Assembly (NCBI GenBank): GCA_046726415.1
Contig: JBKPAK010000146.1
Coordinates: 1 to 55,260 of the forward strand
Source: Candidatus Methylomirabilota bacterium
GTDB lineage: Bacteria > Methylomirabilota > Methylomirabilia > Rokubacteriales > CSP1-6
Length of the DNA stretch: 55,260 nucleotides
Direction of reading: 5' to 3'
The position numbers and the translations under genes are program-made. A model generated the notes under the pieces. The model made no database searches and was not told the origin of the DNA. It saw only the letters and a list, made by a program, of their open reading frames with translations. Positions 1 through 55,260 of this stretch are shown piece by piece (positions within the stretch are counted from its first letter, which is position 1; the number at the start of each line of letters is the position of its first letter).

Positions 1-354
1 GCCGCCATCGTGCGCGTCGACCTCGAAGACATGGCCCCGGAACCCGCGTTCGACCGGTTCGAAGGGCACGTTGACGACGGCCACCCACCCCTCCAGCTTC
101 GACAGCGCGGGATCGAGCGCGTAGATGTGCAGCGGCCGGTAGAGCGGGTCGTCGGGCTTGCGCTCGTACGGTCGCCCTTCGATCGCCCGCGTGACGCCCT
201 CGCCGATCGCGTAGTCGATGGATTCACCGGGCTCGAGCGGCGCCGGGGTCTCGGGTGGCACGGGCAGGCGACCCTGCTCGCGCGATCCGGCCATGGCCGC
301 CGCCGCGGGCGTGGTGGAAACGTCGCGGTCGCCGTCGTCGGGCAGGGCCGTCAC
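1..354 (-). CDS. 5' part of a probable M4/gluzincin-like metallopeptidase-family protein, running off the left edge
   Basis: Not in the ORF track. GTG at 354 overlaps the TGA of the caspase gene (GTGA) and the frame is open to base 1: VTALPDD...PYERKPDDPLYRPLHIYALDPALSKLEGWVAVVNVPFEPVERGFRGHVFEVDAHDGG. The product call is from recalled N-terminal similarity; no catalytic motif lies inside the window. Confidence 0.6.
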   Translation of the reverse strand, partial: MTALPDDGDRDVSTTPAAAAMAGSREQGRLPVPPETPAPLEPGESIDYAIGEGVTRAIEGRPYERKPDDPLYRPLHIYALDPALSKLEGWVAVVNVPFEPVERGFRGHVFEVDAHDGG

Positions 355-3284
355 CCCTCTGGCGCGAGCGCGCTGGCCAGCATGCGGAGCGCCTGGGCCA
401 CCGCGGCCGCGGACGGGGCGCCCGCCGTCGCGCCTCGACCGTCCACCGCCGGCGCCCCCGCTGGCGCGCCGACGAGCGGGGTGAGCAAACCCCGCGTCCG
501 AGCCAACGGGGCGCAGTCCAGTTCGGGGTGCTGGCGCGCACCCTCTCCGAATGCCCCAGTCACTCGCTCCTGGAATGCCTCATGCGTGAGGCTGCTGACC
601 CCGGCGGCCAGGATGCGCGTCGCCCGCACTGTGAAGTCGCCGTGGCCGGAGGTTTCGAAGGCCACCTCGTGGTCGCGGCACGCCGAGAACACCACCTGTC
701 GCATCGTTTCCGGGGTCCGCTTCGGCGCCGCCCGGGTGGCGCCGATCCGCTCGCGGAACCGCAGGTGCGCGGCCTCCATCTCGGGTGTCGCGGGCAGAAA
801 CCGCGCGCGCCGGTCGCGGCCGTCGCCGTCGGCGGCTGGTCCCACCATGACGCGCGTGATCGTCCCGGAATGGCAGCAGTCGATGAAGCACGTGAGGTTG
901 ACGCCGTCGGGCAAGGCGGTGAAAACCTCTGCGAGGTCGTCGTCGATCACGAAGGCCCCCTGGGCGATGTCGTACGGGCACAGCGCCTCGTCGCGCGGCC
1001 CGTTGGTCCCCGCCACCTCGTCGCCGTCGAGGTCCGGCAGCTCGGTGCCGTGCCCGGCGAACTGGAAGGCGAGCACGTCGCCGGGCCGGCCGCTGGCGAC
1101 GAGCGCGCGCAGGTCGTCGAGGATGCGGCTGCGCGTGGCGCTGTCGTCGAGGAGCAGCGCCGTCTCGAACCCGAGCACCTCGAAGCTCTGCGCCCAGTCG
1201 CGCGCGTCGGCCACGCAGCCGGCCAGCGGCATGGTTGGGTAGCGATCGATGCCGACGCAGAGGGCTCGCCGGCGGCCGGGTGCCGGCGACGATCCCGGCG
1301 GGGCGGCGGGTGCCGGCGCCCAGGTGGCGGGAACCACCCCGGCCGTGCCACTTCCGTTCGCCGGCGCGAAGAAGGCCGCCAAGACGGGCGGCAGCACTAT
1401 GGGGCGATTCCACAGGTCTAGACCGCGCTCAACCGCCTCGTCGGGGAACGACACGGCCGGCGGCGCACCGAGGATGCGGTGGGCGACGGCGTCCATGGTC
1501 GCGCGGTCGTTGTCGAAGCCGCCGTGGCTGCGCGAGGTGCTGGCCCTCGACCCCGACGTCGTCTCGCTCACCGACCACACCACCTCGTGCGGCGACGCGT
1601 TGCCGCCGAGACCGAACAGCCGGACGAGGTCGCGGTCGTCCCGCACCGACGCCTCCAGCCCGAGGATCGCCGTCTCGCGCTCGCGCTCGAGCGCATAGTG
1701 GATGAGATACAGGAGCGATTTCCGGTAGACCTGAGCGACGTGGTCATCCTCCTCCCAGTCGCGCTTCATCGTGAACATGGTGAGCGACTGGATGGACGCG
1801 CCGACGTGGTTCAGGAGCTGGTTCTTGAAGGCATCCACCCGGATAGCCGGCGCCAGGAGCTGGAGCGTCCGGAATGCCGGCGCGCCGAGCTCGACCGCCG
1901 CCGGCAGGAAGTGGGCGTGGAAGATGGAGCCGGCGCTGTGGCCCACCGCGTGGAGCTCGACCGGGCACGGCGGCGCCTGCAGGAACTTGACGAGCTTCTC
2001 GGCAACGTGGGTGGCGCCGCCGTTGCGGTCGGCGGCCAGCGCCGCACTGCGCTTCATGGCGGACCAGATCTTGGCGCCCCCGAGCGTGCGGGCGATCCCC
2101 TCGACGGCGGGGTCAGTCGTGTGGTCCCAGAGGTCCCGGGCCGCGCCGCGGGGCGCGGCCCCGCGCGCGCCGGACAGGATCTGCTTGATCGCGTCGCCGA
2201 AGCCCGTCTCCCACACGAAGTGAATCGGGTAGACGCCGTTCCGCTTCCACCACGACACCTGGAGCTGTGCGATGCGGAGCCCGCTCGCCTCGTCGATGAG
2301 GCCCCCGTGCGCCCAGAAACAAATGCGCAGGGGCTGGCCGTTGGCGGCCGCCTGCGCGGCGGCCCGGGCCAGGTGGTCGTCGAAGATTGCGTCCACATCG
2401 GCGCGAGACGTCGCGAAGAGCCCGCTGTCCGAGAAGCTGCCCTGGTTGAGGTTCACCACGTGCGGCCTGAGGCCGGCGAGGATCTCCGGCGACAATTCGG
2501 CGTCGCGGGCGCCGCGCCGCCCGTCGGGCGCCGCGCGGGTGGTGCCGGCGAGGCCGGCGATCAGGAGCACCTGCGCATCTGACATCTGGGACTCGGCGGG
2601 CTCGGCGTCCATCGGATCGAGGTCGCCCGCGCCGAGGTCGCGCGCTCCGGGGGCGCGCCATATGCGCAGCGCCTCGTCGGTCTGCTCGCGTACCCGGAGA
2701 CTCTCCGGCCCGGCCCACGTGTCGGCCGGGCGCGGGGCGCGCGTTCCCCCCCGCAGCGCGGACCGGCCGGTCTCCACCGCGGCCTTGATCGCGTCGAAGT
2801 CGACGCCCGTGCCGGGGCACGACTTGAGGTTCGTCATGGCTCGGTGGAATCGCAGCGAGTCCGGACCGAGCCCGAACCGCTCCTGGACCTGTGCGATCAC
2901 CCCGACCACGGCAGCGAGCTGGGCGCCCTCCAGGCGGTCCTGGCCGCGGTCGAAGTCGCCGATCGTCTCGAACATGAACGGGCCAGCCATCGCGTTGCCG
3001 TTGAAGCCGGCCGCGCTCGCGGGGGGCCAGTTCCAGTCGCGACCCGTCCAGATGCTGCCATCGGGCCCGATGCTGACGTGCTGGGCGATGTCGCGCCAGC
3101 CGTTCTCGCGCGTGTGGAAGCGCCACATCCCCTCGATCGTCGCCTCACCGCGGTATTGCGCGTGGTTCGGGCGCCACGTGTGGTGCATGTGGACTCCCTC
3201 GATCCTGCGCGTGAAGTCGAACCGCTGGAGCAGGTCGGCGAACTCGTCGAGGGTCAGGCGGATAAACTGAGGTGGCATGGGCAA
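351..3284 (-). CDS. Multidomain protein: N-acetylmuramoyl-L-alanine amidase/PGRP domain + alpha/beta-hydrolase + caspase-like peptidase C14
   Basis: Amidase motifs [40 protein letters not shown]. Hydrolase motifs [18 protein letters not shown]. Caspase motifs [39 protein letters not shown]. Confidence 0.9.
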
Positions 3285-3366
3285 CCTCCACGGGTCGTCT
3301 GCGCCGAGGGTAGCCGATCAGGCGCTACCGTCAACGGAAATGTGCGGCGGTGATAGAGTCGTGGCC

Positions 3367-5193
<1,827 letters not shown>

Positions 5194-5303
5194 GCGGCGC
5201 CCTCCGGATCGCTCGAGGCCGCCCCAGCGGGCCTGGCGCGGTGCGCTCAGGCCGCGAGGGATCAGGACCTTGTCCTCCACCGAGTCGCGGGAGGTGACCC
5301 CTG

Positions 5304-5486
5304 ATGGTTCCCGTCGAAGTCCGAGCGTTTGGGCTGCTGGCCGCCTGCGTGATCCTGCTGGCCGTGGTGCTGATCGTCCAGTGGGTGCCGAGCCGCGCGG
5401 CGATCGTGGCGAAGCCGGTGACGCTCCTGATCCTTCTGGTCGTGATCGTCCTCGGGATTGCGGTGTTGGTCATCACGGCGCAATGA
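5304..5486 (+). CDS. Small two-helix membrane protein
   Basis: GGAGGT RBS and two long hydrophobic segments in 60 aa. Confidence 0.55.
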   Translation: MVPVEVRAFGLLAACVILLAVVLIVQWVPSRAAIVAKPVTLLILLVVIVLGIAVLVITAQ

Positions 5487-5633
5487 CTCGTGTTGCAGCG
5501 CCCAACGTGCTGGCCCTCGGCGATGCACCCCCCGACTCGACGGTCCGGGATCGCTTGCCCATCGCCGCCCGGAAACCCGTCGACCTCCTCTGACCCGGTC
5601 CCGGGCCAATCTCGCCCTCAGGGAAGGAACCGC

Positions 5634-6914
5634 ATGAACGTCTACAACACGCGATCACGCGCCATCGAGCGGTTCCAGCCCGCCGACCGGCGCGTCGGCC
5701 TCTACGTGTGCGGCATCACACCCTACGACACCACCCACCTCGGCCACGCCTTCACCTACACCATGGCCGACGTGTTCGTGCGGTACCTGGAGGCCCGGGG
5801 CCTGACCGTGCGCTACGTCCAGAACGTCACCGACATCGACGACGACATTCTGCGCAAGGCGCAGGAGACCGGCGAGGACTGGCGCACCCTGGGCAACCGC
5901 TGGACCGCGCACTTCATCCGCGACATGCAGGCGCTCAACGTGCGGCCGCCGGACGAGTATCCGCGCGCGAGCGACGCCGTCCCCGAGATCGTCGCGGCCG
6001 TGCGCGCCCTGATCGCGCGGGGGCTGGCGTACGAGTCACGCGGCAGCGTGTACTTTTGCGTCGACGCCTGGCCCGAATTCGGCCAGCTCAGCCACCTGGA
6101 ACGTGCCGAGATGCTGCCGGTGGCCAACGAGCGCGGCAATCGACCCGACGACCCGAACAAGCGCGATCCCCTCGACTTCGTGCTGTGGCAGGCGCAGGCG
6201 CCCGGAGAGCCGGCCTGGGAGAGCCCCTGGGGTCCCGGGCGACCCGGCTGGCACATCGAGTGCTCTGTGATGAGCACGCGTGCCCTGGGAAAGACGCTCG
6301 ACTTCCACGGGGGCGGGGAGGATCTCGTCTTCCCGCATCACGAGTGCGAGATCGCTCAGGCTGAGCCGATCACCGGCCAGAAGCCCTTCGTCCGCGTGTG
6401 GCTGCACGCCGCCATGGTCGAGCACGAAGGCGCGAAGATGAGCAAGTCGCTCGGCAACCTGGTCATGGTGGGCGATCTGTTGCGCCGATGGTCGGCCGAC
6501 ACCGTGCGCCTTTACCTCGGCCAGCATCACTACCGTCGCCCCTGGTCCCACAACGTCGACGAGTTGGCCGAGGCCGATCGCCTCGCCAGAAAGCTCGAGA
6601 CCGCGGCCACCGTTCGCGGCGGTGGCGGGGAGGTGCTGGACGCCAGCAGCGCGCAGGCTGCGTTCACGGCGGCCATGAACGACGATCTGAACACGCCGGC
6701 GGCCCTGGAGCGGCTCGAGGCTCTCGCCGATCTGATCCAGGCCGCTGCTCGGGCCGGTCACCAGCTCGGGCCGGCGCAAGCAGTCCTGCGGCGCCTCGGC
6801 CAGGTCTTCGGGCTACGCCTCGATGCCGCCGAGGTCGAGGCGCGCGTCATTGAGGGCTGGAGCACGCACCTGCGGCGCTTCGCCGCCGCCGATTGCTCAG
6901 CAGACTCGCGCTGA
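5634..6914 (+). CDS. Cysteine-tRNA ligase family protein of the MshC-like type (no anticodon-binding tail)
   Basis: CGITPYDTTHLGH (HIGH-like), VQNVTDIDD, PGRPGWHIEC, FPHHECE, KMSKSLGN, AMNDDLNTP. GGAAGGA RBS before ATG 5634. Confidence 0.88.
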   Translation: MNVYNTRSRAIERFQPADRRVGLYVCGITPYDTTHLGHAFTYTMADVFVRYLEARGLTVRYVQNVTDIDDDILRKAQETGEDWRTLGNRWTAHFIRDMQALNVRPPDEYPRASDAVPEIVAAVRALIARGLAYESRGSVYFCVDAWPEFGQLSHLERAEMLPVANERGNRPDDPNKRDPLDFVLWQAQAPGEPAWESPWGPGRPGWHIECSVMSTRALGKTLDFHGGGEDLVFPHHECEIAQAEPITGQKPFVRVWLHAAMVEHEGAKMSKSLGNLVMVGDLLRRWSADTVRLYLGQHHYRRPWSHNVDELAEADRLARKLETAATVRGGGGEVLDASSAQAAFTAAMNDDLNTPAALERLEALADLIQAAARAGHQLGPAQAVLRRLGQVFGLRLDAAEVEARVIEGWSTHLRRFAAADCSADSR

Positions 6915-7122
6915 GGCTGCGTCCTTCGTGGACGTGGCCACCGTCAAGGCGCGCGAGGGATCGAAGAGGACCACCCAGAGCAGCGGGCCCGTGGCCACCG
7001 TCAGGAAGGTCGATACGGCCTCGGCCGCCCCTACGGAGGAGGGAGCGTTCGGACCAAAGAGGCTCAAGATCCCGCTCTCGAGGCCCTGAGCGACAAGAGG
7101 CATGCGCTCCCAGCCGGCGGGC

Positions 7123-7488
7123 TCACAGGTTCTTGTACTTCTCGTGAAGCTCGGTCTTGCGGTGCTCCCGGTCCCGCAGACCGGCGGTAAGCTCGGACTT
7201 GCGGCGGTCCGCTTCTTCGGATTCGTGCCGCATGCGTTTGCTGACGTCGAGCATCCAGCCGTCAATGTTGCCGATGAGCTTCTCCAGATCGCTACCGTCT
7301 CGGCACACGAACGTGATCTTGTTCCCGTTGATGGTGAGCCGATACCCACCGGCCCCGTCGGCGGTGGCCTCCTGGAAATACCTGCCCCACACTCGGCTCG
7401 GCGCCGACGTCAGCATGATCTGCCAGAGCCAGCCGTCCGATCCACGGTCCTCGAGGGGAGTCACGCCTTTCACTCTCTCGACGTCCAT
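7123..7488 (-). CDS. Hypothetical protein with a charged C-terminal helix
   Basis: GGAGG RBS before ATG 7488 and protein-like composition, unlike the shadow ORFs. Confidence 0.65.
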   Translation of the reverse strand: MDVERVKGVTPLEDRGSDGWLWQIMLTSAPSRVWGRYFQEATADGAGGYRLTINGNKITFVCRDGSDLEKLIGNIDGWMLDVSKRMRHESEEADRRKSELTAGLRDREHRKTELHEKYKNL

Positions 7489-8123
7489 ATGGTCCTCCAC
7501 ATTCACATTGCGAAGGTCACCCCATCTGACGGAACCGCTTCGAGGCTCGGGATCCGTTCGGGTTGACGGCCCCGCGGTTGGCAGGCTCTCGAGCGCGGAT
7601 CTGCCTGACGAGCGGTGCAGCCCGACTCCATTTTAGCCCGTTGCCGCTGTCGTGAACCGGTCCAGCAACGGCCAGGAGCCTCGCGCTCCTGATCCTCCGG
7701 CTCCGCCCTCAGGGCGTGCCTCTCGCGCTGCACGAACGTCAGGAGCGCCCATAGGCGTTCCAAGCGCCCTGGCGTGTCGACGGAGTCCGGTCGGCAGGAG
7801 GGGGATCGCTCTCTCCGGGGGGAATCACGAGAGTGGGCGTGATCGTCGGCAAGAGGACCGTCCATCGGCGCCGGTGTGACGAGAACCGAGGCAGCGGCCC
7901 CTCGACTCGCTCGCATTCTGTTCCGCGTGCCGACCGACGCATTGCTTCAGTCCTTACCGGGACAGACTCCTAGGACTGGGAGGGAGGTCCCGCCGCGTCT
8001 TCGCACGCGCTTGAGCAGTCGGGCGTACGTGGTCCGGCCGCGCAATGGGCTGCCCACTGGCTTTGCCAGCGGCGTTCTGCCGGCGTGGGCGCAGGGTGGC
8101 TTCGTATTGAGAGGGGGAGCACC

Positions 8124-8354
8124 ATGAAAGCCCCGCTCATGCTCATCGGGATCGCGCTGATTGAGCTGGGCCTGATCGCGTTGGTGTACCAGGGCATCAC
8201 GTACACGACCCGCGAGAAGGTGGTGGATCTCGGTCCCCTCAAGATCACCGCGGAAAAAGAGAGGACGATCCCACTACCCCCGATCCTGGGGGGCCTCGCG
8301 CTGGCGGGTGGAATCGTTCTGGTCGTCGTTGCGGCGCGCAAGTCGATGAGCTGA
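8124..8354 (+). CDS. Small membrane protein (DUF3185-like)
   Basis: TM-YTTREKVVDLGPLKITAEKERTIPLPP-TM pattern; GGGGAG RBS. Confidence 0.8.
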   Translation: MKAPLMLIGIALIELGLIALVYQGITYTTREKVVDLGPLKITAEKERTIPLPPILGGLALAGGIVLVVVAARKSMS

Positions 8355-8424
8355 CCGCCGGTGCTCCAGGACCGATGACGCCCGTGTTCTATGTCGTCTT
8401 TCCAGACATGAGATCCGTCGCTTC

Positions 8425-9216
8425 TTACCGGGAATCGGGACTGCGACCGAGACGAGAGACGACTTCCCAGGCGTGGCGCTGAATCGGCCGGGACTCGAAG
8501 TATCCCGGCACAAGCGCCCTCGCGCGTTCAAAGGCTTCCCGCGCTTCGCCGTACTGCCCGATCAAGATTGCGGAGAGGCCGAGATTGCCCCACGCGTTGG
8601 CATAACCCGGCCTGACCCGCACCGCCTCGCGATACGCCTGCGCGGCTTCTGCGTGACGCCCGAGGCTGTTCAGGGTGCGTCCCACATTGTAGTGTGCGTC
8701 GGCGTCCATGGGGGAACGTCGGAGGACCTGGCGGAACTCGCGGAGCGCATCTTCCGGTCGATCGAGCGCGGCCAGAGCCACGCCCAAATCGTAGCGAGCC
8801 TCGACGTGGTCAGGCGCGAGCCGAACCGCCTGCTCGTAGGCGAGTCGCGCCTCGTCCCAGCGCTCGAGACGACTGAGCGCGAAGCCCAGATTGGTGTAGG
8901 CGGCGGCGTAGTCGGGCCTCACGCGAATTGCCGCGCGGTATGCCGCCACCGCGTCTTCGTCTCGGCGAAGCTCGCCGAGTTCGACGCCTTTGTTATAGGC
9001 GGCTTCGGCCCGGATCGCGACCGGCCGGCGCGAGCGCATCACTTCGTCGCAGGCGTCCAGGGCGGGACGTCCGTGAAGGAGCGCGCATCGGATCGCGGCG
9101 TCGACCGCGGGCTCTGCCCAGGCGCCATGAGTCGCCACGCCGGCAAGCCCGACACCCAGCCAGAGCGCGACCAGGAGAATCACGATCCCGATGACCCGCG
9201 CATGATGCCTAACCAT
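8425..9216 (-). CDS. Exported/membrane-anchored tetratricopeptide repeat protein
   Basis: N-terminal hydrophobic signal and about 5 TPR units (AYTNLGFAL, ARYDLGVAL, AHYNVGRTL, AWGNLG). Confidence 0.88.
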   Translation of the reverse strand: MVRHHARVIGIVILLVALWLGVGLAGVATHGAWAEPAVDAAIRCALLHGRPALDACDEVMRSRRPVAIRAEAAYNKGVELGELRRDEDAVAAYRAAIRVRPDYAAAYTNLGFALSRLERWDEARLAYEQAVRLAPDHVEARYDLGVALAALDRPEDALREFRQVLRRSPMDADAHYNVGRTLNSLGRHAEAAQAYREAVRVRPGYANAWGNLGLSAILIGQYGEAREAFERARALVPGYFESRPIQRHAWEVVSRLGRSPDSR

Positions 9217-9277
9217 GGGTCACTCCTCCTGAGCGGCCTTTGAGCGCCATCTCCTATCGACGATTCGCCTCGGAGCG

Positions 9278-9712
9278 CTACCCGGTCCTGTTCCGATGCG
9301 GGAGCTCGAGCGGTCTGCCTCCCGGACCCTCGTCGTTCGAGCCGATGGCCCGCCCGATCGCGTCGAGCAACGCCCGCCCGTCAAAGGGTTTCCACAGGTA
9401 GCCGGCCGCCCCGGACTTTTCGATGCGGTCGCGGGTCGGGGCATCGTCGTGGGCCGTGATGAAGATGACAGGGATCCGCAGCCCATCGGCCACCAACCGC
9501 TTCTGGAGATCCAAGCCGCTCATCTCGCCCAGGTAGATGTCGAGAACGAGGCAGGCCACGCGACACCTCGGCAACGAATCGAGAAACTCGTGGGCCGATG
9601 CGAAGGTCTGCACCGTGTAACCGGCCGCCTCGACGACGCGCTGGAGCGCTCGGCGGACCGAGGGGTCGTCGTCGACGATGGCCGCAACGAGCGGATCAGA
9701 TACCGAGGCCAC
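9278..9712 (-). CDS. Single-domain response regulator (FixJ-associated receiver)
   Basis: IVDDDPSVRRAL, CLVLD, IFITAH, YLWKPF. Confidence 0.88.
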   Translation of the reverse strand: MASVSDPLVAAIVDDDPSVRRALQRVVEAAGYTVQTFASAHEFLDSLPRCRVACLVLDIYLGEMSGLDLQKRLVADGLRIPVIFITAHDDAPTRDRIEKSGAAGYLWKPFDGRALLDAIGRAIGSNDEGPGGRPLELPHRNRTG

Positions 9713-10274
9713 CTAGAAATCCAGATGCTGTGACGAACGAGTAGCCCGGAGTAGCGAGGACACGCGGCTCATCGCGCCCATCGCGGTCCTCCTCGTTGGG
9801 AAGGTAGGATGAGCGCAAGGACGCATGGCTCGCCGGGCCCGCCAGGGGGTCTTCGCCAATGGCGAACGTGCTCGGTTGTCTTCCCGCGGACCGTCGCCCG
9901 AGACGCTCGAGGGCATCCTGACAGCGGACGCAGGTATGCACCTCGGGCAGGGCATGCAATCGCGCGGGCGAGATCGACTCGGCACAGTCGGCGCAGACGC
10001 CGTACTCGCCATCGTGCAGACGGCGAAGGGCGGTCGACAAGCGCTGCACGTGCTTAACCACCAGCTCGCGCGTGGCCAGGCTGATCTCCCGACTCGCGCT
10101 GGCCTGGATGTCGTCCACGGCGTCGGCGAAGGGTGCGTTGTCGCCGATGCCGGGCTGCGCTTCAAACTCCACCACGCCGCCGAGCCGGCGAAGCCTGGAG
10201 AACGCGATGCGGAGGTCCTGCTCGAGGCGCTGTCTGACGTTGGACTCGGTGGCGTGTCCACCTAGGGGTGTCAT
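9696..10274 (-). CDS. TraR/DksA C4-type zinc finger protein
   Basis: ALRRLHDGEYGVCADCAESISPARLHALPEVHTCVRCQ. Confidence 0.88.
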   Translation of the reverse strand: MTPLGGHATESNVRQRLEQDLRIAFSRLRRLGGVVEFEAQPGIGDNAPFADAVDDIQASASREISLATRELVVKHVQRLSTALRRLHDGEYGVCADCAESISPARLHALPEVHTCVRCQDALERLGRRSAGRQPSTFAIGEDPLAGPASHASLRSSYLPNEEDRDGRDEPRVLATPGYSFVTASGFLGGLGI

Positions 10275-10311
10275 GGTGTAGTGAATCTACGCGCGGTCCA
10301 CCAGCGCGGCC

Positions 10312-10326
10312 TAGTGGACCTTGGTC
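10312..10326 (-). promoter_or_regulatory. Copy of the recurring GACCAAGGTCCACTA motif, between the FixJ-like gene and the DksA gene
   Basis: TAGTGGACCTTGGTC on the + strand matches the copies at 13074, 14678 and 15565. Confidence 0.55.
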
Positions 10327-10338
10327 TATGCGGAGAGG

Positions 10339-10965
10339 CTAGGACTTCGGCACGATCACCCCCGCCCGGTCGGCCAGGCGAACCAGCGCGGCCACTGATC
10401 CCGCCCGCATCTTCGCCATGACCCGGGCCCGGTGCACCTTGACCATCTTCTCGCCCACGCCGAGTTCGGCGGCGATCTGCTTGTTCAGCATGCCCGTCAC
10501 GACGAGGGCGAACACCTCGGTCTCGCGCGGGGTCAGCCTCCGGACGCGCTGCCGGATCTCCGTGACGTGAGCCTCCTCGGCGAGATCCTGCACGTCCTTC
10601 GCCACACACCGCTGAATGGCGGTCAGGAGCTCTTCGAGGTCGAATGGCTTGGCGAGAAAATCGATCGCGCCCGCCTTCATGGCCCGGACGCTCATCGGGA
10701 CGTCGCTGTGGCCCGAGATGAAGACGATGGACATCCGGCGGCCTGTCGTGACCAGAGCCTCCTGCAATTCGAGCCCGGTGAGGCCGGGCATTCGTACGTC
10801 CAGCACCAGGCAACCCGGACCGGCATGCGGGGCGCGGGCCAGGAACTCTCGGGCCGACACAAACGTCTCGACCGCGTACCCGGCCGCCTCGAGCAGGCGC
10901 CCCAGACTAGTTCGCAAGGAGGGGTCGTCGTCCACGACGAAGATCATCGGCGCGACCGTGGTCAT
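10339..10965 (-). CDS. FixJ/NodW-type LuxR-family response regulator
   Basis: Receiver (VVDDD, LDVRMPG, KPF) plus LuxR HTH LTPRETEV...NKQIAAELG...VKVHRARVMAKM. Confidence 0.93.
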   Translation of the reverse strand: MTTVAPMIFVVDDDPSLRTSLGRLLEAAGYAVETFVSAREFLARAPHAGPGCLVLDVRMPGLTGLELQEALVTTGRRMSIVFISGHSDVPMSVRAMKAGAIDFLAKPFDLEELLTAIQRCVAKDVQDLAEEAHVTEIRQRVRRLTPRETEVFALVVTGMLNKQIAAELGVGEKMVKVHRARVMAKMRAGSVAALVRLADRAGVIVPKS

Positions 10966-12815
10966 CCCGTGGTCCCCGTGTCCACGGGCAACGTGACCCG
11001 GAACGTCGCCCCGCTGTGCTCGTTGTTGACCGCCCCCAGCCGGCCGCCGTGCGCCTCGACGATCGTGCGCACGATCGCCAGGCCCATGCCTAGCCCCTGG
11101 GCCTTGGTCGTGTAGAGGGGCTGGAACAGGCGGTCCATGTCCGTCTCCTCGATCCCGCTCCCGGAATCCTGGACCTCGATCTTGATGCTGCCGGCGCCGT
11201 CCATGGCCGTCCGGATGACGAGGCTTCGGCCACCCGCGGTGGACTCCGGCGTGGCCTCGAGGCCATTGAGCACCAGGTTCAGCACGACCTGCTGCAGCTG
11301 GATCCGGTTACCGCACACGCTCGGCAGGTCGGCGGCCAGCTCGAGGCTGATCGGGACGTTGCGGACGATTGCATCGCTCGTGAACAGCCGCGCCACTTCG
11401 CTGATCACCTCGTTGAGGTCGAGCGAAGCATACGTGGAGTCCCCCTTCCTGAGCATGGCCCGTAGTCCGTGGATCACGCCGGCGGCCCGCTTCTCGTCGG
11501 CGACGATGTCGTCGAGGATGCGGCCGATCTTCTCGAGATTCACGACCTTGGCCCCGAGGAGAAGCTGGGCCGCCTGCGCGTTGTTGAGGATCGCCGTCAG
11601 CGGTTGGTTCAGCTCATGAGCCAGCGACGCGGTGAGTTCGCCCATGGCCGAGACGCGGCCGATGTGCATCAGATCCTGCCGGAGCCGCTGCGCCTCGAGT
11701 TCCGCCCGCCGGCGCGCCAGCGTGTTCGCAAAGACCTCCCGCAGGAGGTGGAGCTGCTCCATCACCTCGTCTGGCCAGGTGCGCTCCGCGGCGACCGTGC
11801 TGAAGAGGAGGCCTCCGACGACGCTTGTCCCCACCGGCAGCGGCACGGCGACCTGCGACTTGACGCGGAGCATGAGATAGCTCTTCCGATCGACCGCCGC
11901 CTCGTCCGGAAGCTCCCCGAGCTTGGAAAAGCCGACGCCGTCTCCGCGTTTCAGCCGGGCGGTCACCCACGGGAACTCATCGACATCGAGCCGTTCCTCG
12001 ATCCCCCAGGATCGGGCCGTTCCGCCGCCGCCCGGGGGAAACTCGATCAGACCGCCGCGATCGACCTCCAGGAAGGCGGCGACCTCGCGAAGTCCGTGCT
12101 GGACCTCTTGATCGAATTGATCGGCATCGGTGGCCGACACCTTGCTGAGATTCACCGACAAGGAGGCCAGGAGCTTCTCGAAGCGCAGGCGCTGGCCGAG
12201 CAGGGACTCCACCCGCTTGCGCTCCAGGGCGCTGGCGAAGGCCTCACTCAGGAGGCGGAGCCGCTCGACCAGGCTATCGGGCCAGGGGCGTTCGGCGCGG
12301 ACGGCATCGAAGGACAGCGCGCCGAGCACGGGCCCACCGGCCCGCAGCGGGAGCGACACGTGCGAGCGCGTGCCCACGCCCAGGTAGCTGGCGCGATCGA
12401 TCGTCGCCTCCTTCGGGAGTTCGTCCGCCCGAGAGAAGCGGACGATGTCCCCGCGCTGCAACGTCTCGACCGTCCAGGGGAACTTGTCGCTCTTGTCCAG
12501 AACTGGCGGCAGCGGCTCGATACCCTGCGCCGTCCATGACATGCGGACTCCCGGTGTGTCTCGAAAGAATTCGTCGAGCGTGCCCCGATCGACCGTCAGG
12601 AACGCGCTGACTTGATGGAGCCCGCGTTCGAGCGCCGACTCGATCTCACTGGCCGAGATGTGAATCAACCCGGCCGACAGGTCCGCGAGGAGCCGCTCGA
12701 ACTTCAGGCGCTCCTCGAGCGCGAGGTTGGCCCGGCTCCGTGCGGCGCGGCGCAGGAGCCACACCATGAGCAGCGCGCCAGCGACGAGCAGCATCGCCGC
12801 CGCTGCGACGAGCAC
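10962..12815 (-). CDS. Sensor histidine kinase with one TM segment and two GAF domains (FixL/NodV-type transmitter)
   Basis: H-box AHELNQPL, N-box QQVVLNLVLNG, DSGSG, GLGMGL, two repeated GAF-like blocks; overlaps the regulator start. Confidence 0.9.
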   Translation of the reverse strand: MLVAAAAMLLVAGALLMVWLLRRAARSRANLALEERLKFERLLADLSAGLIHISASEIESALERGLHQVSAFLTVDRGTLDEFFRDTPGVRMSWTAQGIEPLPPVLDKSDKFPWTVETLQRGDIVRFSRADELPKEATIDRASYLGVGTRSHVSLPLRAGGPVLGALSFDAVRAERPWPDSLVERLRLLSEAFASALERKRVESLLGQRLRFEKLLASLSVNLSKVSATDADQFDQEVQHGLREVAAFLEVDRGGLIEFPPGGGGTARSWGIEERLDVDEFPWVTARLKRGDGVGFSKLGELPDEAAVDRKSYLMLRVKSQVAVPLPVGTSVVGGLLFSTVAAERTWPDEVMEQLHLLREVFANTLARRRAELEAQRLRQDLMHIGRVSAMGELTASLAHELNQPLTAILNNAQAAQLLLGAKVVNLEKIGRILDDIVADEKRAAGVIHGLRAMLRKGDSTYASLDLNEVISEVARLFTSDAIVRNVPISLELAADLPSVCGNRIQLQQVVLNLVLNGLEATPESTAGGRSLVIRTAMDGAGSIKIEVQDSGSGIEETDMDRLFQPLYTTKAQGLGMGLAIVRTIVEAHGGRLGAVNNEHSGATFRVTLPVDTGTTG

Positions 12816-13073
12816 CGGGTGAGCTTTCAGATCCAGATCGCGTCTCCCCCGTTCAGCGCCGAGATCGCGATTGCTCCGACCAGGGCGTGGGCCCTCGCGG
12901 GCGTCGCCCCATGGTACCGCCAGTGGTGTTGCTTCACGGCCTCGACGCGTGGTGCTCGCGCGTGGCTGGCCAGGCGCGGAAAGGGCCTTGGTTTAGCCGC
13001 TCGTTCTTGACGCAGCCTCGCGCGCCTGACCTACCCCCGGCCGCCCTCGGCGCGGCCTGCCGCTCGGGCAGAG

Positions 13074-13089
13074 GGACCAAGGTCCACTA
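13074..13089 (+). promoter_or_regulatory. GGACCAAGGTCCACTA near-palindromic motif upstream of the GlsB-family gene
   Basis: Identical 16-mer at 15565-15580. Confidence 0.55.
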
Positions 13090-13213
13090 TTCACGCCGAC
13101 CGATCGCCCCTAGATTGTGAGTGCGCCGACAGCTTCACGGCTCCATGGTGTCACAGCCGGCGACCGGAGGCTGCAGCGCGGTGGGCCGCCAGGGGGCGGC
13201 CGAGGAGGATGTC

Positions 13214-13471
13214 ATGCATATCATCGGATGGATCGTGTTTGGCCTCGTCGTCGGAATCGTCGCCAAGTTCCTCATGCCGGGGCGCGACCCCGGTGGCTTC
13301 GTCATCACGGCCCTGCTCGGAATCGTGGGCGCCCTCGTCGGCGGGTTCGTGGGCCGCTTCATTGGTTGGTACGGTGACGGCAATCCCGTCGGCTTCGTCA
13401 TGGCCGTGGTCGGCTCGATCATCGTGCTGACGGTCTATCGTTTCACCATCGGACGGACCGCAAGCGTCTGA
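13214..13471 (+). CDS. GlsB/YeaQ/YmgE (transglycosylase-associated) stress membrane protein
   Basis: IIGWIVFGLVVGIVAKFLMPGRDPGG...LLGIVGALVGG; GAGGAGG RBS. Confidence 0.92.
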   Translation: MHIIGWIVFGLVVGIVAKFLMPGRDPGGFVITALLGIVGALVGGFVGRFIGWYGDGNPVGFVMAVVGSIIVLTVYRFTIGRTASV

Positions 13472-13514
13472 GGCACTCGACCGATCGATCGGCCTCACCG
13501 GCCGTTCCCTCTTG

Positions 13515-13784
13515 GGCCCCGGCTAAACCGACGAGATCCTGTACCTCGTTCATGATCTGGCCCTGCGCCGCCTCCTTGCCGAGCAGGAGCGCGGCGAGGG
13601 CGATAATGACGATCAGCCCCGGGGCCACTGCGAAGACCGTATAGTACGCGAGCGCTGCCCCCAGCCTCGGCGCCCGATCCGCGTACCACTCGAAGACCGT
13701 TTCGCCGAGCAGTGACCAGACGACGCGCGGCGTGAGAGGGGGCGGTGCAGAGCGTTCGATGCCCGACGAGAGTCGGCGCGCCAT
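13515..13784 (-). pseudogene. Truncated YihY/BrkB-family membrane protein (5' part only)
   Basis: WYADRAPRLGAALAYYTVFAVAPGLIVII; similarity stops after about 90 aa. Confidence 0.75.
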
Positions 13785-14677
13785 CAGACGCGTACCCACG
13801 CACGGGCCGGCAGGGAGGCGTCGAAGGCGCACGGGACACCGGCTTCGTCGTGCTCGCGCGTTCCGCATCGAGAGCGTCGATCAACCATCCGCCCCTCGTG
13901 ATGAGGCTTGGAGGCGCCACGCCCCTGGCCCTGAAGGGTGCCCTCGCTCATCGTTGGCCGGGGCCGTGGGCTGGATGACAAGAGCACTCAAGCGGAAATA
14001 GGCGATCCGCGATTCGCTCACAAACGTCGGCCTCTTTCGTCTCGTGCCGCGGCGGCGTGGAGAATCTGACAGAGTTGGAGACGATGCCGGAAAAGGTGCT
14101 GCCCGAGCCGATCGGGTGAGGGGCATGTCCTCGGCCCTCCAACTGGAGGGAGTCGTCGGGAGACCACCCGTCCGTGTTGCGCGTGGAATCGTGGCATTGA
14201 ACGGCATCCTAACGAGACGGCCCGCGCAGCAGTAGTGGACCTTACGTTAGTACGCTCGTGCCCCAGGGCGTCTTCACGACACCGGAGGTGCCGCCCACGA
14301 CCACCACGAGATCTGTGAGGCGGGAGAGCGTCGTGAGGCAATTGAAAAAGGGGAAGGCTGAAAAATCCTTCCCCTCTTCGGCCAGAGTCATTCCGAATGG
14401 AGGAGCGCGCGCGAGCGGTCAGAGACAGCAGGCGAGGCGGGATTCCCGGTGAGATTGCCTGGCATCCCCTCCTGGAATCACCTGCCTATTCGGTGACTTA
14501 CGGAGCCTGGCCTTCGCTCGCTGTGCCTGCGACGGTTCAGGCGGACCGCGAGTAGAAGGCTGGGCTCGTGCGCTTCGCATTCTGGGGTAAACGTCGGGCG
14601 GATGCTGCAGATCGTCCTGAGAGTCTGCTTCCGTAGTGTCTTAGCTTGACTCTGGCCCCCCGGCGGGGGCGCATGGT

Positions 14678-14694
14678 GGACCAAAGTCCAACTA
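14678..14694 (+). promoter_or_regulatory. Variant motif GGACCAAAGTCCAACTA upstream of a small Cys/His protein gene
   Basis: Near match to the recurring motif, about 124 bp before ATG 14818. Confidence 0.45.
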
Positions 14695-14817
14695 GTCGCT
14701 CGGGGGTGACGGCCGGACAATTCCGGCGCCTGCACCTCGGCCTTTCGGGTTGGCGCCGCTGGCGCCGAGACCGCGGTGAATCTGGCGTGTTGAACCGGAA
14801 AACGCCGCGAGGCCATC

Positions 14818-15144
14818 ATGGACAAACCCATACTTCGGCTCCTGATTCGGGAGAGGCTCGCCGATGGCCGCTTGTCGCACGATCGCTTCACACGCGTCTG
14901 GGGCGGCCCGGGCAACGGGGAGGCCTGCCACGGCTGCGGGGAGACCGTGACAAAAGGCCAGATGGCGATGGGGGGTCTTGACGCGAGGGGGCGCGGGGTC
15001 CAGTTTCACGTCGCGTGTCTCTACCTCTGGGAGGTCGAGCGCGGCCTCGTCGGCCGGCGCCGCGATTTCGGCGAGCAACCACACGCGCGGTCGCACCAGG
15101 CGCAGAGGGGGAGGTCGTCATCGTCCGTATCGCCAGGATTTTGA
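14818..15144 (+). CDS. Small putative zinc-binding protein (GxGxxCxxC...HxxC..W)
   Basis: GPGNGEACHGCGE...FHVACLYLW; paralog at 22398-22667. Confidence 0.72.
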   Translation: MDKPILRLLIRERLADGRLSHDRFTRVWGGPGNGEACHGCGETVTKGQMAMGGLDARGRGVQFHVACLYLWEVERGLVGRRRDFGEQPHARSHQAQRGRSSSSVSPGF

Positions 15145-15200
15145 CTTGACGGTGGGTGCCTCGGTCCACCGGCGCGCACGATCTGCTTCTTGATGCGCTC

Positions 15201-15430
15201 GGTATGTACTGGATCGCGCTGTCCGAGTTGCTCGGTGAGCGCGGCTTCGAGGTCAATCTCGTCGATTCGCGTCAGCTGAAGAAACGCGCCCGGCTGTAAG
15301 ACTGGCGTCTTGGACGGCCAGTGGATCCAGCAGCTGCACACTTCTGGGCTCTCCGGAGCCTTCCGGCCCGATGATGAAGTCGGCGTTCTGCGCAGCTATC
15401 TGGGTCAGTGCTTGATGCTCGTGACCTACC
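15201..15430 (+). mobile_element. Degenerate IS110-family transposase fragment (N-terminal DEDD domain)
   Basis: With one frameshift it reads GMYWIALSELLGERGFEVNLVDSRQLK/NAPGCKTGVLDGQWIQQLHTSGLSGAFRPDDEVGVLRSYL. Confidence 0.78.
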
Positions 15431-15564
15431 GCCGACCGAAGGCCGCTGTACTGGGCCCGCTTCAGCCGTGATCACGGCCTGCCGCGCACCCCGGACGCCG
15501 TGTACGGCGTCCTCTCCTCATCGTCTGGTCGCTGATCCCGAAGCGATGCGGTCGGCAGCCTAAC

Positions 15565-15580
15565 GGACCAAGGTCCACTA
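15565..15580 (+). promoter_or_regulatory. GGACCAAGGTCCACTA motif copy
   Basis: Identical to 13074-13089. Confidence 0.5.
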
Positions 15581-15615
15581 CGCGGGCCAGACGATGGTGA
15601 CTACGGTTGAAGGGG

Positions 15616-15702
15616 GACGAGATCCCTCGTGCAAGGCGAAGGCGATCGGCTCGTCCTTGACGAGATCCCTCGTGCAAAGGCGAAGGCGATCGGCTCGTCC
15701 TT
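15616..15702. repeat. Tandem duplication, 43/44-bp unit x2
   Basis: GACGAGATCCCTCGTGCAA(A)GGCGAAGGCGATCGGCTCGTCCTT at 15616-15658 and 15659-15702. Confidence 0.9.
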
Positions 15703-15790
15703 AAAGGCGATGAGGACGGCTCGCCAGCCGCTTGACGGAGCGCATTGCTGGCGACATCCGGCTGACGCACCAGGGGATCTTCCCCGAGGG

Positions 15791-16147
15791 TCAAAGCAAT
15801 TCCGCGAAGCTGATCACGACTCCCTGAGGGTCCGAGAGCTCGAAGTAGCGTTCTCCCCATTCGGCATTCTTCGGCTCGGTGGGCACGAGGCCCTTTTCAA
15901 CAAGATCCCGGTGTAGGGCGTCGACGCCCCGAACGCGGAGAATCACGCGATCCCAAGGGTTGCGGGGGCTGGTGGGCGCCTGGCGAAGGTTGATGACGCT
16001 CTGGCCAGCGCGCATCGTCGTGAAGGGAGCATCGGGTCCGCCGTACGCGACGTCGAGCCCAAGCTTTTGATAGAAGATCACCGATTCCGCCATGTCAACC
16101 ACGGCCAGGGTCACTGCAATAATGTGGCCGATCGACCACGATGACAT
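15791..16147 (-). CDS. VOC/glyoxalase family protein
   Basis: VTLAVVDMAESVIFYQKLG, WGERYFELSDPQG. Confidence 0.85.
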   Translation of the reverse strand: MSSWSIGHIIAVTLAVVDMAESVIFYQKLGLDVAYGGPDAPFTTMRAGQSVINLRQAPTSPRNPWDRVILRVRGVDALHRDLVEKGLVPTEPKNAEWGERYFELSDPQGVVISFAELL

Positions 16148-16346
16148 ACGGGTGGGAGAGAGTCTGGTTCCCTGGGCATGGGAAGGCAATGCCGATGAGA
16201 CCATAAGGAGCGCTAGAGGTGAGACGTGCCAGCCCGGACCTCGCGCAGCCGCTCATCGACGACGTCCCACGCGACTCTGCCAGAAGGGCGCATCGCCGCC
16301 AAGCCGGGCAGCCCCTCCGCTTCTCGGCGACGCGGGTTTCGAGAGC

Positions 16347-17195
16347 CTAGGCGGGAGGCCGCTGGGTTGGCTGCGGCTGGAGCTCGGCGCCGACCTCATG
16401 CGGATTCGGGGGCTCGACCAGCTGGATGGTTTCTTCCTGTGGCGACTGCGCCTGGTCACTGTCCCGGCGGGCGCGGAAGCGGATTTGGGGCAGACGGCTC
16501 ACGGCCTGGCGGAGCGCCTGCTCCCAGCGAACACCGATCTTCACGAGATCCGGGTCGCCCGCCGAAAAGCGGCGCTGCCGCGTGATCTCCAGCTCGTTCA
16601 CCCCGTAGGCGAGGAGATCGATCGGCGGTCCCACCGAGGCGTTCGAGCGCATCGTGGAGTCCAGGGAGAGCAACGCATACTTGGCCGCCTCTTCGAGGGG
16701 CGTCTTCTCGAAGCGGATGCCGCGGTCGAGGATCGGGCGGCCGTACTTGGTCTCTCCGATCTGCAGGTACGGCGAGTCCTCGCTGGCCTGGAGCGGGTTG
16801 CCCTGCGGATAGATGATGAAGAGCCCGGGCGACTCCCCGCGCACCTGCCCGCCCAGGATCAGGTTCACGTTGAACTTGAACTCGTCGCGCTCGAGCGCGT
16901 CGCGGTCCATGTCAGCGACCCGACGAACCTGGTCCCCGATGACGCGCGCCGCATCGTAGAGGGACGGGCTCTGGGCCAGACCCTTGCCCTGGTCGAAGTC
17001 GCGCCGCAGGAGCGTGATGACGGACTGGGTGCAGGAGAGGCTCCCGCCGCTCAGCAGGACGAAGACCCGCTCCCCCGGCTGGGCGAAGATGTGCATCTTC
17101 CGGGCGACGTTCACCTGATCGTGTCCCGCGTTGGTACGCGAGTCGGACGCCATCACGAGCCCCTCCCGGGTCCAGATGCCCAGACAGTAGGTCAC
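16347..17195 (-). CDS. Proteasome-type protease (Anbu, Ntn-hydrolase)
   Basis: N-terminal TYC, SDSRTNAG, IYPQGN, QIGETKYGRPILDR, DSTMRSNASVGPPID. Confidence 0.92.
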   Translation of the reverse strand: MTYCLGIWTREGLVMASDSRTNAGHDQVNVARKMHIFAQPGERVFVLLSGGSLSCTQSVITLLRRDFDQGKGLAQSPSLYDAARVIGDQVRRVADMDRDALERDEFKFNVNLILGGQVRGESPGLFIIYPQGNPLQASEDSPYLQIGETKYGRPILDRGIRFEKTPLEEAAKYALLSLDSTMRSNASVGPPIDLLAYGVNELEITRQRRFSAGDPDLVKIGVRWEQALRQAVSRLPQIRFRARRDSDQAQSPQEETIQLVEPPNPHEVGAELQPQPTQRPPA

Positions 17196-17311
17196 GCTGC
17201 GCCCGCCCTCATCGCCCGGCTGCCTCCATCACGACCACGGCGGCATGTTACCAGAGGCCCGGCGGCGGCCCGCATTGACCGCAAGGGGGAGGCCGGCTTA
17301 CCGTGGGCTTC

Positions 17312-18148
17312 ATGTTCATTCGCATCGGCTACGAGCTGACCTTCGAGATGCCCCAGCCGAGTGCGATGCTCGTGATGCTGTACCTGCATCCGGGCAGGGC
17401 GGCGGCCCTCCACCGACCCGAGCAGATCCTGGTCGAGCCGGAGACGCCCGTGGAGGATTTCGTCGACTGGTTCGGCAACCGGGTCGCACGCATCCTGGCG
17501 CCCGCCGGTCAGGTGCGGATCCGCTACGACAACGTGGTCGAGGACAGCGGGCGGCACGAGCCGCGGATCGACGGCCTGCGGCTGCGCCCCGCGCACCAGC
17601 TTCCGCCCGAGTGCTTGCGCTTCCTCTTCGCGAGCCGATACTGCGAGGTGGATCGCATGTCCCAGATGGCCTGGGATCTCTTCGGGAAGACCCCGGAGTC
17701 CTGGGAGCGGGTGCAAGCGGTGCTCGACTGGGTGCATACGAACGTCACCTTCGGCTACGAGTACAGTCGGCCGACGAAGACGGCGTTGGACGTCTACACG
17801 GAGCGCCAAGGCGTGTGCCGGGACTTCCAGCACCTCGCCATCAGCCTGCTGCGCGCCCTCGGCATCCCGGCGCGCTACGCGACCGGCTACCTGGGCGACA
17901 TCGGAGTGCCGGCGACGCTCGCGCCCATGGACTTCGCCGCGTGGCTCGAGGCCTACGTGGGCGACGCCTGGCATACCCTCGACGCCCGCCACAATCAGCC
18001 CCGGATCGGGCGGCAGCTCATCGCGCGCGGCCGCGATGCCGTCGATGTCGCGCTCACGACCGCCTTCGGTACGGCGAATCTCACGCGGTTCATCGTCTGG
18101 ACCGACGAGACCCCGGGGTCCCTGAACTCGACCAATCGAGAGCGCTGA
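17312..18148 (+). CDS. Transglutaminase-like family protein
   Basis: SRYCE, GVCRDFQHL, ARYATGYLGD, MDFAAWLEAY, RGRDAVDV. Confidence 0.92.
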   Translation: MFIRIGYELTFEMPQPSAMLVMLYLHPGRAAALHRPEQILVEPETPVEDFVDWFGNRVARILAPAGQVRIRYDNVVEDSGRHEPRIDGLRLRPAHQLPPECLRFLFASRYCEVDRMSQMAWDLFGKTPESWERVQAVLDWVHTNVTFGYEYSRPTKTALDVYTERQGVCRDFQHLAISLLRALGIPARYATGYLGDIGVPATLAPMDFAAWLEAYVGDAWHTLDARHNQPRIGRQLIARGRDAVDVALTTAFGTANLTRFIVWTDETPGSLNSTNRER

Positions 18149-18202
18149 CCCGCTGAGCCCCCTCGGGGCGGGCTGACCAGCAGACGGCGACCCTGGACGT
18201 GA

Positions 18203-18218
18203 TGGCCCAGCGTTCGCA
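18203..18218 (+). promoter_or_regulatory. Candidate sigma54 (-24/-12) promoter
   Basis: TGGCCCAGCGTTCGCA (GG-N10-GC), 27 bp before ATG 18245. Confidence 0.4.
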
Positions 18219-18244
18219 CGATGTCGGATCAGGAGGCATGCGCC

Positions 18245-18559
18245 ATGGCTAGGAAGAAGCCGGCGAAGCAGGAAAGCTGGGTACGGCACGTTCAGGAGAC
18301 ATCCAACGCTATGGACCTTCCGGCCGGGATCTTCAAGCGTTCCTCGAAGGGGATCGCCACGGGACTCAAGCGGTCAGTGCTCCGGAGTCGCCGGACCAAG
18401 GGGACGAAGTTCCAGTCCGCGATGTCGATGTTGAACCTCTACATCAATCGGACCGGACGGAAGCTGTCGACCCAGGATCGAAAGCGCCTCGAGGCGGCCC
18501 GCGAGAAGCTGCGCAAGGCCTTCGGGCGACAGGCGCGTCGCGGGGAGCGCGCCGCATAG
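18245..18559 (+). CDS. DUF3175-family small basic protein
   Basis: W...V.ETSNAMDL..GIF...FQSAMSMLNLYINR.G. Confidence 0.85.
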   Translation: MARKKPAKQESWVRHVQETSNAMDLPAGIFKRSSKGIATGLKRSVLRSRRTKGTKFQSAMSMLNLYINRTGRKLSTQDRKRLEAAREKLRKAFGRQARRGERAA

Positions 18560-18575
18560 GGATCGTCGCCGCGGC

Positions 18576-19241
18576 TCACGCGACCTTCGGCGTGGTCCGC
18601 GCGGCGTGGTCGAGCAGGGCCCGGACTTCCTCGTCGGTCGTCTGCGAGAAGTCGTCGTACCACGCGCCGACGGCGACGAACGGCTGTGGTGTCGCCGCGC
18701 ACACGATCTCGTCGACTTCGTCGCGCAGGAGCTCGCACGTCTCTCGCGCGGCGACGGGGACCGCCACCACGAGGCGTTCGGGCCCGAGCTGGCGGAGCGC
18801 GACGGCGGCCGCTCGCATGGTGGCCCCGGTGGCGAGGCCATCGTCGACGAGGATGACAGTTCGGCCCTGGACCTCTGGAGGGGGAAGCTGACCCCGGTAG
18901 GCGGCCTCTCGGCGAGCCAGTTCCTCGCGCTCTCTGGCGGTCACCTCATCGACGACACGGCCGGGGATCGCGAGCATCGCGATGACGTCCTGGTTGAGGA
19001 CCCGCACTCCTCCCGAGGCGATCGCGCCCATCGCGAGCTCGTTGTGACCGGGCACGCCGAGCTTGCGCACGACGAAGACGTCGAGCGGAGCGCGCAGGCG
19101 CCCGGCGACCTCGTAGGCCACCGGCACGCCTCCGCGCGGAAGACCCAGCACGAGTGCCTTGCCGCCATCGGCGTGGTGCTGGAGACGTTCGGCCAAGACG
19201 CGCCCTGCTTCTCTGCGGTCCGTGAAGGTAACGGCCATCAT
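18576..19241 (-). CDS. Phosphoribosyltransferase family protein
   Basis: FTDRREAG, LGLPRGGVPV, VILVDDGLATGATM, VGAWYDDFSQTTDEEV. Confidence 0.92.
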   Translation of the reverse strand: MMAVTFTDRREAGRVLAERLQHHADGGKALVLGLPRGGVPVAYEVAGRLRAPLDVFVVRKLGVPGHNELAMGAIASGGVRVLNQDVIAMLAIPGRVVDEVTAREREELARREAAYRGQLPPPEVQGRTVILVDDGLATGATMRAAAVALRQLGPERLVVAVPVAARETCELLRDEVDEIVCAATPQPFVAVGAWYDDFSQTTDEEVRALLDHAARTTPKVA

Positions 19242-19360
19242 CCCCTTTGAAGATAGTTTGAAGCGAATCCGGTGCCGACGACTCCGCCCAGCGAGTCTGC
19301 ACACGCGCGGACTGCCCGGCGGAAGACTGACCGCCGCCCGCGTGCCCCTTGCGAACTCTT

Positions 19361-19376
19361 CGGCCCAACTCTTGCT
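19361..19376 (+). promoter_or_regulatory. Candidate sigma54 promoter
   Basis: CGGCCCAACTCTTGCT (GG-N10-GC with TTGC). Confidence 0.45.
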
Positions 19377-19449
19377 ACCCCATAATGGTAGAGGGCCATC
19401 GAGGGCCGTCGTGCTCCACTATATCGCCGACGAGATCCCCGGCGCAGGC

Positions 19450-19717
19450 ACCCTGGCTCGTGTCTGGACGAAGGTCGATGCCGCCAGGGTCCACGTGCGG
19501 ATGCCGCGCCAGCCGTCCCGGTCGTCAGCCTCGCCCCCCATCGTTCTGATTCACGGGGATAGGTGTCTCGGGCCCATATCTGCTTCCCACCGATGTGTGC
19601 CGCGCGGCGCAATTCCCTGTCTACGTGCCGGACTTGCCAGGCTTCGGGCTCTGCAATGAGCCGGCGCGCGTCCTCAGCGTGACCGAGCTCGCCGATGCGC
19701 TTGCGGCCTGGCAATGA
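19450..19717 (+). pseudogene. Frameshifted N-terminal alpha/beta-hydrolase remnant
   Basis: PPIVLIHG, then a shifted frame VYVPDLPGFG...LSVTELADALAAW, then a stop. Confidence 0.65.
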
Positions 19718-19840
19718 ACTCGTTCCGCGAACCGAAGGTCGAGGTGGGTCCCGCGCTCAGTTTCTTGCCCTCGCCGCCGGGGCATACCGCGTCGAGTCGC
19801 GCGCCGGTCGCGATGCGACTGGAGTGGAACGGAGGACCGC

Positions 19841-20620
19841 GTGAAGCCGGCGGCCGTCGCGCGCGATAAGCTGAAGCTCACCGCCCAGCGCGTCGCCGTC
19901 CGCGGCCGTGAAATCCCTTACTGGACAATCGGCTCCGGGCCGCCGCTTGTGCTCCTGCACGGTCTGGGCGGTTCGAGTCGCTGTTGGAGGCCCGCGCTCG
20001 GCGGTTTGACGACGACACATTGCCTGTTCCTGGTCGACTGGCCGGGCTTCGGTTCGCTCCGCCAGCTCCATCGGGAATTCGCGCTCGAGGAAGCGTGGAG
20101 CTGGCTCGCGGACTGGCTCGACGCGGTGGCGTTGCCCCGTGTCCACGTGGTCGGCCATTCTATGGGTGGCTACATCGCGGCCCGCTTCGCGGCGCGCTAT
20201 CCCCACGCCGTCGAGCGACTGGTGCTCGTGGCTCCGGCCGGAATTCCGACCGGGCGATCCCTGCTGCGCCACGTCCTCGCGCTGCCGCGCAATAGTCGCC
20301 AGCACCGGCTCCGCTCCTTGCGGTTGGTCGCATCCGACGTGCTGCGCACGCGGCCCGGGCTAGCCCTCCGGATCGCGCGCGATCTCCTGGCCGCCGACGT
20401 GCGGCCAGCGCTGGGCGCTATCCTGGCGCCCACCCTCGTCGCGTGGGGCGCCAAGGATCTAACCCTGTCTCCGACGGGGGGCGACGTCTTCCGGCGGATC
20501 GTGCGCGACTGCCAGCTCATCCTCTTGGCGGACACTGGCCATCTGCCGATGGTCGATCAGCCTCGCGAGTTCTCGGCGGTCGTGGCGGCGTTTCTCGCGG
20601 GTCGGCGGGTCGGCCGCTGA
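19841..20620 (+). CDS. Alpha/beta fold hydrolase
   Basis: LLHGLGGS, DWPGFG, GHSMGG, WGAKD, GHLPM. Confidence 0.9.
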   Translation: MKPAAVARDKLKLTAQRVAVRGREIPYWTIGSGPPLVLLHGLGGSSRCWRPALGGLTTTHCLFLVDWPGFGSLRQLHREFALEEAWSWLADWLDAVALPRVHVVGHSMGGYIAARFAARYPHAVERLVLVAPAGIPTGRSLLRHVLALPRNSRQHRLRSLRLVASDVLRTRPGLALRIARDLLAADVRPALGAILAPTLVAWGAKDLTLSPTGGDVFRRIVRDCQLILLADTGHLPMVDQPREFSAVVAAFLAGRRVGR

Positions 20621-20671
20621 ACGTGGGGCACGAGGCCGGATTCCGGGCCGGCGACCCGGTGGGCCTGCCGC

Positions 20672-20687
20672 TGGCATCGTTTTGGCT
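20672..20687 (+). promoter_or_regulatory. Candidate sigma54 promoter
   Basis: TGGCATCGTTTTGGCT, 45 bp before ATG 20732. Confidence 0.45.
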
Positions 20688-20731
20688 ACGACTGAGACTT
20701 GATCGGCACACAGCGATTGCAGGAGGACGGC

Positions 20732-21226
20732 ATGCCGGAGAAGCAGACGATCGAGCGCGCTGAAAGAGACGAGCGCGAGGGGAAATCCCCGACGACCCAA
20801 GCGGGTGAGTTCGTTCGCGAGGAGATACACCACGTTCGCGAGGGAAAGCACGGCGCGCGATCGGCAAAGCAGGCGATCGCGATCGGGCTGTCCAAGGCGC
20901 GACGGGCGGGCGTGAAGCTTCCACCGCCCAAGAAGGGAACGGCGTCGAAGCAGACCCGCCAGCGCGCCTCGTCGGATTTAGCGAGAGGAAGAAAAGGCGC
21001 CAGGGCGAAGCCGTCGCCGAAGCGATCGCGCGCCGTCCGCGCCGCGCTCCAGCGGGAAGGCCGTTCCTCCGCGTCGTCGGGGGCATTGGCGAGGCAGGCC
21101 CGGTCGAGCGCTCATCGCCGCACCGGTGCGGAGCGGTCGGCCGCGGCCAGAAAGGCGGCCCGCACGAAGGGTCCGGCGCGTCGCTCCGCCGCCGCGAAGA
21201 AGGCGGCGAGAACCCGCGCCAGCTGA
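20732..21226 (+). CDS. DUF6496-type Lys/Arg/Ala-rich basic protein (putative DNA-binding)
   Basis: GKSPTTQAGEFVREE, KQAIAIGLSKARRAG, repeated SAAAKKAARTR tail; AGGAGG RBS. Confidence 0.85.
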   Translation: MPEKQTIERAERDEREGKSPTTQAGEFVREEIHHVREGKHGARSAKQAIAIGLSKARRAGVKLPPPKKGTASKQTRQRASSDLARGRKGARAKPSPKRSRAVRAALQREGRSSASSGALARQARSSAHRRTGAERSAAARKAARTKGPARRSAAAKKAARTRAS

Positions 21227-21305
21227 ACCGATGCTTTGAGCCCCCGCGCACGGTCCTGGGCGTGGCAACCCGGCTGCTTCGCCCAGACTTGGGCCGGTGA
21301 CCCCT

Positions 21306-21458
21306 TCAGCCCGCGCGCTTGAAGTACTGGACGGCGCGTTCGTGCCGCTCGGCTGCGGCCCGACTCCGGAACGTGCCGAGGTTCCTGCGCTTGCCGGTGC
21401 GCGGGTCTGCTTTGCGCGAGTAGAGCCGATATTGACCGGACTTCAACTTTCGGATCAT
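21306..21458 (-). CDS. Small basic hypothetical protein (50 aa)
   Basis: MIRKLKSGQYRLYSRKADPRTGKRRNLGTFRSRAAAERHERAVQYFKR; recalled as a conserved small-protein type. Confidence 0.8.
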   Translation of the reverse strand: MIRKLKSGQYRLYSRKADPRTGKRRNLGTFRSRAAAERHERAVQYFKRAG

Positions 21459-21507
21459 TCGTCGCCCCCAAGTGCGGCGCAATCGCCAAGCTCCACAGAT
21501 CTCGTTG

Positions 21508-21523
21508 AGCCAGATGCGTGCCA
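21508..21523 (-). promoter_or_regulatory. Candidate sigma54 promoter
   Basis: TGGCACGCATCTGGCT on the minus strand, 50 bp before ATG 21458. Confidence 0.5.
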
Positions 21524-21645
21524 GCCAGCGACCTTTGCGTCGTCGGCAGCACGCCCGTGGGCGGCACCGGCGATGCACCCCTGCGGCGGCAGCAGCAGCA
21601 CGGCGCCAATTGTCAGCAGAATCGAGGGCCAACTGGAGGAGAGGC

Positions 21646-21888
21646 ATGGCGAGATCATTCATTCTCGACGACGAGGTCCATTTCTGCGGCGATCCTGACT
21701 GTTCCGCGTGCGCCAGTGAATATCCCCAACCTTGCCGGTGTGGTGGGCTGATGCACGGCGGGAGCGCTCTCGAGCCCGCAGGTGAGCCAGAAACCGTGGG
21801 AGGGATCGAAGGGGACAGCGAGGCCGTTTCCACCCGCTGTGACGCGTGCGGACGCTCAGAGGACGATCTATCTGAGGAGGTGGCGTGA
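21646..21888 (+). CDS. Small acidic Cys-rich protein (putative metal-binding)
   Basis: GGAGGAGAGG RBS; HFCGDPDCSAC...CRCGGLMH...RCDACG; candidate sigma54 site CGGCACCGGCGATGCA at 21562-21577. Confidence 0.7.
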   Translation: MARSFILDDEVHFCGDPDCSACASEYPQPCRCGGLMHGGSALEPAGEPETVGGIEGDSEAVSTRCDACGRSEDDLSEEVA

Positions 21889-22011
21889 GCCCCAATGAGG
21901 AGAGGTGGCGTGAGTCCGGCGATCCGTTGGGCGCTCTCTCACTAGACGTAGTAAGCGGCCGCGGCGCCGGGTGGCAGGCATGATGCCTGCACAGCAGTAG
22001 GAGCGTCGGTC

Positions 22012-22383
22012 ATGGGCAAGGTGCTGGTCATCGACGATGACGCCAACCTCTGCGAACTCTGGGCATTCCTCCTCGAGGACCAGGGCCACGCGGTCATTAC
22101 GGCCGCGGATGGCCTCACGGCGCTGCGGGTGTATGACCGCCAGCGGCCAGACGTGGTGATCACTGATATGGAGCTGCCGGGACTCGACGGCCTCGGCATC
22201 ATTGCCCGACTTCGGGCCGCTCGCCCAGACGCCAAGATCATCGCGATGTCGGGCAGCGCGCGGAGTCTGCAAGCCGCCCGGAGCCTCGGCGTCACGATCG
22301 CTCTGCGCAAACCCGTCGGCGCGACGGAGATGGTTGCCGCCATCCGCTGGACGCTTCGGGACAGGCAACGGAACACGGCCTGA
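22012..22383 (+). CDS. Single-domain response regulator
   Basis: VLVIDDD, DVVITDMELPGLDG, IIAMSG, RKP; candidate sigma54 site at 21976-21991. Confidence 0.88.
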   Translation: MGKVLVIDDDANLCELWAFLLEDQGHAVITAADGLTALRVYDRQRPDVVITDMELPGLDGLGIIARLRAARPDAKIIAMSGSARSLQAARSLGVTIALRKPVGATEMVAAIRWTLRDRQRNTA

Positions 22384-22397
22384 AACGAAGGGCGACC

Positions 22398-22667
22398 ATG
22401 ACTTCGAGCGGCGGACCGGCAGGTGGGCCTGGCCGCCCCCTGCGCATCCGCACGAAGATCGCGGCCGACCTGCTTCCCTCGGAACCGCCCGAGAGCACGC
22501 GGGCGGGATTCGGCCAAGGCGAGCCCTGCAATGCCTGCGACGCGATCATTCACCCCGTCCAGCTCGAGTACGAGCTTGAATACGCCGACCGACGAACTCT
22601 CCGCATGCACCAGGGGTGTCATCGCATATGGCAGGCCCAGCTCCGCCGGCGCACTCCGCCGCGGTGA
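22398..22667 (+). CDS. Small putative zinc-binding protein (paralog of 14818-15144)
   Basis: GFGQGEPCNACD...MHQGCHRIW. Confidence 0.72.
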   Translation: MTSSGGPAGGPGRPLRIRTKIAADLLPSEPPESTRAGFGQGEPCNACDAIIHPVQLEYELEYADRRTLRMHQGCHRIWQAQLRRRTPPR

Positions 22668-22671
22668 GGGG

Positions 22672-22890
22672 ATGAAAGCGGGGATTTCGGCGTCCGGACC
22701 AGACGGCGGTCGGCAGCCTCCACGCGGCAGTGCCGGGCTCACCTGGGCGATCGCGGCTATCCTCTTGGCCGTGATCTTCGCCGCCGCTGGATGCCCGCCT
22801 CCTCGCCAGAGGGACAAGGACCAGCAGACAGGCATGGGCCCGCGGAGCGACACCATCGTGTTCACCGCCGACGTTCAGCGTCTCGAGTAG
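22672..22890 (+). CDS. Possible small lipoprotein/membrane protein
   Basis: Hydrophobic stretch ending AAAGC (lipobox-like); starts right after the previous gene. Confidence 0.4.
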   Translation: MKAGISASGPDGGRQPPRGSAGLTWAIAAILLAVIFAAAGCPPPRQRDKDQQTGMGPRSDTIVFTADVQRLE

Positions 22891-23224
22891 GACGCCGGTT
22901 TCACGCCAAAGGCAGAGCTCGTTGCGGTGGGAGATCTTCCCCCTGCGGCAGCGCGGGACGGCCATGGCCGTGTGGGGCGCATTCTGCTTATCTTCGATGA
23001 AGTGATTTCATTCAGGGGTGTGACCCGACTGTCCTATTTCTTCCCAGTTGATTCAGATTTTAGGTCGCACTATGCCCAATTATGATCCGAAACGACGACC
23101 CGTACGCTGAGCAGTCTGGCCGAATCGAATTCTTACGTTAGTATTGCGGTCAAGAAGGACGCCCTTCTCGCCAAGCATGGGCCCCGCCCCGCGACGCTGC
23201 TTGGCCCGCGGACGGGAGGCGAGC

Positions 23225-23593
23225 GTGGCTACGATCCTGGTGATCGAGGACGACACCGAGATCCGCGAGCTCTTCGCAGAGATCCTTACCGATGCGGGCC
23301 ACGAGGTGCTCACCGCGGCGGATGGCGCCGTGGGCCTCGCGCTCTACGAGCGCTATCGCCCCACGCTGGTCATTACCGATCTCCTCGTCCCTGGGATTTC
23401 GGGATTGGAGATCATCGAGCGGCTTCGCCCCGACCCGCGGGTGAAGATCATCGCCATCTCGGGCAGCGGCGTGGCGAATCTCGAGGCGGCCCGACGATTG
23501 GGGGCCGCGCGAACGTTCCACAAGCCGTTCGCCATCGACGATCTCACAGAGGTCGTGAGGCAGCTGCTCGCCGGCGAACCGCCGCCGGCCTAG
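23225..23593 (+). CDS. Single-domain response regulator
   Basis: ILVIEDD, LVITDL, IIAISG, HKPF. Confidence 0.88.
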   Translation: MATILVIEDDTEIRELFAEILTDAGHEVLTAADGAVGLALYERYRPTLVITDLLVPGISGLEIIERLRPDPRVKIIAISGSGVANLEAARRLGAARTFHKPFAIDDLTEVVRQLLAGEPPPA

Positions 23594-23667
23594 CCGCGCG
23601 ACCCTCGGCGCAACGCGTCCCGGGCGGCCACGCGTCATCCGCAGAACCACACGCAGGAGACGTCATC

Positions 23668-23961
23668 ATGGGGATTCCGCGGAAACCCTTCATCCTGCTG
23701 CTCGCGCTGCTCCTGACCCTCGTCGCCGGCCGCTGCGCGGACGGCCAGGCCCTTCCCGGCCCTTGCACGAAGGACGCGCTGCCGGGCGGCGCCCAGTCGC
23801 TCATCTGCGTGCCCAACTCCGGATGGAACGGCCAGCTCGTCGTCTTTGCTCACGGGTACGTCGCGTTCAACAAGCCCATCGACTTCTATCACCTCGAACT
23901 GGCGGACGGGACGAGCCTTCCGACACTCGTGCAGAAGCTCGAATTCGCCCTCGCAACGACC
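23668..23961 (+). pseudogene. 5' fragment of a secreted alpha/beta-hydrolase-like protein
   Basis: Signal peptide plus WNGQLVVFAHGY...FALATT; similarity ends where it meets the opposite-strand VOC fragment. Confidence 0.65.
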
Positions 23962-24080
23962 ATGCAGGCGGCCGTTTCGTCGGTGAACTGGGGATTGAAC
24001 GCGAAGCCGAGCTTGGTGAAGAAGGCCGTCGATCGCTGGAGGTCTTTGACCGGCAGGTTGACGAAGATCTTGGTGGCCAT
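23955..24080 (-). pseudogene. 5' fragment of a VOC/glyoxalase family gene
   Basis: [42 protein letters not shown], then truncated. Confidence 0.78.
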
Positions 24081-24119
24081 CATGGCTCCTTGTCGAAGAT
24101 CGATGGGCGAGTGGTGGGT

Positions 24120-24491
24120 CTACATTTGCCAGGGAACCAGGGAGCGCAGCCGCTCATCGCGCAAGTCCAGGCCGCCCCAGAGCAGGGCGCCGAGGATGAT
24201 CGGGAAGACGACCGGAAACGCCCCGCTGGCGACCCGGACGTGCGTGGCGACGGCGCCCCCCAGATAGCCCGTCAGCAGGATGGCGCCGAGAACGGCGGTG
24301 CGTGGAATCACATAGAGGATCGTGCTGGCCAGCAGCGCGATCCCGAGGCCGCGAATGACGCCTTCGGGATAGCCGAGCGCCACGGTTGCCTCCACGACTG
24401 GCGAAGGCTTCACCAGTTTCATCACGGCGTCGAAGAGGAGGAAGAGCGAGGATAGGGCGCTCAGCACGCGTCCGGCCCAGAGGGTCGTCAC
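24120..24491 (-). CDS. DoxX family membrane protein
   Basis: LFLLFDAVMKL...IPRTAVLGAILLTGYLGGAVATHVR. Confidence 0.88.
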   Translation of the reverse strand: MTTLWAGRVLSALSSLFLLFDAVMKLVKPSPVVEATVALGYPEGVIRGLGIALLASTILYVIPRTAVLGAILLTGYLGGAVATHVRVASGAFPVVFPIILGALLWGGLDLRDERLRSLVPWQM

Positions 24492-24660
24492 TCCTTCCCG
24501 ATGCGGGGCTGCACCTCGAGCACCAGAAGTTCGCCCAACTGCTCCTTTGTTTCGGCGAATGGACCATCGGTCACCACGACCTTGCCGCCCTTCCACCGGA
24601 CGTCGTCGTCGGCGAGGCACTCCCGCATCATGGCGTCCCGTCCGAGGTATAAGAATTTCA
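24488..24660 (-). pseudogene. Degenerate YciI-family gene
   Basis: GKVVVTDGPFAETKEQLG signature in a shortened ORF. Confidence 0.72.
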
Positions 24661-24826
24661 AAGGTCGTCCTCCATTCATGTGGTGGTCATGTGCCTGCCT
24701 TCAGCAGTGAGTCGAACGCCAACGGTCCGAATCGACATGCGGCGCGACTTTTTTGCGGGGGCAGCGGGATCGCGGGCGCGCCGGCCAGATCACCAACTTG
24801 CTGGTGCCAACGTCGACCTCACGGGA

Positions 24827-25429
24827 TTAAGCAGCCTGAAGGTACTCGGAGAGGCGCTTGCGCACGAAAAGCCGCGAGCGGTGCACCCGTGACTTCACCG
24901 CCGGGAGGCTGATGCCGAGCGTCTCAGCGATCTCGGGGTTCGACGCTCCTTCGAAGTCGTGGAGGATCAGCGCGGTCCGGTAGTCAGGGGGAAGCCCGTC
25001 GATCGCCTCGGTCAGGACCTGGCGCAGCTCGGTCTGGAGCGCCACCTCGTCCACCCGGTTCGACCAGTCGTCCATGGGCTCGAAGTGCCCGCCGTCACTG
25101 TCGAGCGGAGGAAGCAGGTCGTCCAGCGCGATCTCGCTGGTGTCCTGCCGACGCATGCGCAGCTGCTCGTACGCCGCGTTGGCGGTGATCCGATAGATCC
25201 AGGACGCGAACGCCGGCTCGCCGGTAAACGTGTGGATGCCGCGAGCGGCCGTCCACAGCGCATCCAGGGCGGTCGCTTCGGCATCGTCCTTCACGCCCAT
25301 GATGCTCATGGCCAACCGGTAGACGCGGTCGCCATAGCGTTCGACGAGCTGGTCGAGAGCGTCGGGATCGTCCCGGCGCAGCGCCTCCACCAGGGCCGCG
25401 TCGGCGTCTGTCCGCGTACCCGGCGCCAT
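24827..25429 (-). CDS. ECF RNA polymerase sigma-70 factor
   Basis: Region 2 FASWIYRITAN; region 4 LPPDYRTALIL...EIAETLGISLPAVKSRVHRSR. Confidence 0.9.
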   Translation of the reverse strand: MAPGTRTDADAALVEALRRDDPDALDQLVERYGDRVYRLAMSIMGVKDDAEATALDALWTAARGIHTFTGEPAFASWIYRITANAAYEQLRMRRQDTSEIALDDLLPPLDSDGGHFEPMDDWSNRVDEVALQTELRQVLTEAIDGLPPDYRTALILHDFEGASNPEIAETLGISLPAVKSRVHRSRLFVRKRLSEYLQAA

Positions 25430-25713
25430 GCTCAGTACCGACGCTGGCCGAATGTGAGATACCGGTCGAGCCCACCCACGCACGGCTTCATGACCCTCAT
25501 GTCGGTCGTCCTTTACCTCCTGTACTGCTTCGCGATGCCTCTGTCCGTGGTCGCCGTTGATGACCAAATTTACTCCTCAGCGATGTGAGCCCGGGCCTCC
25601 GTCTCTCCCTAAGACACCGCAGGTGGCGCCATGTGAAGCGAGAGCCCGAGGGCCAGCGGCGGTGCGGGCCGCCCGAGGTGCGGCCGAAGCATTCGTCCGC
25701 CTCCTTCTTGCCC

Positions 25714-25932
25714 TCATCGCGGCTGACGTACCTGCTCGCCGAAGTAATCGATGTAGCGATCGATGGCGCGCGGCCGGGCCCGGAGCGCGGAGGCGAGGTA
25801 GAGCATCGTCGCGAGGGTCGACGACCGAGCGCGGTCCGGTTTCGCCATCCGCCGCGTGCCTGCGCGCCGAAGCTCGCCAACGCGATCCCGGGCACTCTCC
25901 TCGATCTGAAGATATTCGCTCAAGTTCATCAT
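25714..25932 (-). CDS. Small hypothetical protein
   Basis: MMNLSEYLQIEESARDRVGELRR...; plausible composition only. Confidence 0.35.
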   Translation of the reverse strand: MMNLSEYLQIEESARDRVGELRRAGTRRMAKPDRARSSTLATMLYLASALRARPRAIDRYIDYFGEQVRQPR

Positions 25933-26421
25933 CGGGCCACCGCCCACCTGCGTCCGAATCGGTGCAAAGAGACGACCAACTTCGCCGGCGCCGACCGAAT
26001 GGTCGAAAACTCCCGGCCGACGCGACGAGGTCGTTTCGTTCTGGAACGGGACACCCCACGATGGAGTGGCAGCGTGTCGATCCCGACGTGGTCGCCACGA
26101 CACCTGGGAGTTCGTATCGCCCGGGGGCCGTCATCGGGCTCGGGCGTTGCGCCCGACATCATGTGTGGCGTTCGGGCGTCAAGCCCTGGCCCGCGGGGGT
26201 CAAGCCCACCAGGACGACCTCTCGCGTGATCGGCCTGAGCTGCGTCGTTCCGCGACAGCATGCGGGTAGTCCACACGTCAGGGGACGATCTTGATGACAT
26301 CGAAATGCAACAAGGCGCTGATAGACGGCGAGACACAACTGCAGAATGACCGCGCGCCGCGCCGGCTTCAACTACTGCGGAGGTAATGGCGATGACGCGC
26401 CCCTGGGAATCGCCGCCTGTA

Positions 26422-26443
26422 GCACACGACCTCCTGAGTGTGC
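26422..26443. promoter_or_regulatory. Inverted repeat, candidate antitoxin operator
   Basis: GCACAC-N10-GTGTGC, 13 bp before the antitoxin start. Confidence 0.45.
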
Positions 26444-26456
26444 CACAGTGGCGAGG

Positions 26457-26696
26457 ATGAAGAAGTATGTTCACGCGCGCCTCGGCGAGAAGGACCGCCG
26501 CGTGCTCGATCGGCTGAAGCGATCGACCGGCCGCACCGAGTCCGAACTCCTCCGGCGCGGCCTGCACCTCGTCGCGGCGGCGGAGGACCGGCGGCACAGC
26601 GCCCTCGATCTGGCCGGGCGCAGCGCAGGGCGGTTCAAGAACGGTCCGCTGGACCTGTCTACGAGCTGGGAACACCTCGAGGGTTTCGGTCGGTGA
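26457..26696 (+). CDS. Ribbon-helix-helix/CopG-like antitoxin
   Basis: 79 aa with an RHH-like N-terminus; GTGA overlap with the PIN gene. Confidence 0.8.
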   Translation: MKKYVHARLGEKDRRVLDRLKRSTGRTESELLRRGLHLVAAAEDRRHSALDLAGRSAGRFKNGPLDLSTSWEHLEGFGR

Positions 26697-27106
26697 ACCC
26701 GGCGGGAATCCTGCTCGATACCGGCCCCCTGATCGTCCTCCTCTCCAGGAACGATGCCCAGCATGCCGGGGCGCGCCGATTGTTCGGCGAGTGCGCGCCT
26801 CCGTTTCGCTGTTGCGAGGCGGTCCTGGCCGAGGCCTGCTTCCTTCTGGGGAAGCTCCACCCTGCGGCGCCCGCCGAAGTCATCGCGCTCGGCCGGCGCG
26901 GCGTGTACCAGCTGGCGATGTCGACCGATGAAAACTGGACGAGCATCGAGGCGCTGTTGCGAAAGTATTCGGATCGGCCGATCTCGCTGGCCGACGCATG
27001 CCTCATCCGATGCGCGGAGATCCACCAGGAGGCGCGCATCCTCACGTTCGACGGCGACTTCCGAGTCTACGCCTGGGCGCGAAACAGGAGGTTCGAGATC
27101 CTCTGA
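26693..27106 (+). CDS. vapC: PIN-domain toxin (VapC-like)
   Basis: ILLDTGPL, VLAEA, SLADACL, ILTFDGDF. Confidence 0.88.
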   Translation: MNPAGILLDTGPLIVLLSRNDAQHAGARRLFGECAPPFRCCEAVLAEACFLLGKLHPAAPAEVIALGRRGVYQLAMSTDENWTSIEALLRKYSDRPISLADACLIRCAEIHQEARILTFDGDFRVYAWARNRRFEIL

Positions 27107-27167
27107 GGTCGGCCGTGGACGTCAGCGGATCTTCGAGCCAGACGGGGGCACGTCTCGCGGAGCCGAG

Positions 27168-28805
27168 TCATCGGGATGGCGCATAGCGCGCCGCGAGGGT
27201 TTCGCGGAGGAGCTGCTCCGACACCGGCTTGACCAAGTGCGCATCAAAGCCCGCATCTTCGGACCGTTGCCGATGCTCGGCTTGGCCATATCCGGTAAGC
27301 GCAATGAGTCGAACCGACTCGCCCAGGATGGCCCGGATCCGTCGGCCGACCTCATAGCCATCGACATCCGGGAGGCCAATGTCCACGAGGGCGACGTCTG
27401 GTCGAACGGAGTGCGCCAGATCGATACCGGATGCGCCCCGATCCGCGACCCGCACCCGATGCCCATCACGAGCCAACAGTGCCCGGATGAGCTCCCGCGT
27501 GTCCGCATTGTCCTCGATGACGAGAATGCGCAACGGAGGAAGGCGCCTGACCTCGCCCGCCGGGACCCCGCTGGTCGCGGCGGGAGCGCCGACGATCGGC
27601 AGCCGAACCACAAACTCGCTGCCCCATCCGCGGCCCTCACTGGTGGCCGAAACCGTGCCCCCATGAAGCTCCACGAGCTTGCGGACGATCGTGAGGCCGA
27701 TGCCCAGACCGCCAGAGACATGGGCCAGCGATCGGTCGCCCTGCATGAAGAGATCGAAGACGCGCGAAACGAGCTCCGGCGCCATCCCGATCCCGTCATC
27801 GCGGACTCGCAGCACAGCCTGCCGCCCCTCGAGCGAGGCGGCCACGGCGATGTGCCCGTGGGGAGGCGTATATTTCGCGGCATTGTTCAGGAGATTCGTG
27901 ACGACTTGCGCGAGCCGGATCGGATCGGCGTCGAGCCACAACCGTTCCTCCGACAAAGACACGGCAAGAGTGTGCCCGTGCTGCTCGATGAGCGGACGGC
28001 TGGCTTCGAGCGCCGCTTCAATCACCGTGGCGAGATCGACGGACTCCTTCCGAAGCTCGATGCTGCCCCGCGTGATTCGGGCGACATCCAGCAAGTCGTC
28101 CAGCAGCCGCGCCAGATGCCCGACTTGACGGTCCATGATCTCCCGGGCCTTTTGGATGTCCGACGGGCTCGCCGGACCGTGGCCGATGATCTGGGTGGCG
28201 ATCCGGATCGGGGCAAGCGGATTCCGCAGTTCGTGCGCGAGCATTGCCAGGAACTGGTCCTTCGCCTGGTTCGCCTCGGCGAGCCGGGCCGCCGCCTGCG
28301 CCGAGTCCTGCGCGCGGATCTTCTCGCTCACGAGCGTGTCGGTGAACGCCGCGAGCAGATCCGCGTACACGCGGAGGCGAGTCCGAAGCAGAGGAGCTTG
28401 GCGGCGGATCGTCGGCCACACGGCATGCATCGGCAGGTCGTGACGCCGGGTAAAGCGCAGGATCGCCGACTCCTCCGGGAAGGCCGTCAGGCGATACCCG
28501 CCGACCACGGCGCCGATGACCTCGTCGCCCCGCCGGAGCGCGCTGCCGATGACGGCCACGCCGTGGTCCTCGACGATGACCGCCGAGCTGGGTTGCGCGA
28601 GACAGTCGCGGGCGCATTCGCTGAACAGCGGGGGGTCGCGGCGACCTTGGCTGGTGGCCTCGAAGAAGCGGGTCGAGTGCACGGGCCCGAGAATTCGATG
28701 GTCTGGCGATTCATAGACACTGATCGCCATGTCCGTGGCGGCCCCGAATTTCTCCAGGGCGCCGACCCACCCCTCCGGCTCGATGAGGCCGTGCAGCGCG
28801 CCCAT
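27168..28805 (-). CDS. Hybrid sensor histidine kinase/response regulator with a soluble N-terminal input domain
   Basis: AHELRNPL, NLLNNAAKY, DDGIG, GGLGIGL, C-terminal receiver (IEDN, DIGLP, KPV). Confidence 0.92.
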   Translation of the reverse strand: MGALHGLIEPEGWVGALEKFGAATDMAISVYESPDHRILGPVHSTRFFEATSQGRRDPPLFSECARDCLAQPSSAVIVEDHGVAVIGSALRRGDEVIGAVVGGYRLTAFPEESAILRFTRRHDLPMHAVWPTIRRQAPLLRTRLRVYADLLAAFTDTLVSEKIRAQDSAQAAARLAEANQAKDQFLAMLAHELRNPLAPIRIATQIIGHGPASPSDIQKAREIMDRQVGHLARLLDDLLDVARITRGSIELRKESVDLATVIEAALEASRPLIEQHGHTLAVSLSEERLWLDADPIRLAQVVTNLLNNAAKYTPPHGHIAVAASLEGRQAVLRVRDDGIGMAPELVSRVFDLFMQGDRSLAHVSGGLGIGLTIVRKLVELHGGTVSATSEGRGWGSEFVVRLPIVGAPAATSGVPAGEVRRLPPLRILVIEDNADTRELIRALLARDGHRVRVADRGASGIDLAHSVRPDVALVDIGLPDVDGYEVGRRIRAILGESVRLIALTGYGQAEHRQRSEDAGFDAHLVKPVSEQLLRETLAARYAPSR

Positions 28806-28817
28806 ACGTTCCGAGAC

Positions 28818-30326
28818 CTAGGTCTCGGGGCGGGGATTCGTCTCCGGACTGCGGCGTTCCGGTGACCGGGACAGGAGACCGTAGTACCGCGAGAACGGCA
28901 GTTGTGGCACGGGAACCGCGCGGGGCAGTATACGGAGACCCCGGCCATCCACGATCTCGCATTCGTAGGTCGTGCGGCTGGTCGGCATCGCCCGCGCTTT
29001 TGCGATCGTGAGCCCGAGCCGGAACGTGTCGCCCAATTCGACCCAGTTCAGGAGCAGAATGTTGTCCACCACCGAGCTGACTTCCATGATTCCGGTCATG
29101 GAGGACATGCCCAACATCTCGGGATTTTCGTGGCTGAACAGGGCGGTAATGTGCCGCTGCCGAAACAGCGCCACGACGGCATGAAGGAAGTCCCGCGAGT
29201 AGGCGGTGGGGCTGATCATCGACCCGTACCCGGCCAGGCTGTCGACGACGACGCGCTGCGGCGTGAGACGCGCGACCCGTCTCTCCAGTTCGGCGAAATG
29301 GCGGTCGATCTCCATCTCCTGCGGGGGTTCGTACCACACGTCGAGCAGGCCGCGGTCGATCTCGTGCCTGAGGTCGATTCCAAGGGTGGCCGCGTTTCGG
29401 ATCATCCGGGTCTGGGTTTCGTCGAGCGTCACCATGAGGCCTCGTTCCCCCCGCCGGGCGCCCTCGGCCAGGAACTGTAACCCCATGACGGTTTTCCCAA
29501 CTCCGGAAATGCCCACGACCAATGTCGTGCTGCCGACGAAGTACCCACCGTTGAGGACGTCGTCGAGACCGTCGACCCCCGTCGGGACCCGCGCCGTGAC
29601 ATCCGCTGTACCGGCCGGAATCCAGTCCCGGTCCGCCACGGCTTGCGCCCGTCGGTATACCTCGAGCCCGCGCTGGTTCACGATGCGGAACGAGTGTGAT
29701 CCCAGCAGGTAGTCTTGACCCCGCGATTTCACGATCTCGAGCGATCGCATGACGGCGCGACGGACCGACTCCCGCCCAAGCCGGATGATCGTGTCCGCGA
29801 TGTAGTCCGCCGGCACCGTGCCGGTGCCGGCGCGGTCCGCGGGCGCGTCGAGCGCGAACATGGCAGTCACCTCTTCGCGGTGCAGGGCCTCGACCAGGAT
29901 GTGGAAGAGCTCGCGCGCGTCGCCATTGCCGTTGCGCATGCCGGCCAGGCCGTCGATGAAGATCCGTCGCGCGCCCATGCGGCTTGCCTCGGTCAGCAGC
30001 ACGCTGTCCGGCTCGACTACCTCCTCCTGGAACACGCGCCACGTCGTGGACAGGATCTTCAGATGGCCCTGGGCTTCCAGCGCTCGCAGGTCCCAGCCGA
30101 ACTGCGCGGCGTCACGGATGAGCCTCTCCGCCGAGACCTCGAACGTCACGATGATGCCCGGCTCCTCAAATTCGCGCGCGCCGCGATACACAAACTCGAC
30201 GCCGAGCGTGGTCTTGCCGGTACCGGGTGAGCCGGTCACGATGACGACATTGCCGCGCGGGAGACCTCCGAGCAGAATGTCATCGAGTCCGGTAATCCCC
30301 GTTCGGACGACGGCGGAATCGGGCAT
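28818..30326 (-). CDS. Double-domain KaiC-like ATPase
   Basis: Two RecA-like domains with Walker A GSPGTGKT and GISGVGKT; IVKSRG and IAKAR motifs; VSSVVDNILLL. Confidence 0.92.
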   Translation of the reverse strand: MPDSAVVRTGITGLDDILLGGLPRGNVVIVTGSPGTGKTTLGVEFVYRGAREFEEPGIIVTFEVSAERLIRDAAQFGWDLRALEAQGHLKILSTTWRVFQEEVVEPDSVLLTEASRMGARRIFIDGLAGMRNGNGDARELFHILVEALHREEVTAMFALDAPADRAGTGTVPADYIADTIIRLGRESVRRAVMRSLEIVKSRGQDYLLGSHSFRIVNQRGLEVYRRAQAVADRDWIPAGTADVTARVPTGVDGLDDVLNGGYFVGSTTLVVGISGVGKTVMGLQFLAEGARRGERGLMVTLDETQTRMIRNAATLGIDLRHEIDRGLLDVWYEPPQEMEIDRHFAELERRVARLTPQRVVVDSLAGYGSMISPTAYSRDFLHAVVALFRQRHITALFSHENPEMLGMSSMTGIMEVSSVVDNILLLNWVELGDTFRLGLTIAKARAMPTSRTTYECEIVDGRGLRILPRAVPVPQLPFSRYYGLLSRSPERRSPETNPRPET

Positions 30327-30663
30327 CGGCCTCCTTCCCTGACGCGCCGTGGCTACATGTTGAAAAAGGTCACCCCTACGTTACCCTAAAACACTGTGGA
30401 CATGGAGCCATGGCCAGTACTCCGGGCTCCTGGTTCCGCGACGTCCGATGGACCACGAACCGAGGATGCGAGCGGCTCGGGCTGGACGACGGCGATACGC
30501 CATGGATAATGGCAGAGATCGACCGACCCGGATGGGGAGAGCTGGCATGACCAGTATGGAATCCGCCCGCGCCCGGCGAAAGTCGCCGAAGTGACAGCGG
30601 CGGCGCGCCCGCGCATCAGGAGCGGTGACCCGGGTGGCCGGAGTCGCCCCAAAGGAGGCCAGC

Positions 30664-31263
30664 ATGTCCCACCGAGGCTTTTCCCACATCGGCCTTTCGA
30701 CGCTGGATCTCGACAAGACCCGCGATTTCTACGAGAACATCCTGAAGTTCAAGGCGGTGCGCTGCGACACCATCAAGATGCAGGAGGGTGGGCAGATTCG
30801 CCACATCTTCTTCGACACCGGGCGCGATCAGTTCATCGCCTTCATGGAAGCTCGGGGAGTGCCGGGGGTGCCGGCCTGGTACGACGCGGGGATCAACCGC
30901 GGCCTCGGGGTGCCGAATGCGTTTTATCACTTCGCCTTCGAGGCGGGCTCGGAGGCGGGGCTGGACGAGAAGCGCAACGAGCTGCTCGCCCGAGGCGTCG
31001 ACGTCACCGATGTGGTTGACCACGAGTGGGCCAAGTCCATCTACTTCAAGGACCCCAACGGCATCCAGCTGGAATACTGCTGCTTCACCCGCAACCTCAA
31101 CGCGAACGATGCCCGGATGCAGGACCGTTTCGAGACGTCCGTCCGCCGGCTGGGGCTGGAGGATCTCGATGCCCTGAAGTCGGCTTCGCGGGTGAGACTC
31201 GACTCCGACGTGAACAGCGAATCGTCGAAAGCCGCTGCTCCCGCGGGCGCGACAATGCCGTAA
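30664..31263 (+). CDS. VOC/glyoxalase family protein
   Basis: SHIGL, YHFAF, SIYFKDPNGIQLE; AAGGAGG RBS. Confidence 0.88.
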   Translation: MSHRGFSHIGLSTLDLDKTRDFYENILKFKAVRCDTIKMQEGGQIRHIFFDTGRDQFIAFMEARGVPGVPAWYDAGINRGLGVPNAFYHFAFEAGSEAGLDEKRNELLARGVDVTDVVDHEWAKSIYFKDPNGIQLEYCCFTRNLNANDARMQDRFETSVRRLGLEDLDALKSASRVRLDSDVNSESSKAAAPAGATMP

Positions 31264-31315
31264 GGCCAGAGGCGCAGGGGGAGGCGGCGATCGCCTTCCC
31301 CTGCTCCGGAAGAGC

Positions 31316-32065
31316 TTATCCGCGGGCGCGGGCCGACTCGATCGCGCCCTCCTCCCAGATGCTGTGCTTGCGCGTCTCCGGCATCACGAAGACCGCGATC
31401 AGGAACATGATGGCCGGTACCACGATGGGATAGACGAGCGCATAGGCCACGCTGTTGGTGGAGAGGTACATCGAGGTCGTGACGATCGGGACCAGACCGC
31501 CGCCCCAACCGTTGCCAATGTGATACGGCACCGACACCGAGGTATATCGGATCCGAGAGGGGAAGAACTCGGCCAGGAACGCCCCGATCGGCCCGTAGGT
31601 CATGCCGACGTAATTCACCAGGATCACCACGATGAGAATCGACATCGCGTAGTTGACGTTCTTAGGATCCGCGTAGGCCCCCAGCGCCGAGTAGAGCGGG
31701 TAGTACGTGAGCGAGGCCAGGGCCATGCCGCCCAGGATGATCGGCTTGCGGCCGACCTTATCCGAGAGCCAGCCCCAGAAGATCAGGGTGGGGGTGGCGA
31801 TCAGCAGCGCGATGCCGACGATCCAGCTCGATGTGAGCACGTCGAGCTTCTTGACCGTCTGAAGGAAGTAGAGCGCCCAGAACTGGCCGCTGTACCAGAC
31901 GCAACCCTGTCCCAGCACCACCACGCTAGCGATGACCACGTACTTGAAATTCTTGCTGAGAAACGCCTCGCGCCACGGGTTGGTGGTGGTGCGGCCCCGC
32001 GCCTTGATGTCCTGGAAGATCGGCGTCTCCCCGAGCGAGAGCCGGATCCAGATCGCGATGGCGAC
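31316..32065 (-). pseudogene. C-terminal half of an MFS (metabolite:H+ symporter-type) transporter
   Basis: IRLSLGETPIF, GWLSDKVGRKP, AEFFPSRIRYTSVS, MPETR; the first six helices are missing. Confidence 0.8.
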
Positions 32066-32200
32066 ATGGCGTTCATCGAGGCGTCGCTGCTCGATTCCCA
32101 CGCCACGCTCATCGCCACGGCCACCGCGATCGCTCGGGTCATCCCCCTCGACCGGGCGCGATCCGCGGCGTGAGGGGAGGATGACCGATCCGCTGTTGGC

Positions 32201-32401
32201 TCAGGTCGGCTCGTCGACGATCGAGAGAGCTTGCTTAGGGCAGCGCCGTACGGCCCCTTCAACGCGGGCCCGCAGTGCCTCGGGCGGCCGCTCCTGTTTC
32301 AGGCGCAGCTGGTCGTCCTCGCCCACTTCGAAGACCTCGGGCACGAGGCGCGCGCACACGGCGTTGCTCTCGCAGAGATCCCGGTCTACCCGTACAAGCA
32401 T
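32201..32401 (-). CDS. P450-type single-cluster ferredoxin (likely 3Fe-4S)
   Basis: VDRDLCESNAVC...PEVF...CPKQAL. Confidence 0.9.
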   Translation of the reverse strand: MLVRVDRDLCESNAVCARLVPEVFEVGEDDQLRLKQERPPEALRARVEGAVRRCPKQALSIVDEPT

Positions 32402-32474
32402 TTTTCGCCCCTCGCCGATGCGTCTTGAGTAGAGTGTAGCTCGAGGCCGACCTCTCCGCAGGAAGGAGCACGGC

Positions 32475-33734
32475 ATGAGTGTCATTCCGACCCCGACCAC
32501 GACCCTCGCATTGGACGAGATCAACCTGGCCAGCTTTGACTTCTGGCTGCGCGACGACGGGGACGGTGCCCTCGCCAAGCTGCGCCGTGAGCGACCCGTG
32601 GCCTGGCATCAGCATCCCGACTCGGGGAAGGGCTTCTGGTCCCTCACCCGCTACCACGATGTGGCCGCGGCGACCCGCGACTGGGAGACGTTCAGCTCGG
32701 CCCACGGGATCCAAGCGATGATGGACCCGGAGGACATGCCGCAGCTCACCGCCATTCGCTCGATGATCTCCACGGATCCGCCGAAGCACACGAAGCTCCG
32801 CGCAGTGGTCAACCGGGGCTTCACGCCGAAGATGGTCGCCAGGGCGGAAGAGTCGGTCCGGCGTCGAGCGCGCGAGATCGTCGACGCCATCGCCCCCAAG
32901 GGCGAGGTCGAGTTCGTCTCCGAGGTGGCGGCGGTGCTGCCGGTGGCCATCATCTGCGACATGGTGGGCGTCCCCGAGGCCGATCGGCCTCGCGTGCTCG
33001 ACCTCACCAATCGGCTGCTGGGCGGCGGCGACGCCGAGTATGGCGGCACCAAGGAATCGCTCCGGCAAGCGGGAGAGGAACTGCGCGACTACGGGCTCTG
33101 GCTCGGTCGGAGCCGCCTGGAGCATCCCGAGAGCGACCTCGCCACGACGCTCGTCCATGCGGAGGTGGACGGTGAAGCCATGCCGCCCCACGATCTGGGG
33201 CCTTTCATCCTCTTGCTCATCGCCGCCGGCAACGAGACGACCCGGACCGCCATCAGTCATGGCCTGTGGGCATTCACCCAGTTCCCGGATCAGAAGCAGC
33301 GCTGGCTGGCCGACCTCGACGGCTGCGCGGGCACCGCGGCCGAGGAGATTGTCCGGTGGGCAACCCCGGTCCTGCACATGCGCCGTACCGTCAGCCGCGA
33401 CACCGCATGCGCCGGTGTCGAGATGCGCGCCGGCGACAAGGTTGTGATGTGGTACTTCTCGGCGAATCGCGACGAGGCGTACTGCCTGGATCCCTACCGC
33501 TTCGATATCACCCGTGCGCCGAACGAGCAGGCCGGCTTCGGGACCGGTGGTCCCCACTTCTGCCTGGGAGCCCACCTGGCACGACGCGAAATCACCGTGA
33601 TGTTCACCGAGTTGCTCCGTCGCCTGCCCGACATCGAGGCGACGGGAAAGCCCGAGAAGCTGCGTTCGAACTTCATTCGCGGCATCAAGCGGCTGCCAGC
33701 GGCGTTCAAGCCCGTCTCGTCTCGCGCCGGCTGA
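32475..33734 (+). CDS. Cytochrome P450 (resembling the CYP124/125/142 group)
   Basis: AGNETT, EEIVRW (ExxR), SANRD, FGTGGPHFCLG. Confidence 0.95.
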   Translation: MSVIPTPTTTLALDEINLASFDFWLRDDGDGALAKLRRERPVAWHQHPDSGKGFWSLTRYHDVAAATRDWETFSSAHGIQAMMDPEDMPQLTAIRSMISTDPPKHTKLRAVVNRGFTPKMVARAEESVRRRAREIVDAIAPKGEVEFVSEVAAVLPVAIICDMVGVPEADRPRVLDLTNRLLGGGDAEYGGTKESLRQAGEELRDYGLWLGRSRLEHPESDLATTLVHAEVDGEAMPPHDLGPFILLLIAAGNETTRTAISHGLWAFTQFPDQKQRWLADLDGCAGTAAEEIVRWATPVLHMRRTVSRDTACAGVEMRAGDKVVMWYFSANRDEAYCLDPYRFDITRAPNEQAGFGTGGPHFCLGAHLARREITVMFTELLRRLPDIEATGKPEKLRSNFIRGIKRLPAAFKPVSSRAG

Positions 33735-33774
33735 CTCGGATGAGGGCGCCCTGCGGGGTGGGCGCCCGGGAAGA

Positions 33775-33903
33775 TTACGAGGAGGCTGCCCCCAGCGGCT
33801 GGGCCCGGCGAGCGCGTACCTTCTCACGCCATCGGTAGGTCCAGACGAACGAAACCGCCGCCACGGGAATCGACGAGGTCAGGGCCACGAACCACGGTTC
33901 CAT
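33775..33903 (-). CDS. Small single-TM protein (42 aa)
   Basis: AGGAGG RBS; MEPWFVALTSSIPVAAVSFVWTY followed by a basic tail. Confidence 0.45.
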   Translation of the reverse strand: MEPWFVALTSSIPVAAVSFVWTYRWREKVRARRAQPLGAASS

Positions 33904-33981
33904 GAACGATCCTCCTGCTCCTACGACGCGTGGACAGGGCGTCGCGATTCGTCGACCGCACTTTTTTCTCGGAGGGATCAC

Positions 33982-34022
33982 TGCGAACTCGATAGGCAAG
34001 CGTGCGAACTCGATAGGCAAGC
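33982..34022. repeat. 20-bp direct repeat x2 with 21-bp period
   Basis: TGCGAACTCGATAGGCAAGC at 33982-34001 and 34003-34022. Confidence 0.9.
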
Positions 34023-34189
34023 TGTCGGGCATTTTTCCTTGGGAGGCACGATGCCGTGGGGCGGTGCGGCGTGCAATGATACCGCGCACTTCGATCTTCT
34101 CGGTGTGATCGGCCGGCTGGGACCACCGTCCAACTTCGGGAGTCATCATGGCGCGAGTCCCCGGGCGTCCCCCGGCTCTTTTTGATTCT

Positions 34190-34205
34190 CGCAAAAAAGA
34201 TGCCA
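34190..34205 (-). promoter_or_regulatory. Candidate sigma54 promoter
   Basis: TGGCATCTTTTTTGCG on the minus strand, close to consensus. Confidence 0.5.
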
Positions 34206-34319
34206 CACCGATGCTTCATGGCGCCCTGACAACCGTCACATCTGGTGAATGCACCCTGACACAGTGTTGCCCTGCTGCCCGGCGTGGCCAGGCCATGAGC
34301 GAGCCCGCGCCGGGCTCCC

Positions 34320-34800
34320 CCGGGGTTCCTCGGCGCGCCGCTTCGCCGCGCTCATGAAGAAGAACCCGGCCCTTCGGGGCGTGGTGTTCGATCGTGCCCA
34401 TACTGTTCCCAGCGCCCTCCCGGCCGCCGAAGACCTCGGCCTGCACGGTCGCTTTTCCGCAGTGGCCGGGGATTTCTTCACATCGGTGCCGCTGGCTGAC
34501 CTCTATCTGTTGAAGTTGGTCCTGCACGACTGGAGCGACGATGCCTGCATCGCGATTCTGAAAAACTGTCGACGGGCAATTCACCCAGGCGGACGCATCG
34601 TCGCGGTGGAGATGTTGATCGGCGAGATCGGCGCACCCGGCTCTTCCCCGTTGATCGACCTGGACATGCTGGTCATGCTTGGTGGCCGGGAGCGCAATCT
34701 GGAGGAGTACAAAGCTCTGTTCACTTCAGCCGGCTTTGCTTTTTCCCGCGCCACACCTACGTCGACACCCAGAGTCCCATCATGGGAAGCCTCAGGTTAA
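34320..34800 (+). pseudogene. 5'-truncated SAM-dependent O-methyltransferase
   Basis: GVVFD, AGDFF, LKLVLHDWSDD, GGRER; the N-terminal dimerisation domain and motif I are missing. Confidence 0.8.
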
Positions 34801-34943
34801 GCGCCTCAACGCCGACCCACAGGTCTGCCAGGTTCTGAGCCAGGCGGCAGAAGCGGTCATTTCACGGGCCCATGCCGAGCGGCCAAATCACGTCTCTCCA
34901 ACAGTCGCGGCGGGCCGGCGTTCACACGACCCGCCGCCTCCGG

Positions 34944-35366
34944 CTACGAAGCCCGGCGGAGGAAGTCCAACACCTCCCGCTTGAAGGCCTCGAAGTCTCC
35001 GAGGCGGTGGGTGAGCGTCTCGAAGACGATCTCGTCGTCGATGCGCCCGTATTCGTGCACGAGCAGGTTGCGCAGTCCTTTCATCCGGCGCACGGTCGCC
35101 GTCATCTCCGTCGAGAGGACGCCTCGGACCAGCAGCTTCTGGAACAGATCGTCCTCATCTCCCGGTAATCCTAACCGCAGACCCGACACCAGGAGCGAGC
35201 ACACGTCGACGACGGCCTCGACGAGGATCTGCAGCAGTCGCTCACACGCGCGCCGCTTCTCGATGCTCTTGTACTCGCTGAGCCGCGCGGGTGCTACGGC
35301 GCGGAGCTCGGCCAGGTACCCATCCATCTCGTCGAGTCGGGCCAGGAGACGGTCGCGATCAATCAC
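34944..35366 (-). CDS. hepT: HepT-like (DUF86) HEPN ribonuclease toxin
   Basis: RNLLVHEY (RX4HXY); overlaps the MNT gene. Confidence 0.9.
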   Translation of the reverse strand: MIDRDRLLARLDEMDGYLAELRAVAPARLSEYKSIEKRRACERLLQILVEAVVDVCSLLVSGLRLGLPGDEDDLFQKLLVRGVLSTEMTATVRRMKGLRNLLVHEYGRIDDEIVFETLTHRLGDFEAFKREVLDFLRRAS

Positions 35367-35751
35367 GCGCGACCTGCTCCAGGTAGTGCCGGTGGATGTG
35401 CCGGAAAGCCTCGAAGGCTCGCGCGGTGCGGGTGGCCAGCGCGTACAGCGCCGGCTCGTCGCGCACGAAGAGAACCGAGCCTTCCTTGAGAATACGGCTC
35501 CGTACGACAAGCGGAAGCCGCTGGAACACGACGAGGTCCACGTCAGCCTCGGCCAGGTACGCCAGCCGCTTGCCGTCGAGCGCGACGTCGCTCATGCGCT
35601 CCCTCCCCAGGACAAGGCAGACGTCGAGGTCAGACCGCGGCGATGCGTCGCCACGCGCCCGGCTGCCGAAGACGATCACGGCCAGGACGTCGGGGTCACG
35701 CGCGGCGCGGGTGACCAGCCGATTCAGGGCTGGATGCGCATTGGTGTCCAC
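35359..35751 (-). CDS. mntA: Minimal nucleotidyltransferase antitoxin (MntA-like)
   Basis: FGSRARGDASPRSDLDV (GSX10DXD). Confidence 0.9.
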   Translation of the reverse strand: MDTNAHPALNRLVTRAARDPDVLAVIVFGSRARGDASPRSDLDVCLVLGRERMSDVALDGKRLAYLAEADVDLVVFQRLPLVVRSRILKEGSVLFVRDEPALYALATRTARAFEAFRHIHRHYLEQVARD

Positions 35752-35855
35752 GTCAGCATGATATGCGTGGTCGCGCGGCCGCCCAACTTGACGGTCGGCG
35801 AAAGGTCTTGATTCAGAGTACCATCCGGGCCAATTTGAGGCAGGGAGGGAACGCG

Positions 35856-36473
35856 ATGAGTTACATGGTCGCATCGAGCCGGACCCTTGCGGAGCCGGCA
35901 CACCGGATCACCCCGGCAAAGTTCGCCCACGTCGTGCTGAAGACGGCCAACTACGACGCGATGATCGAGTGGTACGCCGCGGTGCTCCAGGCGGGGGTGG
36001 TCTTCCGGAACGAGTTCATCGCGTTCCTCACCTATGACGACGAACACCATCGGGTGGCCATCATCAAGGTCCGGGGGGGCCGGGCCGCCGATGCGGACGC
36101 CGCCGGCGTGCACCACATCGCCTTCACCTACGCCAGTCTCGGCGATCTTCTGTCGACCTACCGGCGGCTCAAGGGGCACGGAATCGAGCCGGCCCGCTGC
36201 ATCAACCACGGGCCGACGACCTCGATGTACTACTGCGACCCGGACGGCCTGCGCGTGGAGCTGCAGATCGATAACTTCGCGACCGCGGACGAGGCGCACG
36301 CGTACCTGGTCGGCCCGGACTTCGCGGCCAACCCCATCGGGGTTATCTACGATCCGGAGCAATTGATCCGCGACTACGAGGCCGGGGCTCCGCTCGAGGA
36401 GCTGGTACGGCGGCCGCCGCTGCCGCCCGGCAAAACGCCCATGGATATGCGCGCGGAGAGGCCCCGCGCCTGA
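35856..36473 (+). CDS. VOC family protein (extradiol-dioxygenase-like)
   Basis: FAHVVL, YDDEHHR, HHIAF, NHGPTTSMYY.DPDG. Confidence 0.88.
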   Translation: MSYMVASSRTLAEPAHRITPAKFAHVVLKTANYDAMIEWYAAVLQAGVVFRNEFIAFLTYDDEHHRVAIIKVRGGRAADADAAGVHHIAFTYASLGDLLSTYRRLKGHGIEPARCINHGPTTSMYYCDPDGLRVELQIDNFATADEAHAYLVGPDFAANPIGVIYDPEQLIRDYEAGAPLEELVRRPPLPPGKTPMDMRAERPRA

Positions 36474-36599
36474 AGTGGCGGCCAGTCGAACGGAGGGACG
36501 CATGGCCAGACTGACAGAGATCACCCGCAAGAGGCCGGTTGCGGCTAACGATCAGGCGATCGTGGACGCGATCGAGCTCACGGTCGAGCTGCTGGCGCC

Positions 36600-37535
36600 A
36601 TGAAGCAGACCACGCGCCTGCGCCAGCTGCTGGCCCAAGGGCGGACGCTCCTCGTTCCCGGCTGCTACGACGCGCTCAGCGCCCGCATCCTCGAGCGCGC
36701 GGGCTTTCCCGCCGTCTACATGACGGGGTATGGCACCGCGCTGGCCCTGCTCGGGTTGCCCGACGCCGGACTGGCCACCATGACCGAGATGCACCTGAAC
36801 GCCCGCTACATCGCCAACGCGGTGGCCTTGCCCGTGATCGCCGACGCCGACAACGGCTATGGCAACGCCATCAACGTCATCCGCACCGTGCGCGAGTACA
36901 TCCAGACGGGTGTGGCCGCCATTCACATCGAGGACCAGGTCGTTCCCAAACGCTGCGGTCATGTGGCGGGACGCCAGGTGATCGCGCTGGAAGAAGCCGT
37001 CGGCAAGTATCGGGCGGCCCACCGGGTGCGCAAGGAGCTTGACCCCGACTTCGTCATCATCGCCCGCACCGACGCTCGGGGAGCCCACGGCGGCTCGCTC
37101 GACGAGGCCATCCGGCGGGCCAACGTCTACCTGGAGGCCGGCGCCGATCTGGCCTTCGTCGAGGGACCGACCTCGGCGGACGAGGTCCGACGCGTGTCGG
37201 CCGAGGTAAAGGGTCCCGTCTTCTACAACCAGACCGGCGTGTCGCCCCGCTTCACCTTGGGCGAGATGCAGGACCTCGGCCTGGCGGTGACCATCCTGCC
37301 CGGCGCCCTGCTCCGGGTGACGCTCCGCGCGCTCTATGACTTCGCGGTGGCGCTCCGCGAGCGGGGGCCGGTGGTGGAGGCGGAATTCGCCGAGGCGCTC
37401 GCGCAACACCCACTCGCCAACGTCCATGCCTTTGCCGGCTTCGATCAGATTCGCCGCTGGGAGGAGGAATTCCTCCCTGCCGAGGAGATCGAGAAGTACC
37501 AGGACTCCGTCGGCTACCGCCCGTCGCGCGACTGA
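36600..37535 (+). CDS. Isocitrate lyase/PEP mutase family C-C lyase (methylisocitrate/dimethylmalate lyase-like)
   Basis: [28 protein letters not shown]. Confidence 0.92.
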
Positions 37536-37545
37536 GCGGTCGGGC

Positions 37546-38949
37546 ATGAGCACGCCCCGCACGATGTTCGACAAGATCTGGGAGAGTCACGTCGTCGCCA
37601 CCGGTCCCGGCAGCCGGGCGCTTCTCTATGTCGACCGGCTGCTCCTCCACGACGGCAGCGGCGCCGCCTTCGAGCGGCTCGCCCGGCGCGGGCTGACGGT
37701 GCGGCGGCCTGCCCAGTCGCTGGCGACCGCCGACCACTACGTGCCGACCGTCGGCCGTGCCGCCGGCATCGCCGATCCTGCTATACGCGCGATGGTAGAG
37801 CGACTCCAGCACCATACGGAGCGCAACGGTATCGATTACCTTGGTCCAACCGATGCTCGCCAGGGCATCGTCCACATCATCGGGCCCGAGCAAGGCTTCA
37901 CCGAGCCCGGACTCTTCCTCGTGTGCGGCGACTCTCACACCTCAACCCACGGCGCCTTCGGTTGCCTGGCCGCCGGCATCGGCTCCTCCGAGGTCGAGCA
38001 CGTCCTGGCCACCCAATGCCTCTGGCAGCGCCAGCCGCGGGTCATGCGCGTCACGGTCGACGGCCCTCGCGGAATCGGTGTCCATGCCATGGACGTCATC
38101 CTCGCCGTCATCGCCGCTATCGGCGCCGGGGGCGGGACCGGCCACGCCATCGAGTACGCGGGCTCGACCATCCGAGCCATGTCGATGGACGAGCGGATGA
38201 CGGTCTGCAACATGTCGATCGAGGCCGGGGCGCGGGCCGGGATGGTCGCGCCTGACGACACGACCTATGCGTACGTCCACGGTCGGCCGTGGGCCCCTGC
38301 GGGCGATCGCTGGCAACAGGCCGTCGCCTACTGGAAGACCCTCCCCAGCGACGCCGGCGCCGTCTTCGACCGCGAGGTGACCCTCGACGGCGAGGCCATC
38401 GCGCCGATGGTCACGTGGGGCACCAGCCCGGAGACGGCCGTGCCCGTTACCGAGGGCGTGCCCGATCCTTCCTGCGCGCCCGACACCATTCGCCGCGCCT
38501 CCATGGAACGCATGCTCGCGTACATGGGTCTCACCGCCGGGACACCGCTGACCGGTATCACCGTCGACCGCGTCTTCATCGGTTCCTGCACCAATAGCCG
38601 CCTCGATGACCTTCGCGTTGCCGCCACGGTGGCGCGCGGCCGCCGCGTGCGAGTGCCGGCCCTGGTGGTGCCGGGCTCGGGCCTCGTGAAAGAGGCCGCC
38701 GAGCGCGAGGGCCTCGACCGCGTCTTCCGAGAGGCGGGCTTCGAGTGGCGAGAGCCGGGCTGCTCGATGTGCGTCGGGATGAACGGTGACCTCGGCCGGC
38801 CCGGCGAGCGGATCGCCTCGACCTCCAACCGCAACTTCGAGGGCCGGCAGGGGAAGGGTGTGCGCACGCACCTGATGAGCCCGGCAATGGCCGCGGCAGC
38901 GGCCGTCACCGGCGCCATCGTCGACGTGCGCAGCTTGGCGGCCCGCTGA
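37546..38949 (+). CDS. leuC: 3-isopropylmalate dehydratase-like large subunit
   Basis: [47 protein letters not shown]. Confidence 0.93.
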
Positions 38950-39584
38950 TGGAGCCCTTCGGGCGCCTGGAGGCGGTGGCCGTCCCCATCGATCTGCCCA
39001 ACGTAGACACCGACCGGATCATCCCGGCGCGGTTTCTCCGTCACGCGCCCGGACCCGGGTACGAGCGCTACCTGTTCCATGACGTCCGCTTCGACGATGA
39101 GGGGCGCGAGCGGCCCGAGTTTGTCCTGAACCAGGCGCCTTACCGCGGCGCCCGGATCGTGGTGGCCGCCGAGAACTTCGCCTGCGGATCTTCGCGCGAG
39201 GCGGCCGTGTGGGCGCTGGCCGCCAACGGGTTCCGGGCCTGCGTGGCCCCGAGCTTCGGCGACATCTTCAGTGAGAACTGCGCCAAGAACGGCCTGCTCG
39301 CCGTCGTCCTCACCGCCGACGTCTGCGGCGGACTGAGGCGGCAGCTGCGCGAGCGCCCGGGCGCCACCGTGGTCGTCGACCTGCCGGCGCAGACGATCAC
39401 AGGCCCCAACGGCGCGCGTCACGCCTTCGAGGTCGACGGTTTTCGCAAGGAGTGCCTGCTCCGCGGCCAGGATGAGATCGCCCTGACCCTCAGCTACGAG
39501 CCCGCCATCGCCGCCTACGAGGCGCGGCGGTCGGCGGAGTGGCCCTGGCGAGGCGGCGTGGCGTCCATTTCGCCAGGTCGCTAG
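38949..39584 (+). CDS. leuD: 3-isopropylmalate dehydratase-like small subunit
   Basis: NVDTDRIIPARFL, NFACGSSRE, SFGDIF..N. Confidence 0.93.
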   Translation: MEPFGRLEAVAVPIDLPNVDTDRIIPARFLRHAPGPGYERYLFHDVRFDDEGRERPEFVLNQAPYRGARIVVAAENFACGSSREAAVWALAANGFRACVAPSFGDIFSENCAKNGLLAVVLTADVCGGLRRQLRERPGATVVVDLPAQTITGPNGARHAFEVDGFRKECLLRGQDEIALTLSYEPAIAAYEARRSAEWPWRGGVASISPGR

Positions 39585-39639
39585 AATCCGCGATTCGTCA
39601 GCTCGTCATTTCTTCTCGCTGGGACCAGACGAACCGCCC

Positions 39640-40785
39640 ATGAAGATCGGGGTGCCCAGAGAGATTGCCGCGGGCGAGCGCCGCGTCGCGCTGACCCCGG
39701 ATGCCGCGGCCACGCTCGTCGGAGCTGGGCTGGAGATCGTCATCGAGACGGGAGCCGGCGACGGCGCATTCCAGTCCGACGCCGCCTTCGAACGGGCTGG
39801 CGCGCGCATTGCGCCCGACGCGGACGCACTCTACGCAGGGGCCAACGTCGTCCTCAAGGTGCAGAAGCCCGCTCCGGGTGAAGTGAGCCGGCTCCACGAG
39901 GGCGCGGTGCTGGTGTCGTTCCTGCAGGCGCTCACCAGCCCCGACCTCGTGCAGCAGCTGGCTGCGGGCCGGGTCACCAGCTTCGGCATGGAAGGCATCC
40001 CCCGCATCAGCCGTGCGCAGAAGATGGACGCGCTGTCGTCACAGGCCAACATCGCGGGCTACAAGGCGGTCCTCATCGCGGCCCAGTCGCTGGCGAAGTT
40101 CTTTCCGATGCTGATGACCGCGGCCGGTACCGTCTTCGCCGCCCGGGTGCTCGTGATCGGGGCGGGCGTGGCCGGGCTCCAGGCTGTCGCCACCGCGCGC
40201 CGGCTCGGGGCGCAGGTCTGGGGCTACGACGTCCGGCCCGTGGTGAAGGAACAGGTCGAGAGCCTGGGCGCGAAGTTCCTCGCGTTCGACCTGGGCATCG
40301 CCGACGCCGAGGCCAAGAGTGGCTACGCGACGGCGCTGTCCGCGGAGGCGAGCCGCCGTCAGCAGGAGATGCTCGCCGAGCGAATCAAGGAGTTCGACGT
40401 GGTCGTCACCACCGCACTGGTGCCCGGGCAGCCCGCGCCGCGCCTGGTGACCAAGGAGACCGTGGCCGGCATGCGGCCCGGCTCGGTGATCGTCGACGTC
40501 GCCGCCGAGGCAGGCGGCAACTGCGAGCTGACCGAGCCCGACGCGGTGGTCGTCAGGCACGGGGTGACCATCCACGGCCCGACCAACCTGCCCGCCACGA
40601 TGCCGGTCCACGCCAGCCAGCTCTATGCGCGCAACGTGACCGAGCTGCTCCGCGAGTTCGTCAAGGACAGCGCGCTGGCGCTCGACTTCGACGACGAGAT
40701 CATCAAGGCCGCCTGCGTCACGCACGGCGGCGCGGTGGTCAACCAAGCGGTCCAGGCCACCTTGGCCCCGGGAAAGCCGGGATGA
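39640..40785 (+). CDS. pntA: NAD(P) transhydrogenase alpha subunit, soluble NAD(H)-binding domain I (PntAA)
   Basis: ERRVALTP, RAQKMDALSSQ, GAGVAGLQA, GGNCE; no TM tail. Confidence 0.94.
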   Translation: MKIGVPREIAAGERRVALTPDAAATLVGAGLEIVIETGAGDGAFQSDAAFERAGARIAPDADALYAGANVVLKVQKPAPGEVSRLHEGAVLVSFLQALTSPDLVQQLAAGRVTSFGMEGIPRISRAQKMDALSSQANIAGYKAVLIAAQSLAKFFPMLMTAAGTVFAARVLVIGAGVAGLQAVATARRLGAQVWGYDVRPVVKEQVESLGAKFLAFDLGIADAEAKSGYATALSAEASRRQQEMLAERIKEFDVVVTTALVPGQPAPRLVTKETVAGMRPGSVIVDVAAEAGGNCELTEPDAVVVRHGVTIHGPTNLPATMPVHASQLYARNVTELLREFVKDSALALDFDDEIIKAACVTHGGAVVNQAVQATLAPGKPG

Positions 40786-42602
40786 CGACCGAGCTCGAAG
40801 TCGGCCTCTACATCTTCATGCTGGCCGGGTTCCTCGGCTACCACATCATCACCCGCGTCCCCCCGCTCCTGCACACGCCCCTCATGTCGGCGACGAATGC
40901 AATCGCGGCGATCTCGCTGGTCGGCTCGCTGGTGGTGGCGGGCAGCGACTACAGCAGCGTTCCCCACGGCTGGGTGTGTACCCTCCTCGGCTTCGTGGCG
41001 GTGACCTGCTCGTCCACGAACGCCGTCGGCGGGTTCCTGATCACGGACCGCATGTTGCGGATGTTCAAGACGGCGGAGGAGCGCGCGGGCGGGACGCGGC
41101 GACCGGTGGAGCTGCAGGCCGTCGGCTTCGTGCTTGCCGTCTTCGGGGCCGCCGCCGCGCTCCTCTACGCGATGAAGCCGGCCGGGATGGCGATGGGGGA
41201 CTACCTTCACGAGCACGTGGCTCCGGAGGTGCTCCGCTACGGGTACATCCTCTCGGCGGCGATGTTCGTGCTGGGGCTGAAGGGCCTGAGCTCGCCCAAG
41301 TGGGCCCGCTCGGGCATGGCCCTCGCCGCCTTCGGGATGATGGTCGCCGTCGTCGGCACGCTCTTCCATCCGCACATCGTGACGTACCGATTGATCGCCC
41401 TCGGCTTCGCGATCGGCGCGGTGGTCGGCGGCACGATGGGGCTCCGTATCCCGATGACCGCGGTGCCCCAGCGCACGGCGCTGTCGCACTCGCTGGGGGC
41501 CCTCGCGGCGTGCCTCGTAGGTGTCTCCGAGTACTTTCGTCACGGGGGGGCGCTCGACCGCGTGACCTTGACGGCCCTCGACTTCGAGGTGGTGGTCGGC
41601 GGGCTCACGTTCACGGGCAGCCTGATCGCCGCGGCCAAGCTCCAAGAGCTGCTGCCCGGGCGGCCCACCACGTACCGGGGCCAGAACGTGATCAGCCTGA
41701 CCCTGCTCGGCATCATCATCGCTTCGGGCGCCTACCTGGTCGTCACGCAGGCGGCGACCCCGTTCTTCTACGTGATGGTGGGGATGTCGCTGGTCTTCGG
41801 CCTGCTGCTCGTCATCCCCATCGGCGCCGCTGACATGCCGGTGGTGATCGCGCTGCTCAACTCCTACGGCGGCCTCGCCGACGCCGCCATGGGTTTCGTG
41901 CTGACGAACAAGATCCAGATCATCACGGGATCGCTCGACGGCACCTCGGGCCTCCTGCTTGCCCTGCTCATGTGCCGGGCGATGAACCGCTCGGCGGCGA
42001 ACGTGCTCTTCGGCGCGTTCGGCAAGGCGTCGGAGGAGGACGCCGCGGCCGCCGCCGAGGCGAAAGGCACCGTGCGCAGCATCGCCCCCGAGGAGACCGC
42101 CGTGCTCTTCGAGACCGCCCGCAAGGTCGTGGTCGTGCCCGGCTACGGCATGGCCGTGGCGCAGGCCCAGCACGCGGTGGCCGAGCTGGGCAACATCTTG
42201 AAGGAGCGCGGGGTCGACGTGAAGTATGCGATCCATCCCGTGGCCGGCCGCATGCCGGGCCACATGAACGTGCTCCTGGCCGAGGCCAACGTTCCCTACG
42301 AGCAGCTCGTGGAGATGGAGGCGATGAACCCGTTCTTCCCGGAGGCCGATATCGCGCTGGTCGTGGGCGCCAACGACGTCACGAATCCCGCGGCCAAGAG
42401 CAACAGGTCGAGCCCCCTGTTCGGTATGCCGATCCTGGAGGTCGACCGCGCCAAGTCGATCATCGTGCTGAAGCGCAGCATGCGCCCGGGCTTCGCCGGC
42501 GTGGACAATGACCTGTACTACGGCGAGAAGTGCATGATGCTCTTCGGCGACGCCAAGGACAGCCTCACCAAGCTCATCACCGAAATGAAGTCGCTGCTGT
42601 GA
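40782..42602 (+). CDS. pntB: NAD(P) transhydrogenase, fused alpha-2 (PntAB) + beta subunit
   Basis: N-terminal LHTPLMSATNAI...GGFLITDRMLRMF, followed in frame by beta motifs IGAADMPVVI, VPGYGMAVAQAQ, HPVAGRMPGHMN, GANDVTNP. Confidence 0.93.
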   Translation: MTTELEVGLYIFMLAGFLGYHIITRVPPLLHTPLMSATNAIAAISLVGSLVVAGSDYSSVPHGWVCTLLGFVAVTCSSTNAVGGFLITDRMLRMFKTAEERAGGTRRPVELQAVGFVLAVFGAAAALLYAMKPAGMAMGDYLHEHVAPEVLRYGYILSAAMFVLGLKGLSSPKWARSGMALAAFGMMVAVVGTLFHPHIVTYRLIALGFAIGAVVGGTMGLRIPMTAVPQRTALSHSLGALAACLVGVSEYFRHGGALDRVTLTALDFEVVVGGLTFTGSLIAAAKLQELLPGRPTTYRGQNVISLTLLGIIIASGAYLVVTQAATPFFYVMVGMSLVFGLLLVIPIGAADMPVVIALLNSYGGLADAAMGFVLTNKIQIITGSLDGTSGLLLALLMCRAMNRSAANVLFGAFGKASEEDAAAAAEAKGTVRSIAPEETAVLFETARKVVVVPGYGMAVAQAQHAVAELGNILKERGVDVKYAIHPVAGRMPGHMNVLLAEANVPYEQLVEMEAMNPFFPEADIALVVGANDVTNPAAKSNRSSPLFGMPILEVDRAKSIIVLKRSMRPGFAGVDNDLYYGEKCMMLFGDAKDSLTKLITEMKSLL

Positions 42603-42605
42603 GGG

Positions 42606-42814
42606 TGTTTCGCCTCCTCCAGGAAGATCTCGCCCTCCGAGGTCAGGCGCATGGTGCGAGAGTTGCGCACCAACAGTTGGACGCCGAGCTCCTGCTCGAG
42701 ATCGGAAACCGTCTGGCTCAACGCAGGCTGGACGATGTGCAGCCGGCGGGCCGCTTCGCGGAACCCCCTCGACTCCGCCACCGCCCGGAAGTAGCGCAGG
42801 TGTCTCAGTTCCAT
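42606..42814 (-). pseudogene. LysR-family regulator, HTH fragment only
   Basis: MELRHLRYFRAVAE...QPALSQ...LEQELG; ends at the pntB stop, with no substrate-binding domain. Confidence 0.82.
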
Positions 42815-42935
42815 CGGGCCCTCGGTGATCGCGCCGGGCGATCACTCCGATAGAAACATACTACGCATCCGCGCCACGCCCTCCGGGCATCGCAGGAGTG
42901 ACCGAGCATCACAGACCGCCCCAGCGAGGTGACCG

Positions 42936-43625
42936 ATGACTCTCCAGCAGCGCTTGGATGCCTTCAAGGCCGCGTTCGAGTCCGGGGCGCCTCCGTACAA
43001 TGCGCCTCGCGAGGCAATCGAGACCATGCACCGGGCCACCGAGGAGCTCCGACAGTCCGGGTTGGCCCAGCGCGCGCTCAAGGTCGGCGATCTGGCTCCG
43101 GCGTTCGAGCTCACCAACCAGGACGGCGAGCTCGTGCGCTCCTCTGACCTGCTGGCCCGGGGCCCGCTGGTGATCTCGTTCTTCCGCGGACACTGGTGAC
43201 CCTACTGCATGATGGAGCTGGAAGCTCTGCAAGCGGTGTGGCCCGAGCTTCGAGCACTGGGCGCCTCGCTCGTCGCGCTCTCTCCACAAGTGGCGCCGTA
43301 CGGGCGGGTCGTGCGCCGACGCGCGAAGCTCGAGTTCGACGTCCTGACCGATCTCCACCTCCGCGTGGCCGAGGCCTTCGCGCTCGCCTTCACCTTGCCA
43401 ACCCCTCTGAAGGATCTGTACGCGGCCTTCGGCAACGCGCTCGACAAGTTTCACGACGAGCCGGGCTTTCGCCTTCCGATGCCCGCCCGCTACGTCCTCG
43501 ACCAGCACGGACGGATCCAAGCCGCCGATGTGAATCCGGACTACACGGTCCGGCCAGATCCAGAGGACACCGTCGGAATTGTCCGCCAGCTCCAGGCGGC
43601 GGGATCGAAGGCGACCCGGGCGTGA
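42936..43625 (+). CDS. Peroxiredoxin-like AhpC/TSA family protein, probable selenoprotein (UxxC)
   Basis: The two track ORFs are in the same frame, joined by TGA 43197-43199 in FFRGHW-[TGA]-PYC, the position of the first Cys of the CxxC motif. Confidence 0.85.
43200..43231 (+). other. Candidate bacterial SECIS hairpin
   Basis: GAGCT-GGA-AGCTC stem-loop (43215-43227) with outer TGCA/TGCA pairing; the loop starts with G, 20 nt after the UGA. Confidence 0.6.
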
Positions 43626-43830
43626 CTCTGACCCGGCTCTCCTGCACGCCCCTCTCAACCTGATGCTCTCGCCTCCCTTTAGAGGGTTGACGGGGCGAGA
43701 TGGTGGCGTCTGCCGACATTCCAGGCGCGACGCGCAACCGGCGCCCCCACACCGGCGTCATAGGGCTAGGAGGACATCAGTTGGCCGGTGCGCCGTACGA
43801 GGTGCACCGTGATCGCATCAGGAGATGAGC

Positions 43831-43975
43831 ATGGCTGAGCTGGAACGTTATGAGGACCTCGTCCTGGGTAGCGGCGCGGGCGGCAAGCTCCTGGCCTGGC
43901 ACCTGGCGCAGTCCGGGCGCCGGACGGCCGTCGTCGAGCGACGCTGGATCGGCGGCTCCTGCCCCAACATCGCCC
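43831..43975 (+). pseudogene. 5' fragment of a pyridine nucleotide-disulfide oxidoreductase (mercuric reductase/LPD-like)
   Basis: LVLGSGAGG...VVERRWIGGSCPNIA, cut before the second redox Cys. Confidence 0.8.
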
Positions 43976-44328
43976 CGCGGAGCACGCTCATCTTGAACGG
44001 GCTGCCCGGCGCCACGCCAGCCAACTTGTTTCGGATGTTCTCGATGTTGTCCTCAGACACGACAGGGATGCCCTCGACCGAGAGGATGATGTCGCCGCCC
44101 AGGGCCAGCTCCTTCCCGCCGATGGTGAGATCCTATCGCCGCCCTTCAGGCCCATGTCCCACGCCCTCGAACCCTGGGCGACCGTCTTGACGAGGAACCC
44201 GGCGGGCGCGGGGACGTTGAAGATAGCCGCGAGGTCGCCGGTGAGTAAGGTGCCCTGGAGGGCACCCCAGAATACCTTCCGGGGGACCAAGAGGTTTCGC
44301 GCGGCTGTTGATCGACACGACAAAGCCC
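43975..44328 (-). pseudogene. Frameshifted 3' fragment of an HtrA/DegP-like protease (PDZ region)
   Basis: GFLVKTVAQGSRA..MGLKGGD / GGDIILSVEG...MSVLR. Confidence 0.6.
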
Positions 44329-44329
44329 A

Positions 44330-44750
44330 GCCGGCCGGCAATCGTGTCGGCGTTGCCATCGATCAGCCAGCCAAAAGCGGCGGAGGCACCCAACAGGCCG
44401 ATGACGATTTCGGAGTTCTCGCCGCGGTCGATGCCGGCGTCAGGAGCGTTGTGGAATCCGTAGCGGTCGGTCCGCGCTTCCATCCGAACGGGCTCCCGTC
44501 GAGCAAGGGCTTCATGGTGTAGCCGTAGTACGGATGGACGACATAGTTCTGCCGGTAGACGTTCGTGATGGTCGCGGCGAGCAGGGCGTCGGCGGCGTCC
44601 TTCTCGGCGCCGAGGAAGCCCCGCTGGGCGCGAACGTGTTCGCCGAGGGCCGCCCGCAGGAAGAGCTCGCCGACGATGAGAACTGCCGCCGCCATCCCGC
44701 ACAGGGCCAGCGCCCCAGCGCAGGGCGGCGGCGGCGGCGCGGGCCCGCCT
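44330..44750 (-). pseudogene. Frameshifted, truncated membrane-anchored protein (possibly SGNH-like)
   Basis: TM segment, HPYYGY, then a shifted frame TDRYGF...IGLLGASAAFG; truncated. Confidence 0.4.
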
Positions 44751-44755
44751 CGCGC

Positions 44756-46561
44756 TCAGGGCGACACGCGGGGCACAGTGTAGCCGAAGTATCCGATGAA
44801 CATCTCGTCCCGGCTCTTCCCGCCCCAGTGCACCTCGCGGGACGGGTCGGGGTTCGCGGGGTTCTGCGGCGAGTTGTCGAAGGCCCCCGTGGCGACGATC
44901 GTCGTACCGGCGGGCAGCCGCCTCGGCGCCTGCAGCTGGTAGATGGCCTGCCACGCGAATTGGAAGCGCGGGACCGACAGGAGGGCTTCGCGGCGTCCGT
45001 CAGGCGCGATCGCCTCGAAGCGGAAGCGGCTGCCCCGGTAGTGCATGTGCGGAGCGAGGTCGTGGAGCACCACCGGCGTGGTGAGCACGCGCGTCGCCTG
45101 GACCTCGTGGTCCGGCGCGAAGGGCGGAATACGAAGGTCGAGCTGGGCGACCGCGCCGACTCGGTACTCGAGCCGCGGCGGTTCTCGATGAAAGTATAGG
45201 CCCAACTTCGGGCGGTCAATCGTGGCATAGCCGGCCGAGGTGTAGTGGAGCTGGAACACGAAGGTGGCGCCCGCGGGGAGAAGCAGCCCCGACCCCTCCG
45301 GAAGCGGCGTCGGCTCGAGCCCGGGCGCGTAGGCGGCAAAGAACGTATTCATAGCAAAGCGCCACCACTCGGGCTGCCGGTCGCGCAGGCGCGCCGGATA
45401 GTCGAGGAAGGCGAAGAGGTGATGCGCGACCGCCCGGTTGGCCGGCCGGAGGTCGACGGCGCGCACCCATTGGTCATTCACGGCCGTCACGGGAATCCGC
45501 ACGTACCGATAGTCGGTCTCCCCGCTTGCCGGAACCTCCTGTTCCGGCAGCTCGACCACGAGATCCGGCGGCCCGAGCGGCCACTCTGTTTGGCGCACGA
45601 CGTCGGCCGCCACGACGAGAGGATCCGGACCTTCGCCGCGCGGCGCGCCCGCGTCGATCCAGTGGACGAGGGTCCGCTGCTCGGCCACGGTCAGGGACCG
45701 GTCATGGGCGAAGCGCCCAACGGCGGGGTCAGCGTTCCAGGGAGGCATGCGGCGCGTGAGGATGACCTCACGCATCATGGGGGCCCAGCCCTTGACGCGT
45801 GCGTAGCCGTCCATGGCCCAGGGTCCGATGCCACCCGGGCGATGGCACATGACACAGCGCTCGCGCAGGATCGGCGCCGCATCGCCCGTGTACGTGAGCG
45901 GTCGCCGGCGGCTCGCCTCGAGCTCATCCGTGTTGATGACGCAGCCGATGACCGGTGCCGGGATCGACTTCCCGGTCGGCGCGCGGCCGTCCAGCAGCCC
46001 TTGTACGGCGTCCGCCGCGTAGTCCCGCCGGCCACCCGCGGGTCGCGCCCCCTCGTAGTGAAGGCGGTCGTCGAGTGGTCCGCGGTAGACGACGTGCCAC
46101 GTGCGGGGATCGAGGACGAAAACTTCGCCGGTTCTGGTGATGCGGAGTCGCTCGAGCACGAGCTGACTGTCGTCCTTGAGAATGGGGAGATTCGGTTCGA
46201 GGAGAGCGGCCTCCTGCTGAAGCGCCGCGCGATCGTCCTGGGGATTCCCGTTCAGGAGCAGGATGGCTACCCGGTCGCGCGAGAACCGGCTACGGAGAGC
46301 GCGGAGAGCCGGCACGCTCTGGCGGGACACTGGACAGCCCACGCCATAGACGAAGAGCACGACCGCGGCCCTGTCGCGATAGCGCGAGAGCTGATGGAAT
46401 GCGCCGGTGTGGTCGAGCAACGCCCAGTCGGGAACGACCAGCGCGTCGGGCGGGGCCGCCACCTCTGACCGCAGGTGCAGGGCGATCCCCAGACCGGCCA
46501 GCGCGATGAGCGCACCGAGCGCAGGTCCGGACCGCAGCAGCCGACTCAGTCGGTTCGTCAA
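44756..46561 (-). CDS. Redoxin domain + c-type cytochrome + copper type II monooxygenase-like fusion protein
   Basis: Signal/TM, redoxin fold (GCPVS...YRGPLDD...GC), CVMCH heme motif, HH, QLHY, PHMHYRG, DEMF. Confidence 0.85.
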   Translation of the reverse strand: MTNRLSRLLRSGPALGALIALAGLGIALHLRSEVAAPPDALVVPDWALLDHTGAFHQLSRYRDRAAVVLFVYGVGCPVSRQSVPALRALRSRFSRDRVAILLLNGNPQDDRAALQQEAALLEPNLPILKDDSQLVLERLRITRTGEVFVLDPRTWHVVYRGPLDDRLHYEGARPAGGRRDYAADAVQGLLDGRAPTGKSIPAPVIGCVINTDELEASRRRPLTYTGDAAPILRERCVMCHRPGGIGPWAMDGYARVKGWAPMMREVILTRRMPPWNADPAVGRFAHDRSLTVAEQRTLVHWIDAGAPRGEGPDPLVVAADVVRQTEWPLGPPDLVVELPEQEVPASGETDYRYVRIPVTAVNDQWVRAVDLRPANRAVAHHLFAFLDYPARLRDRQPEWWRFAMNTFFAAYAPGLEPTPLPEGSGLLLPAGATFVFQLHYTSAGYATIDRPKLGLYFHREPPRLEYRVGAVAQLDLRIPPFAPDHEVQATRVLTTPVVLHDLAPHMHYRGSRFRFEAIAPDGRREALLSVPRFQFAWQAIYQLQAPRRLPAGTTIVATGAFDNSPQNPANPDPSREVHWGGKSRDEMFIGYFGYTVPRVSP

Positions 46562-46731
46562 CGTCCTGCAATGTGGCGACCGGTCCTACGCCAGGCCGAT
46601 CCGCCTGGCGGTCGGTCGAGAGTGCCGTGTCCGCACGGGTTGAGGATAGCATACGGAGCGGGCGACTATAATCGCCGGTCGATGCGGATCGAGGGCGCGG
46701 TCGCACTCGTCACCGGCGCCGAGCGAGGAAC

Positions 46732-47515
46732 GCCGGGTTCCTCGAGCACACCGACCATCACCTCGGCCGCCTCGTAGACACCCTGCAGAGCCTGGAAGTG
46801 CTCGACGACACGCTCATCTACTACATCCTCGGGGACAATGGCGCCTCGGCCGAGGGCACCCTCAACGGCTGCTTCAACGAGCTGGCCACGCCGAACGGCA
46901 TGCCCGACCTCGAGACGGTCGAGTTCCTGACGAGCAGGCTCGATGCCTTCGGCGGGCCGAACGCCTAGAACCACTACGCGGTGGGCTGGGCGCACGCGAT
47001 GTGCACCCCGTACCAGTGGACCAAGCAGGTGGCATCGCACTGGGGCGGCACCCGCAACGGCACGATCGTGCACTGGCCGAAGGGGATCAAGGGCAAGAAC
47101 GAGATCCGATCGCAGTTCCACCACGTGATCGACGTCGCGCCGACCATCCTGGAGGTCGCGGGGCTGCCCGCGCCGACAGTCGTCAACAGCATCCAGCAGG
47201 CGCCGCGCGAGGGCGTCAGCATGCGATATGCGTTTGATGATGCCAAGGCCGCCGAGCGCCACGAGACTCAGTACTTCGAGATGTTCTGCAACCGCGGGAT
47301 CTACCACAAGGGGTGGACCGCCGTCACGCGGCACAGCCTCCCCTGGGCGGTGACCGAGCTGCCGGCCTTCGAGGAGGACGTCTGGGAGCTGTACGGCCCG
47401 GACGACTGGACCCAGGCGGGAACTTCGCGAAGGAGAACTCGAAAAAGCTGGCAGAGCTGCAGCGGCTCTGGTGATCGAGGCGACAAAGTACCACGTTCTC
47501 CCGCTCGACGACCGG
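46732..47515 (+). pseudogene. Internal fragment of an arylsulfatase
   Basis: AGFLEHTDHH.GRL, GDNGASAEG, WTKQVASHWGGTRN, QFHHVID, TQYFEM; in-frame TAG at 46966 and later frameshifts. Preceded by a 13-codon SDR start (MRIEGAVALVTGA, 46682-46720). Confidence 0.88.
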
Positions 47516-47892
47516 GAGCGGCCCTCGAGGAAGTCCAGGATCTCCTGGCGGTGCTCGCTGACGACCTTGGCGGCCGCCGTGGCCAGCAGCTGGCGGTCAC
47601 ATTCCGACTTCAGCACCAGCCGCGTGGGAATCTCGGCGAGACGTTCCATCACCGCCGGCGGCGAGCGCAGCCCCTGGTCGTCGCGGCAGGCCGGGGGCAG
47701 ATCGCTCAGATCGTCCCTCCACTGCGCATCGAGGTGGCGAAGCGGGATCACGTGGATGGTGTTGCGGTCCGGGAACACCCCCTCGATCTGCAGGCTGCGG
47801 AAGAATAACGCCTGATACGTGCTGGCCCGTTCCTCCATGATGCTCGGAACTCGCGAGAAGTCGAAGGTGAGCCGCAGTCGCTGGCCAAGCAA
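47515..47892 (-). pseudogene. Fragment of an unidentified protein
   Basis: Protein-like frame (LTFDFSRVPSIMEE...EILDFLEG) ending at the collision with the sulfatase fragment. Confidence 0.35.
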
Positions 47893-48267
47893 ACCTACGC
47901 GGCATCCTCGGCGCGGACGAGCAGGAAGGTCAGTGATCAGCGACGACGGCGACGATCGCCGGAAGCAGGGCTCGCGGCCGTGATCTGACCGAGGCGCAGA
48001 TGATCGTCGACCAGGATCGGGGAACGCCCGTTCTCCTGCCCCATCCGCAAGCGCGAGGCTCTCGGACCGGATGTTGTCGGCGAACCGTCACCGCGCATCA
48101 GCGCGGGCCGCTGCATTGTGGCGTTTTCGAGATAGGCGTCCAAACGTCTCGACCAATGTGCGATAGACGTTGCACTCGAGGACTTTCTCAAGCGACGAAC
48201 GAATGGGGAAAGCCCCCAACCTATATTGTCAGATAGGGGGCAGGAAGTCTGACACCCGCGTCGAGCG

Positions 48268-48993
48268 CTACCCGGCGATGACGGAGCGGGGCGCGGCCGC
48301 TTGGTACTCGGACACGCCCATTGCGGCGAGCGTCTTCCGGCCGAGCGGCGTGACGGAGAGGGCCCGGCTGTCGGGAATGCGCGCGACCAGACGTCGGGCG
48401 AGGAAAGCCTCTGCCAGGGCCGCGCCCACGGCGCCGGAGATGTGGTGGCGTCTCTCGGTCCAGTCGATGCAGCCGCGGCAGTAGTGACGCTTCGCGCCTC
48501 GCGCCTTCGGCAGATCGACGCCGAGTCCCGCGAGGAATCGCTCACCGGTCGGGGTGACTTCCCCACCGCCGTCGACGAGCACGACGTGATGACGGCGCAG
48601 GAGGATGTCGCACAGGGCGACGCCCAGGCGCCCGGCCATGTGGTCGTAGCACATCCGCGCTTCTCGGAGCGCCGGCTCGACGTGATGGTGGGCCGGCCAG
48701 CCGTTGGACGGGATGGTCGCCACCGTCATCAGCCCCTCGATGGCCCGAGCGACCTCCGCTGAGCGCAGCCGGTAATAGTGGCAGCGGCCCTGCTTCTCCA
48801 TGACCAGCAGGTGGCCGGCAAGCAGGCGGGAGAGATGGCTGCTGGCCGTCGCCGCGGTCACCCCGGCGAAGTAGGCCAACTCTTTCGCGGTCAGCGCGCG
48901 GCCGGTGAGCAGCGCGGTGAGGATGCGCGTCCGGGCGGGCTCGCCCAGGAGCGCCGCCACCGTGGAGAGCATGTCCGTGTCGCCCATCACCAA
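48268..48993 (-). CDS. ArsR-family transcriptional regulator (long form)
   Basis: LLGEPARTRIL, ATASSHLSRL, QGRCHYY, ARMCYDHMAG, CIDWTERRHH. Confidence 0.9.
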   Translation of the reverse strand: MVMGDTDMLSTVAALLGEPARTRILTALLTGRALTAKELAYFAGVTAATASSHLSRLLAGHLLVMEKQGRCHYYRLRSAEVARAIEGLMTVATIPSNGWPAHHHVEPALREARMCYDHMAGRLGVALCDILLRRHHVVLVDGGGEVTPTGERFLAGLGVDLPKARGAKRHYCRGCIDWTERRHHISGAVGAALAEAFLARRLVARIPDSRALSVTPLGRKTLAAMGVSEYQAAAPRSVIAG

Positions 48994-49115
48994 GGACTAC
49001 CGTGAGACTAAAGGGCGATGGCCTTGGCGGCAAGTGGGGACGCTTCGGGCTGGATCGAAGCGTTTTGCATGGATGGGCGCGCGTCCCGGGCCATACTCCA
49101 GGAAAAGGAGGCGTC

Positions 49116-49424
49116 ATGCTCACACTGTGCATCCGCTACACGCTGGACTCCACCAAGCTCGCTGATTTCGAGGCCTACGCGCGTGGCGTGGCCGGTCCCA
49201 TCGAGCGCTGCGGCGGCAAGGTCGTCGGCTATTTCGCTCCGACGAAGTTCGCCGGGCCCACGAACGTCGGGCTCGCGCTCATCGATTTCCCGAGTCTCGC
49301 CGCCTACGAGCGGTACCGCGAGGCGTTGGCCGCCGATTCCGAGCACGCAGACGTGGCACGGCGCGCCGCCCAGTCCGGCGTCATCCTGGTCGAGGACCGC
49401 TCGTTCGTCCAGCGCGCGTCGTAG
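49116..49424 (+). CDS. NIPSNAP family protein
   Basis: CIRYTLD...FEAYA...GYFAP...FPSLAAYERYR; AAGGAGG RBS; divergent from ArsR. Confidence 0.85.
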   Translation: MLTLCIRYTLDSTKLADFEAYARGVAGPIERCGGKVVGYFAPTKFAGPTNVGLALIDFPSLAAYERYREALAADSEHADVARRAAQSGVILVEDRSFVQRAS

Positions 49425-49859
49425 CGCGCCCGTTGCCAGCCAGCACGTTCGTGGCCGCTGCGGGTCCACGGCGACGGGGACCTCCGTCGCCGGGTCGGTC
49501 GGTGACCACGTCTAGGTTGACCTCTGGCGCCTGACCCCAGGCGGGCATTCAGACTCCAACCCAGGAATCGGGTCGGGCGTGGAACCAAGCATTCCCCACC
49601 GATGAGAGTCAACGCGTTCCTGCGCTCAGCGGCAAGTTGGTCCCGCGAGTCGGAGGCGGACATCTCCTCTGGCGAGCACGTCTGCGACTCGAGGCCTGGG
49701 CACGACGACATTGCAGGTGGAGATGCCGTGGGAGTCGAACGATCCGTGAATCCGTGGGCCCAAGAGCCGTCGGCGGAGCTGGAGGCCCGCAATGGCGACG
49801 CCAGGGTTTTCGGGATTGGCGCCGAGCAGTGCTGCGAGGCTCTTGTCTACCCGACCTCT

Positions 49860-50085
49860 GGATGGAAGGCGGCGAGAAACCGCTCGGGCCGGCACGTAGA
49901 GGTCGTTCAGACGCAAGGCGTTGCGGCGGTATATGAGCGGGTGGCACTCGAGCCCCCCAGGAGAAGATTGCGGCCGGGGAGGCTACGCACATCATAGGCG
50001 CAAACCACGATGACAGGGAATCGCCGCCCGCGTCCGTCACGCTCGCTTCGAGCCGGAGGAGATCCCGGTCGCCCGGCCAGTCGGG
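49860..50085 (-). pseudogene. Degenerate MEDS (DcmR-like sensory) domain fragment
   Basis: Across frameshifts: WPGDRDLLRLEASVT / FPVIVVCAYDVRSLPG / LECHPLIYRRNALRLNDLYVP. Confidence 0.5.
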
Positions 50086-50122
50086 GCGCCGGGGAACGTA
50101 GGCGCCAATGGGAGGAGTGCGT

Positions 50123-50407
50123 ATGAAGGACGACTTTGCCAACCGCATTCGGTCGGCGGCCGTGGCCGGCTGGTGGACGTTGCTCATGGCCACGATCTTT
50201 CTTGCGGGGCAGTGGGCGGCATACCTGATCATCATCGGGTCCAAGCCAGCCTGGATGCTCAGGTTCTGGGGCGGCGGCGAGATGCACTGGGGCACGATCC
50301 AAACCATCTGGATATGGATGACGGCCGTATTCAAGGTAATTGTGTGGGTGGCGGCCATGCTGGTCATCTGGCTGACCGTTTGGGCTCGCCGCCTGGCACG
50401 AACGTAA
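50123..50407 (+). CDS. Small membrane protein
   Basis: GGAGGAG RBS; two Trp-rich TM helices. Confidence 0.78.
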   Translation: MKDDFANRIRSAAVAGWWTLLMATIFLAGQWAAYLIIIGSKPAWMLRFWGGGEMHWGTIQTIWIWMTAVFKVIVWVAAMLVIWLTVWARRLART

Positions 50408-50639
50408 GCCGCCGCACGTGACCGTGTTTGGCGAAGGACAGGCTCCGGCACGATCTCGATACCGCCTTACCCAGCGGCGCGGGCCAGCGCGGCGATCGTC
50501 GAAGAGCTTGTCGTCCCGTCCGCATGAAGGCGTGCGAGGTCCACCTCGCATCGAAGCGCCCGCATGCCCTGGGCGCCCTGGAAGGCCTCCAGCTCGAGAT
50601 CCTCCACGTCGCGGCCGAGGTACCCGCGCTGCTGAAGGT

Positions 50640-50783
50640 AGTCGAGTCTTCAAGCAGATCATGGGCACCGACGAGATCGCCACCCCCGTCTTCGTGGGAG
50701 CGCTCTTCGACTACCACTGGAACGACCACGCCGGGCAGCTCGCCAAGATCCGGAAGGCAGCTGGCCTAGACGAGGCGAAGTAG
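50640..50783 (+). pseudogene. 3' fragment of a DinB-like protein
   Basis: FDYHWNDHAGQLAKIR (HxxxH.GQ). Confidence 0.5.
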
Positions 50784-51139
50784 TCGCGCCAAGCTCACCG
50801 TCTACGAGCACGCGCTCCGCTCTACCTCGCGCGGGTGACTAGGGTAGCCTCGGGCGGGCCCCGTTCGCTTGTACACGGCGAGCTGGTGGCGCAAGGCGAG
50901 GTTAGAGCTGACCACATCTCGGGCGCCCGGAGCGACGGCTCGGCAATCCGCGGACTTGCCGGCGCCTTACTTCATGTCTCTGGCCCTCCTTTAGAGTTGC
51001 GAGAACTGGCCGTTACCCAGCCCGTCGTGGTCCACGTAGCCTTGATCGCTTGTGACCGGCAGCGGCGCGGCGGCCATGCGCTTCGAATTCTTCAGGTCGT
51101 CGTCGTATGATTCCTTACCAGCACGGTGCACAGTTGAGT

Positions 51140-51640
51140 TCATGCCCGGCCCCGTCGTAGCGGGTGCGCGCGAGCCGCGGCCCGAGGGTGGAGCGCCGCG
51201 TCAGGCTGTCTGATCGTGAACCAATAGACCCAGAACAGGATGACGGCCTGAAGCGGCGCTCGAATGAGCAGATAAACCGGACCCCCTGCGTGACCACCGA
51301 TCGGGACATGGCTGACCGCAGCGTAGATGTTGGCCGGGAAGAACAATACGAGTACTCCAGCAGCAACCCGTCCGGTGAATCGCCTGGCCCCTGGCACGAG
51401 GAAACCGAAGGCGATTGCCAGTTCCAGGACCCCCGTACAATACACGAGAAGCATCCGCCCAGGGACCCAGGGCGGCAGTATCTGCGTCATGGGCTCAGTT
51501 TGAATGAAGTGTCCGACACCCGTGAAGATGAAGAGCATGCCAGCCCCGATAGCGGGAGCGCCCCGAACATCGACGTCATGACGCGTCACCGCTGAGAACG
51601 CGCGGACTATCAGGTACGGCGCAGTCATCAAGACGAGCAT
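51140..51640 (-). CDS. DoxX-like membrane protein
   Basis: FTGVGHF, PPWVP, TGVLE, FPANIYAA, IRAPLQ. Confidence 0.82.
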   Translation of the reverse strand: MLVLMTAPYLIVRAFSAVTRHDVDVRGAPAIGAGMLFIFTGVGHFIQTEPMTQILPPWVPGRMLLVYCTGVLELAIAFGFLVPGARRFTGRVAAGVLVLFFPANIYAAVSHVPIGGHAGGPVYLLIRAPLQAVILFWVYWFTIRQPDAALHPRAAARAHPLRRGRA

Positions 51641-51723
51641 TGATGATGGGAGCTGTCACGGTCGATTTCTCCAAGCCGCTTAGAGCGCCCCGGTCGACAT
51701 TTGCGTTTTGCTGACGCGCCTGC

Positions 51724-52242
51724 TCAGCGACCCGCGGCAGGCGGATACGCGGCAGCGCCTTGGTGGGCGTCGCCCGTCCAGTACTTCAGCAAGACGACAA
51801 AAGTGAGGTAGTGCGTCACCAACAGCGCAGGGACCCCAAAGCCTGGTATCCAGTAAGCCGGTCCCATCGACGCCGACGCTCCGTAGATCGTGGTAAGTGC
51901 GATCGCCGCGACGAGGTCTGCCGTTCCCCACCCATTGAAGATCCAGAGCAGCACCCGCCCGCTCTGCGCCTCTCGGGCCACCGCCGGAATCGCGGCCAAA
52001 GCGAGCAGGGCGGCGATCAGGTCTCCGAATGCCGCCGGATAAGCGAACTGCGGGGGGATCCCGGGATAGGTCGCACCTGGCGCGAGGAACATCAGTCCGA
52101 GGTGTCGGAACGAATGAAGCAGAAGAATCGGCAGGAGAACGGCCTGCGGCCCGAGTGTCGGGAGCTTCGGCCAGATGTAGATTCGAGCGGCAATCCAGAA
52201 CACGAGCGTACTGAACAAGAGGTTGACGGTGAGAATGTTCAT
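51724..52242 (-). CDS. Hypothetical membrane protein
   Basis: Multi-TM; LLLHSFRHLGLMFL, PAAFGDL, VPALLVTH. Confidence 0.8.
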   Translation of the reverse strand: MNILTVNLLFSTLVFWIAARIYIWPKLPTLGPQAVLLPILLLHSFRHLGLMFLAPGATYPGIPPQFAYPAAFGDLIAALLALAAIPAVAREAQSGRVLLWIFNGWGTADLVAAIALTTIYGASASMGPAYWIPGFGVPALLVTHYLTFVVLLKYWTGDAHQGAAAYPPAAGR

Positions 52243-52347
52243 CGAGCTTGATGCGGTCGTCGAGGGTCCCCATCGTGAGGACCGCACCGGCGAGCAAAGA
52301 GGCGTAAATCAGATTGGGGGATGCTGCTCATGACACAATTCTAGTCG

Positions 52348-52502
52348 TGTTGATCCGTCCACCTCCCGGTGCGCTTGTCTGGCCTGCGGCGATGATCGTG
52401 TGGGGGCCGGGGTTCACGTCCGCAGCTCATCGCCATCACGCCGTCCAGCTGGTAATGACGATGCAGGAAACATTGCTGGTCCGTGGCAGACCCGAGGACG
52501 AA
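52348..52502 (+). pseudogene. 5' fragment of an AraC-family regulator (cupin part)
   Basis: WPAAMIVWGPG...HRHHAVQL; truncated. Confidence 0.55.
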
Positions 52503-52610
52503 TGTGATGCGGCGAAGCTCCGCACGGCGGAGCGCCCGCCCCCAGTGCCGGTGGGCGAAGTTGTCCGGGTCGATCGGCTTTCCGTCTGTACTGCAAAACA
52601 CGAGTTCGCC
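52500..52610 (-). mobile_element. Tyrosine integrase fragment
   Basis: LVFCSTDGKPIDPDNFAHRHWGRALRRAELRRITF, cut just before the expected HxLRH motif. Confidence 0.68.
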
Positions 52611-52743
52611 CCTGGAAGCGGCTCGAGAGCCGTGACAGCGCGAACCGCCGCGTCGGCGCTAGGTCGATCGTACGGTGCGCTCGGTGCGACTTCGGCGTGA
52701 CGATCTTCCCTCGCCAGAACGCTCGGCGGGCGATCGCTCGAAG

Positions 52744-53085
52744 TCACCATTCGGGCGGGATGGCCCAGAACTGGCGCGCAACTCGAAGACTCGTCGCGGT
52801 GTCCGACCCCATGTGGTAGGCGACGGCGTCACCGGGCCTGAGATCGCGGATCGACAGCAGCGCACCGTGATCCTCGCGAATGATTGCCGTCGCGGCTACG
52901 CGGATCCGCTGCGGTCCGCTTCGAGTTTCGAGTACGAGCGTGTTCGTGGCGAGGTCGACAGCCGTGATCAATCCCGCTCCAGCGGGCGACTGGGCGTGGA
53001 GGACAAAACCCGGCGCGAGCACGAGCACGAGAGACAATACGGCGAGCGACGGCACGATGAAGCAAACACGCGACGGCGATCTCAT
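52744..53085 (-). CDS. Small exported beta-rich protein
   Basis: Signal peptide (AQS site), GLITAVDLATNTLVL...DLRPGDAV; divergent from the sigma/anti-sigma pair. Confidence 0.7.
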   Translation of the reverse strand: MRSPSRVCFIVPSLAVLSLVLVLAPGFVLHAQSPAGAGLITAVDLATNTLVLETRSGPQRIRVAATAIIREDHGALLSIRDLRPGDAVAYHMGSDTATSLRVARQFWAIPPEW

Positions 53086-53315
53086 GACAGACTCCTCAAG
53101 GGTGCCAGTTCGAGATGGACGGCCAACCTCGCAGCGGCCTCTCGCGATGAGCCGTTCGGGAGTCGAGTCTCCTCGGTCGGAGGTCCCTCTCACAGCCGTG
53201 CCTACGGAGTCTTCCTCGTCCCTGGACGAGTGATCCAGGCGGCCGGCTGACTTCGTAGGCAATCGGATGAGGGCGAGGGCCTTTGGACAGATCCGCGACG
53301 ACCGAAGCTGCTGAC

Positions 53316-53942
53316 ATGGGCTTCTTCCGCCCTCGACGCGGCACGGCGGCAGGGCCCGGAGGGAATGAACCCGGCGATCCAGAACTCATTCGGCGGATGC
53401 GGCTCGCCGACGAGTCCGCGCTCGAAGCGCTGTACGCACGCTACGGGGGACTCGTGTATACCCTCGCGCTCCGTATCGTGGGTGACCCCGAGCTCGCACG
53501 CGAGGTCCTTCAGGACACCTTTCTCAGCTCGTGGGAGGGGCGAGAGACCTATGACTCCGCGCGAGGAAGGGTGCCTTGGTGGCTCATGGGCATAGCGAGG
53601 AACCGCGCGATCGACCTCCTACGGAGCCGCCCGCATCAGGCCCGCCTGCGAGAGCAAGAGCATCGCGCGCGGGAAGCGGCCGCACTTCCGCCCCCGAACA
53701 CCGAAGAGGCGTCCTTAGTGCGGAGGGCGATCATCGACGCCCTCGGCGGTCTGTCGACGCTACAGCGGGAGGTGATCGAGCTCGCGTACTACACCGGCCT
53801 CACGCAGGCGGAGATCGCCCGCGAGCTTGGGTAGCCGCTGGGCACCGTAAAAAGCCGGACGCGTGAGGCCATGGATCGGTTGCGTCAGGCCCTCCGACCA
53901 CTCATGGGACCCACAGCGGAGGCCGGGCAACATCGTGACTGA
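53316..53942 (+). pseudogene. ECF sigma factor (SigK-like) with an in-frame TAG in region 4.2
   Basis: EIARELG-[TAG 53832-53834]-PLGTVKSRTREAMDRLR continues in frame to TGA 53942. Confidence 0.85.
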
Positions 53943-54666
53943 GGCGCACGAGCGGATCGTCGAGGATCTCGCGGCCTACGTCCTCGGGTCCCTCGAGACC
54001 GAGGAGCACCTCCGCGTCGAGGCGCACGTAGCAACGTGCCCCACATGCGCGGGCCTCGTCGCGGAATACCGTGGGGTCGTGGGCATAATGCCGGTCGGCC
54101 TCGAACCGGTCGCATCGCCGGAGAGCGCATGGAAGGTGATCCGGGCCGCCGTGCGAAAGCGGCGCCCTGAGCGCTCAGGATCTGCGGTGCTGCCGAAGTG
54201 GCTCCGCATCGCGAGATGGCCGGCAGTCGCGGCGCTGGTCGCGTTCCTCGCTGTCTGGAACGTGATGCTCCAGCACGAGCTCACGCGCCGGGCACCCGGG
54301 CCGGCGCCAGGACCGGAGGTCGAGGCGCTCTCGCGTCGTCCCGGCCGCATCGTGATCCTTCAAGGGACCGGTAAGCCAGGGGCGAGTGCGCGCATCTTCG
54401 TTGCCGTGGATGGAGGCGGCCATCTTGCGGTGAGCGGCCTCGACTCGCTACCGCGGGGACGTACATACCAACTCTGGTTCGCGCGGAGCCAGCCCCCGCC
54501 GGTCGCTGCAGCTGCGTTCGCGGTAGATGTGAGTGGCCGCGCCTGGGCGAAGGTGTCGGTGCCGGGCTCGCTCGACGACGTACGCGCGATTTTTGTGACC
54601 GACGAGCCGTCCGGCAGCGCAGCTCCTTCAGGGCGGCCTCTCCTCGAGGCGCAGTCATGGCGGTGA
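53935..54666 (+). CDS. Anti-sigma factor (zf-HC2 + TM + RskA-like domain)
   Basis: LAAYVLGSL, HVATCPTC, TM segment, TYQLWF, VTDEPSGSAAPSG. Confidence 0.9.
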   Translation: MTEAHERIVEDLAAYVLGSLETEEHLRVEAHVATCPTCAGLVAEYRGVVGIMPVGLEPVASPESAWKVIRAAVRKRRPERSGSAVLPKWLRIARWPAVAALVAFLAVWNVMLQHELTRRAPGPAPGPEVEALSRRPGRIVILQGTGKPGASARIFVAVDGGGHLAVSGLDSLPRGRTYQLWFARSQPPPVAAAAFAVDVSGRAWAKVSVPGSLDDVRAIFVTDEPSGSAAPSGRPLLEAQSWR

Positions 54667-54950
54667 CAGCCATCCTTGGGACAATCGATGTCGGCGACCG
54701 CCCACGCGCAGACCGCATCATCGTCCTGCTGGCACTCCTTGAGGAGCACCGGGTCGCTCGTCGAGCAGCGGCACTGGTTGGGGGTCTCGGTCCAGGTCGC
54801 ATCCCACTTGCAGAAACTGTCCGGTCGACAGCTGTCGGGCCGGGCGTCGATGAACTTCTGCGCGAACTCGGCCATGTCCATGGTCACTTGCAGGACCCCG
54901 TCCGGCAACCTCCGGCGGTCCCGTACTTCCGCTCGCACGACGAGGGCCAC
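54665..54950 (-). pseudogene. Fragment of a Cys-rich extracellular-type protein
   Basis: CRPDSFCKW...CRC...VCAWAVADIDCPKDGC; ends at the anti-sigma stop. Confidence 0.4.
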
Positions 54951-55093
54951 GAAGCAAGCGCCGGGAAGGTGATCGGGTTCCGCAGCCGTGTCTGCACCGC
55001 CCTCAGCTGGTTATCGTCGTTCTTGTTGAAAGGGGGCCCAGACGGCTGGCCGCCCCCCGCGCGCGGGACCGACAGCGGAGAGAGGGCCTTTGT

Positions 55094-55119
55094 CCTGACT
55101 ATGCGCCCTGACTATGCGC
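55094..55119. repeat. 13-bp tandem repeat x2
   Basis: CCTGACTATGCGC twice, directly before the transposase remnant. Confidence 0.85.
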
Positions 55120-55260
55120 CAGCGACTCTTCAAGACCGGTGGACGCCTGATCCGGCATGTCCGGTACTTCATCCTGCAGCTCGCCGAGAGCTACTTGACG
55201 CCGCGCCTGTTCGGGCAGATCCTCGGGCGCATCGAGCGACTCGCGTGGCATCCCACCTGA
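55120..55260 (+). mobile_element. IS1380-family transposase C-terminal remnant
   Basis: QRLFKTGGRLIRHVRYFILQLAESYLTPRLFGQILGRIERLAWHPT*. Confidence 0.72.

Follow-up and report, generated by a model that had tools for sequence, protein, structure and literature searches.

A fused amidase-hydrolase-caspase gene and its thermolysin-like partner: a possible protease-gated self-destruction cassette in Methylomirabilota

Introduction

At one end of the window, by which we mean the whole 55,260 nt stretch of DNA analysed (contig JBKPAK010000146.1, from a Candidatus Methylomirabilota bacterium), lies a gene for a protein in which a peptidoglycan amidase-like domain, an alpha/beta-hydrolase and a metacaspase-like protease follow one another. 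The first-pass annotation read it as a single-chain sensor-effector-protease, in which muropeptide binding would trigger the protease and release the hydrolase, and as the best candidate in the window for an undescribed system. Is the gene what it seems, does it act alone, and is the domain that resembles peptidoglycan recognition proteins (PGRPs) a sensor or an output?

That a caspase may license an alpha/beta-hydrolase effector, as proposed, has precedent in the literature. Excerpts of Kaur et al. 2020 (PMC7159879) place a hydrolase-caspase pairing within VMAP/MoxR-vWA ternary systems, and excerpts of Evans et al. 2025 (PMC12642450) characterise an LcHydrolase/LcCaspase pair with Arg-Gly cleavage sites in LcHydrolase, a hydrolase that they call widespread in Actinobacteria. 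In these excerpts, the trait of a caspase-activated hydrolase zymogen is a pair of conserved Arg-Gly sites, cleavage of which unleashes toxicity. Nor is the system wholly undescribed. Fusions of Amidase_2 to a metacaspase in Polaromonas naphthalenivorans, Nitrosococcus oceani, Chitinophaga pinensis and Desulfobacterium autotrophicum appeared in print in 2012 (Asplund-Samuelsson et al., PMC3501461, in excerpt). A caspase-superfamily protease also provides the killing or licensing step in type IV Thoeris (bioRxiv 10.1101/2024.10.24.620036, in excerpt) and in bacterial gasdermin systems (via the excerpts of PMC12642450), and a domain-centric defence survey (NAR 2026) mentions caspases for Thoeris only.

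Results

The GC content of the window is 0.67-0.76 and long spurious open reading frames abound, so the reality of the three-domain gene (Table 1) rests on its homologues. Both PF00656 and PF01510 are present in 116 of the best 120 matches, which are 920-1034 aa long, and the architecture recurs across many phyla. The 977 aa frame reported in the first-pass annotation is thus real and its architecture conserved. Translation probably begins at the ATG at 3278 and yields a protein of 975 aa, as this codon has GGAGG 6 nt upstream and corresponds to Met3, which is invariant in the aligned homologues, and as P0001, a protein 99% identical to this one, is also 975 aa. A chimeric join was ruled out because contigs from independent soil metagenome runs bridge the domain junctions at 97-99% identity, those of metagenome X2 spanning 38-2003 and 2005-3400 and those of metagenome X1 spanning 1399-2360 and 2392-3059. 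In line with the earlier claim of no signal peptide, no segment resembling one, or a transmembrane helix, was found by a crude test (maximum Kyte-Doolittle 19-residue mean 1.19).

Table 1. Positions of the cassette features in the window
Feature	Position	Strand	Details
Partner gene, first 118 codons	1..354	-	GTG start at 354; extends past the window edge onto contig C61, also of this assembly
Three-domain protein gene	351..3284	-	ORF listed from TTG at 3284, 977 aa; stop codon 351-353
Peptidase C14 (metacaspase-like) domain	504..1274	-	Residues 671-927; His745, Cys804
Variable Pro/Ala-rich linker 2	1275..1424	-	Residues 621-670; comes after Arg620 (97% Arg, Gly next in 55%)
Alpha/beta-hydrolase domain	1425..2489	-	Residues 266-620; HGG 326-328, GHSAG 448-452, Asp514, His587; low-confidence Arg-rich loop 372-385
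Variable linker 1	2490..2810	-	Residues 159-265; acidic motif D-P-x-D-A-E (Glu228 99%), Arg256 (86% Arg)
Amidase_2 / PGRP-like domain	2811..3209	-	Residues 26-158; His34, His147, Cys156 invariant
GGAGG ribosome-binding site	3285..3289	-	Read from the sequence; 6 nt upstream of ATG 3278

The three domains described in the first-pass annotation all withstood closer inspection. The C-terminal region matches Pfam Peptidase_C14 (PF00656) with E 6.8e-22 and 78.7 bits, the cut-off being 21.4, and a profile search of the PDB returned GSU0716 (9e-29) and the metacaspases MCA2 and Yca1 (1e-28 to 2e-26). Its dyad, His745 in FAGHG and Cys804 in DCCHSG, is intact and invariant in 37/37 sequences. Asp802, two residues before Cys804, is likewise invariant in the aligned homologues and, by analogy with TbMCA2, may provide the acidic residue of the S1 pocket; we infer that the protease is Arg/Lys-specific. 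Among PADLOC models, only the generic PDLC02987 'caspase' was matched (3.9e-18), with no complete defence system. A second caspase of the same genome (contig C311) stands alone, with no hydrolase recognised in the 8 kb covered.

The N-terminal domain exceeds the Pfam cut-off of 26 for Amidase_2 (PF01510; 38.5 bits, E 1.7e-9), and the family profile matched the PDB sequences of PGRP-LB (1.4e-7) and T7 lysozyme (2.5e-7). His34, which aligns with PGRP-LB His42, and His147 and Cys156, which lie within an FH...K.CPG motif, are invariant in 37/37 aligned homologues and occupy the His-His-Cys positions of PGRP-LB and T7 lysozyme, which we take to be the zinc ligands. The catalytic Tyr is Tyr78 in PGRP-LB and Tyr46 in T7 lysozyme. 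Gln68 occupies the Tyr78 position in all 37 sequences, and canonical catalysis is therefore not assured and amidase activity uncertain, though the fold and metal site fit the family. Of the solved structures, PGRPs of insects matched best (E 2.7e-7 to 1.8e-6), among them PGRP-SA and PGRP-LE, which are non-catalytic receptors; no AmpD structure was among the matches.

Between these domains, Pfam returned nothing at E <= 1 for residues 160-670 except a chance KH match, and thus no curated hydrolase family; a PDB sequence search with the middle domain was also without a match. The AlphaFold2 model of the region (pLDDT 90.9) has an alpha/beta-hydrolase fold. As Foldseek found nothing in the PDB at E <= 0.001 with this model, it took a broader search with VIA-align to establish the fold. 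Phospholipase A1 (4qnn) scored Z 12.4 and a dienelactone hydrolase Z 12.2, and many other lipases, esterases and thioesterases fell within Z 10-12.4, with 167-219 residues aligned. These structural matches are generic for alpha/beta-hydrolases. Among the weak Foldseek matches are Tle1, a T6SS phospholipase (6sjl, E 4e-3), and 4o5p (E 1.4e-3). The HGG and GHSAG motifs and the triad of Ser450, Asp514 and His587 are invariant in 37/37 aligned homologues, and the triad in the model has the canonical order, in which its members come after strands 5, 7 and 8, with GHSAG after strand 442-449, Asp514 after 498-506 and His587 after 567-571.

In 117 sequences, arginines are conserved in otherwise variable, low-confidence segments of the protein, at positions 256 (86%), 374 (80%), 379 (71%), 383 (88%) and 620 (97%), with Gly following them in only 39-55% of sequences. 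The equivalent of Arg620 (Arg348, alignment A4) is also invariant in stand-alone hydrolases that have no protease, and Arg620 may hence serve the structure of the protein and not be cut.

The window edge cuts through a second gene that the first-pass annotation missed. Its GTG start overlaps the stop codon of the three-domain gene (GTGA), and the partner gene is, from this arrangement, translationally coupled to the fused caspase gene. Pfam gave no match for the C61 fragment at E <= 1 or for three full-length homologues at E <= 0.01, so no M4 or M36 model was hit; nor was there a PDB sequence match at E <= 0.1 or a PADLOC match to the fragment. However, the AlphaFold2 model (pLDDT 87.5) has the two-lobed thermolysin/M36 fold, and Foldseek aligned it with vibriolysin, fungalysin, ProA, LasB and thermolysin (probability 1.00, E 3e-6, target-normalised TM 0.55-0.70). 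All 29 PDB chains found at E <= 0.001 are M4 or M36 enzymes, and some family members carry the NCBI name 'peptidase M4'. An HExxH motif and a downstream HE..D are invariant in 24/24 sequences (His236-Glu237-xx-His240 and His262-Glu263...Asp267 in L024 numbering).

The partner thus shares HExxH, the downstream Glu and the two-lobed fold with M4/M36 metalloproteases such as vibriolysin MCP-02 (3nqx) and LasB. Canonical secreted M4 enzymes carry FTP/PepSY propeptides, and in these secreted relatives the thermolysin-like family is a zymogen. The partner differs from them in several respects. Pfam found no FTP/PepSY propeptide, and a crude hydropathy test detected no signal peptide or hydrophobic segment. 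An additional beta domain is present at the C-terminus (model residues 540-645), and a conserved N-terminal peptide, STPxAxAAxAQS(R), is seen in 74/120 homologues. We do not claim this peptide as a caspase site, as His or Gln replaces the Arg in some homologues. The family is large: 5421 cluster representatives match at E <= 0.001, and 1702 still do so at E <= 1e-30. Among 22 long members scanned, eight are fused to S8 subtilases, one to GDPD and one to a TPR-S sensor domain, fusions that appear to fit the modularity of conflict systems. No description of the family was found in the main texts of the papers searched.

Seventy of 79 informative loci (34/41 genome and 36/38 metagenome loci) have the partner beside the fused caspase gene. 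It is missing from seven genome and two metagenome loci with at least 2.3 kb of downstream sequence, including the closest genome relative, L003 (77% identity). Whole-genome searches of five partner-less genomes found nothing in four and one 53-bit match in the fifth. The neighbours L003:3273-5039 and L004:8076-9935 were considered as equivalents in partner-less loci, but are unrelated to the partner profile. Across 52 loci only these two genes are conserved, with no third.

Within the cassette the domains vary. The caspase is fused to the hydrolase in 45/52 genome and 48/80 metagenome loci; another 16 metagenome loci and one genome locus are too short on the downstream side to judge. In 11 metagenome loci, five of which carry the amidase, the sequence extends far enough downstream but no fused caspase is present. 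The amidase is absent from 13/52 genome and 7/80 metagenome loci that keep hydrolase and caspase. In other loci DUF7379, of which we found no mention in the literature searched, takes its place, and the partner then bears PG_binding_1 and GH19 (four loci) or CHAP (one locus), in 5/5 cases. L135 has an Amidase_2 with a fused caspase of its own. A Trypsin_2 gene follows the hydrolase gene in L098, L117, L126 and L100, and a further caspase-Trypsin_2 protein is present in L098 and L099. On rhizobial plasmids the hydrolase core is fused to a papain-like C1 peptidase; the gene upstream of this fusion was rejected as a partner equivalent, being unrelated to the partner profile. A 29%-identical rhizobial relative has only a sub-threshold match to DUF900 (17 bits vs 20.5).

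Stand-alone hydrolases with no protease nearby were found in six loci with enough flanking sequence on both sides, and five copies lie directly after secA. No caspase, amidase or partner was found near them, and the hydrolase need therefore not be a protease-dependent zymogen.

The spread of the cassette is patchy. The hydrolase domain was found in 16 of 61 related genomes, a set that includes G000 and the unpublished G330, and in neither of two same-genus genomes (72% and 95% complete). Many unrelated phyla nevertheless have the same cassette, at 50-60% identity. A search of 301 Actinomycetota genomes with a stand-alone hydrolase homologue as the query brought up the family in only two. A search of 50,697 phage records returned a single weak match, to the caspase only. 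The flanking genes are housekeeping genes (GH15 trehalase-like, CysRS, UPF0182 and GroEL) and do not form a defence island. In lineages from soil and sediment and in nitrifiers, which have rarely been studied for immunity, the cassette is common.

Discussion

What stands of the single-chain sensor-effector-protease reading is that three domains with conserved catalytic residues lie in one chain; the single chain gives way to a two-gene cassette, and the sensor role is weakened. If the PGRP-like domain were a cytosolic sensor, muropeptides arising from wall damage or phage lysis from within would switch on the fused caspase and the hydrolase would be released. Pfam identified no sensor domain in the three-domain protein or the partner, leaving no other candidate, and the insect receptors among the best structure matches, the invariant Gln, which could favour binding over turnover, and the lack of a detected export signal, by which the domain would meet recycling muropeptides, all point the same way. 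However, receptor-type PGRPs usually lose the zinc triad, which is invariant here. The domain is moreover missing from some loci that keep hydrolase and caspase, is replaced by a DUF7379 hydrolase when catalytic GH19 or CHAP is on the partner, and occurs in five loci in amidase-hydrolase proteins that have no fused caspase. As different cell-wall-cutting enzymes interchange, an output role fits better than a ligand sensor, and we consider sensing by this domain unlikely. It is quite unlikely, too, that the domain is a true cytosolic peptidoglycan-fragment receptor wired directly to the caspase, such that muropeptides from envelope damage would set off a two-protease cascade, with the caspase activating a cytoplasmic thermolysin-like zymogen, and lipid and wall hydrolysis would kill the cell; bacteria would then have, in one operon, an equivalent of the PGRP-to-caspase (IMD) axis of insects.

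The enzyme set of lipase, amidase and proteases also resembles that of envelope-targeting effectors, and the cassette could be an exported or delivered multi-enzyme toxin against competitors' envelopes, in which the caspase domain would self-process as toxin autoprocessing domains do. The weak resemblance to Tle1 and 4o5p would agree with this, and excerpts of Asplund-Samuelsson 2012 (PMC3501461) describe a relative from Chitinophaga as 'a highly destructive weapon'. But the structure matches are of the generic kind, Pfam found no secretion-marker domain, neither a signal peptide nor a hydrophobic segment was found, and the two conserved genes are accompanied by no conserved immunity or secretion genes, which makes a weapon very unlikely. 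The lack of a detected export signal, housekeeping neighbours and the conserved synteny of stand-alone hydrolases with secA would instead suit wall turnover, in which a cytoplasmic AmpD-like amidase, a peptide- or ester-cleaving hydrolase and the proteases degrade recycled muropeptides or lipoprotein-linked wall fragments. Against this are the patchy, accessory spread, even among close relatives, the recurrence of the same cassette in unrelated phyla, the absence of AmpD from the structure matches and the presence of two endoproteases with no obvious role in muropeptide recycling, and we regard it as highly improbable.

The reading that we prefer, to which we give about an even chance, is that the two-gene, four-hydrolase cassette is a protease-gated, multi-effector self-destruction module, leading to lysis or death. 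Its constant core would be the lipase/esterase-like alpha/beta-hydrolase in one chain with the metacaspase-like protease. Once activated, the caspase would cut at the conserved arginines in the flexible linkers and the hydrolase loop, thereby releasing or unlocking both the hydrolase and the zinc amidase at the N-terminus; the caspase may also process the co-translated thermolysin-like protease. Attack on lipids or membranes, cell-wall cleavage and unrestrained proteolysis would together bring about cell death or lysis, and one plausible use is to abort phage infection. This module reading draws on the conserved active sites of all four enzymes, the coupling of the genes and the conservation of the pair across phyla, and on the recurrence of the hydrolase core with caspase, trypsin-like and papain-like proteases. 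It also draws on the cell-wall hydrolase changing carrier yet staying in the system, on the arginines conserved within variable low-confidence segments, and on the accessory distribution together with the modular fusions of the partner family. Counting against the module reading are the failure to recognise a sensor domain or trigger, the housekeeping flanks, the generic PADLOC result, a partner that is not obligatory and the existence of stand-alone hydrolases, as well as the retention of Arg620 in the latter, the Gln in place of the catalytic Tyr and the rarity of the family in the Actinomycetota genomes sampled, where LcHydrolase is said to be widespread.

In the excerpts of Kaur 2020 and Evans 2025, as here, an alpha/beta-hydrolase of unknown substrate is obligately linked to a caspase-superfamily protease, protease classes are interchangeable around the effector, and conserved Arg residues, often Arg-Gly, lie in flexible segments. 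The hydrolase in those modules is encoded by a neighbouring gene, whereas here it is fused to the caspase, with no STAND, vWA, MoxR or beta-transducin sensor attached and with a peptidoglycan amidase and a thermolysin-like protease added. Compared by description rather than by sequence, the hydrolase here is about 355 aa and LcHydrolase roughly 295 aa, as estimated from quoted fragment masses. The 2012 fusions have the same Pfam pair in one protein and were taken to connect peptidoglycan hydrolysis, autolysis and programmed cell death with one another; the excerpts of that paper (PMC3501461) recognise neither the middle hydrolase nor the thermolysin-like partner nor the variant architectures, and hold no functional test. 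Unlike type IV Thoeris and gasdermin systems, the cassette has no recognised TIR or gasdermin partner among its two conserved genes.

Mycobacteriophage LysA is a modular enzyme with peptidase, Amidase_2 or GH19, and peptidoglycan-binding domains, and LysB is a lipolytic alpha/beta-hydrolase. These dismantle a multilayered envelope from within using the same activities as the cassette (peptidase, Amidase_2/GH19, PG_binding_1 and alpha/beta-hydrolase esterase), but the cassette is not phage-borne, has no holin and has two endoproteases of other families. The main texts searched held no relevant description of a caspase and peptidoglycan-hydrolase combination in lysis or abortive infection, and we found no experimental work on the three-domain family in the literature searched.

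If the module reading is true, the cassette extends the logic by which a protease licenses a latent death effector to a compact form without an attached NTPase sensor, and one that carries several effectors at once, namely a lipid/ester hydrolase, a cell-wall hydrolase and a second protease. It offers a concrete test case for protease cascades run by bacterial caspases and for the PGRP fold as an intracellular danger sensor.

The fusion gene and its product

The fusion gene most probably starts at the ATG at 3278: GGAGG lies 6 nt upstream of it (3285–3289), Met3 is invariant in homologues, and the database protein P0001, 99% identical to the fusion protein, is 975 residues long. Pfam placed Amidase_2 at residues 26–158 and Peptidase_C14 at 671–927, each exceeding its curated cut-off, and matched no family between them. 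An NCBIfam scan of the fusion protein returned only a sub-threshold caspase match, and the sole PADLOC model to match it was a generic 'caspase'.

Genes at the cassette and its divergent flank
Feature	Position	Strand	Remarks
Fusion gene, open frame of 977 codons from TTG	351–3284	-	ORF scan
GH15/trehalase-like glycoside hydrolase	3277–5193	+	divergent from cassette; housekeeping
Cysteinyl-tRNA synthetase (CysRS)	5490–6914	+	after GH15 gene; housekeeping

As the window is GC-rich (0.67–0.76) and long shadow ORFs are abundant, the reality of the gene was judged from its relatives. Amidase_2 and Peptidase_C14 occur together in 116 of the best 120 matches among at least 1228 (920–1034 aa), and the relatives come from Binatia, Desulfobacterota, Nitrospirota, Acidobacteriota, Armatimonadota, Chloroflexota, Gemmatimonadota, Pseudomonadota and others. 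Soil metagenome contigs that are 97–99% identical to the window span 1399–2360 and 2392–3059 (run X1) and 38–2003 and 2005–3400 (run X2). These independent contigs bridge both domain junctions, which rules out a chimeric assembly as the source of the fusion. The single three-domain ORF proposed in the first-pass annotation is thus real and its architecture conserved across phyla, with two domains recognised by Pfam and the hydrolase fold by structure prediction.

Residue conservation was taken from an alignment of 37 full-length family members. The caspase domain has invariant His745, Asp802 and Cys804, and its family profile matches solved metacaspases and Geobacter GSU0716 at 1e-28. That of the amidase, in which His32, His34, His35, Asp65, Gln68, His69, His147 and Cys156 are invariant, matches PGRP-LB and T7 lysozyme at approximately 1e-7. 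Residue-level alignment with PGRP-LB pairs His34 with His42 and Gln68 with Tyr78, which we take to be a zinc ligand and the catalytic tyrosine, respectively. From these pairings, the zinc triad is retained and the catalytic Tyr is replaced by Gln throughout the family.

The middle region (residues 266–625) is predicted to adopt an alpha/beta-hydrolase fold (pLDDT 90.9). HGG at 326–328, GHSAG at 448–452, Asp514 and His587 are invariant, and in the model Ser450, Asp514 and His587 follow strands 5, 7 and 8, the canonical placing. Foldseek returned no match to the model at E ≤ 0.001; exhaustive VIA-align gave Z scores of 10–12.4 to phospholipase A1, dienelactone hydrolases, thioesterases, lipases and PGAP1. 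Conserved Arg residues lie in variable or low-confidence segments: among 117 sequences, Arg256 is retained in 86%, Arg374, Arg379 and Arg383 in 71–88%, and Arg620 in 97%. A simple hydropathy scan detected no segment resembling a signal peptide or membrane helix in the fusion protein, as first annotated, or in the product of the downstream partner gene.

A thermolysin-like partner gene

Fusion gene and partner overlap at GTGA, where the stop codon of the former meets the GTG start of the latter, and the partner ORF leaves the window at base 1, the beginning of contig C146. Window positions 1–220 recur with 98% identity at the end of a second contig in this assembly (C61:12676–12895, locus L055), where the frame runs for approximately 570 further codons and includes HEVTH and HEGFAD motifs. 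Given this match, the assembly breaks inside the partner gene, probably through strain heterogeneity. A metagenome contig from run X3 also extends beyond window base 1. The full-length partner of approximately 650 aa is readable only from C146 and C61 combined.

The partner has no match in Pfam and no sequence match in the PDB. All 24 homologues aligned keep HExxH and, downstream of it, HE..D, and the predicted structure of the homologue from locus L024 (pLDDT 87.5) matched 29 chains at E ≤ 0.001, all M4 or M36 metalloproteases, with probability 1.00. Some family members are named 'peptidase M4' by NCBI, and the ESM Atlas points likewise. Searched at E ≤ 0.001 the family comprises 5421 representatives, and at E ≤ 1e-30 it comprises 1702. 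A domain scan of 22 long members found an N-terminal S8 subtilase in eight, one of them with an added C-terminal GDPD phosphodiesterase, PG_binding_1 in two (one with CHAP), a TPR-S sensor domain in one, a second M4 catalytic motif in one and no recognisable extra domain in ten. The proteins with S8, GDPD or TPR-S fusions are P0438, P0448, P0451, P0526, P0533, P0479, P0488, P0505 and P0455. The subtilase and TPR-S fusions suggest further uncharacterised two-protease modules.

Distribution and surroundings

When ORFs from the 52 genome loci were clustered all against all, the fusion gene and partner were the only conserved genes, the remaining large clusters being antisense shadows. Loci were counted from a domain-by-domain tblastn map, in which the partner was scored absent only where the locus had at least 2.3 kb downstream. 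The hydrolase-caspase fusion is present in 45/52 genome loci (partner present in 34, absent from 7, undecidable in 4) and in 48 of the 80 metagenome loci (36, 2 and 10, respectively). The partner is thus usual, not obligatory. Neither L003, the closest relative among the genomes (77% identity), nor a Desulfopila isolate (L004) has it, and whole-genome searches of five partner-less genomes gave a match of 53 bits in one and none in the other four. At Desulfopila-type loci (L004:9992–10810 and L089:4334–5152), a 272 aa stand-alone caspase is encoded just upstream of the fusion gene, and there is no M4-like partner.

Among 61 related genomes, 16 carry the hydrolase domain, counting the window's own and the unpublished G330; neither of two genomes from the same genus (72% and 95% complete) yielded it. 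The cassette is accessory in its own lineage. The window's flanks, which also include UPF0182 and GroEL genes, are housekeeping. This genome also encodes another, stand-alone protein of the caspase family (285 aa; identity 43% across the caspase domain); its gene, at C311:8252–9109 (L150), is near a contig end and adjoins luciferase-like monooxygenase genes.

Variant architectures

Variant architectures carry the main weight of the argument. The amidase is missing from 13/52 genome loci despite at least 900 nt upstream. In L034–L038, DUF7379, another PGAP1-like hydrolase, stands where the amidase would be, and the partner is extended C-terminally by PG_binding_1 with GH19 (four loci) or CHAP (one). 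Partner ORFs of amidase-type loci are approximately 620–650 aa, and three scanned with Pfam had no match. Cell-wall hydrolases of three catalytic types shift between the fusion protein and the partner as carriers. In locus L135, an amidase fused to its own caspase adjoins a DUF7379-hydrolase-caspase gene and a partner. The row (L135:2510–10150) encodes Amidase_2-caspase (597 aa), DUF7379-hydrolase-caspase (ORF up to 1385 aa) and M4-like (641 aa) proteins, a two-caspase version of the cassette.

The proteases vary similarly. Amidase-hydrolase proteins without a fused caspase occur at five metagenome loci. A Trypsin_2 protease is encoded by the next gene in L098, L117, L126 and L100/L099; in L098 and L099 this is followed by a protein containing a caspase, with Trypsin_2 at its C terminus in L098. 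A hydrolase of 28–33% identity forms the C-terminal half of annotated 'C1 family peptidase' proteins encoded on rhizobial and Eleftheria plasmids, e.g. L142 (Sinorhizobium sp. B11 plasmid p1, CDS 5179–7137) and L143 (Eleftheria terrae plasmid, CDS 5032–6969); the N-terminal half of the Sinorhizobium protein exceeds the Pfam papain threshold and that of the Eleftheria protein is sub-threshold only. Stand-alone hydrolases of 360–375 aa, as in Nakamurella multipartita, have no protease nearby. Five (approximately 375 aa; metagenome loci L066, L076, L079, L082 and L083) lie directly downstream of secA in conserved synteny. In Azospirillum canadense, P0099 (1657 aa) adds a C-terminal CHAT domain to the amidase-hydrolase-caspase core. 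CHAT also belongs to the caspase superfamily.

The hydrolase is the constant element of the family. Proteases of the caspase, trypsin and papain types interchange around it, either fused to it or in an adjacent gene; the M4-like protease accompanies the caspase fusion from a neighbouring gene.

Interpretation

Similar modules have been described. In the ternary systems of Kaur et al. 2020 (PMC7159879), the caspase domain always has a neighbouring alpha/beta-hydrolase gene. According to Evans et al. 2025 (PMC12642450), LcCaspase cleaves LcHydrolase after Arg73 and Arg117 (Arg-Gly), the fragments kill Escherichia coli, and trypsin-, caspase- and subtilisin-like proteases serve one effector family. 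The interchange pattern, which matches such protease-effector modules, and the conserved Arg residues lead us to favour, with roughly an even chance of being right, a protease-gated, multi-effector death or lysis module. Its weak points are that no trigger or sensor was recognised in the cassette, the flanks are not a defence island, some genomes dispense with the partner, stand-alone hydrolases retain the Arg620 equivalent, the putative tie to LcHydrolase is drawn from module pattern and conserved Arg residues, only 2/301 Actinomycetota genomes hold this hydrolase family, and the amidase has Gln in place of Tyr.

The first-pass annotation had the PGRP-like domain sensing muropeptides for the fused caspase. 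The domain does resemble receptor PGRPs, Gln68 may blunt catalysis and the cassette offers no other sensor; cell-wall enzymes of other chemistry nevertheless substitute for the amidase, and we consider this role unlikely. As enzymes of differing chemistry replace one another, an output role suits the cell-wall hydrolase better than a sensing one. An exported antibacterial weapon seems rather improbable: the hydropathy scan found no export signal, Pfam no secretion marker and the 52 genome loci no immunity gene. Housekeeping recycling of the wall, which fits neither a patchy distribution nor the presence of two endoproteases, is very unlikely. The remaining probability falls to explanations outside these readings.

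The cassette is less novel than the candidate 'undescribed system' originally proposed. An Amidase_2-metacaspase fusion was reported from four genomes in 2012 and tied to autolysis and cell death (PMC3501461), and hydrolase-caspase pairing and the zymogen mechanism already appear in PMC7159879 and PMC12642450. A literature search found no description of the thermolysin-like partner family, the fused four-enzyme arrangement or the migrating cell-wall hydrolase, on all of which supplementary tables may hold more. We conclude that the cassette is real, conserved and uncharacterised, and that it merits bench work.
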